Shown here: positions 1 to 64,000 of the stretch, one piece after another
Numbering within the stretch: the first letter of the stretch is position 1
Layout of the letters: each line of letters begins with the position of its first letter
DNA from: Alphaproteobacteria bacterium
GTDB taxonomy: Bacteria > Pseudomonadota > Alphaproteobacteria > UBA7887
Length of the DNA: 64,000 bases
Direction: 5' to 3'
NCBI GenBank assembly: GCA_965214495.1
Contig: OZ243958.1
Coordinates: 1,301,989-1,365,988, forward strand
Notes under the pieces: model-generated
Seen by the model: only the letters and a program-made list of their open reading frames with translations
Databases searched by the model: none
What the model was told of the DNA's origin: nothing
Translations under genes and position numbers: made by a program

Positions 1-3000
1 CCGGCCTCATTGAAGGTCCGCCGTGAGGCGCGCGTTGGCCGAGGCCTATCAGGGTTTCCGGGGCGTTATTGCCCCGGCCTCATTGAAGGCAACGCAAGGA
101 GACAGAAATGGTCCAGCAGCCCTACGGTTTCCGGGGCGTTATTGCCCCGGCCTCATTGAAGGCGGACATGCTCCCGGCCCGCGGGGGCGCCAACCGCTGG
201 GTTTCCGGGGCGTTATTGCCCCGGCCTCATTGAAGGCGATTCGTCGCTGGCGTGCAGCCCGTCCACGGCGCGGTTTCCGGGGCGTTATTGCCCCGGCCTC
301 ATTGAAGGACGGCAGTAGGCCCCCCCGTCCCGGTGGACGCGGAAGGTTTCCGGGGCGTTATTGCCCCGGCCTCATTGAAGGTTCAATCCGCGCTGGCGCT
401 ACGACCCGGTTTACCGCGGTTTCCGGGGCGTTATTGCCCCGGCCTCATTGAAGGCTCAAACGCCCGTTGTTATCAACGCCTTGCACGAACGGTTTCCGGG
501 GCGTTATTGCCCCGGCCTCATTGAAGGCTCGGCTACACCGATGCTTTGGCCGATGCAGACCGGGTTTCCGGGGCGTTATTGCCCCGGCCTCATTGAAGGC
601 AGGGCGTAATAGATCTGGCGGGGGCTGCTGATCACTTGGTTTCCGGGGCGTTATTGCCCCGGCCTCATTGAAGGCGTTCATGCTCGGGCGCATGTGGTAT
701 CGCCGCGTGGGTTTCCGGGGCGTTATTGCCCCGGCCTCATTGAAGGGAGCCGCGGACCCCACACACAGACATGCCAGTGCGGCGGTTTCCGGGGCGTTAT
801 TGCCCCGGCCTCATTGAAGGTCCTTCCTCTCACCCTCGCCGACTTCCCTATGCAGAGGTTTCCGGGGCGTTATTGCCCCGGCCTCATTGAAGGATCTTCT
901 CCCAGTCCACCTCGATGATCTCGGGCTGGGGTTTCCGGGGCGTTATTGCCCCGGCCTCATTGAAGGCATGGTCTGAGCAAGCATGCTAGAACCATCCTAC
1001 TGCGGTTTCCGGGGCGTTATTGCCCCGGCCTCATTGAAGGTGCCGCCAGGACCGCATCCACAGGATCCGCCGCTCCGGTTTCCGGGGCGTTATTGCCCCG
1101 GCCTCATTGAAGGCCTGCTGGATGTTCGACGCGGCTACCGGCATCCGCGAGGGTTTCCGGGGCGTTATTGCCCCGGCCTCATTGAAGGCTGGCAGCGCCA
1201 AGGCCGGGATCGCCGCGCGCCGCGAGGTTTCCGGGGCGTTATTGCCCCGGCCTCATTGAAGGTTCGCCCTCGACGACCAGGACCGTCCGCTCCGGCTGCG
1301 GGTTTCCGGGGCGTTATTGCCCCGGCCTCATTGAAGGGAGTTCTCGCGGCGTTTCATCGCCATGTCCATGCGCCGGTTTCCGGGGCGTTATTGCCCCGGC
1401 CTCATTGAAGGAGCGCGTAATAGATCTGGCGGGGGCTGCTGGTCATTGGTTTCCGGGGCGTTATTGCCCCGGCCTCATTGAAGCTGGTCCCAGACCACGG
1501 GGCGGCGGATGGCATAGGTGTTTCCGGGGCGTTATTGCCCCGGCCTCATTGAAGCGTCGAATTGTCCATGCGCCCGAATTATGCCGTGTGACGTTTCCGG
1601 GGCGTTATTGCCCCGGCCTCATTGAAGCCCCGGCGGCTCGGTGGTGGCCGCCGCTGGTAAGGAGGGTTTCCAGGGCGTTATTGCCCCGGCCTCATTGAAG
1701 CACCGCCGGTCCCATTTTTTTACCCCCCCCCTGCCGAGGTTTCCGGGGCGTTATTGCCCCGGCCTCATTGAAGCGTAGCCGTCTAGACGCTTTTGGGCGG
1801 GTCGGCTGGCGTTTCCGGGGCGTTATTGCCCCGGCCTCATTGAAGCCCGGTCTCGGCCCAGTCCTCGACCCCCGCCGTCACGCGCGGTTTCCGGGGCGTT
1901 ATTGCCCCGGCCTCATTGAAGCCGGCATGGCTAGAGACACAGACGCCAATCGCATCCAGGTTTCCGGGGCGTTATTGCCCCGGCCTCATTGAAGCGAATT
2001 GACGCGGCGGCGGCTGGCTCTGGCCCACATGGTTTCCGGGGCGTTATTGCCCCGGCCTCATTGAAGCGTGCTGATCCCAGGACCGCATATAGAGGATCCG
2101 GCGCTGTTTCCGGGGCGTTATTGCCCCGGCCTCATTGAAGCACGGCGCGGTGTTCCTCGCCGGGCCGGACCTGGATGCGTTTCCGGGGCGTTATTGCCCC
2201 GGCCTCATTGAAGCCGATCCCGGCGCTGAGGCGTCTACGGGACAGTCGGCGTTTCCGGGGCGTTATTGCCCCGGCCTCATTGAAGCTCGGCAAATCCGGC
2301 GGGGCTGGTGCCCGTTCAGGCCGGTTTCCGGGGCGTTATTGCCCCGGCCTCATTGAAGCGGCGAGACGCAAACCGCCGGATAGCTGACGAGCGCGCCGTT
2401 TCCGGGGCGTTATTGCCCCGGCCTCATTGAAGCGGCATCGCTACGGCGTCGGGCTGACGCCGGCCGATGGTTTCCGGGGCGTTATTGCCCCGGCCTCATT
2501 GAAGCTTGTGCCCCGGCATTTCCATCAGGTCTTGGACCGCGGGTTTCCGGGGCGTTATTGCCCCGGCCTCATTGAAGCAACTCGGTCATGGCTTCGGTGG
2601 ACGACGGGCAGTTGGTTTCCGGGGCGTTATTGCCCCGGCCTCATTGAAGCTTGAGCGTCGTGAGCGGGCGCGGCGCGAACGGCATGGTTTCCGGGGCGTT
2701 ATTGCCCCGGCCTCATTGAAGCCTGATGCGCCCCCAGCCCGTCATCCCGCATCGCATCGTTTCCGGGGCGTTATTGCCCCGGCCTCATTGAAGCTTTCGC
2801 CCTCCGAGGCACTTTTTTTCAGCCGCCCCCGCGTTTCCGGGGCGTTATTGCCCCGGCCTCATTGAAGCAGTCGCCTCGATCAGAGCGCCCCCCGGGCCCA
2901 CCGTCGTTTCCGGGGCGTTATTGCCCCGGCCTCATTGAAGCTCGGCGCGGTTGGCGGCGAGTGTCTGGCGGCTGGCGGTGTTTCCGGGGCGTTATTGCCC

Positions 3001-4434
3001 CGGCCTCATTGAAGCGGACCGAGGAGGTGGACGATGCGGTCGGTTGCGAGCTGGTTTCCGGGGCGTTATTGCCCCGGCCTCATTGAAGCCCGACGGACGG
3101 CGTGTGTTTCGGTCAGTCCTTGACGTGTTTCCGGGGCGTTATTGCCCCGGCCTCATTGAAGCTCGAGGCAACGTGTGGTTGTTCAATCGACCCGCCGCGT
3201 TTCCGGGGCGTTATTGCCCCGGCCTCATTGAAGCCCATTGTCGCGTGAATGCCGTCAACACTGTCCGCAGGTTTCCGGGGCGTTATTGCCCCGGCCTCAT
3301 TGAAGCTCCTGTGTTGGGGGCGGCGGCCGCCACCGCCGCCCCGTTTCCGGGGCGTTATTGCCCCGGCCTCATTGAAGCAGATCCACGGCGACTATGTCGC
3401 GCTGCGCTATCGGTCGTTTCCGGGGCGTTATTGCCCCGGCCTCATTGAAGCTCGCTCCACCCGCTCGGCAGTTGCGCCATGAAATCCGGGTTTCCGGGGC
3501 GTTATTGCCCCGGCCTCATTGAAGCCGCGCTACATTCGGCTCGGACGATGACATTGCGGCGGAGTTTCCGGGGCGTTATTGCCCCGGCCTCATTGAAGCC
3601 GAGATCGGCTCCGCGCTGCCGCTGTCCACCGCCGATAGTTTCCGGGGCGTTATTGCCCCGGCCTCATTGAAGCGCGATGACAACTGGCATGACGGCGCCA
3701 TCATAGCCGAGTTTCCGGGGCGTTATTGCCCCGGCCTCATTGAAGCGCGAGCGTGTCAGGCGCCGTATGCGGCTCCGGCACGTTTCCGGGGCGTTATTGC
3801 CCCGGCCTCATTGAAGCCCTGCGCCCGGCTGCATCGCTGCCGGTTTCCACAAGGTTTCCGGGGCGTTATTGCCCCGGCCTCATTGAAGCGTCGGGTTGCT
3901 TAATGCGCCGGGCAAACTGGATTGGCGTTTCCGGGGCGTTATTGCCCCGGCCTCATTGAAGCTGCCTCACGCCCGACCGCTCGATCACCTCGTCGGAGAG
4001 TTTCCGGGGCGTTATTGCCCCGGCCTCATTGAAGCTAGGCGGCGCTGCGGAAGGCGGTCTGCGCATCCCACAGTTTCCGGGGCGTTATTGCCCCGGCCTC
4101 ATTGAAGCTCGATCAGGTGCATGGCGTAGGCGATCTGGCGAGGGGTTTCCGGGGCGTTATTGCCCCGGCCTCATTGAAGCGCGCCGGATGTCCGCACTGC
4201 CGCCCTGTCGCTCCCGGTTTCCGGGGCGTTATTGCCCCGGCCTCATTGAAGCCAGCGCGGCCCCCGTCGGGATACGCGCCCGGAGCGTCGTTTCCGGGGC
4301 GTTATTGCCCCGGCCTCATTGAAGCAGATTTGGACGGACCGTTTCAACGGTTCCGTCGTCAGTTTCCGGGGCGTTATTGCCCCGGCCTCATTGAAGCTAA
4401 TACAGACCTACGGCATCCCCCCCAGAGAAGCTAG
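1..4434 (+). CRISPR. CRISPR array, distal part (~60 repeats). Repeat is GTTTCCGGGGCGTTATTGCCCCGGCCTCATTGAAG plus a terminal G (units 1-20) or C (units 21-60). Spacers are 36-38 nt. The array continues upstream of the window.
   Basis: Exact 35/36-nt repeat recurs with ~73-74 bp period from base 1 (window starts mid-repeat) to 4397. It contains an internal palindrome CCGGGGC/GCCCCGG and a 3' ATTGAAG handle typical of type I/III repeats. Spacers are unique, bar two near-duplicate pairs. The last spacer (4398-4434) is complete at 37 nt and abuts an IS inverted repeat. Degenerate repeats sit only at the IS side (see 7895-8110), so the leader lies upstream of position 1. Confidence 0.95.
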
Positions 4435-5113
4435 CCCGGATATCTCACGGTGTGTAGTGCATCGGCCTCTGTGATCTGATAAAGTCGTTGTTGACCAATG
4501 ACTTGCCAGATCGGGAGCAGAGGACCGATGCAGACGGAGTGTATCAGCAAGCAGTTTGAGTTTGAAGGCTTTGGGAAGCGCCGGGTTGTTGCCGGGTTTG
4601 ACGGCGGTGCGCTGACGACCAACGCGGGTGCGCTACTGCTTCGCCGGACCGATCGGGCGATCGGCCTGTTCGAGCGGGTGGCCGCTTGCTTCACCGATGC
4701 TCGGCGGTCGGACCTTGTAGTCCATGACCTGCGGGCCTTGATCGGCCAGCGCATCGGCGCGATTGCCCTGGGTCATGAGGATGTGGCGGACCACGACGAG
4801 CTTCGCCACGATCCGGTGTTGGCGCTTCTGTCGGATCACTGTGAGCCGAAGCGGCGGGACTGTGCGGTGCTGGCGGGCAAGAGCACGCTGAACCGGTTGG
4901 AGCATGCATTTGGGGATAAGCCCGGGCGTTACCATCGGATCGGCCACGATGCCGGCGCGCTCGAGGATTTGTTGGTGACGCTGTTTCTGGAGGCTCACGA
5001 GGGGCCCGAGAAGCGCATCGTGCTGGACCTGGACGCCACTGACGATCCGCTGCACGGGGATCAGGAGGGCCGGTTTTTCCACGGCTATTACAAGTGCTAT
5101 TGCTATCTGCCGC
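4435..5113 (+). mobile_element. IS1380-family IS, left part. It holds IRL CCCGGATATCTCAC and the transposase N-terminal 205 codons (4498-5113), interrupted by an IS4 insertion.
   Basis: ORF 4498-5130 matches the IS1380-family transposase N-terminus (QTECIS..FEFEGFG..., ending HGYYKCYCYLP). The reading frame continues exactly in the minus-strand fragment at 9123->8336 (LP|LYIFCGRHLLASRLRPANIDA...). The 7-bp CTGCCGC is present at 5107-5113 and, reverse-complemented, at 9124-9130, as an IS4 target duplication. The 4-bp CTAG at 4431-4434 and 8111-8114 flanks the inverted-repeat pair. The reconstructed length is ~1688 bp, typical for IS1380. Confidence 0.88.
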
Positions 5114-6428
5114 CACTGCTGTCCGGTTAACTGATCGTACGGGTTTCTGAACGTCAAGTTTTCTGCGGGTTTGGGGCGGAGAACGGGTGGTGTCGATTTG
5201 AATGCGATGGGGCACTTTGCGGTATTTTTCCGCGGAGGCTCCCATGAACGCCGGCAGGCTCCTGTTCGCCCAGCTGATGGATTATGTGCGGTGGACGACG
5301 TTTGCCCGGATCGTCGCCCGTTACGATGGCGACCGCCGGGTCCGGAGGCTCAGCTGCGCCGAGCGATACCGGGCCATGGCCTTCGCCCAACTGACTTGGC
5401 GCGAGAGCCTGCGCGACATCGAGACCTGCCTTTCGGTCCACGCCGCGAAGCTCTATCGCATGGGGTTCCGTCAGCCGGTCCGGCGCTCGACCCTGGCCGA
5501 TGCCAACGAGGGTCGCGACTGGCGCATCCATGCCGAGCTGGCTCAGCGGCTGATCGTCCGGGCGCGGAAGCTGTATGCCGACGAGGGGCTGGGGCTGGAA
5601 CTGACCAACACCGTTTACGCGCTGGACGCGACGATTATCGACCTGTGCCTGTCGGTCTTCCCGTGGGCGCGCTTCCGCACCGCCAAGGCGGCGGTCAAGA
5701 TGCACACCCTGCTCGATCTGCGGGGCAGCATTCCGAGCTTCATCCACATCTCGGACGGCAAGCTGCATGGCGTCCATGCCCTCGACCTTCTCCTGCCCGA
5801 GGCTGGAGCCATCTACGTCATGGATCGCGCCTATGTCGACTTCGCCCGCCTCCATGCCCTGCATCTGGCCGGGGCCTTCTTCGTCACTCGCGCCAAGTCG
5901 AACATGAACGCCCATCGGGTCTACTCGGCGCCGGCGGACCGTGCGGGCGGCATCGTCTGCGACCAGACCATCTCGCTCGACGGCGACCTCACCAGCCGGA
6001 ACTACCCCGAACATCTGCGCCGCATCCGCTTCAAGGATCCCGAGACCGCCAGGACGCTGGTGTTCATCACCAACAACTTCACACTGGCGGCGCCGACCGT
6101 CTGTGCGCTCTACAAGAGCCGCTGGCAGGTCGAGTTGTTCTTCAAGTGGATCAAGCAGCATCTTCGCATCAAGCGATTCTACGGCACTTCGGAGAACGCC
6201 GTGAAGACGCAGATCTGGATCGCCGTCTCGGTCTACGTCCTCGTCGCCATCGCCAAGAAGCGGCTCCACCTCGACGCCTCGCTCTACACTTTGCTGCAGA
6301 TCCTCTCGGTCTCCTTGTTCGAAAAAATGCCTCTGTCTCAAGCACTTGCCGGAAGCCAATACAGTTGCAACCAGACGGAAATAACTAACCAACTGAATCT
6401 ATTCACTTTTTAACCGGACACTAATGAT
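5114..6428 (+). mobile_element. IS4-family insertion sequence, copy A (1315 bp)
   Basis: It is identical to the copy at 9131-10445, giving identical 403-aa transposases. Termini are CACTGCTGTCCGGTTAA… and …TTAACCGGACACTAATGAT (imperfect inverted repeat, core GTCCGGTTAA). It is flanked on the left by CTGCCGC. Confidence 0.9.
5202..6413 (+). CDS. IS4-family DDE transposase (DUF4372 N-terminal domain plus DDE_Tnp_1), 403 aa
   Basis: A full-length ORF with a characteristic IS4-family sequence. It is duplicated identically at 9146-10357(-). The overlapping antisense ORFs (412/405 aa) are GC-driven artefacts. Confidence 0.9.
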   Translation: MRWGTLRYFSAEAPMNAGRLLFAQLMDYVRWTTFARIVARYDGDRRVRRLSCAERYRAMAFAQLTWRESLRDIETCLSVHAAKLYRMGFRQPVRRSTLADANEGRDWRIHAELAQRLIVRARKLYADEGLGLELTNTVYALDATIIDLCLSVFPWARFRTAKAAVKMHTLLDLRGSIPSFIHISDGKLHGVHALDLLLPEAGAIYVMDRAYVDFARLHALHLAGAFFVTRAKSNMNAHRVYSAPADRAGGIVCDQTISLDGDLTSRNYPEHLRRIRFKDPETARTLVFITNNFTLAAPTVCALYKSRWQVELFFKWIKQHLRIKRFYGTSENAVKTQIWIAVSVYVLVAIAKKRLHLDASLYTLLQILSVSLFEKMPLSQALAGSQYSCNQTEITNQLNLFTF

Positions 6429-6699
6429 CCAACCTGGTTTATCTATCGCTTCTATGGATCGGCGCGCTGTTCGCGTTTCTGGAACACAGGAGGCTTGCAC
6501 GACATCGAATGGCGTCGTGAACGGCGGTGGGACGGGTGCTGAAACCGCTGTTTTCGCGATAGGCGCTGTCGGTGACGGCTCTGGGATCGCACGTTCGAGG
6601 ACTCCGCACGCCCGGAGGAGAAATTGCGCTGGAGTTTCGGACTTCGACCGACATTGAGGGGAACAGGAAACGAAAACTGCTTATACCGGGCGCGGGTCA

Positions 6700-7892
6700 T
6701 ATTGACTCATGTTTCGATATATTGTGGCGCGCGTGTGTGTATGGTCCATATAGTGTGTCTGTGGTTTTGACATGACCGGAGAGTAAGGATGGGTGCGGCA
6801 ACACCGATAACTCGTGAGGATCACACGGCGGATGAACTCTATGATTTGGCGCGGGGGTGCGGGGATGCGAAGCAGGCGTCTCGTGCGCGAGCGATAGCGA
6901 TGATCATGGAGGGGTTCTCGCGGTCGGAGGCGGGTCGGTCGCAAGGCATGGAGCTTCAAATTCTGCGCGATTGGGTAGTGCGCTACAACGCTGAGGGGTT
7001 TGAGGGTCTTGCGGACCGGGCGCGGGGCGGTAGCACGGGGCGGTTGACGGAAGCGCAAATCGCCGAGATCGGCGGGTGGATGGAGGCGGGTCCGGACCTT
7101 GAGCGGGACGGCGTGACGCGCTGGCGCGTTCGGGACATCGTGCGGAAGATCGAGGAGGCCTTCGGAGTGATCTATACGGAGAGCGGCGCCCGTATGATGC
7201 TCCGAAGGTCGGGGTTTTGTTTTGTTTCGGGGCGACCGCTCCACCCCAACGCCGACCCGGCGCGGCAGCGGGCGTTCGTGGCGTCGTTCGAAGCGCGGTT
7301 GAGGTTGGCGCTCAGTCCGTCGGCGCTGGCGGGACCGATCGAGGTCTGGTTTCAGGACGAGGCGCGCGTCGGGCAGGGGGGGATGACGACGCGGGTGTGG
7401 GCGCGTGGCAAGCAGCGTCCCCGGATCGTGCGCGACCATCGCTACGGCTATGTCTATCTGTTCGGGGCTGCGTGCGCGGCGCGGGGCGTTGGCGTCGCGC
7501 ATGTGGCGGACACGGCGTCGATGAACGCGCATCTGGCGGCCATCGGGGCGGCGGTGATGCCGGGTGCGCATGGGGTGATCGTCCTCGACGGCGCGGGCTG
7601 GCATCGCTCGAACGATCTGGTCGTTCCTCGCAACCTGACGCTCGTGCATCTGCCACCCTACAGCCCGGAACTCAACCCGATGGAGCAGATCGTTCTGTTT
7701 CTGAAATCGAACCGCTTTGCCAACCGCGTGTTCAAGGATGCCGCCGCCTTGAAGGAGGCGTGTCGGACAGCATGGCGATGGCTGACCGACCAGCCCAGCG
7801 TCATCACCACCATGACACATCGCAACTGGGCCACCGCTCCATCCCGCTAATCCCAAACCCTAACCGCATCAGTTCGTTTGAATTACGGTTGG
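6700..7892 (+). mobile_element. IS630-family element. The right end is firm, at the TA at 7893-7894. The left boundary is not identified.
   Basis: It contains an intact IS630/Tc1-mariner type transposase. The right terminus …ACGGTTGG|TA lies inside a CRISPR repeat (cgtTAttgcc), and TA is the IS630 target. No matching left inverted repeat or left half of the repeat was found between 6429 and 6790, so the left boundary is approximate. Confidence 0.6.
6789..7850 (+). CDS. IS630-family transposase (HTH plus DDE_3), 353 aa
   Basis: It has the DDE_3 motif …LPPYSPELNPMEQIV… and N-terminal winged-HTH. An RBS GGAGAGTAAGG sits upstream. Confidence 0.85.
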   Translation: MGAATPITREDHTADELYDLARGCGDAKQASRARAIAMIMEGFSRSEAGRSQGMELQILRDWVVRYNAEGFEGLADRARGGSTGRLTEAQIAEIGGWMEAGPDLERDGVTRWRVRDIVRKIEEAFGVIYTESGARMMLRRSGFCFVSGRPLHPNADPARQRAFVASFEARLRLALSPSALAGPIEVWFQDEARVGQGGMTTRVWARGKQRPRIVRDHRYGYVYLFGAACAARGVGVAHVADTASMNAHLAAIGAAVMPGAHGVIVLDGAGWHRSNDLVVPRNLTLVHLPPYSPELNPMEQIVLFLKSNRFANRVFKDAAALKEACRTAWRWLTDQPSVITTMTHRNWATAPSR

Positions 7893-7894
7893 TA

Positions 7895-8110
7895 TAACGC
7901 CCCGGAAGGGTGGACGGCGCGGCGCTGGTGATTCCCGCATCTCTGGCTTCAATGAGGTCGGGGCAATAACGCCCCGGAAGGGCCCTGAACAGGCGGCGCG
8001 CGACGCCCCATAGTCCCCGCTTCAATGAGGCCGGGGCAATAACGCCCCGGAAACCCAAGGCCGAGGCCGAAGCCGCTTCAATGAGGCCGGGGCAATAACG
8101 CCCCGGAAAC
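7895..8110 (-). CRISPR. Detached CRISPR trailer mini-array. Read on the minus strand it has 2 intact C-type repeats, 1 degenerate repeat (CCCTTCC...GACCTC...) and 1 partial repeat cut by IS630.
   Basis: The reverse complement of 8075-8110 and 8020-8054 equals the array repeat. The repeat at 7943-7978 has 3 substitutions. The partial repeat at 7895-7910 ends at a TA next to the IS630 end. Spacers are 20-39 nt. Immediately next to it is IS1380 IRR plus CTAG (8111-8128), matching the IRL junction at 4431-4448. Confidence 0.9.
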
Positions 8111-8114
8111 CTAG

Positions 8115-9130
8115 CCCGGATATCTCACAGGGGCGCGCGATGAGACGCTTTGTGTGTTGTTTGGGTGCGACGGGCTGGGCGCGGGAGCGCACTGTGGCGT
8201 TGTTGTGTTTGGTTGGGTGCCGTTTTGGTGTTTGGGCGCCGCTTATGCCGATTTTCTTGTTATATTCTCAAGATGAACGCAGCCGTCATCGCCCGGCGCT
8301 GGCGCCGGCATGTCAAGGTCACGTGGTGGGACGGTTCAGCGCGATAATCGTCGGTGTGCCTGGGCGAACTCGGTTCGGTAGGGGTGGTTGCTGGCCATGG
8401 AGACGAGAATGCGCCGTGCGCTGCGCCGGACCTGAGCGCCGAGCTTGAGCAGTTTCAAACGAATGGCGCCGCAAGTGGCGTTCTCCAGCCGCGTCGCCTT
8501 CAAGCCGATGCGCCGCAGCGCACACACCAGGACGTAGGCGAAGGAGGCGAACCACAGGCGCAGTTGGTTGGCCCGCATGGTCCGGGCCGAGGTGCGGTCG
8601 GCGAACAGGTCGAGTTGGCACTCCTTGATCCGGTTCTCCATCTCGCCGCGGGCGCAGTAGAGGTCTTCGTAGAGTGTTCGCGCGTCATACCGATCCGCCG
8701 GCAACGACGTGACCACGAAGCGCGGATTGGCGCCCTTGGGGAGATGTTCGGCCTTGGCCACGATCCGGCGCGCCCGGCACCAGCTCTGCCGTGTCCGATA
8801 CACGAAGTCGGCGAACCGCCGCGCCGGCTGGCCGCTCGCCTTACAGGCGGCCTTGGCCGCGCCAAGCTCGCGCTCGATGACGGCGGCCAGCCGGCGGTTG
8901 CGGGCCAGCCCGAACAGATAGCCAACGTCATTGGCCTCGCACCAGACCATCAGGTCCTCACGGCAAAAACCGGAATCGGCCCGCAAAACGATCTCCACCT
9001 CAGGCCACCGGGCGCGGACCTGGCCAACGATCCGCGCCACCTCGTCCACCGCCCCGGCCGCCGCGTCGATGTTGGCCGGGCGCAGCCGAGACGCCAGAAG
9101 ATGACGGCCACAAAAGATGTACAGCGGCAG
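8115..9130 (-). mobile_element. IS1380-family IS, right part (transposase C-terminal ~265 codons plus IRR). It is inverted relative to the left part.
   Basis: ORF 8336-9049(-) and its upstream extension encode the IS1380 transposase C-terminal domain (…RGEMENRIKECQLDL…NHPYRTEF…). IRR GTGAGATATCCGGG (reverse complement of 8115-8128) is the inverse of IRL at 4435-4448. It abuts the right end of IS4 copy B. Confidence 0.88.
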
Positions 9131-10445
9131 ATCATTAGTGTCCGGTTAAAAAGTGAATAGATTCAGTTGGTTAGTTATTTCCGTCTGGTTGCAACTGTAT
9201 TGGCTTCCGGCAAGTGCTTGAGACAGAGGCATTTTTTCGAACAAGGAGACCGAGAGGATCTGCAGCAAAGTGTAGAGCGAGGCGTCGAGGTGGAGCCGCT
9301 TCTTGGCGATGGCGACGAGGACGTAGACCGAGACGGCGATCCAGATCTGCGTCTTCACGGCGTTCTCCGAAGTGCCGTAGAATCGCTTGATGCGAAGATG
9401 CTGCTTGATCCACTTGAAGAACAACTCGACCTGCCAGCGGCTCTTGTAGAGCGCACAGACGGTCGGCGCCGCCAGTGTGAAGTTGTTGGTGATGAACACC
9501 AGCGTCCTGGCGGTCTCGGGATCCTTGAAGCGGATGCGGCGCAGATGTTCGGGGTAGTTCCGGCTGGTGAGGTCGCCGTCGAGCGAGATGGTCTGGTCGC
9601 AGACGATGCCGCCCGCACGGTCCGCCGGCGCCGAGTAGACCCGATGGGCGTTCATGTTCGACTTGGCGCGAGTGACGAAGAAGGCCCCGGCCAGATGCAG
9701 GGCATGGAGGCGGGCGAAGTCGACATAGGCGCGATCCATGACGTAGATGGCTCCAGCCTCGGGCAGGAGAAGGTCGAGGGCATGGACGCCATGCAGCTTG
9801 CCGTCCGAGATGTGGATGAAGCTCGGAATGCTGCCCCGCAGATCGAGCAGGGTGTGCATCTTGACCGCCGCCTTGGCGGTGCGGAAGCGCGCCCACGGGA
9901 AGACCGACAGGCACAGGTCGATAATCGTCGCGTCCAGCGCGTAAACGGTGTTGGTCAGTTCCAGCCCCAGCCCCTCGTCGGCATACAGCTTCCGCGCCCG
10001 GACGATCAGCCGCTGAGCCAGCTCGGCATGGATGCGCCAGTCGCGACCCTCGTTGGCATCGGCCAGGGTCGAGCGCCGGACCGGCTGACGGAACCCCATG
10101 CGATAGAGCTTCGCGGCGTGGACCGAAAGGCAGGTCTCGATGTCGCGCAGGCTCTCGCGCCAAGTCAGTTGGGCGAAGGCCATGGCCCGGTATCGCTCGG
10201 CGCAGCTGAGCCTCCGGACCCGGCGGTCGCCATCGTAACGGGCGACGATCCGGGCAAACGTCGTCCACCGCACATAATCCATCAGCTGGGCGAACAGGAG
10301 CCTGCCGGCGTTCATGGGAGCCTCCGCGGAAAAATACCGCAAAGTGCCCCATCGCATTCAAATCGACACCACCCGTTCTCCGCCCCAAACCCGCAGAAAA
10401 CTTGACGTTCAGAAACCCGTACGATCAGTTAACCGGACAGCAGTG
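9131..10445 (-). mobile_element. IS4-family insertion sequence, copy B. It is identical to copy A and inverted.
   Basis: It is the reverse complement of copy A over its full length. Its right end abuts the IS1380 C-terminal part with the CTGCCGC duplication (9124-9130). Confidence 0.9.
9146..10357 (-). CDS. IS4-family DDE transposase, 403 aa (copy B)
   Basis: Its translation is identical to the ORF at 5202-6413. Confidence 0.9.
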   Translation of the reverse strand: MRWGTLRYFSAEAPMNAGRLLFAQLMDYVRWTTFARIVARYDGDRRVRRLSCAERYRAMAFAQLTWRESLRDIETCLSVHAAKLYRMGFRQPVRRSTLADANEGRDWRIHAELAQRLIVRARKLYADEGLGLELTNTVYALDATIIDLCLSVFPWARFRTAKAAVKMHTLLDLRGSIPSFIHISDGKLHGVHALDLLLPEAGAIYVMDRAYVDFARLHALHLAGAFFVTRAKSNMNAHRVYSAPADRAGGIVCDQTISLDGDLTSRNYPEHLRRIRFKDPETARTLVFITNNFTLAAPTVCALYKSRWQVELFFKWIKQHLRIKRFYGTSENAVKTQIWIAVSVYVLVAIAKKRLHLDASLYTLLQILSVSLFEKMPLSQALAGSQYSCNQTEITNQLNLFTF

Positions 10446-10647
10446 CACATCGATGTAAAACAACAAGCATTCGAGAGAAACCACAAAGCCGCCGAACGCC
10501 GCCGTAAGGACGTGAGCAGTTTTCATTTCCCGTTCTCTCCGACATTCGCCGGAGCCGAGAACCCCGCGCAACGTAAGCGGTGGAAGGGCTCGACAACCGC
10601 GCCGCGCTCGTCCCCGCCGACGAACGGCGGGTGGCGCGCCAGGTCGG

Positions 10648-11552
10648 TCATGACCCGGATAGCCGCTCGACTGCGGCCGCGTAGAACTTGGGAACGATCT
10701 CGGCGCCGCGGTAGCGCCTGCCTGAACGGCGGCAAACGACTGCGCCCGGACACAGGCCGCCGAAAGGCTCCCACACGGCATCGCCCTCGTCGGTCGAGAA
10801 GCGAACGATCAGGTCGATGAATGTGGGGGCTTTTGGCTCCCGTGCAGGCTCCTGAACTTGTATTTCATGCGCTCGCGCGCGCCCCGGATACGCTCCGCCC
10901 CTCCGACCTGCGGCGCGCGCCAGACGTTCGTCACGCCGATTGCGCAACGGAACTTCGCGCGAAGCCGCGCCCACACGCCCGCGGAAAGCGGTTGCGCGCC
11001 ATCCACGCTGAAATACGGGCGGCCCGCCGGATCGCCATGCGCGTTGGCGCAGCGCGCCATCTTCTCGAAGGCTTCCGGGGGCGGGTAATACTAGAGATGA
11101 TCGTCGGTCAGTTATTTCCGTGTCGCCGCATTGCGCACGCCGCGGGCTTCGTTCGCCAACCGGAACGGAAGGCCCGACCGCTTCCATTCGTGGCGAAGCC
11201 AGTCCTTCATCGACAACGTCCGACCATCAGCCCGGAATTCGGCGCTCCTCACATAATGCGCGCAGACTTCGGTGACGACGGGAAATTTGCGCAGGGTTCG
11301 GCTACTCGTGTCTCCGGCGACATGCCCCATTCCCTTGTCCCATATGTTGCAGCATCGGTATTCCCAGCCGTTCGCCGCCAGCGTCGGATGCACGGTGGCC
11401 CATCCCAGTTCCGTATTCCAGAACCATAGCGTCGTCTCCGGCGTGGCGCGTTCGGACCAGGCCCGAACGTGCGGCTCATACCATTGCGCGAGCCCTGCGG
11501 CCTCGTGGCCGTCCCCCGGAAAGCCGCCGCCCCCGTAAGGACCGTCGGACAC
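10648..11552 (-). pseudogene. N6/N4 DNA methyltransferase remnant (PF01555-like), frameshifted and N-terminally truncated
   Basis: Two overlapping minus-strand ORFs, 11112-11552 and 10648-11187, sit in different frames. They carry …SDGPYGG…CNIWDKGMG… and …EPFGGLCPGAVV..RRSGRRYRGAEIVPKFYAAAVERL… (compare DPFxGSGTT…LGRRyIGIE…Y). No single intact frame exists. Confidence 0.55.
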
Positions 11553-11730
11553 GATGCAGACCGGCGCCGGCCAGAGTCCGGACAGACGTTACAGACGTTC
11601 CGCGCGGTCGCAATGAATGGCGGCCTCGCCGCGCGTATAAACCGCGCCAGTAACGGGTCCGGCCCGGTCTTCGCGCTCTTCGGGAAAGAGCGTTCGGGTC
11701 TCGGCCGACCTCGGCTTCAACGATGGGTCT

Positions 11731-12768
11731 CTACGACGGCGGCCGTTGCAAGGCGGCGGCGTTGACGCAGTTTCGCAACGCGCCGTCGGCGAGATAGTCG
11801 TAACAGGTCATGACCGCGCTCTCGCGCATCTGGCGGATCGCCGTGGGGCTGTAGAACGCGGCATGGGGCGTGATGACGCAACGCCCGTCGAGCCAATCCT
11901 CGCGCGCCCGCCATGCGGCGATCAACGGATGGTCAGGCGGCGGCGGTTCGGTCTCGAACACGTCGAGCCCCACCGCGCCGATACGTCCCGATTTCAGTCC
12001 CTCGAAGAGGGCGTCGAGGTCGATCACGCCGCCGCGCGCGGTGTTGACGACGATCGCGCCCGGCCTCAGCGCCGCCACCGCCGCCGGGCCGATCAGATGG
12101 CGGGTCTCGTCGTTCAACAGGCAGTGGATGGTGACGATGTCCGACGCATCCAACAGCTCTTCGAGCGTGCGCGCCCGATCGATGCCGAGCGCGAGCTCGT
12201 AACCGCTCGGAACATGCGGGTCGTAGCCCACCACCGACATGCCGAACGCCTTGGCGCGCAGCGCGGCGGCGCTGCCGATGCGCCCGAACCCGATGACGCC
12301 GAAGGTCAGTTCGCCGAGCCGCGATACGCAAGGCGCATGGCGAAAGCTCCATCCCTTCGCCGAATCGTCGCGAAACGCCTCGTCGTAGCGCACGATCCCG
12401 CGCACCAGCGACAACGCCAGCGTGATCGCGTGGTCGGCAACCTCGGTCGTGCCGTAGTCGGGCACGTTGCAGATGGGGATGCCGCGCCGCGCCGCCGCCG
12501 CGGTGTCGATCATGTCGTAACCGACGCCAAGGCGACAGATGATGCGCAGACGCGGCGCCCGGTCGAACACCGCGTCGTCGATCGGCATCAGCAGGCCGGT
12601 GACCATCGCATCGACCTGGCGCCACTCCGCGTCGTCGATGCCGGAAGGATCCGATTCGAAGCGTTGCGAGAGGCTTACCGAATCCGGCACCGCCGCACGT
12701 TCGAAGGCGAAGTCATCGACCGACCGGATGTCCGGATAGAGGATTCGGTATGCGCTCACGCGGGCGGC
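11731..12768 (-). CDS. D-isomer-specific 2-hydroxyacid dehydrogenase family, NAD-binding (~346 aa)
   Basis: It carries …GVIGFGRIGSAAALRAKAFGM… (GxGxxG) and the catalytic region …VNTARGGVIDLDAL…GLDVFETEP…. The start is inferred at VSAYRILYP, since the ORF upstream extension overlaps the dehydratase. Confidence 0.8.
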   Translation of the reverse strand, partial: AARVSAYRILYPDIRSVDDFAFERAAVPDSVSLSQRFESDPSGIDDAEWRQVDAMVTGLLMPIDDAVFDRAPRLRIICRLGVGYDMIDTAAAARRGIPICNVPDYGTTEVADHAITLALSLVRGIVRYDEAFRDDSAKGWSFRHAPCVSRLGELTFGVIGFGRIGSAAALRAKAFGMSVVGYDPHVPSGYELALGIDRARTLEELLDASDIVTIHCLLNDETRHLIGPAAVAALRPGAIVVNTARGGVIDLDALFEGLKSGRIGAVGLDVFETEPPPPDHPLIAAWRAREDWLDGRCVITPHAAFYSPTAIRQMRESAVMTCYDYLADGALRNCVNAAALQRPPS

Positions 12769-12769
12769 C

Positions 12770-14506
12770 TCAGTGCGAGGCGCGCGGCACGGCGCTGCCG
12801 CTGCCGCCGCGCAGGAAGTCGAAATCGACGCCTTCGTCGGCCTGCAACACGTGATCGACGTAGAGCCTGGCGTAGCCGCGCTCGGCAGGAGGCTTCGGCG
12901 GCGTCCACGCGGCGCGGCGGCGTTCGAGCTCCGCATCGCTCACTTCGAGGGTGAGCCGACGGTTGTCCACGTCGAGGACGATCGTGTCGCCGTTCTCCAC
13001 CAGCGCGAGCGGGCCGCCGAGCGCCGACTCGGGCGCCACGTGCAACACCACCGTGCCGAAACAAGTGCCGCTCATGCGGGCGTCGGAAATGCGCACCATG
13101 TCGTCGATGCCCTTCTCTAGCACTCTCTTTGGCAGCGGCAGGTTGCCCACCTCGGGCATCCCCGGATAGCCGCGCGGGCCGGCGTTCTTGAGCACCATCA
13201 CGCAGGTTTCGTCGATGTCGAGCGCCGGGTCGTCCAAGCGACGGTGCAGGTCCTCGATACTGTCGAAGACCACCGCGCGGCCGCGATGGCGCATCAGGGC
13301 GTCGGTCGCCGCCGACTGCTTGATCACCGCGCCGTCGGGACAGAGATTGCCGCGCAGGACGACCGTGCCGGCGCCTTCGCTCAGCGGCTTCGCCCGGGTT
13401 TTGATGACCTTCTCGTTGTAGTTCGCAGCGCTGGCGACGTTCTCGCCCAGCGTGCGCCCCGAAACGGTCGGTGCGTTGGTGTGCAGAAGCGGGCCGAGTT
13501 CCTTCATCACCGCCGGCAGGCCGCCGGCGTAGTAGAAATCCTCCATCAGATACTCGCCGGAGGGTTGCAGGTTGACGAGGAACGGCACGTCGCGGATGAG
13601 GTCGTTGAAGTCGTCGAGCCGCAATTGCACGCCGAGCCGCCCCGCGATCGCCAGCAGGTGAACGATGGCGTTGGTCGAGCCGCCGATCGCGGCGTTTACC
13701 CGGATCGCGTTCTCGAAGGCGTCTCGGGTAAGGACCTTCGAGATGGTGAGGTCTTCCTCGACCATCTCGACAATGCGCTGGCCGGCATATTCGGCGAGCG
13801 CGTAGCGGCGCGAATCGACCGCCGGGATGGCGGCGCCGGTGGGCAGTTGCAGGCCGAGCGCTTCGCACATGCTCGCCATGGTCGAGGCGGTGCCCATGGT
13901 CATGCAGTGCCCGGCGGAGCGACTGAGGCAGGCTTCGGCGTCGAGGAAGTCTTCAAGCGACATCTTGCCGGTGCGCAGGTCGTCGGAGAACCGCCACACG
14001 TCGGTACCGGAGCCGATGTCGCGTCCGCGGAACTTGCCGTTGAGCATCGGCCCGCCGGTAACCACGATGGTCGGCAGATCGACGCTCGCGGCGCCCATCA
14101 CCTGCGCCGGAGTGGTCTTGTCGCACCCGCACAGCAGGACCACGGCGTCGAAGGGGTTGGCGCGGATCGATTCTTCGACGTCCATCGACATCAGGTTGCG
14201 GAACAGCATGGTGGTCGGCCGCATTACCGGCTCGCCGAGCGACATGGTGGGGAACACGAGGGGGAACCCGCCGGCGCGATAGACCCCGCGCTTGACCGCT
14301 TCGGCGACGCGCCCCAGATGCGCGTTGCACGGCGTGACCTCCGACATCGAATTGGCGATGCCGATGACCGGCCGGCCGTCGAAATTGGTGGCCGCGAATC
14401 CTTGATTCTTCATCCACGACCGGTGGAGGAAGCCGAGCATGTCGGCGCCGCCGAACCAACCCGCGCTACGCAGCCTCTTGCCGTTATTCTTGCTGTTGCC
14501 CGCCAT
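12770..14506 (-). CDS. IlvD/EDD-family dehydratase, a sugar-acid (pentonate/aldonate)-type dihydroxy-acid dehydratase, ~578 aa
   Basis: It shows full-length similarity to the IlvD/EDD family (CDKTTP, …SGTCFGTVVLHVAPE…). Its stop is adjacent to the downstream dehydrogenase start. Confidence 0.85.
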   Translation of the reverse strand: MAGNSKNNGKRLRSAGWFGGADMLGFLHRSWMKNQGFAATNFDGRPVIGIANSMSEVTPCNAHLGRVAEAVKRGVYRAGGFPLVFPTMSLGEPVMRPTTMLFRNLMSMDVEESIRANPFDAVVLLCGCDKTTPAQVMGAASVDLPTIVVTGGPMLNGKFRGRDIGSGTDVWRFSDDLRTGKMSLEDFLDAEACLSRSAGHCMTMGTASTMASMCEALGLQLPTGAAIPAVDSRRYALAEYAGQRIVEMVEEDLTISKVLTRDAFENAIRVNAAIGGSTNAIVHLLAIAGRLGVQLRLDDFNDLIRDVPFLVNLQPSGEYLMEDFYYAGGLPAVMKELGPLLHTNAPTVSGRTLGENVASAANYNEKVIKTRAKPLSEGAGTVVLRGNLCPDGAVIKQSAATDALMRHRGRAVVFDSIEDLHRRLDDPALDIDETCVMVLKNAGPRGYPGMPEVGNLPLPKRVLEKGIDDMVRISDARMSGTCFGTVVLHVAPESALGGPLALVENGDTIVLDVDNRRLTLEVSDAELERRRAAWTPPKPPAERGYARLYVDHVLQADEGVDFDFLRGGSGSAVPRASH

Positions 14507-14723
14507 CGCCGCCTCCTCCATGAACCCCATCGTTCATAGACCGGGCGCCCGCGGCGGTCAAAGGACGCGGCTTCCCCGGCCGAACGGAACCACGAGGAAG
14601 CGGTTCGGAGATCCGCGGCGCGATGCTGGAATGCGTCGATCCCGTGTGCGATGATGTTCTTGTTGTATCGTCGGAGTTGGCGCGACCGACGCGGAGAGTT
14701 CGGTATCGGTCGGGAGAACGTCG

Positions 14724-14978
14724 ATGACCGCGCAGGATCGAATGACGATTGGCGGGCTCGTATTGCTGGCGGTGTCGATCGTCGGCATCGCCGCCCTGAC
14801 GGTCGCGCTGTTCGATTGGCTGCGCGACGACATGGCCGACATGGGCGCCGACGTCGTTGCGCCCCGCGATGGACAGAACGAGCTTCGCAAACGGTTAGCG
14901 CGGATGGAGGACACGGTCGCCGGCGCGCTGACCCGCCCGAACCTGTTCGCGGGCGATCCGGCCGCGGCTACGCCCTGA
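14724..14978 (+). CDS. Small hypothetical membrane protein (84 aa, one transmembrane segment)
   Basis: An ORF with RBS GGGAGA 6 nt upstream of the ATG and a hydrophobic segment GGLVLLAVSIVGIAALTVALF. No family was recognised. Confidence 0.3.
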   Translation: MTAQDRMTIGGLVLLAVSIVGIAALTVALFDWLRDDMADMGADVVAPRDGQNELRKRLARMEDTVAGALTRPNLFAGDPAAATP

Positions 14979-15221
14979 CCGGCGGCGAATTCGCGGTCGC
15001 GAGTCGCTGCGGCCCCGCGCCCTGAATGCGGGCAAGACGCCGGCGCGCCAGGAGGACGGCATGAAGCTTGCGCCTGAACGAAGTCTTCTCGCTAACGCCG
15101 ATGCTGGAATGCGGACAGCGAGAAAACGCTGCACGCTTCTCGCCCTCGTCAACGTGCGGAGTGACCATCCAGGCCGATTATGCGCGTCCTGTAGTTCCCC
15201 GGTTTCCGACAAGGAGGCACT

Positions 15222-15431
15222 ATGCAACTTACGGCGGTACTGATACCCGCACGGGAGGGGGGGTTCGTGGCGACGAATCCCGAAACCGGCACGACGACGC
15301 AAGGCGAGACCGTCGAGGAGGCATTGGCCAACCTGCGGGAAGCGACGGAGCTCTATCTGGAGGAGGTTCCGGCAGAATCGTACGGGAGGCCGTTATTGAC
15401 GACGATCGAAGTTCGTCCCCGTGCCGCCTAG
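15222..15431 (+). CDS. hicB: HicB-family antitoxin (UPF0150), 69 aa
   Basis: MQLTAVLIPAREGGFVATNPETG…GETVEEALANLREATELYLEE matches the HicB N-domain. It overlaps the downstream hicA by 11 bp. Confidence 0.75.
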   Translation: MQLTAVLIPAREGGFVATNPETGTTTQGETVEEALANLREATELYLEEVPAESYGRPLLTTIEVRPRAA

Positions 15432-15648
15432 CCTGTCGAACCTATCCGGTCGGAGAACCCGGCGCGCTCTTGAGAAGCTCGGGTTCACAGTGTCACGTCA
15501 ACGAGGAAGCCATGTCGTCATGCGCCGCGGCTCGTCGGTTTGCGTCGTGCCCGATCATCGCGAACTCAAAACCGGGACGTTGTCCGGCATATTGAAACAG
15601 GCCGGCCTGTCTCGCGACGAGTTCGCGTCCGCTCTCGCCGACGTCTGA
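15421..15648 (+). CDS. hicA: HicA-family mRNA interferase toxin, 75 aa
   Basis: …GFTVSRQRGSHVVMRRGSSVCVVPDHRELKTGTLSGILKQAGLS… matches the HicA/YcfA fold motif. Confidence 0.75.
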   Translation: MPPSLSNLSGRRTRRALEKLGFTVSRQRGSHVVMRRGSSVCVVPDHRELKTGTLSGILKQAGLSRDEFASALADV

Positions 15649-15755
15649 CAACGCACGGCGCGGCTTGTGTCCCGTTTCCCCGCGCCGCGGCCTTGTTCGT
15701 CGCGCCCCGAACGCCGACCGACGTTACAAGCGGCGCGGGCCGACCCGTCGCGGCA

Positions 15756-16907
15756 TCAGAACGCCCGTTCGTAGATCGCCAGCGCGTCGTCATAGGTCAC
15801 GTCGCGCGGGTTGTTGACCAGCAGCCGCTGCTGCTTCATCGCCTCTTCGGCCAGCATCGGCAGATGGTTGTGGCTGATGCCGACCTGGCGCAGCCGGCTC
15901 TCGATGCCGAGATCGTCGATCAATCCCTCGAAGCCCTCGATCAGGCGCTCCGACAGGTTTCCTTCCGTGCCCGTGAGATGAGGCATGGCGAGCTGCGCCA
16001 CCTCGGCATACTGCTCTGCGGCCGCCGGCGCGTTGAAGCGCATCACGTGCGGCAACACCAGCGCGTTCGACAAGCCGTGCGCGACATGAAAATGGCCGCC
16101 GACCGGGTAAGCGAGCGCGTGCACTGCGGCGCAAGGCGCGTTGGAGAAGGCCATACCCGCCAGCATCGAACCCAGCAACATGCCGGCACGCGCCTCGGTG
16201 TCCGAACCGTCGTCGCAGGCGCGGCGGATATGGCGCCCGAGCAACGACAGGGCGCGGCGCGCCAGGACGTCCGAAACCGGGTTTTTCCGGTGCCTTGTCG
16301 TGTAGGCCTCCAGCGCATGCACCATCGCATCGATTCCGGTCGCAGCGGTCGTATGCCGGGGCAGGCCGAAAGTCAGCTCGGCGTCGAGGATCGCCCAGTC
16401 CGCGTAGAGGATCGGCGACACGACCCCCATCTTGGTGGTCGCGCCGGTGGTGACGATGGCGATCGGGGTCATTTCCGACCCGGTGCCTGCGGTCGTGGGA
16501 ATCTGGATCAGGGGCAGCCGGGCACCGCGCGCGTTCCCGACCCCGTAGGCCTCGGCTAGAGACTGTTCGGACCGCGCCAGAAACGCCGCAAGCTTGGCCA
16601 CATCCATCGAACTGCCGCCGCCGAAGCCGACGACGCCGTCCACCCGCGCCTCGCGTGCGAGCGCCGCCGCCCGGAGAACCGTCGCTTCCGCCGGATCGGC
16701 CTCGACCTCGGCGAAGACTTCCAGCCCCACCCCGGCCTCGGCGAGGCTCGTCGCCGCGGCGCGCGGCAGATCGAGCTCGGCGATGCCGGGGTCGGTAACC
16801 AGCAGGATCCGTTCGACGCCGAGCCCCCGCGCCACCTCGCCGAGACGGGCGGAACCGCCGGGTTCGGACAGAAACGACTTGACCGTGTGAAACTCGAACC
16901 CCGTCAT
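15756..16907 (-). CDS. Iron-containing alcohol dehydrogenase family, 384 aa
   Basis: It has the Fe-ADH motifs GGGSSMDVAK, …HALEAYT…, …HGLSNALVLPHVMRFN…. The start is at MTGFEF (ATG 16905-16907). Confidence 0.85.
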   Translation of the reverse strand: MTGFEFHTVKSFLSEPGGSARLGEVARGLGVERILLVTDPGIAELDLPRAAATSLAEAGVGLEVFAEVEADPAEATVLRAAALAREARVDGVVGFGGGSSMDVAKLAAFLARSEQSLAEAYGVGNARGARLPLIQIPTTAGTGSEMTPIAIVTTGATTKMGVVSPILYADWAILDAELTFGLPRHTTAATGIDAMVHALEAYTTRHRKNPVSDVLARRALSLLGRHIRRACDDGSDTEARAGMLLGSMLAGMAFSNAPCAAVHALAYPVGGHFHVAHGLSNALVLPHVMRFNAPAAAEQYAEVAQLAMPHLTGTEGNLSERLIEGFEGLIDDLGIESRLRQVGISHNHLPMLAEEAMKQQRLLVNNPRDVTYDDALAIYERAF

Positions 16908-16968
16908 CGCATCTTCTTCCTTCCCTGCCGGTCGGCCCGGCCTTTCACACGCCTGCGCCGCCGAACGA

Positions 16969-18192
16969 TCACCGGTCACCGATATCGGCGTCGCCCTGCG
17001 CTTCTGCGGCGCCGTCACGCACGATTCCGTCGGCGACCAGCTTCTCGATCTCGCCGGCGTCGTAGCCGATCTCGACAAGGATTTCTGTCGATTGCGCGCC
17101 CAGCGGTTGCGGTGCGCGCCGCACCTCCGGCCGCGCGCCGTCATAGCGCACCGGATGCGCAACCAGCGTCAACGGCGCGCCGCCGGCCGTCTCCGTCTCG
17201 ACGAACGAGCCGTTGTGTCGCACCTGCGGGTCGTCCATCGTCGCGCCGTAGTCGTTGACCGGCGCGAACCACAGGCGCTCGCGCCGCAACCGTTCGCCGA
17301 GCGCCGCGTTGTCGAGATCGGCGACCGCCTTCTGAACCTTCGCCGCGACCTCGCCGTTGCGCGCGAACGCTTCGGCCTGATCGACGTCGACAAATTCCGG
17401 CAGGTCGAGCGCCCGGGCGACCGCCGCCATCGGGCCGAGCGAGATCGCCATGTGGCCGTCGGCGGTCCGATACACCCCGTAGGGGGCGGGGAAATGCCAC
17501 CCGGCGATCGGCGCCGGCGGCCGCGTCTCCATCGGCGGCCCGTTGGCGAAGCACACGAACGACTCCATTTGCAGATCGAGCGCGGCGGACAGCAGATCGA
17601 CGTCGACCCGGCACCCCTCGCCGGTCCGGGCGCGGCGGAACAGAGCCGCCAGCACGGCCATGGCCAGCAGCGCGGCGCCGTGGTGGTCGGCGGCGGTGAC
17701 TCCCACCGGAGTCGGCGCCTGGCCTCGCGCACCGGTGACGTGTGCGAGGCCCGACATCGCCTGGATCAGCAAATCCTGCCCCGGGCGGTCTCGATAGGGG
17801 CCGTCGGGGCCGAAACCCGAGGCGGCGGCATACACGATGCCGGGCTTGATCGCGCGCGCCGCGTCGTAGCCGAAACCCAGCTTGTCGGCGACACCGGGGC
17901 GGAAGTTCTCGCACAACACATCGGCGCGTGCGATCAGGCGTTCCACGATCGCGCGTGCCGCCGGCGCCTTCAGGTCGAGTGCCAGCGACCGCTTGTTTCG
18001 GTTGGCGCAGAGTTGCAGCACGGTTTCGCCATCGACCCGCCGATCGGCGCCGCCCCAGCGACGCTGAAACGCACCGTCCGGCGGTTCAACCGCGATCACG
18101 TCGGCGCCGAGATCACCCAGCGCCTGCATCGCCATCGGTCCGAGCAGAAAATGATTGAAGCTGAGCACACGAACACCGTCGAGCATCGCCAT
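16969..18192 (-). CDS. CoA-transferase family III (CaiB/BaiF/Frc-like), ~407 aa
   Basis: …VRVLSFNHFLLGPMAMQALGDLGADVIAVE…NRNKRSLALDLK… are classic family III motifs. The start is inferred at the ATG with a GAGGGG RBS. The long upstream ORF extension is an artefact. Confidence 0.8.
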   Translation of the reverse strand: MAMLDGVRVLSFNHFLLGPMAMQALGDLGADVIAVEPPDGAFQRRWGGADRRVDGETVLQLCANRNKRSLALDLKAPAARAIVERLIARADVLCENFRPGVADKLGFGYDAARAIKPGIVYAAASGFGPDGPYRDRPGQDLLIQAMSGLAHVTGARGQAPTPVGVTAADHHGAALLAMAVLAALFRRARTGEGCRVDVDLLSAALDLQMESFVCFANGPPMETRPPAPIAGWHFPAPYGVYRTADGHMAISLGPMAAVARALDLPEFVDVDQAEAFARNGEVAAKVQKAVADLDNAALGERLRRERLWFAPVNDYGATMDDPQVRHNGSFVETETAGGAPLTLVAHPVRYDGARPEVRRAPQPLGAQSTEILVEIGYDAGEIEKLVADGIVRDGAAEAQGDADIGDR

Positions 18193-18215
18193 CACCCGCC
18201 CCTCATCGTGCATTT

Positions 18216-19103
18216 TCAGACCGCATCGCCGCGGTAGAGCATGGCCACCGCCGTTCCGTCGGCTGACCCGTGCCCGCGCTGCGCCATCAGTCGATGCAGC
18301 TCGGCAGCGGTCGCCGTCATCGGCATTGCCGATTCGGTTTCGCGGGCAAGAGCGGCCACCGTATCGAGGTCCTTCAGCATGGTGCGAACATGCGATTCGA
18401 CGAACAGATCGCCCGCGACCATCTTCGGAAAGAATTGCTGGAGCAACGGCGAATCGGCGCGCCCGCCGGCAAGCGCTTCGGGAAGGCGCGCGGCGTCGAT
18501 TCCGGACCGCAGCGCCAGCCCCGCCGCCTCGGCGAGCACCGCGACGCCGCAACCGACGATCGTCTGATTGATCAGCTTGGCCGTCTGGCCGGCGCCGACC
18601 GGACCCATCAGGGTGAAGCGACGGGCGAGGTGCGCAACGACTGGCCGCAGCCGCTCGAAATCCTCTGCCCGACCGCCCGCCATAACGGTCAGACGCCCGC
18701 TTTCGGCACCGGCGACACCCCCCGAGACCGGTGCATCGACCCAGTTCATACCGGTTTCTTCATGGAGCCGCCTCGCCATCGCGCGGCAGGCGTCGGGGCG
18801 GATCGACGACATGTCGACGAGCAGTTTCCCGGCCGCACCGCCCGCAACCACCCCGTCGTCACCGAACACCACCGCCTCGACGGCCTCTGTGTCGGAGACG
18901 CAGATGAAGACGATGTCGGCGGCGCGGGCGACGTCGGCGGGGTCCGACCCCGCCGCCGCACCGAGCGCGATAACCGGATCGAGCTTCGCGGCGGTCCGTC
19001 CCCAGACGAAGAGAGGATAGCCGGCGCGAGCGATCCGCTTCGCCATCGGCGCTCCCATCAGACCGACGCCGATATAGCCCAGGCGCGGCTTCGGTTCGTT
19101 CAC
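18216..19103 (-). CDS. NAD(P)-dependent 3-hydroxyisobutyrate or tartronate-semialdehyde reductase family (HIBADH-like), ~295 aa
   Basis: It has an N-terminal GYIGVGLMGAPMA Rossmann motif. A GTG start is preceded by GGGGAGGG. Confidence 0.8.
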   Translation of the reverse strand: MNEPKPRLGYIGVGLMGAPMAKRIARAGYPLFVWGRTAAKLDPVIALGAAAGSDPADVARAADIVFICVSDTEAVEAVVFGDDGVVAGGAAGKLLVDMSSIRPDACRAMARRLHEETGMNWVDAPVSGGVAGAESGRLTVMAGGRAEDFERLRPVVAHLARRFTLMGPVGAGQTAKLINQTIVGCGVAVLAEAAGLALRSGIDAARLPEALAGGRADSPLLQQFFPKMVAGDLFVESHVRTMLKDLDTVAALARETESAMPMTATAAELHRLMAQRGHGSADGTAVAMLYRGDAV

Positions 19104-19137
19104 GACGGTTCCCTCCCCGACCCGGTTCGGACGGCGG

Positions 19138-22100
19138 TCAACCCCCGTCCGCCCGCCCGCTTTCGACCAGCAATTCGCGCAACACACCCGGCATCAGCAT
19201 GGCCACCGGGTTAACCGAAACCGAGGGCGCGGCGCGCGTCCCCTGCACTCTGTAGGGAGCCGCGAACACGCCCTTGCCGTCGCCGCCGGTCAACAGATCG
19301 CCGATCAGCGGAACCGCGCCCACGAGGCTGTTGAGTGCGTAGAGCGGCACGACCATGCCGTCAACGTCCACTGCGTCGCTATGGAAATCGATCGTGCCGT
19401 CCATGGTCAGCCCCAGCGAGAGGCCGGAAGCGCGGGCCTGATCGAGCGTCAGAACCCCGCCCTCGTATAGATATGGCGCACGAAAGGTGTGGAAGGCGAT
19501 CCCGTCACCGCTCAACTGCTCAAGCAGCCCGGTGATGGTGACGAGGTTCAACAACTGCGCCAGCACCGGCGCATCGACCATGCGGAAGTCGTTGACGAGC
19601 AGCACGCCGCGCATGGGCAGCGCCGCCGCCCGGTCGTCGATCTCGGCGTTCATCGTGAGGCGGCCGCCCACCATGTTCGGGGTCAGGTCGAGCGCGCGGA
19701 ACAGATGCCCCGCATCGTCCGCGGCGACCGTGAGAGTCCGGCGTCCGGCGGCAGGCCCCTCGCCCAACCGCACCGCCATCGGCGCGCCGCTTTCCAGCAG
19801 GCCATCGACCGTCGCGCTTTCGACGACCTGACCATCGAAGGTTACGAGCGCGGTGGCGTCCGTCACCACCAACCCGTCGTCGAGCATCATCCTGTCAACA
19901 CTGGCCGACAGGACGAAAGGCGGGATTTCGCCGACGCCATCGCTCTCGGCAAAGAGCCCGCCGCTCCGTAAATCGAGGCTGCGACCGCCGACAGCGACCG
20001 TCACGGGATCGTCGCCACCGGCCGAGAGCGTGCCGGAAACGTCCGTGCCACCGGACGAGAACCGGTCGAAGCGGACGGCCCAGACATCGTCCGATCGAGC
20101 CGCCGAGCCCACCGCGGTGAACCCGTCCGCGGCGGCGTCGAAAAGGCGCACCGAGTCGATACCGTCGCTGCCCACCGAGAGCACGACCCGGGCGGCGGCA
20201 GGCGCACCGGCCGGCTTCGACCAGGCGAGGGCCGGCAGGTCGATTTCCGTTTCCGTCGCGTCGATTTCCATCTCGACGGCCATCGGCCCGTCGCCCGTTC
20301 CAGCCGCCTTCCAGTCCACGGCGACGGGACCGGCGAGCCATTCGAGCCCGAAACCGAAACGGTCGCGCGCGGCTGCATCCAACACCGCCGAACCGTCGAT
20401 ACGGCGCTCCGTCTCTCCCGGCGCGGGGAAGAAGGTTTCGCGCCAGCGCACGGTGCCCGGAACACCGTCGATACGAGCCTCGACCACGAGATCGATCCCA
20501 CCCTTCTCGAACACCAGTTTCCCGGAGCCGTCGTGGACGAGGCGGCCGGCGAGCGGCTCACCCGAGGCGCCGGGCGCGATGGCGATGTCGCTCAGATCCG
20601 CCACGACGGAGATATCGACCTGATCGAACTCGACCGCGTCGACGAGCGGAAACCGGATGGTGAGATCGCCCGCGACGGAGCCGGAAACCCGCGCCGGGTC
20701 CAGCGTCAGCGATTGAACGAACCGGAACGGCGGCTGGTCGAGAACCGCCAACGTCTCTCCCGAACCGCCGGCGACTGACATCAGGATGCGAGCCATCCCC
20801 GGCGCGTTCGGGCTGCCACGCATCTCGATAGCGCCGCCGCGAATCGTCAACGGACCCGACTGCCCGCCCCCGATCTCCATGTTCAGGCCAAGGGAGTCGA
20901 ACCGCCCGACAGCACGCACGCCCCACGCCGGCGGCAGGGCGTCGTGGTAGAGGACTGTCGCGCCGTCGATCGACAACCGACCATCGACCCGGTCGGCGGG
21001 CAGATTCACCATGCCCCATTCGTCGCCTGGAACGTCCAGACGCAATACGAATTCCTCGATCGTCCCGCCGCTCACGTTCGCGACCACCCACCGGCGCGCA
21101 TCGGGCAGCACCTCGTGCGGCCACCAGTCATCGAGAGCGTCGATCGGCACCGCTCGCGCAACGACCTGCAACGCGGCGTCCGGCCGGTCCCAATCGCCCC
21201 CCACCGTGCCGTTCACAGTCAGCGCAGAATCGCCGAAATCGAGCGAAAGATCGTCGAGCGCCAGTTTCTGCAAGCGGTCCCCCAATCGACCCACCGCCGT
21301 CACGCCCGCAACCGCGAACCGGGTTCCCGGCGCCCACGGCCGCGGCGCTTCGATCGTTCCCGCGCCTCCTGCGAGATCGAACGAGACAGTGTCGATGTGT
21401 CCGTCCGAAGCACGCGTCGCGACGACATTCCCGCTTATCGGCAGGTCGAAATCCGCAGCGAAGGCAAGTTCCGGCGCGAGCCGAGCCAGCCGCGCGGGGA
21501 TCAGGTCCGAGACCGTCGCCTCGACCGCCCCTGCGCTGTCGTCCGTGTTCCACGATGCCGAGGCATCGAACGCGACCGTCTCCCCATCATGCGTGACCGA
21601 CAACGCCGCCTTCGCGAACATCCTTCCCGGGCGTTGCTCCAACGCGAGGCTCTCGAACGACCATATCCATCCGCGGTTCGGGTCTTCGCTGTGCAGGACG
21701 AACGTCGCGTCGGAGACGTTCAGGCCGCGCAGATGTCCGCCCGTGCGGAAATTCGCGGCGATCGACCGAAGCACGCGCGACGACGTGCCGGAGAATCCGA
21801 CGTCGCCGCCCGCGCCGGTCTCTTCTGCGCTCCCGACCGCCGGAGCCTCGTCCGGGCGGATCGGGATGTGCACGGTCGGCGCCACGAGGTCGATATGTCG
21901 CGGCGCGACGACCCCGCGCGCCAGCGCCGGCACACTCAATGCGATCGTCATCTCCGGCGCACGCATCGTCACGGCATCGTCGAGACGAGCGGCACGGACG
22001 TCGACGGCCCGGATTCCGATCGCCCGTCCGTCCCCGCCCCAAGCGAGCACCAGATCGTCGAAAGACAAGCGCGAATCGGAGTCCCCGGCGACCAGCGCGG

Positions 22101-22265
22101 CTTCCAGATGCGGCGCCAGAAACGCCAGAGACACCGGCCCTTGGGACAACCGCCACGCACCGAGCCCGAGCACCAGAGCGACGATGCCGACGATGCCGCC
22201 GACGGAGTGCAGCACAATCCTGGTGAACGGTCCGATCACGTTCCGCGCCCGCCCCTCTGGCCCGC
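19138..22265 (-). CDS. AsmA/YhdP-family large envelope protein (~1040 aa). The start is uncertain (22238-22265).
   Basis: It has an N-terminal transmembrane helix (IVLHSVGGIVGIVALVLGLGAW) and the C-terminal AsmA-like region …PLYALNSLVGAVPLIGDLLTGGDGKGVFAAPYRVQGTRAAPSVSVNP…. The annotated 1713-aa ORF is an open-frame extension into glnE antisense. Confidence 0.7.
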
Positions 22266-22455
22266 CGCCGGCCACTACGTCTGTGTTGTATGGTCTTATA
22301 ACGCCATTCTCGAACTTTGCCCGTCGCGGCGCCGAACCCGACGGATGGACGGCCGTGTATCCGCCATCGCTTTCCAACCTCGCCGCTCTGCCGCAAGCGT
22401 GCGACCCTGAGGCCGCCGAGCGCAGCTTCGCCGAGCGGCGACCGGCGTCACGGCG

Positions 22456-25296
22456 GTGACGGACACCGAGCGTGCAGTGCTCACGGCCCTGTTCGGCAAC
22501 GCGCCCTTTCTCCGCCGGTGCGCCGCGCGGCACCCTGCGAGTCTGGCGGCGGCCCTCCGCGACGGGCCAGATGCAGCGCTCGTGGCGGCGCTCGGCGAAT
22601 TGGACTCCGAGGTAAGTGCCGACGGCGCTGACGAGGCGGGAGTCCGGCGCGCCCTGCGGCGCGCCCGGCAACGCACGGCCCTGATCGTCGCCGCGGCGGA
22701 CGTGGCCGGCCTGTGGGACGATCGACGGACGACCGCAGCGCTCAGCCGTTTTGCCGACGTCGCGATCCGGCACGCCGTCGATCATTTGCTGCGCCAGTCG
22801 CATGGCTGGGGGGAACTGGCCCTTCCCGACCCCGGCACGCCGCATTCCGGTTGCGGGTTGTTCGTGCTTGCACTGGGTAAGCTCGGCGGCGGCGAGCTCA
22901 ACTATTCGAGCGATGTCGATCTGATCGTGCTCTACGACGCCGACACGGCGCCCGTGACCGGCGGCAAGCCTCCCCAGACGATTTTCGTGAAACTCGCGCA
23001 ACGCCTCGCACGGCTGCTCGAAGAGCGCACGGCGGACGGTTATGTCTTCCGCACCGATTTTCGGTTGCGCCCCGACCCGGCAGCCACCCCGCCTGCGGTG
23101 TCGGTTGCAGCGGCAGAAGGGTATTACGCCAGTCTCGGACAGAACTGGGAGCGCGCCGCGATGATCAAGGCGCGTCCGGTGGCCGGAGATCTTGCGGCGG
23201 CCGGGACGTTCCTGCGCGCGCTTCGTCCGTTCGTGTGGCGCAAACATCTCGATTTCGCCGCGATCCGTGACATTCAATCCATCAAGCGCCAGATCCGCAG
23301 ACATCGGGGCGGCGGCGAGATCGCGATCGCCGGCCACAATCTCAAGCTCGGTCGCGGCGGCATCCGGGAGATCGAATTCTTCACCCAAACGCAGCAACTC
23401 ATCTGGGGCGGACGCGACCCCACCCTGCGCGCGCGGAGCACCGAGGCGGCACTGAACGCCCTCGCCGCCGCCGGCCGTGTCGATGCCGGAGACGCGACGG
23501 CGTTGGTCGAATCCTACTGGTATCTGCGCCACGTCGAACACCGGTTGCAGATGATCGCGGACCGGCAAACCCATAGCCTGCCCGAAAGCGCGGAAGAGTT
23601 TGCGCGCGTCGCGACCTTTCTCGGACACGACAGCACGACCCGGTTCACGGAAGAGATGCGAGCGCATCTGCACCGGGTGGCATCGCTCTGCGAAGGACTG
23701 TTCGAGGACACGGCACCGCTCGACGCCCCGCTTCCCGGCGGCGGGAATCTGGTTTTCACGAGCGCCGATACGGACCCCGAGACGATCGCCACCCTTGAAC
23801 GCATGGGTTTCAGCGAGCCGCTCACCCTGTCGAACACGATTCGCTCCTGGCATCACGGCCGAATGCCGGCGACCCGCAGTGCCCGCGGGCGCGAACTGCT
23901 GACCGAACTCACTCCGGGGCTGCTCGACGCACTCGCCGCCACCGCCAACCCGGATCAGGCCTTCGTCAGGTTCGACGCCTTTCTGCGCCGGTTGCCCGCC
24001 GGCGTGCAGCTCTTTTCGTTGTTCGCCGCCAGGCCGCAACTGCTCACGCTGATCGCCGAGATCGTGGGCAGTGCGCCGCGCATCGCGCGCCATCTCAGCG
24101 CTCGCGCGAGCCTGCTCGATTCGGTGTTGACCCGAGGGTTTTTCGACGACCTGCCCGACCGGGGGGAATACCGTCGGTCGCTCGCCGCCGAACTCACCGC
24201 CGCCGGCGACTTCCAGGACTGCCTGGAAATCGCGCGCCAATGGGCGGCCGATGCGAAGTTTCGCGTCAGCGTTCAACAACTACTGGGGAAACGCGCGGCG
24301 AAAGAGGCCGGCATGGCCTTGAGCGATATCGCCGATGTGATCATCGAGGCGATGCTGGAAGCGGTAGGCGACGAATTCGCGGAACGACACGGCCGTTTCG
24401 ACGATGGCGGGCTTGCCGTGCTCGGCTTCGGCAAGCTCGGTAGCCGCATGTTGTCGCGCGGCTCCGACCTCGACCTGGTTTTCGTCCATGACCGCCCGGA
24501 CACGCCCGTGTCGAGCGGCCGCCGCGGCCTCGATCCGCCCGCCTATTACGCCCGCCTCGGTCAGCGCCTGATCACCGCGCTGTCGGCACAAACCGGCGCC
24601 GGCTTGCTGTTCGAGATCGACATGCGGCTGCGTCCCATGGGCGACGACGGGCCGCTCGCCAGCGACTTCGCCGGCTTCGACCGCTACTACCGCGAAGAGG
24701 CGTGGACGTGGGAACTCATGGCGCTCAGCCGGGCACGGGTCATACGGGCGCCGCCCGGCCTCGCCGCGCGCATCGCCGCGCTGATCGAGTCGGTGCTGAC
24801 TCGATCTCGGGATGCGCGGGCGCTGTCACGCGACGTGGCTGCCATGCGCCGGCGCATCGCCGCCGAGCACGGCACAACCGATCCGTTGTCGATAAAACAC
24901 GTGCGCGGCGGTCTGATCGATGTCGAATTCATCGCGCAGACCCTGCTGTTGCGGGAGGCGGCGCGCCACCCCGAGGTCGTGCGGACCAACACTCACGACG
25001 TTCTGGAAGCGTTGTGCGCCGCCCGCGTTTTGAGCCGGTCGGAGACGGAGACGCTGATCGAAGCGGCCGACCTGTATTACAATGTGCAAGCCATGCTGCG
25101 GTTGAGCTTGAGCGGCCGGCTCGACGAGAAGACGGCGCCGGAGGGGCTGCGGCGTATTCTGGCGCGCGCCGGCGGAGTCGAAGATTTCGCGGCGCTGAGA
25201 GAGAAACTGAAACGGACGCAGACCCGCGTGCGCGCGCTTTTCCACTCGCTGATCGAGGCCGCCGCGGACGAAACCGATAGAGGAGATCGAACATGA
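22456..25296 (+). CDS. glnE: Bifunctional glutamine synthetase adenylyltransferase / adenylyl-removing enzyme
   Basis: A 946-aa protein with two nucleotidyltransferase domains (…GKLGGGELNYSSDVDLI… and …GKLGSRMLSRGSDLDLVFV…). Confidence 0.9.
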   Translation: MTDTERAVLTALFGNAPFLRRCAARHPASLAAALRDGPDAALVAALGELDSEVSADGADEAGVRRALRRARQRTALIVAAADVAGLWDDRRTTAALSRFADVAIRHAVDHLLRQSHGWGELALPDPGTPHSGCGLFVLALGKLGGGELNYSSDVDLIVLYDADTAPVTGGKPPQTIFVKLAQRLARLLEERTADGYVFRTDFRLRPDPAATPPAVSVAAAEGYYASLGQNWERAAMIKARPVAGDLAAAGTFLRALRPFVWRKHLDFAAIRDIQSIKRQIRRHRGGGEIAIAGHNLKLGRGGIREIEFFTQTQQLIWGGRDPTLRARSTEAALNALAAAGRVDAGDATALVESYWYLRHVEHRLQMIADRQTHSLPESAEEFARVATFLGHDSTTRFTEEMRAHLHRVASLCEGLFEDTAPLDAPLPGGGNLVFTSADTDPETIATLERMGFSEPLTLSNTIRSWHHGRMPATRSARGRELLTELTPGLLDALAATANPDQAFVRFDAFLRRLPAGVQLFSLFAARPQLLTLIAEIVGSAPRIARHLSARASLLDSVLTRGFFDDLPDRGEYRRSLAAELTAAGDFQDCLEIARQWAADAKFRVSVQQLLGKRAAKEAGMALSDIADVIIEAMLEAVGDEFAERHGRFDDGGLAVLGFGKLGSRMLSRGSDLDLVFVHDRPDTPVSSGRRGLDPPAYYARLGQRLITALSAQTGAGLLFEIDMRLRPMGDDGPLASDFAGFDRYYREEAWTWELMALSRARVIRAPPGLAARIAALIESVLTRSRDARALSRDVAAMRRRIAAEHGTTDPLSIKHVRGGLIDVEFIAQTLLLREAARHPEVVRTNTHDVLEALCAARVLSRSETETLIEAADLYYNVQAMLRLSLSGRLDEKTAPEGLRRILARAGGVEDFAALREKLKRTQTRVRALFHSLIEAAADETDRGDRT

Positions 25297-25766
25297 GCCC
25301 AGCCCCCCAAGCCGGCGATCCGGCCCCCGCGTTCGACCTGCCCGCCGACGGCGACGGCACGGTCTCGTTGGAAGCGCTCCGCGGACGCAAGGTCGTTCTC
25401 TACTTCTATCCCCGGGACGACACGCCGGGGTGCACGAAGGAAGCGATCGGTTTCAGCGAAAGGATCGGCGAGTTCGACGCCGCCGGAGCGGCGGTCGTCG
25501 GCGCATCGAAAGACCCGGTGAGCAAGCACGACAGGTTCATCGCCAAACATGCGCTCAAGGTGCGCCTCGTCTCGGACACCGAGGGCAAGCTGTGCGAGGA
25601 CTATGGCGTCTGGGTGGAGAAAAACAGATACGGGCGCAAATACATGGGGATCGATCGCAGCACTTTTCTGATCGATGGTAACGGCGTCGTCCGACGCGTA
25701 TGGCGCAAGGTCCGGGTGCCCGGCCATGTCGACGAGGTCCTCGAAGCGACGCGCAACCTGTCGTAG
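25293..25766 (+). CDS. bcp: Thiol peroxidase Bcp (peroxiredoxin)
   Basis: It has the YFYPRDDTPGCTKEA peroxiredoxin active site. An ATGA overlaps the glnE stop. Confidence 0.88.
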   Translation: MSPAPQAGDPAPAFDLPADGDGTVSLEALRGRKVVLYFYPRDDTPGCTKEAIGFSERIGEFDAAGAAVVGASKDPVSKHDRFIAKHALKVRLVSDTEGKLCEDYGVWVEKNRYGRKYMGIDRSTFLIDGNGVVRRVWRKVRVPGHVDEVLEATRNLS

Positions 25767-25903
25767 GGCGGCGCGGCTCACGGCTTTGTCAACGATCGTG
25801 CGTTGCCGCGAGCGGGGCGATACCGATTTCGGGTGGACGACATACAAACCGGCCCGACCGGCGGTGTCGCCGCCGAGGCCGGCTGAGAAGAGGAGGATCG
25901 AAC

Positions 25904-26785
25904 ATGACAATTCCGGTGCGCGCGGCGGCAATGACCGCGCTCTGCGCTCTGGCCGGCGCCGTGACGGCGGATGCGATGCCGCTGCAGAACCGCCAGGTGG
26001 AACCTGCCGTCGGCGCCCGCCCGTCGAACACTTATTTCGGACCGGGCAGCCAAGCGGCCAGCAGGAACGTTCCCGGCTCGGACGAGGTGGAGGTCGCACC
26101 GCAGTGGATGCGCGATCAGGAAGTCATGAGCGTCCGGACGGGAGCGGTGGAATTCCTTCTGCGCATGGAGAACATCGCCGGCTACGACTCGCTGGTGTTC
26201 TCCGACGGCACTTCCCAAGCCGCCGGCTTCTCGCACGGCGTCTATGCCGTCCATGAATCGGGTTGGCCGATCTACCGGCCGGACTCGGTGGCCGTGCCCG
26301 GCAGCGGACTCGAGGAACTGGGCGAGGACGGTAACGTGCGCCCGATGCAGCACTATCTCGAGACGCATCCCGACGTTTACGAGTCGGGGATTTTCTACAA
26401 GCCCGTCGGCTGGGACAAGGACGGCGAGTTATGGCCCGGCGACGCCTATGAAGTGCGCTTCTCCGCCGACCCCGGCGAGAAGCTGTCCATCACCACCATG
26501 CTCATGCAATCCAACGATATCGTTTACGGGCCGCATGGCGGGCGCCTCGATCTGTTCGACGAAGACGGCGTGCCGCTCGTCGGCGACATCTCGGCGATGT
26601 TCGGAGCCTACGACGTGGGCACCGAGGTCAACGAGGACCCGAAATCCGGACCGAATGTCGGGATGAACCAGTCGGGGTTGAATTCCGGCGTCGCCGAAGT
26701 CGTCCCGATCACAGCGCCCGACGACGGCTTCGACTATCCGCCGACGCCGGAGGTTCTGAAGATCACCCTGGAACGGGTTCGCTGA
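25904..26785 (+). CDS. Secreted spondin_N domain-containing protein (293 aa, signal peptide)
   Basis: The RBS AGGAGG precedes a signal peptide MTIPVRAAAMTALCALAGAVTADA. Motifs …TTMLMQSNDIVYG… and …AYDVGTEVNEDP… resemble the bacterial Spondin_N family. Confidence 0.55.
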   Translation: MTIPVRAAAMTALCALAGAVTADAMPLQNRQVEPAVGARPSNTYFGPGSQAASRNVPGSDEVEVAPQWMRDQEVMSVRTGAVEFLLRMENIAGYDSLVFSDGTSQAAGFSHGVYAVHESGWPIYRPDSVAVPGSGLEELGEDGNVRPMQHYLETHPDVYESGIFYKPVGWDKDGELWPGDAYEVRFSADPGEKLSITTMLMQSNDIVYGPHGGRLDLFDEDGVPLVGDISAMFGAYDVGTEVNEDPKSGPNVGMNQSGLNSGVAEVVPITAPDDGFDYPPTPEVLKITLERVR

Positions 26786-26937
26786 ACCGGGGGACCGATC
26801 GGCGGAAGCAACGCCTGTCGTCACCGGAATCCGGAGTTCGTGACAGGGGTTCTCGTCGATGCGGATTCCGTCGGCGAACCCGCGCTGCGCCCTCGGCGTT
26901 TACGACGAAGGTGAGTGGAAACCTCTGAATCGGTGCG

Positions 26938-28060
26938 CTAACCCTCGGCCCCGCCGCGGCGGCTATCGACCTGGGCGGCCAACGCCGCGCCGACGAACGT
27001 GTCGATCCGCCCGTCCAGAACCGCCTGAGTGTTGCCGGTCTCCACGCCGGTCCGGAGGTCCTTGACCATCTGATAGGGTTGCAGGACGTAAGACCGGATC
27101 TGATGTCCCCAGCCGATATCGGTCTTGCCGGCTTCCCGGGCAGCCTGTTCGTCGCGTCGGGCCTGTAACTCCCGTTCGTAGAGGCGCGCCCGCAACATGC
27201 TCAACGCGGCGGCGCGGTTTTTGTGCTGGGAACGCTCGTTCTGGCACTGAACGACGATGCCGGTCGGCAGATGAGTCATGCGCACGGCCGAATCGGTCTT
27301 GTTGACGTGCTGCCCGCCGGCGCCGGAGGAACGGTAGGTATCGACGCGGAGGTCCTTGTCGGCGATCTCGATCTCGATCGAATCGTCGACTACAGGATAC
27401 ACCCAGACGCTGGCGAAACTGGTATGCCGGCGGCCCGATGCATCGAAGGGGGATATACGCACCAGGCGATGGACGCCGCTTTCCGTTCTCAGCCAGCCAT
27501 AGGCGTTTTCGCCGCGCAGTTTCACGGTGACGCTCTTGAGGCCCGCTTCTTCCCCCGGGCTTTCCTCGATGAACTCGCTCTTGAAGCCGCGCGCGCCGGC
27601 CCAGCGCGTATACATGCGCAACAGCATTTCGGCCCAGTCCTGACTCTCCGTGCCGCCGGCGCCGGCGTGGATCTCGACGAAGCAATCGTTGCCGTCCGCC
27701 TCGCCCGAGAGCAGGGTCTCGATCTCGACATCCTTCGCGCGCGCTCCGAGCTCGCCGAGCGCTCCGGCCCCCTCGCGGATCAGCGCTTCGTCGCCGTCAT
27801 CTTCCGCAAGTTCCAGCAGCGTGCGAATCTCGTCGAGTTCGCCGGCAAGTTCCGCTTCCGTCGCCAGCGCGCGTTCCAGACGATTGCGCTCGCGCATCGC
27901 CTGCCGCGCCGCCGCGATGTCTTTCCAGAAGTCCGGTTGCTCGGATCGGGCGTCGAGGGCCTTCAGCCGTTGCCGCGCCTTGTCGGGGTCAAAGATGCCT
28001 CCTCAGCAGCGCCAACGACTTCTCGATATCGTCAACGACCGCTTGCAGTTCCGCTCTCAT
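26938..28060 (-). CDS. prfB: Peptide chain release factor 2, expressed through a programmed +1 ribosomal frameshift
   Basis: Frame 0 runs from ATG 28060 through MRAELQAVVDDIEKSLALLRRHL to the UGA at 27989-27991, within AGGAGGCAUCUUUGAC. The +1 frame continues DPDKARQRLK… into the 319-aa ORF, which has the SPF and GGQ motifs (…SGAGGQHVNKTDSAVR…). Confidence 0.9.
27975..28000 (-). promoter_or_regulatory. prfB: prfB autoregulatory +1 frameshift site (SD-like GAGGAGG followed by CUU UGA C)
   Basis: The reverse complement of 27988-27994 is CTTTGAC. An internal Shine-Dalgarno-like sequence lies 3 nt upstream. Confidence 0.85.
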
Positions 28061-28109
28061 GTCGGCGATCCCTGTTCCCGATGTTTCCGATGGCACCCGT
28101 CGGACGAGC

Positions 28110-30524
28110 CTAATACAGACCGGTGTCGAACAGAACCGTCTCTTCCGACGGGACCGCACCGCCCGCAGCCACGGCCGGCGAGGCGGTGACGGTCGGCTCG
28201 GTCCCCGGCTTGAAGGCCTCCGTGATCACCAACCGGCTCTCCGACGACGGCAGCAGACCGTTGTCGGCGTCGACCCGCACCATGATCACGTCCGCCGGGA
28301 TGCGAAACGGCATCGCGGGTCGGTCGCCCATCGCTTCTTCCATGAATGCCCTGAACACCGGAAGCGCGACCGAGGCGCCGGTCTGCCGGGGCCCCAGGGT
28401 CCTGGGCTGGTCGAACCCCACGAAGACCCCGACCACCAGGTCCGGAGCGAAGCCGACGAACCAGGTGTCGAACGAGTTGTTCGAGGTGCCTGTCTTTCCG
28501 GCCAGGGGACGAGCAAGGCTCGCGACGCGCACGCCGGTACCGCGATCAACGACTCCCTTCAGCAACCAGGCGATCTGAAACGCCGACGCCGGATCGGTGA
28601 CCCGCGGACGTTCGTCGGTCAGCGCCGGCGGAGCGTCGGCCGCCGTCGCGATCTCGTCGGCGCAATCGTCGCACTTCCGCGAATCACGGCGATGAACCGT
28701 TCGTCCGTGGCGGTCCTGAATGCGTTCGATGAAAACCGGTTCGATCCACCGCCCGCCGTTGACGATCATCCCGTAAGCGGCGCACAGGCGCAGCAAGGTC
28801 GTCTCTCCCGCGCCCAGCGCGATCGACAGAACTTCGGGAAAGTCGCCGATGCCGAACCGGCGGGCGATCTCGGACACCTTGTTCATGCCGAGCTTGTTGG
28901 CCAAGCGCACGGTCATCAGATTCCGCGATTTCTCGATCCCGCGGCGCAGGGTGGTCGGTCCGTAGAACTCTTCGGAATAGTTCGCAGGTTTCCAGCGCGG
29001 CAGGTCCGGGCCCTGATCGATGACGATCGGCGCGTCGAGAACGATGTCGGCCGGCGTGTAACCGTTTTCGAACGCCGCCAGATAGGCGAACGGCTTGAAC
29101 GCCGACCCCGGTTGTCTGTTCGCCTGGGTCGCGCGGTTGAACTGGCTCTCGTCGAAATTCCAGCCCCCGCGCATGGCGAGCACTCTTCCGGTATGGGGAT
29201 CGAGCGCGACCATCGCCCCTTCGACATCGGGGATCTGGCGCAATAGGAACGCCTCCGTCGCTTCTTCGGCGTCATCGCCGTCCGGCATCGCCTCGACGGC
29301 AACTACGTCACCCACGGCCAGCACGTCGCCGGCGCGCCTCGGTTCCGCACCCACCCGCTGATTCTCGACCCAGGGGCGCGCCCATGTCATCGTGGTGAAG
29401 GCAATTCTGCCGGACGAGCCGTCAGCGAAGCCGATTTCCGCCGCGTCTTCGACCAGACCGCGCACCACCGCAAGGCGCCACGGCGCGAGTCCCGCCGGCG
29501 GCGGCACGGCAGAGAGCGCGGCGGACCATTCTTCATCCACAGCGATCGTCGCCACCGGTCCCCGCCAGCCGTGCCGGCGGTCGTATGCGACGAGACCATC
29601 GCGCAAGGCCCGGTCGGCGATCTCCTGCAGGCGCGGGACCAGAGTGGCGCGCACCGACAACCCGCCACGATACAACGCAACCTCACCGTAGCGTGTAACC
29701 AGATTGCGGCGCACTTCCTCGGCGAAATAGGGCGCCCGCACCTGACGCAGGGGATCGCGCGGGCGCACGGCGATGATTTCGGCCCGCGCGCCCGCCGCCG
29801 TCGCGGCGTCGATATGGCCGTCGGCGAGCATCCGCCCGATCACGTAGTCTCGCCGCCGCCGTGCGGCCTCGGGGTTCGTGACGGGGTTGTAGTCGGAAGG
29901 CGCTTTCGGAAGCCCGGCGAGGAAGGCCATCTCCGAAACGGTCAATTCGTCGAGCGACTTGTCGAAATAGTTCAGCGCCGCCGCGGCTACCCCGTAGGCG
30001 CGCCGGCCGAGAAAAATCTCGTTGAGATAAAGCTCGACGATGCGGTCCTTGGACACCGTGCGCTCGATCCGTAGCGCCAGGAGAAGTTCGCGCAGCTTGC
30101 GCTCGATCGACAGATCGTTCGACAGGAAGAAGTTCTTGGCGACCTGCTGGGTGATCGACGACCCGCCGACAAGACGGCGTCCGCTGCCCGCATTGCGCAA
30201 ATTTTGCAGCATCGCCCGCGCGATGCCGACCGGATCGAAGCCGAAATGCGCGTAGAAGCGTTGATCCTCCGCCGCGACGAATGCCTTGACCAACAGACCG
30301 GGCATGGCGGAGACAGGCACGAAGATCCGCCGCTCGGTCGCGAATTCGGCGAGCAGGCGACCGTCGCCGGCGTGCAACCGCGTGAGCGTGGGCGGGTAGT
30401 AATCCGCCAGCATCGCCGATCGCGGCAATCCGGTGCCATAGTGGCGCGCGCCGATCACGGCGACGACCAGCCCGGCAACGAGCGCAAGAAAACAGGTGGA
30501 AACGAAACCGGTGAAAAGACGCAT
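28110..30524 (-). CDS. mrcA: Penicillin-binding protein 1A (bifunctional transglycosylase/transpeptidase)
   Basis: An 804-aa protein with an N-terminal transmembrane segment, GT51 motifs (EDQRFYAHFG, …GGSSITQQ…, …RKLRE…) and a transpeptidase domain. Confidence 0.88.
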   Translation of the reverse strand: MRLFTGFVSTCFLALVAGLVVAVIGARHYGTGLPRSAMLADYYPPTLTRLHAGDGRLLAEFATERRIFVPVSAMPGLLVKAFVAAEDQRFYAHFGFDPVGIARAMLQNLRNAGSGRRLVGGSSITQQVAKNFFLSNDLSIERKLRELLLALRIERTVSKDRIVELYLNEIFLGRRAYGVAAAALNYFDKSLDELTVSEMAFLAGLPKAPSDYNPVTNPEAARRRRDYVIGRMLADGHIDAATAAGARAEIIAVRPRDPLRQVRAPYFAEEVRRNLVTRYGEVALYRGGLSVRATLVPRLQEIADRALRDGLVAYDRRHGWRGPVATIAVDEEWSAALSAVPPPAGLAPWRLAVVRGLVEDAAEIGFADGSSGRIAFTTMTWARPWVENQRVGAEPRRAGDVLAVGDVVAVEAMPDGDDAEEATEAFLLRQIPDVEGAMVALDPHTGRVLAMRGGWNFDESQFNRATQANRQPGSAFKPFAYLAAFENGYTPADIVLDAPIVIDQGPDLPRWKPANYSEEFYGPTTLRRGIEKSRNLMTVRLANKLGMNKVSEIARRFGIGDFPEVLSIALGAGETTLLRLCAAYGMIVNGGRWIEPVFIERIQDRHGRTVHRRDSRKCDDCADEIATAADAPPALTDERPRVTDPASAFQIAWLLKGVVDRGTGVRVASLARPLAGKTGTSNNSFDTWFVGFAPDLVVGVFVGFDQPRTLGPRQTGASVALPVFRAFMEEAMGDRPAMPFRIPADVIMVRVDADNGLLPSSESRLVITEAFKPGTEPTVTASPAVAAGGAVPSEETVLFDTGLY

Positions 30525-30614
30525 CAGTGCTCGTGCATCGTTCGGGCTCCGGTCCCCCGCTACCGCCGCGATATTATCAGTTTATCCACCGGTTGCCGCG
30601 CGTTCACGCCGTTC

Positions 30615-31847
30615 TCAATTCGCCGCCGGCAGAACCGCGAAGTGGCGATCGACCGCGTCGATGACCGCATCGAGCACCGGTTCCCGCCCACGCCGCGTCT
30701 GCAATTTCCGCTCGTCCTCGCGATTCGACAGAAAGCCGAGTTCGACCAGCAGCGAGGGAACGTCAGGCGCCTTCAGAACCGCGAAACCGGCCTGCCGGTG
30801 AGGCCGGCTGATCGACGGCACCCCCCGGTGGACGAACGCTTCCACGACCATGTCGGCGAGCCTGGCAGAGAGATTGTTGGTCTCGCGCTGGCTGAGGTCG
30901 AGAAGGATGCTGTTTACCTCTTCCGAATAGCTGGCGAGGTCAAGGCCGGCGATGACGTCGGACTTGTTTTCCTTCTCCGCCAGGGCCGCGGCCTCGGCAT
31001 CCGAAGCCTTCTGCGACAGCGTGTAAACATGGCTGCCCCGGACCCGCGAATCGTCGATCGAATCGGCATGGATCGACAGAAAGAGATCGGCGCCGGCGGC
31101 GCGGGCGATCGCCACCCGGTCGCGCAGGCCGACAAACACGTCGCGCTCGCGAGTCATCACGACACGATAGCGCCGGGTTGCCGCAAGGCGCTCGGCAAGA
31201 TGCTGCGCCGCCGCCAGCGCGATGTCCTTTTCGAACACGCCGCTGCGGCCGACCGCGCCGGGATCGATCCCGCCGTGCCCGGCGTCGACAACGATGACGG
31301 GTCGGTCGTCCGTGCGCGGGGTCACCGCACGCGCCGGCGGCGGTGGCGGCACGTTTCGTTGGCTGTCGCGCGCGAACTGGGCGAACGCCGCCAGATCGGA
31401 TCGCGCGAGATCCATGACGAAACGGGTAGCCCTGCCGTCGCGCGGCGACATGAGAAAAGCTTGCTTGACCGACACGGGATCGTGCAGATCGAGCACAATC
31501 CGCGATGTGCCCGGCCGGAACAGTCCATGCCGAATTGCGGAGATGACGCCGATGCCGCCGGGGCCAAGGGCTTCCACCGCCGACGGGAACGCGAGCTCGG
31601 GAAAGTCGATGACCAGGCGGTTCGGCTTCACCAGTGCGAAAACATAATATGCGACCGGTTCACCGATCTCGAGCACGAGTCGGGTGTATCCGGGGTGATA
31701 TCCCACCCGCAGGTCCAGGACGGCGACCGGGCTTTCGCGGCTTGCGGCGGTACCGGCCGCAAGCGCCCCGCCGACGGCCAGCGCCACGAAGAAGATCATC
31801 CGCAAGAGCAGAACGCGGCCGACGCTTCTTTTTGCGATTCCGCTCAC
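30615..31847 (-). CDS. amiC: N-acetylmuramoyl-L-alanine amidase (AMIN plus Amidase_3)
   Basis: It has a signal peptide, an AMIN domain, and the catalytic domain …VIVVDAGHGGIDPGAVG…FLSIHADS…. Confidence 0.85.
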   Translation of the reverse strand: MSGIAKRSVGRVLLLRMIFFVALAVGGALAAGTAASRESPVAVLDLRVGYHPGYTRLVLEIGEPVAYYVFALVKPNRLVIDFPELAFPSAVEALGPGGIGVISAIRHGLFRPGTSRIVLDLHDPVSVKQAFLMSPRDGRATRFVMDLARSDLAAFAQFARDSQRNVPPPPPARAVTPRTDDRPVIVVDAGHGGIDPGAVGRSGVFEKDIALAAAQHLAERLAATRRYRVVMTRERDVFVGLRDRVAIARAAGADLFLSIHADSIDDSRVRGSHVYTLSQKASDAEAAALAEKENKSDVIAGLDLASYSEEVNSILLDLSQRETNNLSARLADMVVEAFVHRGVPSISRPHRQAGFAVLKAPDVPSLLVELGFLSNREDERKLQTRRGREPVLDAVIDAVDRHFAVLPAAN

Positions 31848-32303
31848 GCTTCTCTAGTGCCACCCTCTCATGCCACCTACAATATATTGTGATGCGATCG
31901 ATCGAATCGACAGGTTTGCGCGGCAAGCGGCCCTGGCATGTCTTCGTCGGGTTCCGTTCCGGTTGCTCCGGACGCGGGGACGCGCTATGATCGCTTCCTC
32001 ATCGCCGTTCGACCGGCGCCCGGGATGGCGCGCCGTCACGGCGCGCAACGCTTTCCGGGTCATCGCCCGCGCGCAGAACTTTTCGCGACGCGCAGCCGGA
32101 AGGCTCCCCGCACCGGCGCCGACGGCCCGCCGGCGTTCGGGTGAAGGAGATACCGTCTTCGTGCCCAGCGGCCCTGCAACGCCGGCCTGCCGGCCATCCT
32201 CACCAGTTTACGGCTCCGCGGCACTCAACGCAATCGGCGCGCGTTTCACGCGCCCGGCCCCGATTCGCGCCGGAGCGCGACGCGCCATGGAGAAACCGAA
32301 CCG
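31848..32303 (+). promoter_or_regulatory. amiC-rne divergent intergenic region. A long (~400 nt) rne 5' leader is likely here.
   Basis: There is a 456-bp non-coding gap upstream of rne. RNase E genes typically carry long structured autoregulatory leaders. No structure was computed. Confidence 0.35.
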
Positions 32304-34631
32304 ATGGCCAAACACATGCTTATCGACGCCGCCCACGCGGAAGAAACGCGGGTCGTCGTCGTCGACGGCAACAAGCTGGAAGAATTCGATTTCGAATCCG
32401 CCAACAAGGCCCTTCTGAAGGGCAACATCTACCTCGCCAAGGTCACCCGGGTCGAGCCCTCGCTCCAGGCGGCATTCGTCGAATATGGAGGCGGCCGCCA
32501 CGGCTTCCTCGCCTTCAACGAGATCCATCCCGACTACTACCAGATTCCCGTATCGGACCGCCAGGCGCTTCTCGAACAGCAAGCCGCCGAAGACGTGGAG
32601 GCCAATGGCGGCGGGGCGACCGGGGCCGCACCGGCAGAGAACGGCGAAGGCGACGCCAAGGCTGCGGCCGTCGAAACCGTGAGCGGCCAGGAAGAAGAGG
32701 AAATCACCCGCCGCCCCCGGTCACTGCCGCGCTATCGCATTCAGGAGGTAATCAAACGGCGGCAGATCCTGCTGGTGCAGGTCACCAAGGAAGAGCGCGG
32801 CACCAAGGGTGCCGCGCTGACGACCTATATCTCGCTGGCCGGACGCTATTGCGTGCTGATGCCCAATACGACGCGTGGTGGCGGCATCAGTCGCAAGATT
32901 CAGTCGAGCGAAACCCGCAAACGGCTGCGTTCGGTGATCGATTCTCTTAAGCTCCCCGGCGGCATGGCGGTGATCCTGCGCACCGCCGGGCAGAGCCGAA
33001 CGAAGGCGGAGATCAAACGCGACTACGACTATCTGCTTCGTCTTTGGGAGACGATCCGGGAATCGACGCTGGCGGCGACCGCACCGGCGCTCATTCACGA
33101 AGAAGCCAATCTGATCAAGCGCTCGATCCGCGATCTTTACAGTTCGGAGATCGAGAAAGTGTTCGTCGAAGGCGACACCGGTTATCGCACGGCGAAATCG
33201 TTCATGCGCACGCTGGTGCCGAGCCATGCCAGACGGGTACAGCCCTATCGCGACTCGCTACCTCTGTTCACGCGCTACCGGGTGGAAAGCCAGCTCGATT
33301 CGATGCATGGCGCGACCGTGCAACTGCCTTCCGGCGGCTATGTCGTCATCGACCCGACCGAGGCGCTGGTCGCGATCGACGTCAACTCCGGGCGCGCAAC
33401 CCGCGAGCGCAATATCGAAGAGACGGCGACGAAGACCAACCTCGAGGCGGCGAGCGAGATCGCCCGTCAGCTCCGGCTTCGCGACCTGGCCGGCCTCGTC
33501 GTCGTCGATTTCATCGACATGGCGGAACCGCGAAACGCGCGCGCGGTGGAACGACGGCTGAAAGACGCCGTGCAATCGGATCGGGCGCGCATCCAGATGG
33601 GCCCGATCAGCAGTTTCGGGCTGCTCGAACTGTCGCGGCAACGGCTGCGACCCAGCCTCCAGGAAACCAACTCGGTCGATTGTCCGCACTGTGCCGGGAG
33701 CGGGCGCGTTCGCTCGATCGAATCGGCCGCTCTGCACGCCCTACGCGTGATCGAAGAGGAAGGCCTGCGCGGTCGCGCCAGTCTGATCAAGGCCGCGGTC
33801 CCGACCGCGGTAGCGCTCTATCTGATGAACCGGAAACGCGCCACGCTCGGCGAGATCGAGGCGCGCTACCGCCTCAGGGTCACGATCGAAACCGAAGACT
33901 CCGAGGCGCCGCCGGATTGCCGCATCGACATTCTCGAAGCGCGGGCGCCGGAAGCGCCGGCGGCGGAAGAAACCGGCCAACCGGCGGTGGAAACGCCAAA
34001 GCGCCGCGGGCGGCGGCGCGCACGCAACGGCCAACCGGAGAAAGCCTCCGAAAGCGCGGTCGAGGAAACCTCGGGCGAAACCAGCACGGCCTCCGAAAAC
34101 GCCGACGAGACCGGCGACGGCGACCGCCCCCGGCGACGGCGGCGGGGGCGCCGCGGCGGCCGACGGCAAACACTCACACGAACCGCCGAAGCGGCAGTCG
34201 AAGCGGAACAGGGGGCGACCGGAACTCCGGCCGCACCGGAGACCGCCGCAACCACGGCCGAGCCGGTAGCATCGGCGCCGGACGGCGAAGCCTCGATCGT
34301 TCGTCCGAAACGCCGGCGGCGCACACGCAAGGCAGCGTCCGGCGCCGAACCCCGAAGCCCCGCGCCCGATGCGCCCTCGGACACCCCGACGGTGCGGGAA
34401 ACCGCAGCAGAAACCGGAAATGGCGAAGCCTCTTCGCAGCCGCCGACAACAACCGCGAATCGCCAGGGGCGCACAGGGGAAAACGACACGCGAACCGATG
34501 CGGACACCCCGACGGAAGCAACGCCGGACCGGATCAACGGCGATGCCGCGCCCGACCTGGCGCCAGACCCGGAAGGCGGAAGCAGCGCACCGCGCCGTGG
34601 TTGGTGGCAGCGCGAGACGCCCGCCTCCTGA
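32304..34631 (+). CDS. rne: Ribonuclease E
   Basis: It has an N-terminal S1 plus catalytic domain (…NIYLAKVTRVEPSLQAAFVEYGGGRHGFL…) and an Arg/Pro-rich C-terminal scaffold. It is 775 aa. Confidence 0.9.
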   Translation: MAKHMLIDAAHAEETRVVVVDGNKLEEFDFESANKALLKGNIYLAKVTRVEPSLQAAFVEYGGGRHGFLAFNEIHPDYYQIPVSDRQALLEQQAAEDVEANGGGATGAAPAENGEGDAKAAAVETVSGQEEEEITRRPRSLPRYRIQEVIKRRQILLVQVTKEERGTKGAALTTYISLAGRYCVLMPNTTRGGGISRKIQSSETRKRLRSVIDSLKLPGGMAVILRTAGQSRTKAEIKRDYDYLLRLWETIRESTLAATAPALIHEEANLIKRSIRDLYSSEIEKVFVEGDTGYRTAKSFMRTLVPSHARRVQPYRDSLPLFTRYRVESQLDSMHGATVQLPSGGYVVIDPTEALVAIDVNSGRATRERNIEETATKTNLEAASEIARQLRLRDLAGLVVVDFIDMAEPRNARAVERRLKDAVQSDRARIQMGPISSFGLLELSRQRLRPSLQETNSVDCPHCAGSGRVRSIESAALHALRVIEEEGLRGRASLIKAAVPTAVALYLMNRKRATLGEIEARYRLRVTIETEDSEAPPDCRIDILEARAPEAPAAEETGQPAVETPKRRGRRRARNGQPEKASESAVEETSGETSTASENADETGDGDRPRRRRRGRRGGRRQTLTRTAEAAVEAEQGATGTPAAPETAATTAEPVASAPDGEASIVRPKRRRRTRKAASGAEPRSPAPDAPSDTPTVRETAAETGNGEASSQPPTTTANRQGRTGENDTRTDADTPTEATPDRINGDAAPDLAPDPEGGSSAPRRGWWQRETPAS

Positions 34632-34677
34632 CCGCGGATTTCCTGCACGGCGACCCGGTCACGCGGCTTCGGGTTCG

Positions 34678-35694
34678 CTATTCCCGCGGCGTCCGGAAAT
34701 GGACATAGCGGTCGCCGGAGCGCACGGAAAGTTCGATCGCTGCGCCGTCGCGAACGATGGTCAGTGGCACCGTCGCGCCGGCCGGCCCCAGTGCCCACAT
34801 TCGGCGATAGAGGTCGCCGAGATCGACGATCGGCTCCTTGGCTACACGGACGATCACATCGCCGGGTTCGATCCCCGCACGCGCCGCCGGACCGCCCTCG
34901 GCGATATGCGCAACCACCAGGCTGCCGTGGACCTCGGTGGTGAACATGCCGAGCCACGGACGGGGCCGCCGCCGCACCCGGCCCTCGCTCGCGATCTGAT
35001 CGAGGACCGGCGCCAGCAGACCGACGGGCACGAACATGTTGCCCTGCCGCGTCCCCCCGCCCGGCTCGGCGTCTTCCACAAGCAGGGAACCGATGCCGAG
35101 CAAACGCCCGTCGCGACCGATCATCGCCGCACCGCTCCAGTTCGGGTAAGCCGGTGCGGTAAACAGTGCGTCGTCCAGGAGATACTCCCAGTATCCGGCA
35201 AATTCGCGCCGCGATACCAACTCGGCCGGCATGGCGCGGTCGCGGCCGCCCTGCCCGGCGATCGTCACCTTGTCGCCTTCCCGAAGCGTCGCCGAGTCGC
35301 CGAGCGGCATGGGCTCCAGGCCCAGGGGGCGTTTCGCTCGCGCGAGTCCGAATCCGGTCTCGAAATCGTACCCGACGAAACCGGCTTGGACCCAGGCGCC
35401 ATCGGCATCCGCCAGCATCACGCGGCGGCATTCGAGCAACAGGTAACCGATCGTGACCGCGAGGCCTGAATCGTCGATCACCACAGCGCTGCCACCGCGC
35501 TCGGTTCCCAGCAGGGAGGCGGTGTGTGCGTCGTCGGGCACTTCGGTGCGTATCCCGGTCACGGAGCCGACCGCCGACACGACCGTTTTCGGTGCGTCGC
35601 CGACCCCGGCAGCCGATACCGGTGCGAATCCCGGCAAGACGCTGGCCATCAGGCGGCGGGGCCGATATCCGTTGACCTTGCCGTTCCGCGCCAT
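34678..35694 (-). CDS. Trypsin-like serine protease with C-terminal PDZ domain (S1C/HtrA-like), 338 aa
   Basis: It has the …TNAHV-like catalytic region (…GNSGGAL-like …NWSGAAMIGRDGRLLGIGS…) and a PDZ domain (…AARAGIEPGDVIVRVAKEPIVDLGDL…). Confidence 0.7.
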   Translation of the reverse strand: MARNGKVNGYRPRRLMASVLPGFAPVSAAGVGDAPKTVVSAVGSVTGIRTEVPDDAHTASLLGTERGGSAVVIDDSGLAVTIGYLLLECRRVMLADADGAWVQAGFVGYDFETGFGLARAKRPLGLEPMPLGDSATLREGDKVTIAGQGGRDRAMPAELVSRREFAGYWEYLLDDALFTAPAYPNWSGAAMIGRDGRLLGIGSLLVEDAEPGGGTRQGNMFVPVGLLAPVLDQIASEGRVRRRPRPWLGMFTTEVHGSLVVAHIAEGGPAARAGIEPGDVIVRVAKEPIVDLGDLYRRMWALGPAGATVPLTIVRDGAAIELSVRSGDRYVHFRTPRE

Positions 35695-35805
35695 GCTCGA
35701 AAGTCCCTTTCCGTCCGAACGCCGACTATAACCGGTTCTCCGGTCCGCAACCCCCCGATCGGTTCGGGTCTTGAATCACGTCCGCGCGCACCCATAGTCA
35801 CCGCG

Positions 35806-36924
35806 ATGTTGAACGACGATCTCGATCTACCGCCCGGCGCGCGTGTCGCCGTCGCCATGTCGGGCGGTGTGGACAGCGCTGCAACCGCCGCCCTGCTCGC
35901 CGAAGCCGGTTTCGACGTCTTCGGCCTGACGCTGCAACTATACGACCACGGCGCGGCCGGGCGCCGTGCCAACAGTTGCTGCGCCGGACAGGACATCCAC
36001 GACGCCCGGCGGGTAGCCGACCGGCTGGGAATCCCGCACTATGTGCTCGATTATGAGGATCGTTTCCGCGCGGCCGTGATCGACGATTTCGCCGACAGCT
36101 ACCGGCGCGGTCTCACCCCGGTCCCGTGCACGCGATGCAACCAGCGGGTCAAGTTTGCCGACATGCTGGATGCGGCGCGCAACCTCGGCGCTGCGGCGCT
36201 CGCTACCGGCCACTATGTGCGCCGCCGGGTCGGCGCCCCGGGCCTCGAACTTCACCGGGCGATCGATGAAAGCCGCGACCAGAGCCACTTCCTGTTCACG
36301 ACCACGCCGGAACAGCTCGCCTTCCTGCGCTTTCCGCTCGGTGGATTGACTAAGCGGGAGACCCGCGCGGCCGCGGCGCGCTTCGACCTTCCGGTGGCCG
36401 CCAAGCCCGACAGCCAGGACCTCTGCTTCGTTCCGGACGGAAACCACGCCCGGCTGATCGAACGGCTGCGGCCGGGCAGCCTCGAACCGGGGCCGATCGA
36501 GCGTGCCGACGGCACCCGCATCGGGACTCACGACGGGATCGTCAATTTCACCGTCGGGCAGCGGCGCGGCCTCGGGATCGCCGGCGCGGAGCCGCTCTAC
36601 GTGGTCCGTCTGGAGCCGCAACGGCACGCCGTTATCGTCGGCCCCCGCGCCGCGCTCGACGTCAGGCGCATGACCGTTTCCGACGTGAACTGGCTGGCGG
36701 CGGGGGCCGAGCGCGCTACCGTGCGCCTCCGTTCGAGCCACGCCGGCACGCCGGCGACGATCGAGGCGGCGATCGGCGACCGGGCAGCGATCCTGTTCGA
36801 CACGCCGGTGCGCGCTGTCGCCCCCGGACAATCGGCGGTCTTCTACGACGGCTCGCAGGTGCTGGGCGGCGGCTGGATCGAACGGCCCGGAACGAACGTT
36901 GACACCGACCGTCCGGGCCCCTAA
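35806..36924 (+). CDS. mnmA: tRNA-specific 2-thiouridylase MnmA
   Basis: It has the PP-loop motif VAVAMSGGVDSAATAALL and catalytic cysteines (…PVPCTRCNQRVKF…). It is 372 aa, starting at the ATG at 35806. Confidence 0.9.
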   Translation: MLNDDLDLPPGARVAVAMSGGVDSAATAALLAEAGFDVFGLTLQLYDHGAAGRRANSCCAGQDIHDARRVADRLGIPHYVLDYEDRFRAAVIDDFADSYRRGLTPVPCTRCNQRVKFADMLDAARNLGAAALATGHYVRRRVGAPGLELHRAIDESRDQSHFLFTTTPEQLAFLRFPLGGLTKRETRAAAARFDLPVAAKPDSQDLCFVPDGNHARLIERLRPGSLEPGPIERADGTRIGTHDGIVNFTVGQRRGLGIAGAEPLYVVRLEPQRHAVIVGPRAALDVRRMTVSDVNWLAAGAERATVRLRSSHAGTPATIEAAIGDRAAILFDTPVRAVAPGQSAVFYDGSQVLGGGWIERPGTNVDTDRPGP

Positions 36925-36939
36925 TAGCGGTCGCTCCGG

Positions 36940-37015
36940 GGCGGAGTAGCTCAGTCGGTAGAGCAGGGGAATCATAATCCCTGTGTCGGGGGTTCGAGTC
37001 CCTCCTCCGCTACCA
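36940..37015 (+). tRNA. tRNA-Met (anticodon CAT), 76 nt with encoded CCA. It is probably an elongator.
   Basis: Manual fold: acceptor GGCGGAG/CTCCGCT, D-arm GCTC-AGTCGGTA-GAGC, anticodon stem GGGGA/TCCCT with loop ATCATAA, variable loop GTGTC, T-arm GGGGG-TTCGAGT-CCCTC, discriminator A, CCA. It lacks the 1:72 mismatch and 29-31 GGG that mark an initiator. Confidence 0.85.
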
Positions 37016-37430
37016 CCGAAGCCAGGCGCCGGGCGAACGCTCCGTAACGGGTCGCTATCACGCGCTCATAGCGGTCGTGGCCGCTCGCCTCGCAACGTAC
37101 GCCGCCAGCGCTCAGACGGCGCATCTCGGCGGTCGCCTCAGCGCCGCACCGCCAGCGCTCGCCGCCAGCGTCGCAGCAGGTCTGATGCGCTTCGGGCGCG
37201 TCGATCCCTGCCAGCCGCACCCGCTCGCCAGACACTTCAAGCGTGTCGCCGTCGATGGCGCTGGGCGGGCCACCGACCAACCCGAGCGCGAACGACCTGC
37301 CGGCAAGCGCTTCGCGCCACGAGCGCGCGCCGACGATTTTTCGCCCCTCCACCGGCTTGGCGAGATCGTCCTCGGAGGAAAGACATCCCTCCTGCCCTTC
37401 GAATATGTCGTATATGTCCCCAGTGTGCAT
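37016..37430 (-). CDS. Staphylococcal-nuclease-like (thermonuclease/SNc) protein, apparently C-terminally truncated. The ORF reads into the tRNA gene.
   Basis: It carries SNase motifs …IDGDTLEV.GERVRLAGIDAPE…HDRYER…. The ORF (36972-37430) has its last 14 codons encoded by the complement of tRNA-Met. The usual ~25 C-terminal residues are absent. Confidence 0.6.
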
Positions 37431-37499
37431 TGCGCTCCCCGTGGAAGGGGCCGGACCCGTTCTCGGCCGCCCTCTCCCCGGAGACGCGCCGGGCCGTTC

Positions 37500-38789
37500 C
37501 TATGTCGGCGCCTCAGGTGCACCCCGACAGCCGCCGCGGGAGTGGGCCGATGGATCGGGAACGAAGCCGTGCGCCACACGGTCGGATTCGGGACCACGCA
37601 TCGCGCGCGCGAGGAGCAGCGCCTTCAGGGCGGAAACGGTAAGCGCCGGGCGTTCGGCGAGCAGACAAGCGGCGAGCGCGGTGATTCGCGCCGCCGCGAA
37701 GCTCGACCCCGAAACATCGCGTTCCACGCCGTCGAACCCGACCGCCCGAGCGCCTTCCACCGACACCATCACGTCCACCCGTCGTCGCCCCCAATTGGCG
37801 CTTCCATCCAGACGGCCGTCGCCGGTTGCCGCGGTCACCGTGACCTGGTTGATCAGGTCGAGGGCCGCGGGATACATCGGCTGCCGGTCGATGTCGCGGT
37901 GGCGGTTGCCCGCAGCGACAACGAACAGAATCTCCGAATGCGCGCGCGCCGCCGCTTCGTAGGCCCTCCATCGGTCCCGGTCGTCGCTCGCCAGCGACAG
38001 GTTGACCAGCCGCACGCCGGCGTGCGCCGCGTCGTCCACCAACGCCGCCATGCGGTTCATTGCAGGGCGCGGGTAGCGATACGGCACCAGTCGGGCGACA
38101 CGGGATTCCCGCGCGATCAGGCTCGCGATCCGGGTACCGTGACGCGCCGGAAACATCGCCGAACGCACCGGGTCGGCATCGAACGGGCGGCGATCGAGAT
38201 CCCAGTAGTCGTAGCCGAGAAGGCGGCCGGTATCGCCCCGCGCCAGGCGTGCCGACAATTCCGGCAACAGATAGTTGACCCCGGTGTCGATGAGGCCGAC
38301 GAGCACGCCGCCGGGATCGGACGCTGCCGGCACCGGTGGATCGACAGGCTCGCTGCGACCGGTGGGCTCGAGATTCTCGTCGAGCATCTCGATCGCGACC
38401 GGGACGCCGCGCGAATCGAGCCGCAATCGCCGCGCCTCCCGAATACGGCATCGCGCGTCGGCGACCACGACGAGTCGCGCTCGACCGTCGTCCGCCGCCC
38501 GAATCTCGGCGGTCACCTGACCGAGCGTACCCCGGGGCACGAAACGGGAAACCGCGATCGTCGCACCATCGAGGAGAAATTCGACACGCCAGCCGGTGAT
38601 GTCGATGGCGCGCGCCCGGCCTGCCAAGCCGAGATACCCCGGCAGACCGGGACCGATCGCCGCCGCCCCGGCAACATGCGGCACGGCGCAGGCGCGGGCG
38701 AGCGCGACCTTGACCGTTGACGAATAATCGGGTTCCGCGGCGGCCGACGCCGCGGCGATCAGGAAGAACGCCGGCGCCGGGAAGCGCAC
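37500..38789 (-). CDS. Secreted subtilisin-like serine peptidase (S8 family), 429 aa
   Basis: It has a signal peptide and the catalytic triad contexts VGLIDTGVN (Asp), HGTRIASLIA (His) and GSSFAAARITALAA (Ser). Confidence 0.8.
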   Translation of the reverse strand: MRFPAPAFFLIAAASAAAEPDYSSTVKVALARACAVPHVAGAAAIGPGLPGYLGLAGRARAIDITGWRVEFLLDGATIAVSRFVPRGTLGQVTAEIRAADDGRARLVVVADARCRIREARRLRLDSRGVPVAIEMLDENLEPTGRSEPVDPPVPAASDPGGVLVGLIDTGVNYLLPELSARLARGDTGRLLGYDYWDLDRRPFDADPVRSAMFPARHGTRIASLIARESRVARLVPYRYPRPAMNRMAALVDDAAHAGVRLVNLSLASDDRDRWRAYEAAARAHSEILFVVAAGNRHRDIDRQPMYPAALDLINQVTVTAATGDGRLDGSANWGRRRVDVMVSVEGARAVGFDGVERDVSGSSFAAARITALAACLLAERPALTVSALKALLLARAMRGPESDRVAHGFVPDPSAHSRGGCRGAPEAPT

Positions 38790-38790
38790 G

Positions 38791-39618
38791 CTACCAGGGC
38801 TTGGCCACCTTGGCGTCGCGCATCCGCGCCTGGCGCCATTGTTGGCGCAACGCCTCGGCCGCCTGCGCCCGGTCGCGCACCAGATCGACCATCTCCTGCG
38901 CCTGCTCGGCAGTCATCTCCCGCTGCGATCCGCCGGCCTGGGTCTGCGCGGAATTGTTCTGCGAGGGCGCGCCCTGCGGCGCCTGTTCGCCTTGCTCGCC
39001 TCTCGGCTCGAGTCCTTCGTCGGCGGCGTCTTCCCGGTCGCGCGTGCGATCGCTGTCGGACTGTTCGTCGAAGAACTGGCCCCGGTTCTGCGACGCCGCG
39101 ACGTTCACCGCCTCGGGGTTCTGAATCCCCTGCATGCGCTGCCGCCTCAGCTCGTCGTGCATGCGGTCGGCGAGTTCGAGGTTGTACATCGCGTCGGCGA
39201 TGTCGGGGTCGAGCGCCAGGGCTTCGCGATAGCTCTCCATCGCATCGCGGATCGGCGTCACGGCGTCGCGGAAGGTGCGCATGGCATTGATCGCCACCTG
39301 ATATTGCACGTTTCCGAGGTTGTAGTGGGCGCGCGCCGCGAGCCGCCGGTCGTCGGAGTCGATGGCGCGCACGAACGCCGCGCGCGCCGCCTTCAGGTCG
39401 TGCAACTTGAACAGCGCGGCGCCGCGGTTGAACGCGATCTCCGGTGTTTCCGGCAGCATGTCGCGCGCGATCTCGTAGAGATCGGCGGCATCGCGGTAAC
39501 GCTCCTCGTCATAAGCCTTGTTGGCCAGCGCGACCGCCTGCCAGGGGGTCTCGACATCCTCGAAACCGCAGAGCGCGAACAGCATCGCCGCCGCCGCAAC
39601 ACCTCGGACCGCGCGCAT
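38791..39618 (-). CDS. TPR-repeat protein (BatC-like), 275 aa
   Basis: It has TPR motifs (…AYDEERYRDAADLYE…AFNRGAALFKLHDLKAARAAF…HYNLGNVQYQ…) and an acidic/Gln-rich C-terminal tail. The start ATG at 39618 is 2 nt after the upstream stop. Confidence 0.7.
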   Translation of the reverse strand: MRAVRGVAAAAMLFALCGFEDVETPWQAVALANKAYDEERYRDAADLYEIARDMLPETPEIAFNRGAALFKLHDLKAARAAFVRAIDSDDRRLAARAHYNLGNVQYQVAINAMRTFRDAVTPIRDAMESYREALALDPDIADAMYNLELADRMHDELRRQRMQGIQNPEAVNVAASQNRGQFFDEQSDSDRTRDREDAADEGLEPRGEQGEQAPQGAPSQNNSAQTQAGGSQREMTAEQAQEMVDLVRDRAQAAEALRQQWRQARMRDAKVAKPW

Positions 39619-39620
39619 GG

Positions 39621-40643
39621 CTACATCTCCTCCGGCTGCGCCGGACGTTCGGGAATGACCATCTCGGCCGCCAGCAACAACAGCGCGACCAGCGCAAACA
39701 GGGCGTAGCGGTCGGCCTTGCGTTCGCCCTGGCCGGTTTCCAGCGCCCGCCGAGGCTTGTCGGCGATCTCGGCTTCGAACAGCGCGTCGAGCGCAATCGG
39801 ACCGGTGCGTGCGGGAACATAGGCGCCACCGCCGCCGCGAGCCATGGCGCGCAGTTGCGACTCGCCCATCACCGACACGACATCGGCGCCGCCGAAACGC
39901 AGATACCGCCGCGCTCCCTCTCCGGTGACGACGGGAATGCGCGCGCCCTTCTCCGGGTCTCCGACCCCGACGGTGTATAGCCCGACCCCCTCGTCGGCCG
40001 CCTGCCGCGCCGCCTCGCGGGCGCCGCCGCGATGGTCTTCGCCGTCGCTGATAACGATGAAATCGGTATGCATCGCGTCGAGCGCACCGAAGCCGAACAG
40101 GGTCTTGCGAACCGCGTCGCCTAGCGCGCTGCCGCGCCGGTCGATGATCTCGGTGGTCACCTGCGCCAGCCGGTTGCGGAAGAACGCGTAGTCCAGGGTG
40201 AGCGGGCTTTGCAGACGGGCGCGGCCGGCGAAGATCACCAGCCCCACGCGATAACCGCCATGCTCGGCGAGACTTTCGGTAAAGGCGGTGATCGCGGCCT
40301 TCGCGGCTTGCAGACGATTGGGTTCGGCGTCTTCCGCCAACATGCTGCGCGAGACATCGAGCAGGATGTAGATGTCGCGGCCCCGGCGTTCGGCGTCGCC
40401 GAGCTCGCGACCCCATTGCGGCTGCATCGCGGCGATCGCCAGCATCGCGGTCGCCGCGGCCAGGCAGACCGCCCTGGCGGCGCGGCGGCGCCAGCTGTAG
40501 CGGCCGACCAGCGCCGGCGCCAGACCCGGATCGACGAACGCCGTCAGCGCCCGGCGCCGACGGCGGAACCCGTGGACGTAGAACGCGGCCATAATCGGAA
40601 CCGCGAGCAGCGCCGCCGCCAGCCAGGGAGCCGCGAAGCTCAC
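39621..40643 (-). CDS. von Willebrand factor A domain protein (BatB-like), 340 aa
   Basis: It has N-terminal transmembrane segments and a VWA MIDAS motif (DIYILLDVSRSM). Confidence 0.75.
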   Translation of the reverse strand: MSFAAPWLAAALLAVPIMAAFYVHGFRRRRRALTAFVDPGLAPALVGRYSWRRRAARAVCLAAATAMLAIAAMQPQWGRELGDAERRGRDIYILLDVSRSMLAEDAEPNRLQAAKAAITAFTESLAEHGGYRVGLVIFAGRARLQSPLTLDYAFFRNRLAQVTTEIIDRRGSALGDAVRKTLFGFGALDAMHTDFIVISDGEDHRGGAREAARQAADEGVGLYTVGVGDPEKGARIPVVTGEGARRYLRFGGADVVSVMGESQLRAMARGGGGAYVPARTGPIALDALFEAEIADKPRRALETGQGERKADRYALFALVALLLLAAEMVIPERPAQPEEM

Positions 40644-41667
40644 GGTAACGCCCGCAGACGCGTGTTGACGAGCACCCCTTCGCCGAACAGCAACAGCAAG
40701 GCCGCCAGCAGCAGCGCCGGATAGCCTTCGATATAGCGCTGGTACTGCTCCGCAACGTTGGTCGATTTCTCGAGCCGGTCGATCTCATCGTAGATTTCCC
40801 TCAGGGCTTGGCCGTCGGTCGCCCGGAAATAGCGTCCGCCGGTCGCCTCGGCCATGCCCGTCAGGGTCTGCTCGTCGATGAAGACCTGGGTCGGCACCAT
40901 CACGATCGTATCGTCGCCCTGGCGTACCGGGGTCATCGCGGTGCCCCGCGTGCCGGTGCCGATAGTGTAGATCTTGATGCCCAGCGCGTGCGCGGCGGCG
41001 GCGCTCTCCACCGGTTCGGTATTGCCGGCATTGTTGCTGCCGTCGGTGAGCACGATCATCACTTTGCTCTTGGCGCCGGCGCGTTGCAGCAATTCGGCCC
41101 CCATCACCACCGCGTCGCCGATCGCCGTGCCGTCCTCCTCGGCGATCTGAACGATGTCGATTTCATCGAGCGCCAGCAGAAGCGCGTCATGGTCGAGTGT
41201 CAGCGGACTCAGATTGTCGCTGAAACGCGCGAAGGTGACCATGCCGATCAGGTCTCCCTCGCGCCCCGATTCGGTGTCTTCCCGGCCATCGCCATCAACG
41301 AAACCGCGGAAGGTTTCCTTCACCGCCTCGAGACGGTTGGCGGGTTCGTCGCCGACCTGAAGGTCGAGCGCTCCCATGCTGCTCGAAATATCGACCGCCA
41401 TGACGATCGCGATGCCGTCGCGATAGATGCGCGTGACCTGCTGTCCCCATTGCGGGCGCGCCAGGGCAACGATGCACAGCGCGAGCACCAGCGGACGCAC
41501 GAACGGGAGCGCGGCGCGCAGGCGGGTCATGAAGGTCGCTCCCAGAACCGCGAGATCGCCGGTGGCCGTGTAATCCACGCTCGCCGGCCGGTCGCGCCGC
41601 CGCACCCACAGGAACAGCGCCGGCACGGCCGCGAGCAGCAGCAGCAGCCACGGATGATCGAACCTCA
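40640..41667 (-). CDS. von Willebrand factor A domain protein (BatA-like), ~342 aa
   Basis: It has transmembrane helices (WLLLLLAAVPALFLW…) and the VWA MIDAS motif DISSSM…TDGSNN. The start is inferred at GTG 41665-41667 (VRFDHPW). Confidence 0.7.
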
Positions 41668-42771
41668 CGCGACTTCCGCCGCGCGCGCCGCCGGCACGCG
41701 CGCCGCCGCGTCGGCGGTCTCGCGCACGAAGCCGACCGCGCTGTCGAGCGCCGCCGCGGGCTCGCGGGGCCCCGGCCGGTAGCGAGCGAACTTCACGCGG
41801 TCGCAAAAGTCGAGGAACGCGCCCAACATGCCGCGATGGTCCGCAACCGTCTTGCGCGCCGCCGCCTCGTGCAACACTTCCTCGGTGGTCCGTTCCGCCG
41901 CGCGCAGGCCGAACCGCCAGTCCAGATAGCGCCGCAGGATCGTGGAAACACGGATATGAAACGCGTCGATCTTTTCGGGTGTGTCGAGACCGGCAGCGTC
42001 GAGGCGCCGCAGCGCGGCGAGTGCCATCACATGCGCGCTTTCCATCGGCACCGGTCGTCCCGAAACGCCGCGGCGCTTTCGGCGCCACAACCAGAGGCCG
42101 GCCGCGGCGAGCGCGGCGACCGCGCCGGCGGCGAGCAGGATCGGCCGCCAGTCGATCGGAACCGGCGGCGGCGGGGGCAAGGGCACCGGCCCCAGAATGT
42201 CCTTCGGCTTGGTAAAATCGGCGTCCGGGGGCAGCACTGACGTCACCTCGACCGGCAGCGGACCGATACGCAGGAAGTCGGACGCCGCTACTCGATTGGC
42301 CAGCGGCGCCGCCGTACGACACTCGTTGAGATAGACGCAAGCGATCGACGGCACGGTGCGCCCGTCAAGCAGATTGAGCGTCAAGGCGCGGATCTCCGTC
42401 TCGCCCGCTTCGGTCGGGTCCAGATAGTAGCGCCGTTCGTTGCGCACCAGCCGGGTTCCCCCGCCCGCCACGGTGAAGGGGCCCGCCTTCTCCTCGCGCA
42501 ACAGCTTGAAACTGCCGATCTCGCCGACCACCCGGGGGAAGCTGACCAGGATCCACGGCGGCGCCTCGACCGCGAGCACGGCCTTGACCCGGTCCACGAT
42601 GGGCACGGCATCGCGATCGGCGAAGAACACCGCCCGAACCGGGCCACGGACCTCCTCGACGAACACCGCGCCTTCGTCGACGGTCGGACCGTCGCGCGCT
42701 TCGCGGGCCACCTGGCCGAACGCGGGTGCAATCGACAGGGCCGTGAGCAGAACCGCCGCAAGCCCCCTCAC
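41665..42771 (-). CDS. Hypothetical membrane protein of MoxR/VWA operons (DUF4381-like), 368 aa
   Basis: It has a signal or transmembrane N-terminus, a Pro-rich linker (PLPPPPPVP) and an internal transmembrane segment (ILLAAGAVAALAAAGLWLW). Its position between the DUF58 and VWA genes matches Bat-type operons. Confidence 0.5.
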   Translation of the reverse strand: MRGLAAVLLTALSIAPAFGQVAREARDGPTVDEGAVFVEEVRGPVRAVFFADRDAVPIVDRVKAVLAVEAPPWILVSFPRVVGEIGSFKLLREEKAGPFTVAGGGTRLVRNERRYYLDPTEAGETEIRALTLNLLDGRTVPSIACVYLNECRTAAPLANRVAASDFLRIGPLPVEVTSVLPPDADFTKPKDILGPVPLPPPPPVPIDWRPILLAAGAVAALAAAGLWLWRRKRRGVSGRPVPMESAHVMALAALRRLDAAGLDTPEKIDAFHIRVSTILRRYLDWRFGLRAAERTTEEVLHEAAARKTVADHRGMLGAFLDFCDRVKFARYRPGPREPAAALDSAVGFVRETADAAARVPAARAAEVA

Positions 42772-43655
42772 CGCCCCTCCCCCAGCCGGCGTTCCCGGCT
42801 GCGGAAGAAGCGCATCAGCGGCCCGACATAGGGCTTCTCGGTCGGCACTTCGATGAAATCGATCCCGAGCGCGCGAAACAGGCGGCGGCGCTCTGCCCGC
42901 GCCCGCCCGCGCGCGGCGGCGAAGCGCTCGCGCACCCGCTTGCTGCCGGTATCCACCAGCCGTTCCTCGCCCGTTTCCAGGTCGCGCAAACGCACGAAAC
43001 CGACCGCCGGCAAAGCGTAGTCCCGCCGGTCGATGAGGCAGATCGGCACCAGATCGTGGCGCTGTCGCGTGAGTCTGAGCGGGCGTTCGAAGTCGCCGGC
43101 GAAGAAATCCGAGATCAGGAAGCTGATCGACCGGCGCGGCATGACCTTGTGGAGATATTCCAGCGCGGCGGCGACATCGGTGCCCCGGCGACGCGGCTTG
43201 AACGCCAGCATATCGCGGATCAGCCGCAACGCCCGGTTCTTGCCCTTGCGTGGCGGAACGAACAGTTCCACCCGGTCGGTGAACAGGATGAGGCCGACCT
43301 TGTCGTTGTTGTTGATAGCGCTCAGGGCGAGCACGGCGCCGAGCTCGATGGCGATGCGCGTCTTGCGCCGGGGACCGGAGGCGAAATGGCCGGAGGCGCT
43401 CAAATCGATCAGCAACATCACTGTCAGTTCGCGCTCTTCGACATATTGCTTGACGAAGGGCTGACCGACGCGCGCGGTCACGTTCCAGTCGATGGTGCGT
43501 ACGTCGTCGCCCGGCACATATTCCCGAACCTCGGCGAACTCGATGCCCCGGCCTTTGAACACACTGTGATACTCGCCGGCGAAAATACCGTCGACGAGAC
43601 GCCGGGTGCGGATATGCACCTGGCGCACCTGCCTGAAAATCTCGGCGGGCAGCAC
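42768..43655 (-). CDS. DUF58 domain protein (VWA-like, MoxR-associated), 295 aa
   Basis: …GEYHSVFKGRGIEFAEVREYVPGDDVRTIDWNVTAR… is the DUF58 signature. Confidence 0.8.
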   Translation of the reverse strand: MLPAEIFRQVRQVHIRTRRLVDGIFAGEYHSVFKGRGIEFAEVREYVPGDDVRTIDWNVTARVGQPFVKQYVEERELTVMLLIDLSASGHFASGPRRKTRIAIELGAVLALSAINNNDKVGLILFTDRVELFVPPRKGKNRALRLIRDMLAFKPRRRGTDVAAALEYLHKVMPRRSISFLISDFFAGDFERPLRLTRQRHDLVPICLIDRRDYALPAVGFVRLRDLETGEERLVDTGSKRVRERFAAARGRARAERRRLFRALGIDFIEVPTEKPYVGPLMRFFRSRERRLGEGR

Positions 43656-43669
43656 GGCTGGACGGAAAC

Positions 43670-44662
43670 TCAGGGCACCGGCATACGATCGAAGATTTGC
43701 CGGATGATCTCCTCGACCGACATTTCCGCCGCTTCGGCCTCGTAAGTGATCAGCACCCGGTGACGCAGCACATCGTGGCCGATCGACTTCACGTCCTGTG
43801 GCGTGACGTAGCTGCGGCCGCGGATGAAGGCCAGCGCCTTGGCGGCCAGCGCCAGATAGATCGACGCGCGCGGCGAGGCGCCGAAATCGATGAAGCGCGC
43901 GAGATCGTCGAGCCCGTGCGCCGCCGGGTGGCGCGTCGCGAGCACCAGATCGACGATGTAGTGCTTGATCTTGTCGTCGATGTAGATGTTGTCGACGACG
44001 CGGCGCGCGGCCAGGATCGACGCAGTATCGGTCACCGCGTCGACCGGGGGCTCGGGCGCGGTCGTCGCCATGCGATCGAGAATCTCGAGTTCCTCACCGC
44101 GGTCGGGGTAGGTGATGCGCAGCTTGAGCATGAAGCGATCGGTCTGCGCTTCCGGCAGGGGATAGGTGCCTTCCTGTTCGAGCGGGTTCTGGGTCGCGAG
44201 CACCAGGAACGGTTGAGGCAAGGCGAAGCTTTCCTCGCCGATGGTCACCTGGTTCTCCTGCATCGCCTCCAGCAACGCGCTCTGCACCTTCGCGGGCGCA
44301 CGGTTGATCTCGTCCGCGAGCACCAGATTGGCGAAGACCGGCCCCTTGCGGACCCGGAACGCGCCCGATTGGGGCTGATAGATCAGCGTGCCCACGAGGT
44401 CCGCCGGCAGCAGATCGGGGGTGAATTGAATACGCTGATAGTCGGAGTGCAACGCCTGCGCGAGCGCCGTCGCAGCGCGCGTCTTGGCAAGGCCGGGCGC
44501 TCCTTCGATCAACACGTGGCCGTTCGCGAGCAACCCGACCAGCAGGCGCTCGAGCATGTATTTCTGGCCGACGATGGTGCGTTCGAACGCGTTCATCAAC
44601 CCGTCGATGAACGCGCCCTGTTCCTGAACGCGCGCGTCGATCTCCCCGACGTCAAGCGGCAT
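43670..44662 (-). CDS. MoxR-family AAA+ ATPase, 330 aa
   Basis: Walker A LIEGAPGLAKT, Walker B LLADEINRA, and a MoxR-type C-terminal domain. Confidence 0.88.
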   Translation of the reverse strand: MPLDVGEIDARVQEQGAFIDGLMNAFERTIVGQKYMLERLLVGLLANGHVLIEGAPGLAKTRAATALAQALHSDYQRIQFTPDLLPADLVGTLIYQPQSGAFRVRKGPVFANLVLADEINRAPAKVQSALLEAMQENQVTIGEESFALPQPFLVLATQNPLEQEGTYPLPEAQTDRFMLKLRITYPDRGEELEILDRMATTAPEPPVDAVTDTASILAARRVVDNIYIDDKIKHYIVDLVLATRHPAAHGLDDLARFIDFGASPRASIYLALAAKALAFIRGRSYVTPQDVKSIGHDVLRHRVLITYEAEAAEMSVEEIIRQIFDRMPVP

Positions 44663-44819
44663 TGCGGTTCACATCTGCTGAAAAGCGCGGGCTGTCGCGG
44701 CGGCACCTATAGCACGGTCGTCAAACCGCAAACAGACAGAGGCCGCAGCGGCCGACCGGCGTTGCCGGCATGGCCGGGGCCAACCAGCTACCCACCGCCC
44801 CCGGGGGGGGATTCCGGGA

Positions 44820-45749
44820 TCAGTGCCGCGCGCCGGCGACATGCAGCTTCAATCCGGCATAGATGCAGCGATTGACCGGGGTCGGTATGCCGGCCTCGCG
44901 GCCGAGCCGCACGACTGCGCCGTTCAGCCAGTCGATCTCAAGCGGCTTGCCGTGCTCGAGGTCGTAAAGCGTCGAAGAGGTCATGTCTGCGGGCACCCGA
45001 TCGAACAGGAACATCGGGTCTTCGACCAGCGCCGGATCGAGTGTCACCCCGCGCGCCGCAGCAACCGCCATGGTCTCGCGCGCGCAGATCTCCAATACCG
45101 CCCTTCCGTCCGGGTCGGCGCGAATCGGGCCGATCGGCGCACGCGCCAGCGCGGTCATGCCGTTGTGAGCGCACAGCAGGGTGAACTTGGTCCAGATCGC
45201 CGCCTCGACATCGCTCGTGAGCACCACTTCGATCCCGGCGTTCTCGCAGGCCCGGCGAAACGATTCGGCGCGTTCGCTGGCCTGCCCGTCGCGCTCGCCG
45301 AACTCGATGCGCGCCGTCTTCATGCCGTGGCGGACAAGGCCCGGCGCCTCGATCAGTGCCAGAATGTAACAGAGTCCGCCGAGCACGCACTCAGGCCCGA
45401 GGCGCGCCGCGAGGCGGTCTTCGTTCTCCACTCCGTTCTGAAGCGAAAGGACTGCCGTGTGCGGCCCGATCATCGCTGCGGCCACCTCAGCGGCCTCGTC
45501 CGTGTGGATGCTCTTCACCGCGATCAGCACCAGATCGACCGGCCCGACCGCCGCGGCCTCACCCGGTGCGACGACCGCCACCTCGGGCAGCGCACAATCG
45601 CCGAGCGGGCTCGCGATCTTCAGACCGTCGCGCCGCATCGCCGCGCCGTGCGCGCCGCACTGTACGAACACGACCTCCTCACCTGCGGCTTGCAGGCGGG
45701 CACCGAAATAGCCGCCGACCCCGCCGGCGCCGATCACCCCGATCTTCAT
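44820..45749 (-). CDS. panE: 2-dehydropantoate 2-reductase (ketopantoate reductase family)
   Basis: It has N-terminal MKIGVIGAGGVGGYFG and ApbA/PanE C-terminal domain similarity. Confidence 0.75.
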   Translation of the reverse strand: MKIGVIGAGGVGGYFGARLQAAGEEVVFVQCGAHGAAMRRDGLKIASPLGDCALPEVAVVAPGEAAAVGPVDLVLIAVKSIHTDEAAEVAAAMIGPHTAVLSLQNGVENEDRLAARLGPECVLGGLCYILALIEAPGLVRHGMKTARIEFGERDGQASERAESFRRACENAGIEVVLTSDVEAAIWTKFTLLCAHNGMTALARAPIGPIRADPDGRAVLEICARETMAVAAARGVTLDPALVEDPMFLFDRVPADMTSSTLYDLEHGKPLEIDWLNGAVVRLGREAGIPTPVNRCIYAGLKLHVAGARH

Positions 45750-45853
45750 ACCGACCCCCTTCGCCACGCCGGCGCCATCATATCCGCCGGCGCCGCGCTC
45801 TGCGGCACGATGGCCGATCTGCTATGAACGCGGCGCATCCACGGGAGATCGCC

Positions 45854-46138
45854 ATGTCGGAGAAGATGACCGGCGGGACGCTTGCCGCCGCCGTTGCCGG
45901 GCTTGAGGGCTGGACGCTGGCGGAGGGCGAAAACGCCATCGCCAAAACCTGGCGGTTCGACGATTTCAACGCCGCATTCGGGTGGATGACCCGTGCCGCG
46001 CTCAAGGCCGAACGTATGGACCATCACCCTGCCTGGTTCAATGTGTACAACCGCGTCGAGGTCACGCTGTCGAGCCACGATGTCGACGGAGTCAGCGACC
46101 GCGATATCGCGTTCGCGGCGTTTCTCGACAGTCTTTAG
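45854..46138 (+). CDS. phhB: Pterin-4a-carbinolamine dehydratase, 94 aa
   Basis: …WRFDDFNAAFGWMTRAALKAERMDHHPAWFNVYNRVEVTLSSHD… is the PCD signature. Confidence 0.85.
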   Translation: MSEKMTGGTLAAAVAGLEGWTLAEGENAIAKTWRFDDFNAAFGWMTRAALKAERMDHHPAWFNVYNRVEVTLSSHDVDGVSDRDIAFAAFLDSL

Positions 46139-46566
46139 TGGAAACGCCGCGTGCGCCGCTGCAGCTCGCGGTGGCGAGCGCAACGCCGTTCGTGCTCGGC
46201 GCCGCAGCCGTCGCGCTGGGCCCGGACTGGCTGCAAGCCACGGTCTATTACCACCTGACCAACTATGCCGCGCTGACGCTCGCTTTTCTCGGCGCCGTGT
46301 CGTGGGGGTTCGCGGCGGCTGCCGGTGCGGACCGTGTCTGGTATGCGGCCGGCGCCGCGCCGTTCCTTGTGGCCTGGCTGTCGCTCGCTGCGGTTCATCC
46401 GATGCTGCGCACGCTCTTCCTCGTCGCCGGTTTCGCCGTCGCGTTCGCGCTCGACCTGCGGGCCGCGAAAGCCGGGCTCGCTCCGCTCTGGTATATCCGG
46501 CTGCGCAAGCCGCTCACGGCCATCGCGTTGGTCGCGTTGGGCGTGATCGCGGTGACGACCGCTTGA
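46138..46566 (+). CDS. DUF3429-like small membrane protein (142 aa, 4 transmembrane segments)
   Basis: A GTG start overlaps the phhB stop by 1 nt. It has four hydrophobic helices. Confidence 0.5.
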   Translation: METPRAPLQLAVASATPFVLGAAAVALGPDWLQATVYYHLTNYAALTLAFLGAVSWGFAAAAGADRVWYAAGAAPFLVAWLSLAAVHPMLRTLFLVAGFAVAFALDLRAAKAGLAPLWYIRLRKPLTAIALVALGVIAVTTA

Positions 46567-46668
46567 AGCGCGCCGTGTTCCACGTGTCGCTGCCGGGCGG
46601 GCGGCCCTCGGCGGCCTCTGCTGTGCCCCGGCGTTGACAGCACCCGTGCACCGGTCCGATATGGCGCG

Positions 46669-47937
46669 ATGAACGTGCTGGTGATCGGGTCGGGGGGGCG
46701 CGAGCACGCGCTGTGCCGGGCAATCGGCGCCTCGCCCCTGTGCGAATCGCTCTATTGCGCGCCGGGCAATGACGGCATCGCACAGGAAGCCCAGTGCGTG
46801 ATGCTCGATGTCATGGATTTCCCCGCCGTCGCCGGGTGGTGCCGCAACCATGCGATCGACCTCGTCGTCGTAGGGCCGGAAGCGCCGCTGGTCGCCGGCA
46901 TCGTCGACACTCTGGAAGCCGCCGGCATCGCGTGTTTCGGGCCGTCCGCCGCGGCCGCGCGGCTGGAAGGCTCCAAAGCGTTCGCCAGGGAGTTGTGCCG
47001 CCGGCACGGAATCCCCATCCCCGATTTCGCGTGCTTCACCGATTTCGACGCCGCGCGCGCGCATGTGCGCCGCGCCGGGGCGCCGATCGTTGTCAAGGCG
47101 AGCGGCCTCGCCGCCGGCAAGGGGGTGACGGTCGCGCGAACCGTCGCCGAGGCGGAGGCGGCCCTCGATGCCATGGAAGCCGGCGCGTTCGGCGCCGCCG
47201 GATCGGAAGTGGTGATCGAGGAATACCTCGACGGTGAGGAAGCGAGCCTGTTCGCACTGGTCGATGGTACTGCGGCGCTGCGACTCGCCGGCGCGCAGGA
47301 CTACAAGGCGGCGGGCGACGGCGACAGCGGACCGAACACCGGCGGCATGGGCGCCTGTTCGCCGACCCCGGTGCTCGACGAGGCCACGATGGCGCGGGCG
47401 ATGGACGAGATCGTCCATCCGACCGTCGCGGCCATGGCGGCGGAGGGGATGCCGTTCCGCGGCGTTCTCTATGCCGGATTGATGATCACTCGCGCCGGCC
47501 CCCGACTCCTCGAGTTCAACGTCCGTTTCGGCGATCCCGAGTGCCAGGTGCTGGCGATGCGCCTGAAGTCGGACCTCCTGTTGGCGCTGACGGCGGCGCG
47601 CGACGGCGAGCTCGCCCGTTTCGATCTGCGCTGGCGCGATGAGGCGGCGCTGTGCGTGGTCATGGCCGCCAGGGGCTATCCCGGCGCGTATGAGAAAGGC
47701 GATGAGATTGGCGGACTGGACGAGATCGGGGACGATTCGGTGGTGGTGTTTCACGCCGGCACGGCGCGCCGCGGCGGGCGATGGGTGGCGGCGGGCGGCC
47801 GCGTCCTCGGCGTCACCGCGACCGGGCCGACCGTCGCCGAGGCCCAGGCCGCCGCCTACCGGGCCGTGGACCGGATCGACTGGCCGGGCGGCTTCTGCCG
47901 ACATGACATCGGCTGGCGGGCCTTGAATCGCGATTGA
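46669..47937 (+). CDS. purD: Phosphoribosylamine--glycine ligase
   Basis: MNVLVIGSGGREHAL… ATP-grasp family. Full length, 422 aa. Confidence 0.92.
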   Translation: MNVLVIGSGGREHALCRAIGASPLCESLYCAPGNDGIAQEAQCVMLDVMDFPAVAGWCRNHAIDLVVVGPEAPLVAGIVDTLEAAGIACFGPSAAAARLEGSKAFARELCRRHGIPIPDFACFTDFDAARAHVRRAGAPIVVKASGLAAGKGVTVARTVAEAEAALDAMEAGAFGAAGSEVVIEEYLDGEEASLFALVDGTAALRLAGAQDYKAAGDGDSGPNTGGMGACSPTPVLDEATMARAMDEIVHPTVAAMAAEGMPFRGVLYAGLMITRAGPRLLEFNVRFGDPECQVLAMRLKSDLLLALTAARDGELARFDLRWRDEAALCVVMAARGYPGAYEKGDEIGGLDEIGDDSVVVFHAGTARRGGRWVAAGGRVLGVTATGPTVAEAQAAAYRAVDRIDWPGGFCRHDIGWRALNRD

Positions 47938-47963
47938 CCGTCCGCGGCGCGGTCCAACCGGTC

Positions 47964-50654
47964 TCAGAATCGGAGCCGCCAACCCGCCAGCAGGCCGAGC
48001 GAGGGCTCCGCGTCCACATGCCCCGGATGACGCGAAACATATGCCTCCGTCCGGGCCTCTCCGCCGAGCACGCCCGTCCGGCGCCAGCGCACCGCCAGAT
48101 CGACCTGTCTGCCCGACGGGACGAGATCGGCCAGGACCGACTCGTGCAGGACCGCGCCGTCCCTGGTGCGGCCGACCGGCAGCATGAGGCTCGCCCGCCC
48201 GTGTTCCAGCCGCGGCGGCTGAGACAGCGAGACCGTGATCTTGTCGTCGGCGGTCAGGCGTCGGTCGGCGCGGAGCGAAACCGCGCTCGTGGTCAGGCCC
48301 GACAGTTCGGCGACAACGCCGGCGCCGGCGCCGGGCGCGACCAGACCGATCTCGGCGTCGGCGGCGAGGCGCCACCTCGCGAAGCCGGCGCCGGCCTCGA
48401 GCCCGGCGACAAAGCTGTCCGCCGAGAGCCGGCCGAACGCGCCGTCGGCCGCAGAGCCCAGCATGGCTTCCTGCTCGCTGATCCAGCCGAGGCGCACGCC
48501 GAACCACCCACCCGGCGGCCGCCAGGCCAGCACGGCGCCTGTTTCCGGCGTCTGCTGTTGGAGCATGCCCGCAGTGGTGAACGCCGTCGCCTCGAGGCCG
48601 TTCTGCGCCCTGAAGGTAAGCGTTGCGGCGTTCTCGGCCAGGTTGAGCAGGCTGCTCTCCGCGTTCGCCGGCGACTCGTGGAAACCCAGGCGCCACCGGC
48701 CCCGATCGACGGCGATACCGCTCCGGCCGAACGCCAGCCGCGTGCGGCCCGGCGCCGAAGCGCCCGCGTCCGGTCCCGGAGCCATGAGATCGCGCAGCCG
48801 CGCCATCGTCGACAGACCGCTCGCCACCCTGACGAGGTCTGAAAGATCGTACCAGAACGGCGCCCCCAGCGCGTCGAACGCGGCGATCTCGCGCCCGGCC
48901 AGGGAGCGCGAAAGCCCGTCGCCGAGCGCGCCGCTCAGAAGGACACGGGTGACGCGCACGCTGTGGCCGGCGTCGCCGACGCGGAATCCGGTCGTAATCG
49001 TTGTCTCGCCCACCGGCCAGACCGCGGCGCCGAGGTCCATCAGCCCCTGGCCGTAAGTCGCCGTATCGGCATAGACGCCGGACTTGTTCGCGGTCGCGTA
49101 GAGCCGCGCAACCAGGTCCGTGTTCGACAACTGGCTGCGGAACATCTGCTTCATCGGCGCCAGCCCGCCTGTGACCATCGGCGCCGCGAACGACGTTCCG
49201 CTGAACGATTCGTAGTCCCGAACGATCGCGCCCTGGCGCGGCCCGAAGTAAGCGGCGCCGATCCCCACCCCGGGGGCGGCGATACACCAGTCCGCGGCGA
49301 TGCCGCAGCGGTTGGAGAAGCGCGCGATTTCGCCGTTCTCGCCAATCGCCACCACCGCGATGGAGTGGCCCTGCAGCTCCTCGATGCGCACCGCCAGGCC
49401 GGCATACAGATTGGGCGAGCTCGCATCGAGAAGGCCGGCGGGCCGGTCCAAATAGTCCGTCTCCCCGTCGCCGACGCAGTTGTCGGTACCCGGGCGGCAG
49501 AGGTCTGTATTTGAGTTTCCGGCGGACCAGACGAGGATCGTCTTGTCGGTCCGGTCGGCCTGGGCCATGACTTCGATGGTCTGCTGCATTGCGGCGCGCA
49601 GGGCCGGCACGTCGTCGTAGTTCTCGATCAGCCCCTCGACCCCGAAGCTCTGGTTCACCATGTCCGGGCCCTGCGAGAGCACGGCCCGATAGAGGTTCGC
49701 GTCGTCCGAATCGTACACGGCGAGGATGGCGAGGTCGATCGGCGAGAACGGCACGCCCGAAACCCCGCCGCTGCCGAGGGGAATCGCCGTCATCTGGAGC
49801 GCGGCCCAGGGCGCGACTCCTGTGTGCTGATGGCTGGCTCCCGGAACCGGGTTGCCCACGATGACGCTCGCGACGGCGGTGCCGTGCGAATAGCGCATGC
49901 CGGTTTCGTCAAAGGCGCCGGTAGTGAGAGTCTCGCTGACCGCTCCGCCCCGGAACGCGGGATGAAAGAGGTCGATGCCGGTGTCGATCACGCCCACGGT
50001 GACCCCGGCGCCCGGCTTCGCGTCGGCGCCGTGGAGAATCGGGATCGCCGCATGAGCCTGGTGCGTGTTGATCGTTCTCAGACCCCATTGCCCTTGCGAT
50101 CGAAACTCGGGCGCGGCGAGGAGCTCTGCGGCGGCCTTGTCCCGGATGCTCCTGAACTCCTCGATCGAGAGGCACCCGCGGTCGACAGTGTCGACGACGC
50201 AAGGATCCGGGTCAGGATCCGGTTCCGGGGGATCTGGCGTGGGCGACGGCGGATCCGGGGGATCTGGCGGTTCCGGCGTGGGCGACGGGTTCGGAGGATC
50301 CGGCGGTTCCGGCGTGGGCGCCGGGTTCGGAGGATCCGGCGGTTCCGGCGTGGGCGCCGGGTTCGGAGGATCCGGCGGTTCCGGCGTGGGCGCCGGGTTC
50401 GGAGGATCCGGCGGTTCCGGCGTGGGCGACGGGTCCGGGGGATCTGGCAGTTCCGGCGTGGGCGACGGGTCCGGAGGATCTGGCGGTTCCGGCACGGGCG
50501 GCGGCGAGTCCGGGACTTCCGGCGTCGCGGGCGTCCCGCTCGCCGAGCCGCCTCCCGAACCGCAGCCGGACAACGCGACCGCGAGCGACAGCATCGCAGC
50601 AAACGTAAAAAATGCGCCGTATCCGAGGCTTACGGTCTGACGCTCGTATTTCAC
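47964..50654 (-). CDS. Lipoprotein subtilase (S8) autotransporter with a proline-rich repeat region (SphB1/NalP-like), 896 aa
   Basis: It has a lipobox LSGC, about 8 copies of PTPEPPDPPNPA, an S8 triad (VGVIDTGID, HGTAVASV, GTSFAAPMVTG) and a C-terminal beta-barrel translocator ending …AGWRLRF. Confidence 0.8.
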   Translation of the reverse strand: MKYERQTVSLGYGAFFTFAAMLSLAVALSGCGSGGGSASGTPATPEVPDSPPPVPEPPDPPDPSPTPELPDPPDPSPTPEPPDPPNPAPTPEPPDPPNPAPTPEPPDPPNPAPTPEPPDPPNPSPTPEPPDPPDPPSPTPDPPEPDPDPDPCVVDTVDRGCLSIEEFRSIRDKAAAELLAAPEFRSQGQWGLRTINTHQAHAAIPILHGADAKPGAGVTVGVIDTGIDLFHPAFRGGAVSETLTTGAFDETGMRYSHGTAVASVIVGNPVPGASHQHTGVAPWAALQMTAIPLGSGGVSGVPFSPIDLAILAVYDSDDANLYRAVLSQGPDMVNQSFGVEGLIENYDDVPALRAAMQQTIEVMAQADRTDKTILVWSAGNSNTDLCRPGTDNCVGDGETDYLDRPAGLLDASSPNLYAGLAVRIEELQGHSIAVVAIGENGEIARFSNRCGIAADWCIAAPGVGIGAAYFGPRQGAIVRDYESFSGTSFAAPMVTGGLAPMKQMFRSQLSNTDLVARLYATANKSGVYADTATYGQGLMDLGAAVWPVGETTITTGFRVGDAGHSVRVTRVLLSGALGDGLSRSLAGREIAAFDALGAPFWYDLSDLVRVASGLSTMARLRDLMAPGPDAGASAPGRTRLAFGRSGIAVDRGRWRLGFHESPANAESSLLNLAENAATLTFRAQNGLEATAFTTAGMLQQQTPETGAVLAWRPPGGWFGVRLGWISEQEAMLGSAADGAFGRLSADSFVAGLEAGAGFARWRLAADAEIGLVAPGAGAGVVAELSGLTTSAVSLRADRRLTADDKITVSLSQPPRLEHGRASLMLPVGRTRDGAVLHESVLADLVPSGRQVDLAVRWRRTGVLGGEARTEAYVSRHPGHVDAEPSLGLLAGWRLRF
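50200..50520 (-). repeat. 36-bp tandem repeat (~8 units), in-frame and encoding PTPEPPDPPNPA
   Basis: GGATCCGGCGGTTCCGGCGTGGGCGCCGGGTTCGGA repeats with minor variants inside the autotransporter passenger N-terminus. Confidence 0.85.
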
Positions 50655-50855
50655 AGCAAAAAGGCCCGGCCCGGATTTCTCATAACATACAGGAGCATCG
50701 GCCCGCGAATCCTCAATATTTCTCCGGCTCGGTTCGCGAGCCGTATGCGTCCTCTCCCGGATCCGGCCGCCTCACGGCCGACCAATTTCAAACCGGGAAA
50801 TTACCAAGTCATCGCCTTGTTCGACAGGGTGAGAAATCCGGGCTAGATACGGCGC

Positions 50856-51317
50856 ATGCCCGGCTTCGAACGCGCCCTTGCCGACGATGCGGCGACAATG
50901 CGGCTCGGCGCGGCCGCCGCTGCGGTCTCCCGGACCGGCGACCTGATCGCGCTCGACGGCCCGCTCGGCGCCGGCAAGACCACCTTCGCGCGGGGTTTCC
51001 TGCGCGCCCTCGGCGTCACCGAAGAAGTCCCGAGCCCGACCTTCACGCTCGTGCAAATCTACGAACCGACGGTCGGTCCGGTGTGGCATTGCGACCTCTA
51101 TCGCATCGAACGTCCCGAAGACACGGCAGCGCTCGGCATCGAAGAAGCGCTCGACGACGCGATCATACTGCTCGAATGGCCGGAACGCATGGGCGCGCCG
51201 CCGCCGGCGCCGAGGCTCGACGTGCGGCTCACCTTTGCCGCCGGAGGGCGCAGAGTCCGGCTCGAAGGCCATGGCGACTGGGCGGCGCGCCTCTCCACGC
51301 TCGCCGATGACGCCTGA
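50856..51317 (+). CDS. tsaE: tRNA threonylcarbamoyladenosine biosynthesis ATPase TsaE
   Basis: P-loop GPLGAGKTTFARGF and the YjeE family fold. It overlaps amgK. Confidence 0.85.
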   Translation: MPGFERALADDAATMRLGAAAAAVSRTGDLIALDGPLGAGKTTFARGFLRALGVTEEVPSPTFTLVQIYEPTVGPVWHCDLYRIERPEDTAALGIEEALDDAIILLEWPERMGAPPPAPRLDVRLTFAAGGRRVRLEGHGDWAARLSTLADDA

Positions 51318-52296
51318 ACGCGGGGCGCGGATCTCCGCGTTCCTCGATGCCGAAGGCTGGGGCAGCGCGGCGCGGCGCCCCATCGCCGGGGATGCATCGT
51401 TCCGCCGCTACGAACGACTGACGGAAGGACCGCGCCATGCCCTGCTGATGGACGCGCCGCCGCCGCAAGAAGACGTGGATCCGTTCTGCGCCATCGCCCG
51501 CCATCTGACGGCGCAAGGCTACAGCACCCCGCGAATCTACGCCGAAGATGCCGCGGCCGGCCTGTTGCTGATCGAGGATTTCGGCGATCGCACGTTCACC
51601 CGGATGCTCGACGCCGGCGCCGACCCGACGCCGCTCTACGCGGCCGCGGTCGACGTGCTGGCGGAGCTGCATAGACACGCGCCGCCCCCCGGCCTCGCGC
51701 CGTACGATGAGGCCGCGTATCTCGCCGAGGCCGACCTGCTGATCGACTGGTTCCTGCCGGCGGTGGGCGAGACCGGCGCGTCAGCGCTCAGACAGAGCTA
51801 CCATGAGGCGTGGCGCGCGGTGCTGGGCGCGGCGGCGTATGGCAGGCGGGTTCTCGTGTTACGCGACTACCACGCCGACAACCTGATGTGGCTGCCCGAG
51901 CGGACGGGAGTCGCCCGCGTCGGTCTGCTCGATTTCCAGGACGCGCTGGCCGGGTCGCCGGCTTACGACCTGGTGTCGCTGCTCGAAGACGCACGGCGCG
52001 ACGTTTCGACCGCGCTCGTGGAAGCCATGACGGCGCGCTATCTTACGGTCCGGCCCGAACACGACCCGCGTATCTTCCGCGCCGCCTGTGACGTGCTCGG
52101 CGCGCAGCGCAACACCAAGATCGTCGGAATTTTCACCCGCCTGTGGAAACGCGACGGCAAGCCCGGATATCTCGACCTCATCCCCCGGGTCTGGCGCCTG
52201 CTGGAAAGCGACCTCGCGCGCCCGGCGCTGGTTCCGGTCCGCGCGTGGTTCGACACCCACGTCCCGCCGGCGCTGCGGCGCGCGCCGCAACCGTGA
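51307..52296 (+). CDS. amgK: Aminoglycoside-phosphotransferase-fold anomeric MurNAc/GlcNAc kinase (AmgK-like)
   Basis: It has the APH fold with …LRDYHADNLMWLP…LLDFQDA…. It sits in the conserved tsaE-amgK-murU order. Confidence 0.65.
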   Translation: MTPERGARISAFLDAEGWGSAARRPIAGDASFRRYERLTEGPRHALLMDAPPPQEDVDPFCAIARHLTAQGYSTPRIYAEDAAAGLLLIEDFGDRTFTRMLDAGADPTPLYAAAVDVLAELHRHAPPPGLAPYDEAAYLAEADLLIDWFLPAVGETGASALRQSYHEAWRAVLGAAAYGRRVLVLRDYHADNLMWLPERTGVARVGLLDFQDALAGSPAYDLVSLLEDARRDVSTALVEAMTARYLTVRPEHDPRIFRAACDVLGAQRNTKIVGIFTRLWKRDGKPGYLDLIPRVWRLLESDLARPALVPVRAWFDTHVPPALRRAPQP

Positions 52297-53006
52297 CTCC
52301 GCCGGATCGCGCTATGGTGCTTGCGGCCGGACGCGGTGAGCGCCTGCGGCCGATCACCGACAGGATTCCGAAGCCGTTGGTCGAAGTCGCCGGGCGCGCC
52401 ATGATCGACCGCACGCTGGACTCGCTGGCCGCGGCGGGCGTCACGCGGGCGATCGTCAATGTCTGCCACATGGCCGACCGGATCGAGGCGCATCTTGCAG
52501 ATCGAAGGCGGCCCTGCATCTCATTGTCGCGCGAGACCGCCTTGCTCGACACCGGCGGCGGTATCGTCCATGCGCTGGGACGTTTCGACGGCCGCCCGTT
52601 CTGCGTCGCCAACAGCGATGTTGTGATCTTCGACGGGATCGAGCCGGCGTGGCGGCGTCTTGCGCGGGCGTGGAACGGCGCCGCGATGGACGCGTTGCTG
52701 CTGCTCACCCCGTGCGCCGGCGCCACGGGCTATGACGGTCCCGGCGATTTTCAGTTCGACCGCAGGGGCCGTCCGCACCGGCGTTGCGAACGGGAGATCG
52801 CGTCGTTCGTCTTCGCCGGCTGGCAGATCCTCCACCCGCGCCTGTTCGACGACCCGCCGGCGGGCGCGTTCTCGCTCAACCTGCTCTTCGACCGTGCGCT
52901 GGCGAACGGCCGGCTCGCCGCCATCGTCCACGACGGAGCGTGGTTCCACGTCGGCACGCCGGCGGCGCTGCGCGCGGTCGAAACCGCGATCGCGAAACTG
53001 CTCTGA
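52293..53006 (+). CDS. murU: Sugar-phosphate nucleotidyltransferase (MurU-like N-acetylmuramate-1-P uridylyltransferase)
   Basis: MVLAAGRGERLRPITDRIPKPL is the nucleotidyltransferase G-rich loop. A GTGA start overlaps the amgK stop. Confidence 0.65.
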   Translation: MTPPDRAMVLAAGRGERLRPITDRIPKPLVEVAGRAMIDRTLDSLAAAGVTRAIVNVCHMADRIEAHLADRRRPCISLSRETALLDTGGGIVHALGRFDGRPFCVANSDVVIFDGIEPAWRRLARAWNGAAMDALLLLTPCAGATGYDGPGDFQFDRRGRPHRRCEREIASFVFAGWQILHPRLFDDPPAGAFSLNLLFDRALANGRLAAIVHDGAWFHVGTPAALRAVETAIAKLL

Positions 53007-55948
53007 TGGCCGGCGTCGTCACCATTCCCGCCGCCCACGGATTCGTCGAGGTGCTGGCCGACGCCCTGTTCGCGGAACACGGCGCCGATCCGCTGGCGCT
53101 CGCGCGCGTCACAGTCTTTCTGCCCACCCGGCGTTCGGCGCGCGCCCTGCGCGAGGCACTGCTGCGGCGCGGCGGCGGCGCGGCTCTATTGCCCCGCATC
53201 CGCCCGCTCGGCGATCTCGACGAAGATGAGGACGACGGCGCCGATTCGCTCCCTGTCGCGGCGCCGCCGGCGATCGGCGCGCTGGAACGCCAATTGCTGC
53301 TCGCCGAACAAGTGCGCGCCCTGCCGCCGCGCGCCGCCTTCGGTCCGGTCTCCGGCGCACAGGCGCTCGCCCTCGCCGCCGCCCTCGCGCGCCTGCTCGA
53401 CGAGATGCAGACGGCGCGGGTCGATTTCACCGCCCTCGACAGGCTCGTTCCCGAAGAATTCGCCGGGCATTGGCGCGAAACATGCGAGTTTCTCTCCATC
53501 GTCACCGCGCACTGGCCGCGGATTCTCGCCGCGCGCGGGGCGATCGATCCCGCCGACCGCCGCAATCGTGTCCTCTGTGCGCTGGCGGCGGAATGGCGCC
53601 GCGCGCCGCCCGAAACCCCGGTGATCGCGGCGGGATCGACCGGCAGCGTGCCGGCTACCGCCGACCTGCTGGCGACCGTGGCGAAACTGCCGCGCGGCCT
53701 GGTCGTGCTCCCCGGTCTCGACGCCGGCCTCGACGACGCGAGCTGGAACGCGCTCTCCGAAACCCATCCGCAATACGGCCTCAAGTTGTTGCTCGAGCGC
53801 CTCGAGATCGACCGCAGCACGGTCCCGTCGTGGCTGGCCCCGCCGCCACCGGATACGCCGCTCGGCGCGCGCGCCGCCCTGATCCGCGAAGCGATGCGTC
53901 CCGACCGGACCGTCGAAGCGTGGCGCGCGCTCGACTGGCTGGACCGGAGCGCGGTCGCGGGACTCGAACTCGTCGAATGCCCGGACGCGGAAGCCGAGGC
54001 CGAAGTCGTCGCGCTGGCGATGCGGCACGCGCTGGAAACGCCGGGACGCACGGCAGCGCTGGTGACGACCGACCGTGGCCTGGCGCGCCGCGTGCGCGCT
54101 GCGCTCCGCCGCTGGGCGCTGGACGTGGACGACTCGGCCGGGATTCCCCTCGCCGACACGCCCCCTGGCGTCTTTTTGCGCCTGATCGTCGAAGCGCTGG
54201 CGCGCGACGCCGCGCCGATTCCCCTGCTCGCTATGCTCAAACACCCGTTGAGTCGCGGCGGCATGAACCGGCTGGAGTTTCTCAACCTGGTCCGGCGGTT
54301 CGAGCGCCGCTGCCTGCGCGGCCCCCGGCCGGCGCCCGGCTTCCCGGGTCTGCGGAACGCGCTCGCGACGTCGTGGGCGCCGGAGCCGCCGCCGGAGGAA
54401 CTCGCGGTATGGTTCGACAGCCTCGCCGCCGCCGCCGCACCGCTGGCGCGCGCGCTCGCGCAAGACCGGGTGATGACGGTCGATCTGGTCGCCGCGCACA
54501 GGGAGTTCGCCGAGTGGCTGGCGACCGGCGAGGACGGCGCAACCGACCTCTGGGCACGGGAGGCCGGGCGCGCCTGCCGCGACCGCCTCGACGAACTCGC
54601 CGAAGCGGCCACCGGCCTGCCCGCCGCCGCCGGGCGCGACTACGCGGCGACCATCGACGCCGCGTTGAAGGGCATACCGATCCGCCCGGCGCGCGACCGG
54701 CATCCGCGGCTGTTCATCCGGGGCACGCTGGAAGCGCGGTTGCAGCGCGCCGACCTTACCGTTCTCGGCGGCCTCAACGAAGGCGCCTGGCCGGGCGAAC
54801 CGCCGGCGGACCCGTGGCTGAGCCGACCGATGCGCCGCGACCTCGGCCTTCCCGCACCCGAGCGCCTGATCGGCCTCGCCGCGCACGACTTCGCCCAGCT
54901 GGCCCAGGCGCCCGACGTGTTGTTGACCCGCTCCGAGCGAGTCGCGGGCGCGCCGAGCGTCCCCGCGCGCTGGCTGACCCGCCTGAAGGCGGTGCTCGAC
55001 GGGGCGGGGATTCGCCTCGCGCGAACCCCGTGGCTCGCATGGCGGCGCGCCCTCGACCGGCCCGACTCGCCGCCGGCGCCGATCCTCTCGCCGGCGCCCA
55101 GGCCGCCGCTCCACGCCCGCCCGCGCGAACTGTCGGTCACGCGAATCGAGGCGTGGATGCGCGACCCCTACGAGATCTACGCCCGATCCATTCTGGGCCT
55201 GCGGGCGCTCGACCCGGTCGATGCGAGCGCCGCGCAAGCCGAATACGGCAGCGCGGTTCACGAGGCGCTCAGGCGCTTCGCCGAAGAGACCCCCGGGCCG
55301 CTCCCGGCCGACGCGCTGCAACGCCTTCTCGCCATCGGCGAGGCCGCCCTTGTGGAGTCGGGTGCGACGGCGGGCGTGTTGTCGTTCTGGCGGCCGCGCT
55401 TCGCGCGCACAGCGGAGTGGTTCGTCGCGCAGGAACGGGTGCGGCGCGCGGCGGGCGTCGAGAGCCTGGTGGAGATCGACGGCGCGCTGGCGTTCGAGGC
55501 AGCGGGCGGCAAGTTCCGACTCACCGCTCGCGCCGACCGGCTGGACCTCGGGCCCGACGGCAGCGTGACCGTAATCGACTACAAGATCGGCCCGCCGCCG
55601 AGCGAGCGCGAAATGCTCGCCGGTTTCGCACCGCAACTACCACTGGAAGGCGCGATCCTGGCCGCCGGCGGCTTCGCCGGACTCGCCGCCGCCGCGCCGG
55701 TCGCGCTTCAGTATTGGCGCCTGTCCGGCGGCGATCCGGCGGGCGAAATCAGGGAACCGAAGAAGAGGAGCGCCGAAGCGCTGACCGAAGACGCGCTGAA
55801 CGGGCTGCGCGGCCTTGTCGATCTCTACGACGACCCGGAGACCGCCTATCTGTCGCGTCCGGCGCCGAAACATGCGCCGAAATACAGCGATTACGAGCAT
55901 CTGGCGCGCGTGGGCGAGTGGGGCTCCGCCGCCACCGAAGAGTCGTGA
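53006..55948 (+). CDS. addB: Double-strand break repair protein AddB (alphaproteobacterial type), ~981 aa
   Basis: The start ATG overlaps the murU TGA. It carries a C-terminal PD-(D/E)XK nuclease motif region and sits upstream of addA. Confidence 0.8.
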   Translation: MAGVVTIPAAHGFVEVLADALFAEHGADPLALARVTVFLPTRRSARALREALLRRGGGAALLPRIRPLGDLDEDEDDGADSLPVAAPPAIGALERQLLLAEQVRALPPRAAFGPVSGAQALALAAALARLLDEMQTARVDFTALDRLVPEEFAGHWRETCEFLSIVTAHWPRILAARGAIDPADRRNRVLCALAAEWRRAPPETPVIAAGSTGSVPATADLLATVAKLPRGLVVLPGLDAGLDDASWNALSETHPQYGLKLLLERLEIDRSTVPSWLAPPPPDTPLGARAALIREAMRPDRTVEAWRALDWLDRSAVAGLELVECPDAEAEAEVVALAMRHALETPGRTAALVTTDRGLARRVRAALRRWALDVDDSAGIPLADTPPGVFLRLIVEALARDAAPIPLLAMLKHPLSRGGMNRLEFLNLVRRFERRCLRGPRPAPGFPGLRNALATSWAPEPPPEELAVWFDSLAAAAAPLARALAQDRVMTVDLVAAHREFAEWLATGEDGATDLWAREAGRACRDRLDELAEAATGLPAAAGRDYAATIDAALKGIPIRPARDRHPRLFIRGTLEARLQRADLTVLGGLNEGAWPGEPPADPWLSRPMRRDLGLPAPERLIGLAAHDFAQLAQAPDVLLTRSERVAGAPSVPARWLTRLKAVLDGAGIRLARTPWLAWRRALDRPDSPPAPILSPAPRPPLHARPRELSVTRIEAWMRDPYEIYARSILGLRALDPVDASAAQAEYGSAVHEALRRFAEETPGPLPADALQRLLAIGEAALVESGATAGVLSFWRPRFARTAEWFVAQERVRRAAGVESLVEIDGALAFEAAGGKFRLTARADRLDLGPDGSVTVIDYKIGPPPSEREMLAGFAPQLPLEGAILAAGGFAGLAAAAPVALQYWRLSGGDPAGEIREPKKRSAEALTEDALNGLRGLVDLYDDPETAYLSRPAPKHAPKYSDYEHLARVGEWGSAATEES

Positions 55949-58900
55949 GCCGCGCCGACCGCGAACAGCGCCGCGCGGCGGACCCCGGCGCATCGGTCTG
56001 GGTCGATGCGTCGGCGGGTTCGGGGAAGACGACGGTGCTGGTCAACCGGGTGCTCCGGCTGTTGCTCGGCGCTGGCGCGAAGCCGGCGGTGCCGGAACGC
56101 ATTCTGTGCCTGACTTTCACCAACGCCGCAGCGGCGGAAATGGCCAATCGCCTGAACGACCGGCTCGCCGAATGGGCGGTAGCGAGCGACTCCGAACTGA
56201 CCGCCGCGCTGCGGGAATTTTCGGACGAAACTCCCGGTCCCGCGCTGCGCGCGGCGGCGCGGCGGCTGCTCGCGCGCGTGCTCGACACGCCGGGAGGAAT
56301 GCGTATCCAGACTGTCCACGCATTCTGCCAGTCGCTGCTGCGCCGCTTCCCCCTCGAAGCCGGAGTCCCACCGCATTTCGAGGTCATCGACGAACGCGCC
56401 GCCGGCGAACTGATGATCGACGTCCAGAACCGGCTGATCGCCAGCCTCGACGACGCAGGTCCGCGCCTCCGCGAAGCCATCGGGGTCGTGACCCGCAATG
56501 CGCACGAAGCCCGCATCGGCGAGTTACTCGACGAGCTCGCGAGCGAACGCGGGCGGCTGCGCCAGCTGGCCCGCGAGGCCGGCGGAATCGACGGGTTGAT
56601 CGCCCGAATGCACGACGCGGTCGGGATCGAACCCGGCGTGACCCACGAAGACATCACCCGCGCGGCCTGCGTCCCGGGCGCGGGCGCCGAGGATGCGCTT
56701 CGCCGCCTGGCGACGGCGATGGCTTACGGAGGGGTGAGGGATCGCGAGCGCGGCGGGCGCATCGCTGCGTGGCTCGCCGCCGACCGGGACGAGCGCGCCG
56801 CCGCGTTCGCCGACTATCGCCGCGCCTTCCTGAAAGAGGACGGCGAACCGCTTGTCAGAGTCGCCACGAAGGCCGTGATCGAGAGCGCGCCGTCGCTCGA
56901 GGGGACCGTCGCGGCGGAGCAGGCGCGCGTGGCCGCAGTCGAGGAAGACCGCAAGCGGGCCGTCGTCGCCGGCGCGACAGCCGCGCTGCTGACTGTGGGC
57001 GATGCACTGCTCGACGCTTATGAATCACGTAAACACGCCCTCGGCCAGCTCGATTTCGACGATCTGATCCTGGCGGCGCGCGATTTGCTGACCACCCCCG
57101 GCCGTGCAGAATGGGTGCTCTACAAGCTCGACGGCGGTCTCGATCACATCCTCATCGACGAAGCTCAGGACACCAGCCCCGACCAGTGGGAGGTGGTGCG
57201 GGCGCTGGCCGACGAGTTCCACGCCGGCGAAGGCGCGCGGGACGCTCCGCGCACCTTGTTCGCGGTGGGCGACCCCAAACAGTCGATCTACGGCTTTCAG
57301 CGCGCCGACCCGGAGAAGTTTACCGAGATGCGACGCTGGTTCTCCGGGCGGGCGCGGCGCGCCGGCCAGCGTTGGGAGGACGTGCCGCTCGACACCTCCT
57401 TCCGTTCGACCGCGCCGGTGCTGGCGGCGGTGGATGCGACGTTCGCCGCGCCCGACGCCGCGTCGGGCCTGATGTTCGACAACCGCCCGATCCGTCATCG
57501 GGCGCATCGCGCGACCCAGGCGGGGAGCATCGAACTGTGGCCGCCGACGGCGCCGGAGACGGCCGACCCCGCGCGGCCCTGGAAGCCTCCGGTCGAGCGC
57601 ATCGCTCCACCGTCGGCCGCCGAACGGCTCGCCGCCGAAGTCGCGCGCGAGATCCGCGACCTGTGTGACGGCGGACACCGCCTCGAAAGCCGCGACCGCG
57701 CGGTGCGGCCCGGCGATATCGTGGTGCTGGTGCGTAGCCGCAACCGGTTTCTCGACGAATTGGTGCGGCGCCTGAAGGCCGAGGACGTGGCTGTCGCCGG
57801 CGTCGATCGCCTGATGTTGACCGGCCATATCGCGGCGATGGATCTGATAGCGCTCGGTCGCTTCCTGCTGTTCCCGAGCGACGATCTGAGTCTGGCCGAG
57901 GCGCTCAAGAGTCCGTTGTTCGGGTTCGACGACGACGCGCTCTTCGCCCTCGCCCACGGACGCGAGGTCTCGCTATGGCGGCGACTGCGCGACGAAGCCG
58001 AATGCTCGCCGCTCTGCGCCGAAGCTGCGGAGCGCCTGCGGGAACTCCTTCGCCGCGCCGACCGGGTGACGCCGTGGGAGCTTTACGCCGACCTGTTGTC
58101 GGCGGGTGGAGGACGGCGCCGCTTCGCCGCCCGCCTCGGCGACGAGGCGACCGAAGTGCTCGACGAATTCCTCGCCCAGGCGATGGCGTTCGAGCGCGCC
58201 GCCCCGCCCGGCCTGCAAGGCTTCCTGCACTGGCTCGCCACCGGTGACGTCGAGGTGAAACGCGAGCAGGAGACCGGCGGCGACGCGGTGCGGATCATGA
58301 CCGTGCATGGCGCCAAGGGCATGGAGGCGCCCATCGTGTTCCTGCCCGACACCATGCACCCGCCGCGCACGATATCGCAGCTGGTCTGGAGCCCGGATGG
58401 CGACATGGCGCTGTGGCCGGTGCGCAAGCCGGATTGGGATCCTCTCTCCCGCGAGTGGCGCGCGGCGGCGAAGGAGCGCGATCGCGAGGAATATCGCCGC
58501 CTGCTCTACGTCGCGATGACCCGGGCCGAAGACCGCCTGGTGGTATGCGGATGGCGAAACCAGCGGCAGAAGACCGATAACGCCGACGCCTGGCGCGCGA
58601 TGGTAGCGCGCGGCCTCGCCGCCTGCCCGGATGCGCGCGAAGAGAAGAACGGGATCGTCGCCTTGCGGTCGCCGCGGACAGCGCCGCCGGATCGCACGGA
58701 GCGGGCGCGCCCCGACGCCGCCGACGACGCGCCGACGCCGCCCTGGCTGCGCGCGCCCCGCCCGCCGGAGACCGTAGCGGAGACGGTTTTCCCGTCCGTG
58801 CCGGAACCCGCCCGACAGCCCGAGGCCGAAGAGCGCGGGCGGCGGCTTCACGCCCTCCTTCAGGCGTGGCCGGCGCTGCCCGAGTCCGTCTCCGACGCCG

Positions 58901-59262
58901 ACCGCACGGTCGTCGAAGTCGCGGTCGAAATCGTGCGCCGCGACCCTGTCTTCGCGCCGATCTTCGGCCCCGACAGCCTGGCCGAGGTCGCAGTCGCGAC
59001 AGCCGGCGCGCACGCGATGTCGGGCCGCATCGACCGCATCGCCGTCACGGACGAAGCGACGCTCGCCATCGACTTCAAGACCGGCGGCGCACCCGAGGAC
59101 ACGATTCGGCCGCCGCGGGACCACCTGCGGCAGATGGCGGCGTATCGCGACGCATTGAGGCGGATCTACCCCGACCGCCCGATTCGCTGCGCCCTTCTGT
59201 GGATCGACCACGGCGTCCTGGCTCCGCTCGACAGCGACTCGCTTGACCGCTTCGCAGCTTGA
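55945..59262 (+). CDS. addA: Double-strand break repair helicase-nuclease AddA (UvrD-like), ~1105 aa
   Basis: A GTG start overlaps the addB stop. It has the Walker A motif DASAGSGKTTVL, UvrD motifs, and a C-terminal nuclease domain (…IDFKTG…). Confidence 0.85.
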   Translation: MSRADREQRRAADPGASVWVDASAGSGKTTVLVNRVLRLLLGAGAKPAVPERILCLTFTNAAAAEMANRLNDRLAEWAVASDSELTAALREFSDETPGPALRAAARRLLARVLDTPGGMRIQTVHAFCQSLLRRFPLEAGVPPHFEVIDERAAGELMIDVQNRLIASLDDAGPRLREAIGVVTRNAHEARIGELLDELASERGRLRQLAREAGGIDGLIARMHDAVGIEPGVTHEDITRAACVPGAGAEDALRRLATAMAYGGVRDRERGGRIAAWLAADRDERAAAFADYRRAFLKEDGEPLVRVATKAVIESAPSLEGTVAAEQARVAAVEEDRKRAVVAGATAALLTVGDALLDAYESRKHALGQLDFDDLILAARDLLTTPGRAEWVLYKLDGGLDHILIDEAQDTSPDQWEVVRALADEFHAGEGARDAPRTLFAVGDPKQSIYGFQRADPEKFTEMRRWFSGRARRAGQRWEDVPLDTSFRSTAPVLAAVDATFAAPDAASGLMFDNRPIRHRAHRATQAGSIELWPPTAPETADPARPWKPPVERIAPPSAAERLAAEVAREIRDLCDGGHRLESRDRAVRPGDIVVLVRSRNRFLDELVRRLKAEDVAVAGVDRLMLTGHIAAMDLIALGRFLLFPSDDLSLAEALKSPLFGFDDDALFALAHGREVSLWRRLRDEAECSPLCAEAAERLRELLRRADRVTPWELYADLLSAGGGRRRFAARLGDEATEVLDEFLAQAMAFERAAPPGLQGFLHWLATGDVEVKREQETGGDAVRIMTVHGAKGMEAPIVFLPDTMHPPRTISQLVWSPDGDMALWPVRKPDWDPLSREWRAAAKERDREEYRRLLYVAMTRAEDRLVVCGWRNQRQKTDNADAWRAMVARGLAACPDAREEKNGIVALRSPRTAPPDRTERARPDAADDAPTPPWLRAPRPPETVAETVFPSVPEPARQPEAEERGRRLHALLQAWPALPESVSDADRTVVEVAVEIVRRDPVFAPIFGPDSLAEVAVATAGAHAMSGRIDRIAVTDEATLAIDFKTGGAPEDTIRPPRDHLRQMAAYRDALRRIYPDRPIRCALLWIDHGVLAPLDSDSLDRFAA

Positions 59263-59397
59263 CCCGGCAGAGTCCCGGGGGATCGCTCGACTCTCCGTTC
59301 GCGCCCCGGGGCATCGCTTGACCGGCTCCGGCGCGCTCCATACTGTCGCGTTCCGACGGGCGCGGCGCCCGGGGCCGGGTTCACACGGGAGCGCTTC

Positions 59398-59721
59398 ATG
59401 GCCACGACCAAAATCTCCGACGCGAGTTTCAAGCGCGATGTCCTCGATTCCGAGACACCGGTGCTCGTCGATTTCTGGGCCGAGTGGTGCGGGCCGTGCA
59501 AGATGATCGCGCCGGCGCTTGAGGAGCTCGCCGAGGAATTCGACGGCCGGGTCACGGTCGCCAAGATGAATATCGACGAGAACCCGGACACGCCGACCCG
59601 ATATCAGGTGCGTGGCATCCCGACCCTGTTGCTGTTCCGCAACGGCGAGGTCGCGGCGTCGAAGATCGGCGCCGCGCCGAAGAGCGACCTGACAAGCTGG
59701 GTCGAAACCAATCTCGCGTGA
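59398..59721 (+). CDS. trxA: Thioredoxin
   Basis: WAEWCGPCK active site, 107 aa. Confidence 0.95.
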
Positions 59722-59729
59722 CGCCGAGC

Positions 59730-61079
59730 CTACGCGACTTCTTCCAGCACATCGCCGATGGTCCCGCAGATCTCGTCGATCTGCGCGCGCTCGACGATCA
59801 ACGGCGGCGACAGGGCGATGATGTCGCCGGTAGTACGCACCAGCACGCCTCTCTCGTAGCAGCGCACGAAGGCGTCGTAGGCGCGCGCGGTCGGGCGGCC
59901 GGGGATCGGCTCGAGTTCGATACCCGCCACCATGCCGAGATTCCGGATATCGACGACATGCGGGCGGCCGCGCAGACCATGCACCGCGTCCTCGAAATAC
60001 GGTTCCAGTTCGGCCGCGCGGTCGAACAGCGCTTCGTCGCGATAGAGCCCGAGCGTCGCGAGCCCTGCGGCGCAAGCGAGCGGGTGCCCCGAATAGGTGT
60101 AGCCGTGGAACAGTTCGATGACATGGTCCGGTCCGCTGACCACAGCGTCGTGGATGGGCGCGCGCACCGCCACCCCGCCCATGGGCACGGCAGCGTTGGT
60201 CAGACCCTTCGCCATGGTCACCAGGTCGGGGACGATGTCGAACCGCTCGCACGCGAACGACGAGCCAAGGCGGCCGAAGCCGGTGATCACTTCGTCGAAA
60301 ATCAGCAGGATACCGTGGCGGTCGCAGATTTCGCGCAACCGGCGGAGATAGCCGACCGGGGGAATCAGCACCCCTGTCGAGGCGGCCAATGGCTCGACGA
60401 TGACCGCAGCGATGGTGTCGGCACCGTGCAGCGCAACCGCATCCTCCAGCGCGTCGGCGAAGTGCGCGCCCCATTCGGGCTGGCCGCGGCTGTAAGCGTT
60501 GCGCTCGGGCGCGTGGGTGTGCGGCAAATGGTCCACCGCACCCAGGAGGTTGCGGAACTGGCGCCGATTGTTGGCGATGCCGCCGACCGAAAGGCCGCCG
60601 AAGCCGACGCCGTGATAGCCGCGCGCCCGCCCGATCAGCATGGTGCGCTCCGCCGCGCCGTTCGCCTGGTGGTAGGCGAGCGCGATTTTGAGCGCCGTAT
60701 CCACGGCTTCCGAGCCGGAATTGGTGAAGAACAGGTGGTCGAGATCGCCGGGCAACAGCGAGGCCACGCGCGACGCGAGTTCGAACTGCTGAGGGTGCCC
60801 CATCTGAAACGCCGGGGCATAGTCCATCTGCGCGGCTTGGCGTTGCACGGCGTTGACGATCTCGCGCCGCCCGTGCCCGGCATTGACGCACCACAGCCCG
60901 GCGGCACCGTCGAGAATGCGGCGACCGTCGGCGCTGCCGTAATACATGCCCCGCGCCGAGACCAGCAGCCGGGGCGCCGCCTTGAACTGGCGGTTCGCCG
61001 TGAACGGCATCCACAGTGCGTCGAGATCGTTCGGACTCGCGACCGGGGCCGCCGCCACATCGGGTACGGCTGCGTCCAT
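59730..61079 (-). CDS. Class-III PLP-dependent aminotransferase (omega-amino acid / beta-alanine--pyruvate type)
   Basis: It has the …DEVITGFGRLG…TMAKGLTNAAVPMGG… PLP-lysine context. 449 aa. Confidence 0.8.
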   Translation of the reverse strand: MDAAVPDVAAAPVASPNDLDALWMPFTANRQFKAAPRLLVSARGMYYGSADGRRILDGAAGLWCVNAGHGRREIVNAVQRQAAQMDYAPAFQMGHPQQFELASRVASLLPGDLDHLFFTNSGSEAVDTALKIALAYHQANGAAERTMLIGRARGYHGVGFGGLSVGGIANNRRQFRNLLGAVDHLPHTHAPERNAYSRGQPEWGAHFADALEDAVALHGADTIAAVIVEPLAASTGVLIPPVGYLRRLREICDRHGILLIFDEVITGFGRLGSSFACERFDIVPDLVTMAKGLTNAAVPMGGVAVRAPIHDAVVSGPDHVIELFHGYTYSGHPLACAAGLATLGLYRDEALFDRAAELEPYFEDAVHGLRGRPHVVDIRNLGMVAGIELEPIPGRPTARAYDAFVRCYERGVLVRTTGDIIALSPPLIVERAQIDEICGTIGDVLEEVA

Positions 61080-61286
61080 GATCTGACTCCTCGTTCGGGA
61101 TCGGGGTTCGGCAGTCGGTTCGGGACACTATCACCTTCGCGACGCCAAACCTACGGCCTCGCGACCGTGGATCGAAGCATCCCGAACCGTTTGGCCCCGT
61201 TTGCGAGCGATGCATTCGGCGTCGTCGATCGCCCGCGTCGTCCCCGAGTGCGCGGGCTGGACCTTATACGGAATGCGAATTGAGCC

Positions 61287-62354
61287 ATGGCGGACAAGAC
61301 CGCCGAACTCGATCGCTCCGAACGCAGCGCACCGGCAGCGACTTCCGAAAACACCGACGTCGCCATCGTCGGCGCCGGGCCGGTGGGACTTTTTGCCGTG
61401 TTCGAGTGCGGGATGCTGGGCCTCGAGTGTCACGTGCTCGACAGCCTCGATTCGCCCGGCGGGCAGTGCGCGGCGCTCTATCCCGGCAAGCCGATCTACG
61501 ACATTCCCGGCATCCCGCGCATCGACGCGGGCGCGCTGGTCGAACGCCTGCTCGAGCAGGCCGCACCGTTCCGCCCGCGCTACCGGTTCGGGCGCGCCGT
61601 CACCGGGCTGGAACGCAAGAACGAACGGTGGCGCGTGACCGCCGCCGACAACGAGACCGTCGATGCTGCGGCGGTAATGATTGCCGCAGGCGCCGGTGCG
61701 TTCGGATTCAATCGCCCGCCGATCGACGGCATCGAGGGCTATGAGGGCAGCGCGGTCTTCTATGCCGTGCACGATCCCGAGGCGTTTCGCGGCCGACGGG
61801 TCGTCATCGCCGGTGGCGGCGATTCGGCAGTGGACTGGGCGCTCGCGCTGGTCGATATCGCCGCACACGTCACCGTGGCGCATCGCCGGGCAAGGTTCCG
61901 CGCCGCTCCGGACAGTGTCGCGAAGCTCGAAGCGCTTGTCGATGCCGGGCGGATCGACCTCGCCGTCCCTTGCCAACTGACGGGTCTCGACGGCGACGGC
62001 AGAAGGTTGAACGCGGTGGTGCTGTCGAACCTCGACGGCGATACACGGCGCGTCGCCGCCGACGCACTGTTGCCGTTCTACGGCCTGGCGACGACTCTCG
62101 GGCCGATCGCCGATTGGGGACTCGACCGCGCGGCCGCGCAGATCGTCGTGGATCCGGCGACCTGCGAGACCAGCCGTCCCGGCATTTTCGCGATCGGCGA
62201 CGTCGCAAGCTATCCGGGGAAGCTGAAACTCATCCTCAGCGGCTTTTCGGAAGCCGCGATGGCGGCCCACGCAGCGTTCGCTTACGCCCGCCCCGGCGAA
62301 CCGCTACGGTTTGCCTATTCGACCGTGAAGGGGCTGCCGTCCGGGACGCGCTAG
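61287..62354 (+). CDS. Ferredoxin--NADP+ reductase (thioredoxin-reductase-like FNR)
   Basis: Two dinucleotide-binding motifs, VAIVGAGPVGLFA and VVIAGGGDSAVDWA. 355 aa. Confidence 0.8.
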   Translation: MADKTAELDRSERSAPAATSENTDVAIVGAGPVGLFAVFECGMLGLECHVLDSLDSPGGQCAALYPGKPIYDIPGIPRIDAGALVERLLEQAAPFRPRYRFGRAVTGLERKNERWRVTAADNETVDAAAVMIAAGAGAFGFNRPPIDGIEGYEGSAVFYAVHDPEAFRGRRVVIAGGGDSAVDWALALVDIAAHVTVAHRRARFRAAPDSVAKLEALVDAGRIDLAVPCQLTGLDGDGRRLNAVVLSNLDGDTRRVAADALLPFYGLATTLGPIADWGLDRAAAQIVVDPATCETSRPGIFAIGDVASYPGKLKLILSGFSEAAMAAHAAFAYARPGEPLRFAYSTVKGLPSGTR

Positions 62355-62692
62355 TCGTCGGCCGCCTTCATCGCCTCGGGCAACGAGGCATGGATCCGAA
62401 TGATCTTGTCGAATCCGGCGATCTGGAACACCTCGTCGATGGTGTCGCCGAGCGAGCATAGCGCGAACTTCGCGTCCCGCTTCCACAGACCCTTGGCGAT
62501 CAGAAGGATCGCGCGCAAACCGGCGCTGCTGATGTAGGAGAGCTGCCCGAGGTCCACGATCACGGCGCGGTCGCCGTCGCCGATCGTGGCGTTCATGATG
62601 TCTTCGAACTCGTGGGCCGTGGCGCTGTCGATACGGCCCCCCACCGTGGCGACCAGCGTTCCGTTCTTCCGCTCGGTCTTTACTTCGATCAT
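62351..62692 (-). CDS. STAS-domain protein (anti-sigma-factor-antagonist-like)
   Basis: …VVDLGQLSYISSAGLRAILLIAK… is the STAS signature. Confidence 0.7.
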   Translation of the reverse strand: MIEVKTERKNGTLVATVGGRIDSATAHEFEDIMNATIGDGDRAVIVDLGQLSYISSAGLRAILLIAKGLWKRDAKFALCSLGDTIDEVFQIAGFDKIIRIHASLPEAMKAADD

Positions 62693-62731
62693 CGGCGCTG
62701 TCCTTGAACGCTGCGCCCTGCCGGCGTCGGA

Positions 62732-63070
62732 TCAGAGGGCCGCGTCACCGGTTTCCCCGCTGTGGATGCGCACCGCGCCCGCTATCTCGCCGACGAAGAT
62801 CCGGCCGTCGCCGGGACTGTCGGTCGCGGCCGTGCTGCGGATGGTCTCGACCACCCGATCCACGAGCTCATCCGGCGTGACAGCCTCGATCTGTACCATC
62901 GGCATGAAGGCGACGGCGTATTCGGCGCCGCGATGGATCTCCGCATGACCCATCTGCCGGTCGAACGCCTTGACCTCGGTGGCGACGAGCGCAGACACCC
63001 CGATCTCCGTCAACGCCTCATGCACGGGGTCAAGCTTGTGCGGCTTGATCACCGCCTTGATCCACTTCAT
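62732..63070 (-). CDS. glnK: Nitrogen regulatory protein P-II
   Basis: MKWIKAVIKPHKLD… is the P-II family. It lies downstream of amtB. Confidence 0.85.
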   Translation of the reverse strand: MKWIKAVIKPHKLDPVHEALTEIGVSALVATEVKAFDRQMGHAEIHRGAEYAVAFMPMVQIEAVTPDELVDRVVETIRSTAATDSPGDGRIFVGEIAGAVRIHSGETGDAAL

Positions 63071-63097
63071 CGGCGATCACCCCCTGTCTCGGCTCCG

Positions 63098-64000
63098 CTA
63101 TAAATCGTAGCCGCGCTCGCCGTGGGTAGCAAGGTCGAGCCCGACCAATTCGTCCTCCTCGTCCACCCGAATGCCGCCGACGAGTGCGCCGGCGACTTTC
63201 ACGACGACGAAGGTCACCGCGGCGGACCAGGCCAGGGTGGCGATCAGGCCGACAGTCTGCACGCCGAGTTGCCGCGCGATCGTCATATCCTCGCCCAGGC
63301 CGTGCCCGCCGAGCGCTTCCACCGCCAGAGCGGAGACCAGTAGCACGCCCAGGATGCCGCCGACGCCGTGTACCGCGAAAACATCGAGCGAATCGTCGAT
63401 TCTCCATGCCTGCTTCACGACCTCCGTCGCGAAGAAACAAATCACGCCCGCCGCGGCGCCGAGAACCAGCGCACCGACCGGGCCGACGAAACCCGAGGCG
63501 GGAGTGATCGTGGCCAGTCCGGCGATAACGCCGGTCGCCGCCCCGACCAACGAGATCTTTCGGAACTTGATCCATTCGATCCCCGCCCAGACGAGCGCGG
63601 CGGTCGCGGCGGCGATGTGGGTGACGGCGATGGCCATACCAGCCAACCCATCGGCGGCGAGTTGGCTGCCGCCGTTGAACCCGAACCATCCCACCCAGAG
63701 CAGCGCCGCGCCCACCGCGGTCATGCCCGGGCTGTGCGGTGGATGAATCTGATGCGGGAAGCCGCGTCGCGCTCCGAGCGTGGCGGCGATAACGAGCGCC
63801 GAAACGCCGGCGCTCAGATGCACCACCAAACCGCCGGCGAAGTCCAGCACTCCGAGCGCAGAAAGCCAGCCGCCGCCCCACACCCAGTGGCAGACCGGAG
63901 CGTAAACGAGGACAAGCCACGCCGCGCTCGTGATCAGTACCGCCGGAAATTTGATGCGTTCGACCCAGGCGCCGATCATCAGCGCCGGCGTGATGATCGC
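63098..64000 (-). CDS. amtB: Ammonium transporter AmtB (C-terminal ~300 aa; the N-terminus lies beyond the window end)
   Basis: It has multiple transmembrane helices with Amt motifs (…DFAGGLVVHLSAGVSALV…). The ORF runs to the window edge. Confidence 0.8.
   Translation of the reverse strand, partial: AIITPALMIGAWVERIKFPAVLITSAAWLVLVYAPVCHWVWGGGWLSALGVLDFAGGLVVHLSAGVSALVIAATLGARRGFPHQIHPPHSPGMTAVGAALLWVGWFGFNGGSQLAADGLAGMAIAVTHIAAATAALVWAGIEWIKFRKISLVGAATGVIAGLATITPASGFVGPVGALVLGAAAGVICFFATEVVKQAWRIDDSLDVFAVHGVGGILGVLLVSALAVEALGGHGLGEDMTIARQLGVQTVGLIATLAWSAAVTFVVVKVAGALVGGIRVDEEDELVGLDLATHGERGYDL

Follow-up and report, generated by a model that had tools for sequence, protein, structure and literature searches.

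The window (the whole 64-kb stretch of DNA analysed here) opens on a CRISPR array whose repeats, all tabulated on the + strand, comprise 20 newer, leader-proximal G-type units followed by 41 older C-type units; because the window begins within a repeat, the count of 20 is a lower bound (Table 1). The newer block consists of a partial repeat (1-16) and 19 complete ones (54-89 through 1376-1411), all ending ...ATTGAAGG, and the 41 older repeats (1449-1484 through 4362-4397) uniformly end ...ATTGAAGC. The remaining 35 repeat positions are identical in both blocks, except that the repeat at 1666-1701 has a singleton G to A change. The two repeat-end sub-types that the first-pass annotation had described within this array are thus confirmed, and come out sharper than first noted, with 20 repeats ending GAAGG and 41 ending GAAGC. 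Both distinguishing characters, the base preceding the repeat and the base that ends it, switch at one point only, the hybrid junction repeat at 1449-1484, which matches what is expected of a recombinant array and also fits a deletion of intermediate units.

Table 1 Features of the array and of the adjoining insertion sequences (coordinates within the window)
Feature	Coordinates	Strand	Description
Newer, leader-proximal block	1-1411	+	20 repeats ending GAAGG, with 19 complete spacers among them; the window edge truncates the first repeat
Founder spacer, oldest of the newer block	1412-1448	+	Preceded by the oldest G-type repeat; last base G
Junction repeat	1449-1484	+	G before it (new-type 5' side), C at its end (old-type 3' side)
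Older block	1449-4397	+	41 repeats of 36 nt ending GAAGC; 40 spacers, last base unbiased
Interrupted spacer	4398-4434	+	37 nt; last 4 nt (CTAG) are the insertion-sequence target-site duplication
IS1380-type element, left part	4435-5113	+	N-terminal part of transposase; Pfam DDE_Tnp_1_4 profile positions 5-171
1316-bp insertion sequence, copy 1	5114-6429	+	DUF4372 + DDE_Tnp_1 transposase; nested in the IS1380-type element
Detached old array end	7893-8110	-	Two perfect C-type repeats with a 20-nt spacer between them come first
IS1380-type element, right part	8115-9129	-	Now inverted; C-terminal part of transposase
1316-bp insertion sequence, copy 2	9130-10445	-	100% identical to copy 1, inverted

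The right-hand end of the array has been broken up by insertion sequences. CTAG stands at 4431-4434 and again at 8111-8114, adjoining the terminal sequence CCCGGATATCTCAC; the spacer at 4398-4434 ends in this target-site duplication, and the array is therefore interrupted there. The transposase gene of the inserted element is itself split, its remainder being the minus-strand open reading frame at 8336-9049 (Pfam DDE_Tnp_1_4 profile positions 201-432). Recombination between the two 1316-bp copies accounts for the inversion of 6430-9129, and hence for the repeats that the first-pass annotation had called a detached trailer: they are the old end of the same array, inverted by the insertion sequences. 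Beyond the two perfect repeats, this fragment continues with 37 nt of spacer, then a degenerate repeat that opens with CCTTCC, a further spacer of 36 nt and finally a truncated repeat, and its three complete repeats, read on the minus strand (8110-8075, 8054-8019 and 7981-7946), end GAAGC and are C-type, as had been noted. The 64-kb window holds no second CRISPR array, and there is no cas gene among the window open reading frames inspected (10.4-26 kb, and nine frames at 4.5-12.9 kb). The syntenic site of the nearest retrievable relative (81% identity) is without an array.

The repeat is a member of the Rfam family CRISPR-DR16, the 37-nt consensus of which begins with G. Scores against the model are 35.8-43.7 bits (gathering score 35) for all 60 + strand repeats and for two of the detached ones, and all array repeats match on the + strand. 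G-type units align without a gap across all 37 model positions, and the alignment of C-type units has 1 nt deleted at model position 3. A Cas4/Cas1 fusion is encoded just upstream, on the same strand, in 46 of the 52 related loci listed with enough upstream sequence, and the proteins of one such locus (L094) carry the NCBIfam names Cas4g/Cas1g, Csb2 and Csb1; an exception in Longimicrobiales (L003) adjoins cmr (type III-B) genes rather than cas4/cas1. A GCTCGCAA motif recurs in the leaders of about 50 related arrays listed, where it precedes the first cut or first repeat by 47-48 nt, and in the window array the degenerate repeats stand at the far (trailer) end. Judging from these sequence comparisons, the array belongs to the type I-G repeat family, its subtype being assigned through the cas genes of its relatives, and it runs from leader to trailer, left to right. 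The exact repeat sequence is absent from IMG/VR and metagenome contigs, and none of the genome-scan matches listed is an array with the window's loop sequence.

G immediately precedes the next repeat in 20 of 20 newer units vs 16 of 40 older ones (Fisher exact p = 2.4e-6), the former count including spacer 1412-1448, which adjoins the first C-type repeat. The first-pass annotation had correctly seen a G-bias at this spacer edge, but its figures of 17 in 19 against about 50% understated the contrast. The other spacer-edge positions show no clear difference between the blocks: the share of spacers that start with C (10/20 newer vs 11/40 older) does not differ significantly after multiple testing, and spacer G+C is equal (0.667 newer vs 0.680 older). 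Under a 36-nt repeat convention, mean spacer length is 37.40 nt for newer-block and 36.83 nt for older-block spacers (p = 0.03), a difference of +0.58 nt that lies between 0 and +1, and the length distribution prefers a G that is extra by 5.6 log-likelihood units. The newer units read G+GTTTCCGGGGCGTTATTGCCCCGGCCTCATTGAAG+G and are in effect 37-nt units, in which the extra G acts like a base gained by the repeat.

The founder spacer near-duplicates the spacer at 600-638, with a 27-nt exact core in common, and the reverse complements of the two, read by eye, both span the beginning of a single gene, M(T/I)SSPRQIYYAL. For the founder spacer, synonymous codons were considered as an argument and dropped, the codon being CTN (Leu), where any base is synonymous. 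A second related pair, the spacers at 1041-1077 in the newer block and 2068-2105 in the older, has homologous targets. The mapping of spacers to phage and plasmid databases that had been proposed as a check was carried out as a blastn comparison of all 60 spacers, linked by runs of N, with phage records and plasmids (E ≤ 1); it returned no match, hence no flanks to compare. Neither IMG/VR nor metagenome contigs contain the 27-nt core, IMG/VR has no match to a degenerate pattern for the second pair, and the comparison of 2528 family spacers with all fetched loci and the window gave short chance matches only.

Several observations bear on whether the last repeat base is PAM-derived as in type I-E, as the first-pass annotation had assumed when it offered a change in acquisition machinery or PAM preference as one of two options. 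If it came from the PAM, the base would differ between spacers, but within each block of the window array it is constant (20/20 and 41/41). The terminal repeat, which has no acquired spacer after it, has its neighbour's last base in 38 of 48 related arrays listed, and the base is therefore carried by the repeat and not by the spacer; under a type I-E-like arrangement it would be absent or arbitrary there, and the oldest, detached repeats of the window array end in C too. In a type I-E array, the repeat would be about 29 nt long and the adaptation module would lack Cas4, but this repeat measures 36-37 nt, belongs to CRISPR-DR16 and has relatives that use a Cas4/Cas1 fusion and lie beside the type I-G genes named above. 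Since relatives of the repeat neighbour type I-G genes, the type I-E analogy does not apply. Published work gives TTN as the type I-G PAM, leaves the base at -1 free and finds that AGC, the repeat end, lacks PAM activity (PMC6547450); the PAM is removed by Cas4 (PMC6547450, PMC10274657). A changed PAM preference is accordingly unsupported, the last base being block-uniform here and repeat-borne in relatives. We also considered insertion of the newer-block spacers in reverse, which requires the old last C to have been spacer-borne and is contradicted by the terminal repeats.

The family arrays among the genome-scan matches listed (73 arrays, 2623 repeats) provide a comparison set in which block switches at repeat boundaries recur. 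In these arrays, 13 of 47 boundaries fall at position 36 (binomial p = 3e-10), and the 13 last-base switches compare with about 0.03 expected from background mutation, at a rate calibrated on 20 internal singletons in the 2623 repeats. A single array assembled from L082, L008 and L050, with at least 174 repeats, changes its last base from C to G to T to G in blocks, and further switches occur in L094 (C to G to T), L031 and L090 (both C to T) and L004 (C to G). Classified by hand, the 13 comprise nine transversions and four transitions, as expected for substitution by an arbitrary base. Each of the two changes seen in the window occurs alone elsewhere. In L003, which has the same GTTTCC repeat, a switch from 36 to 37 nt takes place while the last base stays C throughout; spacers ending in G number 40/42 among the newest vs 8/25 among the older, and the newest are longer by 1.16 nt (p = 1e-5). 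In L050, the last base switches and the 5' side is unaltered. At last-base switches, the lengths of the founder spacers deviate by -0.22 +/- 0.31 nt (n = 12), which is consistent with 0 and rejects -1 (p = 0.03), and hence the simplest model, a lone slip of -1 that predicts founder spacers 1 nt short.

Given these patterns, the reading that we put forward, with about even confidence, is that an altered leader-proximal repeat, changed at both boundaries, was copied into all 20 later units, neither change being PAM-derived. New units would arise by duplication of the leader-proximal repeat, which would have gained one G at its 5' end, bringing it to 37 nt, the family's canonical length, and exchanged its last base from C to G; the base at a repeat boundary, whatever its identity, would then be copied into every later unit. 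The ground for this last step is that cut sites are set by rulers, that neighbouring bases can be co-duplicated and that the leader-distal cut is independent of the base at the cut site in types I-B and I-E (PMC4872114, PMC5039180), so that a boundary base is inherited by later units. With the altered repeat copied into 20 later units, the G-bias at the spacer edge becomes the first base of a longer repeat rather than a property of the spacers. The 5' G probably came from a 1-nt insertion where the leader meets the repeat; the last base may have been changed by imprecise spacer-side integration rather than by a replication error; in vitro, type I-G spacer-side integration hits the correct site in just 60-70% of events (PMC10274657). 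Simple drift of the repeat sequence, which the first-pass annotation had held in reserve, comes near the truth for the last base and leaves the added G unexplained. The shared switch point suggests that both changes fell within one or two acquisitions or that intermediates were later deleted between repeats. Given that both occur, two independent changes would coincide at one unit in about 3 of 60 cases; this low chance favours recombination or lost intermediates over a truly simultaneous change, and the coincidence could stem either from the loss of intermediate units or from recombination between arrays.

Recombination is also the basis of a different account, which we regard as a real possibility although one with clearly less than even chances: the 20 leader-proximal units would derive from a second array, sister or horizontally acquired, that had gained its 37-nt G...G repeat in two separate steps and recombined within a repeat onto the older C-type array. 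Two independent characters switching at exactly one repeat, and a junction repeat that is a clean hybrid of new-type 5' side and old-type 3' side, are what such a fusion predicts, although deletion of intermediates within one array yields the same hybrid. Mosaics do exist in the family: in Rhodospira trueperi (L060+L062), two linked repeat differences switch together and back, in blocks of 32, 13, 32 and 3 repeats. Several of the related genomes listed have more than one CRISPR-DR16 array, but no second array lies within the 64-kb window. Arrays are reported to evolve by recombination, among other routes (PMC4524480), and the locus itself has clearly been rearranged by insertion sequences. Against a fusion, spacer G+C is alike in both blocks, and homologous targets in the two are explained at least as well by a single lineage under attack from the same invaders. 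An assembly join of two arrays would look identical to a fusion. The first-pass annotation had named fusion or recombination of related arrays as its second option, and this offers a good explanation for a switch point shared by two separable changes.

Two other explanations fare worse. That two unrelated neutral point mutations struck the first repeat by chance between the same two acquisitions is, in our estimation, very unlikely: adaptation in types I-E and I-B tolerates mutation at positions outside the inverted-repeat anchors (PMC5039180, PMC4872114), and founder spacers are not below average length, but the background rate falls far short of the 13 heritable last-base switches in the 73 arrays listed, and two such rare events at one unit would be very improbable. 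About as unlikely is a changed acquisition machinery or PAM preference, with both edge bases arriving with the spacer and Cas4/Cas1-Cas2 trimming or selecting prespacers differently, for although both changes begin together and are kept in 20/20 units, and a change in trans (for example, replacement of the adaptation module by one with another ruler) would shift the cut site in all later acquisitions, the PAM, TTN, leaves any base at -1 and is taken off by Cas4 (PMC6547450, PMC10274657), the last base looks repeat-borne in 38/48 related arrays listed, the two changes are separable (the added G alone in L003, the last base alone in L050) and spacer-edge composition is otherwise the same in both blocks. 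A one-base shift of both cuts with a fixed 36-nt ruler would make the first spacer base the last repeat base, which would then be variable and could not be G in 20/20. The ordinary copying of an altered first repeat, or the joining of two arrays at a repeat, fits better than an altered choice of viral DNA.

The newer block is a real but fairly ordinary feature, and what the window contributes is mainly corrective: the repeat family is that of type I-G and not I-E, the G-bias is a longer repeat, and there is no sign of a changed PAM. Across the family, both boundary bases of the CRISPR-DR16 repeat are soft, the last base flipping in blocks at a frequency far above background mutation and the length toggling between 36 and 37 nt. 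These variants could be used for dating events within arrays, for recognising recombinant arrays and for avoiding mis-called spacer boundaries, and hence PAMs, in type I-G systems. More tentatively, and with some doubt on our part, type I-G integrases might make heritable off-by-one boundary errors in nature, of which long arrays would hold a dated record. A slipped spacer-side cut would rewrite the last base, which might be the N from the TTN PAM of the founder spacer and would then be copied, and a base gained at the leader junction would toggle the repeat between 36 and 37 nt. If so, the fidelity of both integration steps could be estimated in vivo from arrays like this one, which would also show the leader-side cut to be measured from the leader motif.

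Compared with the type I-G (formerly I-U) arrays of Geobacter sulfurreducens and Methanosarcina barkeri, which Cas4/Cas1-Cas2 serves (PMC6547450, PMC10274657), the window array is alike in its above-gathering match to CRISPR-DR16, its 7-bp G+C stem, 6-nt loop and ...ATTGAAGC tail (the G. sulfurreducens repeat also ends AGC), its spacers of 35-40 nt and the position of its repeat relatives downstream of cas4g/cas1g, csb2 and csb1, and differs in mixing 36-nt and 37-nt repeat forms and two last bases; its own cas genes and leader lie outside the window. As in Escherichia coli type I-E, the base at issue adjoins the PAM-proximal end of the spacer; unlike there, it is uniform in long blocks and present in the terminal repeats of related arrays (38/48 listed), the repeat family and subtype differ, and the type I-G PAM has N at this position and is taken off by Cas4. 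Mosaic or recombinant arrays, as reported in PMC4524480 and seen in R. trueperi, resemble ours in that variant blocks meet sharply within a repeat and several differences change together, whereas the differences in the window are confined to the two repeat boundaries and no donor array is known. A parallel to copying of an altered first repeat comes from the type I-B system of Haloarcula hispanica and the type I-E system of E. coli (PMC4872114, PMC5039180), in which cut sites are measured and not read, mutants co-duplicate the repeat-adjacent base and stably longer repeats result when bases are inserted upstream of the first inverted repeat. Such co-duplication is the behaviour that faithful copying of the G...G variant requires. 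Those repeats were engineered and of other subtypes, whereas the window variants are natural and stand in a type I-G-family array, which makes them a natural counterpart to the ruler experiments.

A single CRISPR array occupies positions 1–4397 on the + strand, its repeat being GTTTCCGGGGCGTTATTGCCCCGGCCTCATTGAAG followed by one further base that divides the array in two. Full tabulation of the last and edge bases bore out the first-pass annotation, which had proposed two last-base sub-types within one array: 20 G-type repeats are followed by 41 C-type repeats. A bias towards G at the spacer edge in the newer units had also been claimed, and the contrast is stronger than that claim, as the base before the next repeat is G for 20/20 spacers after a G-type repeat versus 16/40 of the others (Fisher p = 2.4e-6). 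Both characters switch at one sharp point, the repeat at 1449–1484, which has a preceding G but a final C. When the G-type and C-type blocks were compared, neither any other spacer-edge position nor spacer G+C separated them. Among internal repeats, a point change occurs only at 1666–1701, where G->A at repeat position 7 breaks the second pair of the stem.

All repeats matched Rfam CRISPR-DR16 on the + strand, a model of 37 nt (GUaUuCCGgGGCaaUaAUGCCcCGGCCUCAUUGAAaC). Searching species-representative genomes with a relaxed form of the repeat retrieved at least 116 stretches from many phyla; among the matches listed, 46 of the 52 loci with at least 2.5 kb of preceding sequence carry a Cas4/Cas1 fusion ~0.5 kb ahead of the array and in the same orientation. 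In one such locus (L094) the upstream proteins are named by NCBIfam as Cas4g/Cas1g, Csb2 and Csb1/Cas7g. By its repeat family the window locus would be assigned to type I-G; no cas gene was found among the window ORFs inspected (10.4–26 kb read; nine ORFs at 4.5–12.9 kb scanned). The family match and the layout of related loci fix the direction of the window array, whose leader is beyond the left edge and whose oldest units stand at the right. Leaders of related arrays share a motif, GCTCGCAA, also seen as GCTCGAAA, which ends 47–48 nt before the first repeat in ~50 related loci from many phyla (for example L094, 4948–5017). Among the matches listed, the first repeat's TTCC stands at a distance from the motif TCG of 49 in 28 arrays and 50 in 10 arrays with 36-nt repeats, and of 50 in 10 and 51 in 2 with 37-nt repeats. 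These distances place the leader-side cut 47–48 nt after the motif in all these arrays; the motif is a candidate anchor for that cut. Elsewhere in the window, a tandem repeat at 50224–50504 (36-nt unit, 7.7 copies, 91% identity) is GGC/GGT-rich, glycine-rich if translated, and lies in long overlapping ORFs.

The right-hand end of the array has been rearranged. Insertion of an IS1380-type element, marked by a CTAG target duplication, interrupted the array end. Nested in this element is one copy of a 1316-bp insertion sequence, a second and inverted copy stands 2.7 kb away, and recombination between the two inverted 6430–9129, the old array end included. The split element and the inverted copies thus identify the detached trailer as the original array end, severed by insertion and flipped by inversion. 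Its two oldest repeats (7981–7946 and 7909–7893, - strand) start CCTTCC rather than GTTTCC, as do repeats in Rhodospira and Roseospira arrays, so that the repeat 5' end has changed at least twice in the window lineage; one of the two also carries G->A in the 3' stem half. A spacer of just 20 nt (GGCTTCGGCCTCGGCCTTGG; 8074–8055, - strand), roughly half as long as usual, separates the pair of perfect repeats in this detached segment. In the syntenic region of the nearest retrievable relative, whose dehydrogenase is 81% identical, GST and DUF1800/DUF1501 genes stand where the window has insertion sequences and array, and the CRISPR locus therefore occupies a variable spot.

Features of the array and of the sequence adjoining its old end
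Feature	Position	Strand	Remarks
G-type repeats	partial 1–16; 19 repeats, 54–89 to 1376–1411	+	last base G in all
C-type repeats	41 repeats, 1449–1484 to 4362–4397	+	last base C in all
Spacer	4398–4434		37 nt, after last repeat; final CTAG recurs at 8111–8114 beside same terminal sequence
IS1380-type element, one part	4435–5113		transposase profile positions 5–171
IS1380-type element, other part	8115–9129	inverted	profile positions 201–432
1316-bp insertion sequence, two copies	5114–6429 and 9130–10445	inverted copies	100% identical
IS630-type transposase gene	6789–7850		adjoins old trailer
Old array end	8110–7893	-	two perfect C-type repeats, degenerate repeat starting CCTTCC, truncated repeat

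The first-pass annotation had taken the last repeat base to be PAM-derived, as in type I-E, and this was not borne out. A PAM-derived base should vary from spacer to spacer, whereas the observed base is constant in blocks. Moreover, in related arrays with a true end, the terminal repeat, which has no acquired spacer after it, matches its neighbour's last base in 38/48 cases (and is C in 40/48), indicating that the last base belongs to the duplicated repeat. In type I-G the PAM is TTN, and interference is licensed by any of the four bases at -1 but not by the repeat end AGC (PMC6547450). Protospacers of the window spacers were sought in phage records, plasmids, IMG/VR and metagenome contigs, and none turned up.

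Related arrays bear on the G before the repeat. An extra 5' base, usually G, is present in many 37-nt repeats of the family, the Rfam consensus included. In the Longimicrobiales array L003 (OZ220479.1, 1–2990 in array orientation), repeats start GTTTCC as in the window and every repeat ends in C, while 40/42 of the newest spacers versus 8/25 of the older ones end in G. Newer spacers exceed older ones in length by 1.16 nt (38.24 vs 37.08, p = 1e-5), and both non-G exceptions among them are 1 nt shorter. In L003 the duplicated unit has clearly gained the G as an extra base, and the last base did not change at the switch. The motif-to-TTCC distance of 51 puts the cut at 49 nt if repeats are 36 nt and at the usual 48 nt if they are 37 nt; a cut distance of 49 nt was found in no other related array among the matches listed. 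Gain of 1 nt in the run of G at the junction (TAGG|GTTTCC), with the cut held at a fixed leader distance, would account for this change. Stably longer repeats arise in E. coli when bases are inserted ahead of the first inverted repeat (PMC5039180), and in Haloarcula mutants a neighbouring G is co-duplicated (PMC4872114). For the window, the length shift of newer relative to older spacers is +0.58 nt, and with the older block's length distribution as reference, a margin of 5.6 log-likelihood units favours an extra G over a G that closes the spacer itself. L003 itself lies directly downstream of cmr4, cmr5 and cmr6-like genes in place of a Cas4/Cas1 fusion, has the usual leader motif and contains two identical neighbouring spacers; its genome also encodes a Cas4/Cas1 fusion and Csb2 ~10 kb off (L116). 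Type I-G-type repeats would thus seem to be shared there by a type III-B system.

The last base, in turn, is a hot spot of change in the family. A Thalassobaculaceae array retrieved as contiguous tiles (L082, L008 and L050; OY729512.2, ~4535610–4548500) comprises at least 174 repeats, each 37 nt long, with last bases from old to new of C (33), G (63), T (30) and G (48). L094 passes from C to G to T, L031 and L090 switch C -> T and L004 C -> G, and in L002, L016 and L017 the difference is confined to the terminal repeat. Position 36 accounts for 13 of 47 heritable boundaries in 73 arrays (binomial p = 3e-10), and against a background calibrated on internal singletons (20 in 2623 repeats) ~0.03 last-base switches were expected versus 13 seen (Poisson p ~4e-30), although decay of the last repeat may lie behind some of the terminal-repeat differences included in the count. 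The 13 changes comprise nine transversions and four transitions, in line with the 2:1 ratio expected if an arbitrary base is substituted. An integration-linked cause is therefore likely. Type I-G integration in vitro uses the correct spacer-side site in only 60–70% of events (PMC10274657). Under a simple slip, the first base of the founder spacer (the first with a new repeat variant) would turn into the repeat's last base and founders should lack 1 nt; they deviated by -0.22 +/- 0.31 nt (n = 12), and -1 was rejected (p = 0.03). A slip might also be combined with a prespacer that carries one base too many, such as a retained PAM N.

The window's own founder spacer, 1412–1448, shares 27 nt exactly with the spacer at 600–638, and by manual reading their reverse complements are two variants of one gene start with no indel (GTG ATC AGC... 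/ ATG ACC AGC..., M(I/T)SSPRQIYYAL). Counting the G before 1412 as spacer would make both begin at the same target position, which might, weakly, fit a slip when the block was founded; at its other end, 1412–1448 closes with a G that mismatches the corresponding base of the other variant, which would equally weakly suit a non-templated G. An argument from synonymy for the first-end base of this pair was ruled out, as the codon is CTN. A second pair, 1041–1077 and 2068–2105, encodes RRIL(W/Y)MRSW in two variants, has starts 4 nt apart and carries no information on edge bases. Both pairs derive from different variants of homologous targets.

Why, then, do both changes share one unit? Each is seen alone elsewhere, the 5' G in L003 and the last base in L050, and independent changes would be unlikely to land within one or two acquisitions out of 60. 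We give about even chances to an in-lineage change of both boundaries, with or without later deletion of units: the changes may have arisen at about the same time, or at different times with intermediate units later deleted between repeats, either of which would leave the hybrid junction repeat. Fusion of two diverged arrays by recombination, also raised at first pass, is a possible but less likely alternative and would leave the same hybrid repeat. Recombination-like mosaics do occur in the family: in Rhodospira trueperi (L060 and L062, contiguous, NZ_FNAP01000003.1), two repeat variants, distinguished by linked differences at positions 2 and 15, alternate in blocks of 32, 13, 32 and 3, a pattern that stepwise mutation does not explain. 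A change in acquisition machinery or PAM preference, the remaining proposal, we consider highly improbable.

The window array thus belongs to the type I-G repeat family as an ordinary member, one whose repeat ends are polymorphic. Our literature search found no description of natural block-wise last-base switches, or of 36/37-nt repeat toggling, in type I-G arrays; the record of both is a modest addition and not a new kind of system. Experiments on cut-site rulers in types I-B and I-E predict how such repeat-end variants persist.

Follow-up and report, generated by a model that had tools for sequence, protein, structure and literature searches.

Insertion sequences and an inversion between IS4 copies at the end of an alphaproteobacterial CRISPR array

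Introduction

Inverted pairs of insertion sequences (IS) of the Tn10/Tn5 type and IS-flanked chromosomal inversions are known systems in which recombination between copies inverts the DNA lying between them. Insertion sequences also occur inside CRISPR arrays, the best-studied case being IS6110 in the direct-repeat locus of the Mycobacterium tuberculosis complex, where the loss of repeat-spacer units is tied to recombination between IS6110 copies, IS copies without matching flanks are the signature of recombination events, and no partial or global inversion was found in the direct-repeat locus of 198 isolates (PMC7708916).

Here, we describe an IS-interrupted CRISPR array in a 64,000-nt stretch of alphaproteobacterial DNA (the window). 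In contrast with IS6110, which belongs to the IS3 family, the elements in the window belong to the IS1380, IS4 and IS630 families, and a segment carrying three repeats is inverted. The rearrangement at the array end is very probably the product of ordinary IS activity, i.e., an IS1380 insertion, an IS4 insertion, an inversion between IS4 copies and further events; it is of a textbook type and involves no new mechanism.

Results

The main CRISPR array occupies positions 1–4434 on the plus strand, as delimited by repeat listing and the Rfam model CRISPR-DR16, and extends past the left end of the window. It contains 60 complete 36-nt repeats (54–4397), scoring 42.5–43.7 bits (gathering score 35); together with the three further repeats described below, spacers of 35–40 nt and a known repeat family, these identify a CRISPR array. 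The last base is G in the 19 leftmost repeats and C in the remaining ones, which indicates that the leader side is the left one and lies outside the window, beyond its left edge. Among ten ORFs to the right of the array scanned against Pfam, all were either of housekeeping type (including GlnE, a class-I release factor, PBP1 and an MnmA-type tRNA methyltransferase) or without a match. No self-targeting spacer was found when spacers were compared with the IS elements and the rest of the window (longest match at most 21 nt).

The final spacer (4398–4434) has a full 37 nt, ends in CTAG (4431–4434) and lacks a downstream repeat. It is followed by the left part of an IS1380-family element (4435–5113, 679 bp, plus strand), made up of the left terminal repeat (4435–4448) and the N-terminal half of the transposase, which starts with ATG at 4528 and equals P0123 (200 aa including a read-through tail). 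The right part lies on the minus strand at 8115–9132 (1018 bp counting a duplicated 9 bp) and comprises the right terminal repeat (8115–8128) and the C-terminal half, whose ORF (8336–9049) equals P0121 (237 aa). CTAG occurs again next to it, at 8111–8114, and the same 14-nt terminus, CCCGGATATCTCAC, follows CTAG at 4435 and at 8115, so that the terminal inverted repeats match at 14 of 14 positions. The transposase frame breaks between YCYLP and LYIFCG, with CTGCCGC at 5107–5113 and, reverse-complemented, at 9124–9130. The full-length last spacer, the two CTAG copies, the frame break and the two CTGCCGC copies, and with them an IS1380-family insertion flanked by a 4-bp duplication, had been proposed in the original prediction and were found as described.

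When rejoined, the two parts form a 1688-bp element with a single 457-aa ORF, which matches NF033539 with 390 bits (cutoff 180) over model positions 3–418 of 419 and PF13701 with E = 1.8e-144. Its alignment with four intact paralogs on the same contig needs no gaps and shows differences at 2–7 of 457 residues, and all four carry the uninterrupted YCYLPLYIFCG. The records of these paralogs and of the window's two fragments (200 aa and 237 aa) fall on one 3,261,019-bp (3.26-Mb) NCBI/ENA contig; in all, four or more other IS1380 copies and another fragment are present in the genome. The element shares with the IS1380 family (ISfinder; NCBIfam NF033539) a full-length DDE transposase of about 457 aa, short terminal inverted repeats, the 4-bp duplication and the length of 1688 bp, but is a new isoform: beyond its own contig, the most similar protein shares 80% identity. 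Relatives examined in six different contexts duplicate CTAG or CTAA in every case. Insertion exactly at a spacer/repeat boundary, emphasized in the original prediction, thus holds as to position and is a consequence of this target preference. By the same token, agreement between the two CTAG copies is in itself no proof of a single insertion as the source of both halves; that argument is carried by the 9-bp duplication of an IS4-family element.

Two copies of this element are present, copy A at 5114–6426 on the plus strand (ends CACTGCTGTCCGGTTAA...TTAACCGGACACTAATG; transposase 5244–6413, 389 aa) and copy B, inverted, at 9133–10445 on the minus strand. Over their 1313 bp the copies are 100% identical, and the inverted identity covers 5114–6429 and 9130–10445. 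The insertion into IS1380 had been predicted with a length of 1315 bp and a 7-bp duplication; the insertion itself stands, while comparison with the relatives L001 and L091 (duplications matching at 9 of 9 and 8 of 9 bp, respectively) sets the limits at 1313 bp and the duplication at 9 bp. This duplication is perfect and divided between the two copies: ATCTGCCGC lies inside IS1380 at the left end of copy A (5105–5113), and its reverse complement, GCGGCAGAT, at the right end of copy B (9124–9132), a match with a chance probability of about 4e-6. As predicted, the N-terminal half of IS1380 is joined to copy A on the plus strand and the C-terminal half to copy B on the minus strand.

The IS4 transposase matches NF033592 with 269 bits (cutoff 115) as well as PF01609 and PF14294, and the termini CACTGCTGTCCGGTTAA and CATTAGTGTCCGGTTAA are inverted repeats matching at 14 of 17 positions; an IS4-type DDE transposase, terminal inverted repeats and a duplication of about 9 bp assign the element to the IS4 family. 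ISPosp4-like elements (Polaromonas sp. JS666 plasmid, NC_007950.1) share its DUF4372 and DDE_Tnp_1 domains and its 9-bp duplication, with DNA 73.5% identical over 1086 bp. The element of the window is nevertheless distinct from them, and the closest DNA relative found, on metagenome contigs, is 88.8% identical. A scan of species-representative genomes for the IS4 left end returned no match, and a scan of a plasmid collection returned distant IS relatives only.

The DNA adjoining the right part of IS1380 is an inverted array trailer (7894–8110, minus strand) of three repeats and a 17-nt stump; the original prediction had placed it at 7895–8110 within a flipped segment, where it was indeed found. 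CRISPR-DR16 detects all three repeats on the minus strand; two of them exceed the gathering score, and the remaining one falls short of it (31.3 bits). Two are perfect (8075–8110 and 8019–8054) and separated by a 20-nt spacer, the third is degenerate (7946–7981), and the stump (7894–7910) is cut at the TA used by IS630. Metagenome scans with one trailer spacer and with the repeat core gave no match.

The segment between the IS4 copies (6427–9132, about 2.7 kb) is inverted. Flipped in silico, it yields a colinear IS1380(N)–IS4–IS1380(C) composite of 3010 bp (predicted, about 3.0 kb), then CTAG followed directly by a repeat, with every repeat, including the three of the trailer, on the plus strand of the main array, also as predicted. 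The IS1380 insertion, the IS4 insertion and the inversion topology are thus read directly from the DNA, and the claim that homologous recombination flipped 6429–9130 stands as to topology, with limits corrected to 6427–9132; we infer such recombination between the IS4 copies as the most likely cause. The checks suggested in the original prediction all came out in its favour, and none of the contrary observations named there was encountered.

The orientation of 6427–9132 might instead reflect a choice made by the assembler or a mixed population, in which case the organism may carry the un-inverted form or both. Perfect inverted repeats of 1313 bp with only 2.7 kb between them classically favour flip-flop or mis-orientation, the IS relatives that we retrieved come from long-read metagenome assemblies, as the source of the window may too, and the neighbouring methyltransferase gene shows frame breaks. 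However, long reads easily span the 5.3-kb structure and the junctions show no sign of error, which makes this explanation improbable; even with both isomers present, neither the history of insertions nor the reality of the inversion process would be affected.

The reciprocal IS4 ends bear on how the inversion arose. The sequence ATCCAACCT, which flanks copy A on its right, shares no 9-bp duplication, either direct or inverted, with ATCGATGTG, the left flank of copy B. As in inverted pairs of the Tn10/Tn5 type, two identical copies face opposite ways and the duplication of one original insertion is shared out between them, at the outer end of one copy and the inner end of its partner, but the pair in the window lacks the reciprocal duplication that should have belonged to the second copy. 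The IS4 pair thus does not represent simply two clean insertions and one exchange. Composite-transposon or inside-out transposition was also considered for the pair and rejected, matching 9-bp flanks being absent from both the outer and the inner ends (partly by eye).

A single intramolecular transposition, in which the IS4 ends attacked a nearby target and generated the inversion and the second copy together, with no RecA-type recombination, predicts the same final topology as insertion plus recombination, and two observations agree with it: the full identity of the two copies, and the two-residue difference shown by a third genomic copy (P0128). Such an event should however leave an inverted 9-bp target at the reciprocal IS4 ends (right for copy A, left for copy B), where ATCCAACCT and CACATCGAT/ATCGATGTG are unrelated, and characterised IS4-family elements such as Tn5 and Tn10 move by cut-and-paste rather than replicatively, so that we consider it very improbable. 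Finally, a derivation of the two transposase fragments from different IS1380 copies, separately hit or truncated without any inversion, could draw on the other copies and the fragment in the genome and on the CTAG or CTAA flanks that any copy of this clade would have, but it is effectively refuted, because the N-half ends and the C-half starts with the same 9 bp, each at the opposite end of identical IS4 copies, the halves sum to a gap-free 457-aa protein, and both adjoin DNA of a single CRISPR array, one half meeting a full-length spacer and the other the start of a repeat; this alternative would make coincidences of the 9-bp overlap and the CRISPR flanks.

The inverted segment also contains a complete IS630-family element (6684–7894, 1211 bp, plus strand; transposase 6789–7850, 353 aa), whose ends could be placed through their homology to those of a relative present in 15 copies in one MAG. 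Its family assignment comes from the transposase (196 bits against NF033545, cutoff 100) and from insertion at TA with TA duplication (6682–6683 and 7895–7896), the element's own terminal repeats being weak. Three nested IS events had been predicted; IS4 within IS1380 within the array is indeed nested, whereas IS630 is an adjacent, separate hit in the fourth trailer repeat. The repeat stump is found on one side only of this complete element, the left flank not being CRISPR, and the missing 19–20 nt of the cut repeat are absent from that flank and from elsewhere in the window. The lost partner junction would be expected to read TA+TTGCCCCGACCTCATTGAAGC next to an IS630 end.

Copy A, at its right end, is separated from the left end of IS630 by segment Z (6427–6683, 257 bp, 57% GC), which is neither CRISPR nor IS and neither junction of which is explained by simple insertion. 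The first bases of Z, CCAACC, resemble the right terminus of IS630, but Z was ruled out as the left part of that element because the left terminus at 6684 is homologous to that of the 15 copies of the relative. On the far side of copy B, flank Y (10446–11552, minus strand) starts with 9 bp (10446–10454, reverse complement ATCGATGTG) that mismatch Z, and contains a decayed DNA methyltransferase gene (10648–11552). A 28-nt stretch of Y (11103–11130), 79% similar to IS4 subterminal sequence, was considered as an IS4-like remnant and rejected on reading the translation by eye: apart from two in-frame stops, the minus-strand frame runs on across it, and nothing there points to an inserted element.

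The unduplicated second pair of IS4 ends and the non-CRISPR left flank of IS630 call for a minimum of two additional deletions or recombinations, which we infer to have occurred at these flanks. Un-inverting the segment consequently does not restore the ancestral state, and the reconstructable, ordered history claimed in the original prediction can be recovered only in part. The term CRISPR decay was likewise overstated, as at least 60 perfect repeat units remain.

Discussion

These results suggest the following succession. A 1688-bp IS1380 element entered a CTAG that chanced to end the 60th spacer of the window, duplicating it, and a 1313-bp IS4 element then inserted into its transposase gene at about codon 195, duplicating ATCTGCCGC. 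A second, identical IS4 copy may have arrived 2.7 kb away in inverted orientation, and exchange between the two copies would have inverted 6427–9132, keeping the original IS4 left end with the IS1380 N-half on the plus strand and moving the IS4 right end and the IS1380 C-half to the minus strand together with CTAG and the final 3.5 repeats. Independently, IS630 would have inserted into the TA of the fourth trailer repeat, and two or more IS-associated deletions or recombinations probably replaced one flank of IS630 and one of the second IS4 copy.

The locus thereby offers a clear worked case of IS-mediated inversion within a CRISPR array, of which the M. tuberculosis survey contains none, and defines three IS isoforms not catalogued before, with their exact limits, target duplications and target preference. 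Its significance beyond annotation is little. Array-finding software would call a false second mini-array of opposite orientation at 7946–8110, and the un-inverted and inverted isomers could act as a strain marker. The effect on the array is small, with about four of the oldest spacers losing normal expression or processing.

In the window's host DNA, CTAG is about 20-fold depleted (8 seen, 156 expected), whereas the spacers are not depleted (the array has 5 sites, the expectation for its 2.2 kb of spacers being 6.7), and the density in the array is 7.5 times that of host DNA (p = 0.002). Spacers, which derive from foreign DNA, would then hold a disproportionate share of IS1380 targets in a CTAG-poor genome. 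We tentatively raise the possibility, which we consider rather unlikely, that CRISPR arrays are preferred landing pads for CTAG-targeting IS1380 elements; if true, IS attack would be biased toward CRISPR arrays.

An inversion between IS4 copies at the trailer end of the CRISPR array

The main CRISPR array takes up the first 4.4 kb of the window, extends past its left edge and comprises 60 complete 36-nt repeats on the plus strand (54-4397; assigned to CRISPR-DR16, + strand, in Rfam) separated by spacers of 35-40 nt. The first 19 repeats from the left (54-1411) carry G at position 36; every later one (1449-4397) and the inverted trailer repeats carry C. This split, together with the position of the degenerate repeats furthest to the right, places the leader on the left and the trailer on the right, the G-ending variant having spread from the leader end. 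CTAG forms the last four bases of the final spacer (4398-4434, 37 nt), and CCCGGATATCTCAC comes immediately after it; CTAG and the identical 14 nt are found again, on the same strand, at 8111-8128. The minus strand left of this second CTAG carries two perfect repeats (8075-8110 and 8019-8054), one repeat with three substitutions (7946-7981) and a 17-nt repeat stump (7894-7910). The spacer between the two perfect repeats (8055-8074, GGCTTCGGCCTCGGCCTTGG in array sense) has only 20 nt, compared with 35-40 nt elsewhere, and has probably suffered an internal deletion.

When 4435-5113 is fused with the reverse complement of 8115-9123, the product is a 1688-bp IS1380 element whose terminal inverted repeats agree at 14/14 positions. 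Its single 457-aa ORF covers the IS1380 transposase model along its whole length (NF033539, 390 bits; PF13701, E = 1.8e-144). The original reading of an IS1380 insertion with a 4-bp CTAG duplication is supported, CTAG and the same 14-nt terminus standing at both ends, and so is its reading of one transposase frame split in two. All members of the 90% protein cluster of this ORF are recorded on one 3,261,019-bp NCBI/ENA contig, among them four intact 457-aa paralogs, each differing gap-free from the rejoined ORF by 2-7 residues and each containing YCYLPLYIFCG, and two proteins of 200 and 237 aa that are exactly the N- and C-terminal fragments of the window (P0123 and P0121). The nearest transposase beyond the source contig has 80% amino-acid identity.

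The two IS4-family copies, A (5114-6426, plus strand) and B (9133-10445, minus strand), are inverted and 100% identical, and encode a 389-aa transposase (NF033592, 269 bits). Their boundaries were set from those of 1313-bp relatives on metagenome contigs (88.8% DNA identity, the nearest beyond the source contig), one of which, in locus L001, is flanked by a 9-bp duplication, CCCCTGCAT, while the flanks of another, in L091, match at 8/9. With these boundaries, the 9 bp ATCTGCCGC are perfectly duplicated: one occurrence (5105-5113) abuts copy A on its left, the other (9124-9132, reverse-complemented) abuts copy B on its right. The IS4 insertion into IS1380 had been proposed at this same junction, with a boundary that was 2 bp off (1315 bp plus CTGCCGC). 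At least one further copy is present in the genome (transposase P0128, two residues different). In another locus, L092, the right end of the IS4 relative is absent and its transposase ORF continues into IS1380-like sequence (PF13701 match).

The two occurrences of one 9-bp target duplication therefore adjoin a left end in one IS4 copy and a right end in the other, inverted one, and the IS1380 halves with their attached array pieces lie on opposite strands, an arrangement that only an inversion with end points in the IS4 copies yields. When 6427-9132 is reverse-complemented in silico, IS1380(N)-IS4-IS1380(C) becomes a colinear 3010-bp composite, behind which come CTAG and, with nothing between, a repeat; all repeats are then, as predicted, on the plus strand in main-array orientation. 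Removal of the composite and one CTAG leaves a regular array, i.e., a 37-nt spacer and then a repeat. The sequence itself shows the topology of the inversion. That inverted IS copies can bring about inversions is textbook knowledge; from this and the perfect identity of the copies we infer that the exchange was homologous recombination. The original observation is confirmed, and the core of the proposed history is supported with corrected boundaries; two junctions are left unexplained.

CTAG and the choice of the IS1380 target

IS1380 relatives (73% amino-acid identity, 1669 bp) are bounded by a 4-bp duplication of CTAG or CTAA in 6/6 genomic contexts (L081-L090), so this IS1380 targets CTAG/CTAA. 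Its insertion exactly at a spacer/repeat boundary, correctly located before, is accordingly set by this preference, since CTAG happens to end that spacer. Host DNA of the window (10446-64000) shows a ~20-fold depletion of CTAG (8 observed vs 156 expected), but CRISPR spacers show none; 5 of 13 independent CTAG sites fall in the array (1-4434), at 7.5x the density of host DNA (p = 0.002). Given the target preference, the CTAG match by itself is weak evidence that both halves derive from one insertion, which is argued instead by the 9-bp IS4 duplication and the CRISPR flanks.

The second IS4 junction pair and the distal trailer

No duplication, whether read directly or inverted, links the sequence to the right of copy A (ATCCAACCT) with that to the left of copy B (ATCGATGTG). 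Either a clean second insertion with later recombination or a one-step transposition within the molecule would leave such a duplication, so one flank of the second copy must have been replaced later, through an adjacent deletion or through recombination with another copy. That this IS4 type can have its right flank replaced is seen independently in L001 and L002 (2871-4183), which share the same IS4 relative and an identical 2775-nt left flank; in L002 the right flank is unlike that of L001 and there is no duplication. The last ~60 nt (6623-6681) of the segment between copy A and the IS630 element resemble 10508-10565 in the flank beyond copy B (10446-11552), with a local alignment score of 34 against 20.4 +/- 2.4 (maximum 30) for shuffles. 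Both end in GAAAACTGCT, where a small ORF seems to begin (MKTAHVL... in the latter), and with the inversion undone they become direct repeats ~345 bp apart, a weak hint that the two segments may be native neighbours.

The IS630 element (6684-7894) encodes a 353-aa transposase (NF033545, 196 bits; nearest beyond the source contig, 82% amino-acid identity). The terminal repeats of the element itself are weak. At both ends it is homologous to the termini of 15 copies of an 81%-identical relative from one long-read MAG, and it is bordered by TA left and right; the element is complete. It is flanked on the right by the repeat stump and on the left by 257 bp of non-CRISPR sequence (6427-6683), and the missing 19-20 nt of the stump repeat are nowhere else in the window, which indicates that the trailer was interrupted and its distal part lost. 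The loss is probably a deletion that arose at or between copies of IS630; further copies exist in the genome (P0138, P0141).

Consequences for the array and its neighbourhood

As three trailer spacers are inverted and detached from the main array, and its final spacer lacks a downstream repeat, normal expression has probably ceased for about four of the oldest spacers. To speak of CRISPR decay is nevertheless an overstatement, at least 60 perfect units being still present. No cas genes were found in the window, and no spacer, compared within the window, matches the IS elements or the remaining sequence. Two near-duplicate spacer pairs, 600-638/1412-1448 (27 identical nt in common) and 1041-1077/2068-2105 (86% identity over 29 nt), suggest repeated acquisition from variants of one target.

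All three IS elements are new isoforms of known families, and the finding as a whole is ordinary. For the direct-repeat locus of M. tuberculosis there is good documentation both of IS6110 insertion into the array and of deletion through recombination of IS copies. A survey of that locus in 198 isolates explicitly reported zero inversions (PMC7708916); here, in contrast, a trailer piece is inverted.

To the right of the IS region lie a decayed DNA methyltransferase gene (10648-11552, minus strand) and then housekeeping-type genes. The former, which gives a weak CcrM-like match, is divided among three frames and has two in-frame stops near 11090-11115; it is a pseudogene or carries assembly errors. 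Further right, a 36-bp tandem repeat (50224-50504; 7.7 copies, 91% matches) lies within an S8 subtilase ORF (47964-50654, minus strand).
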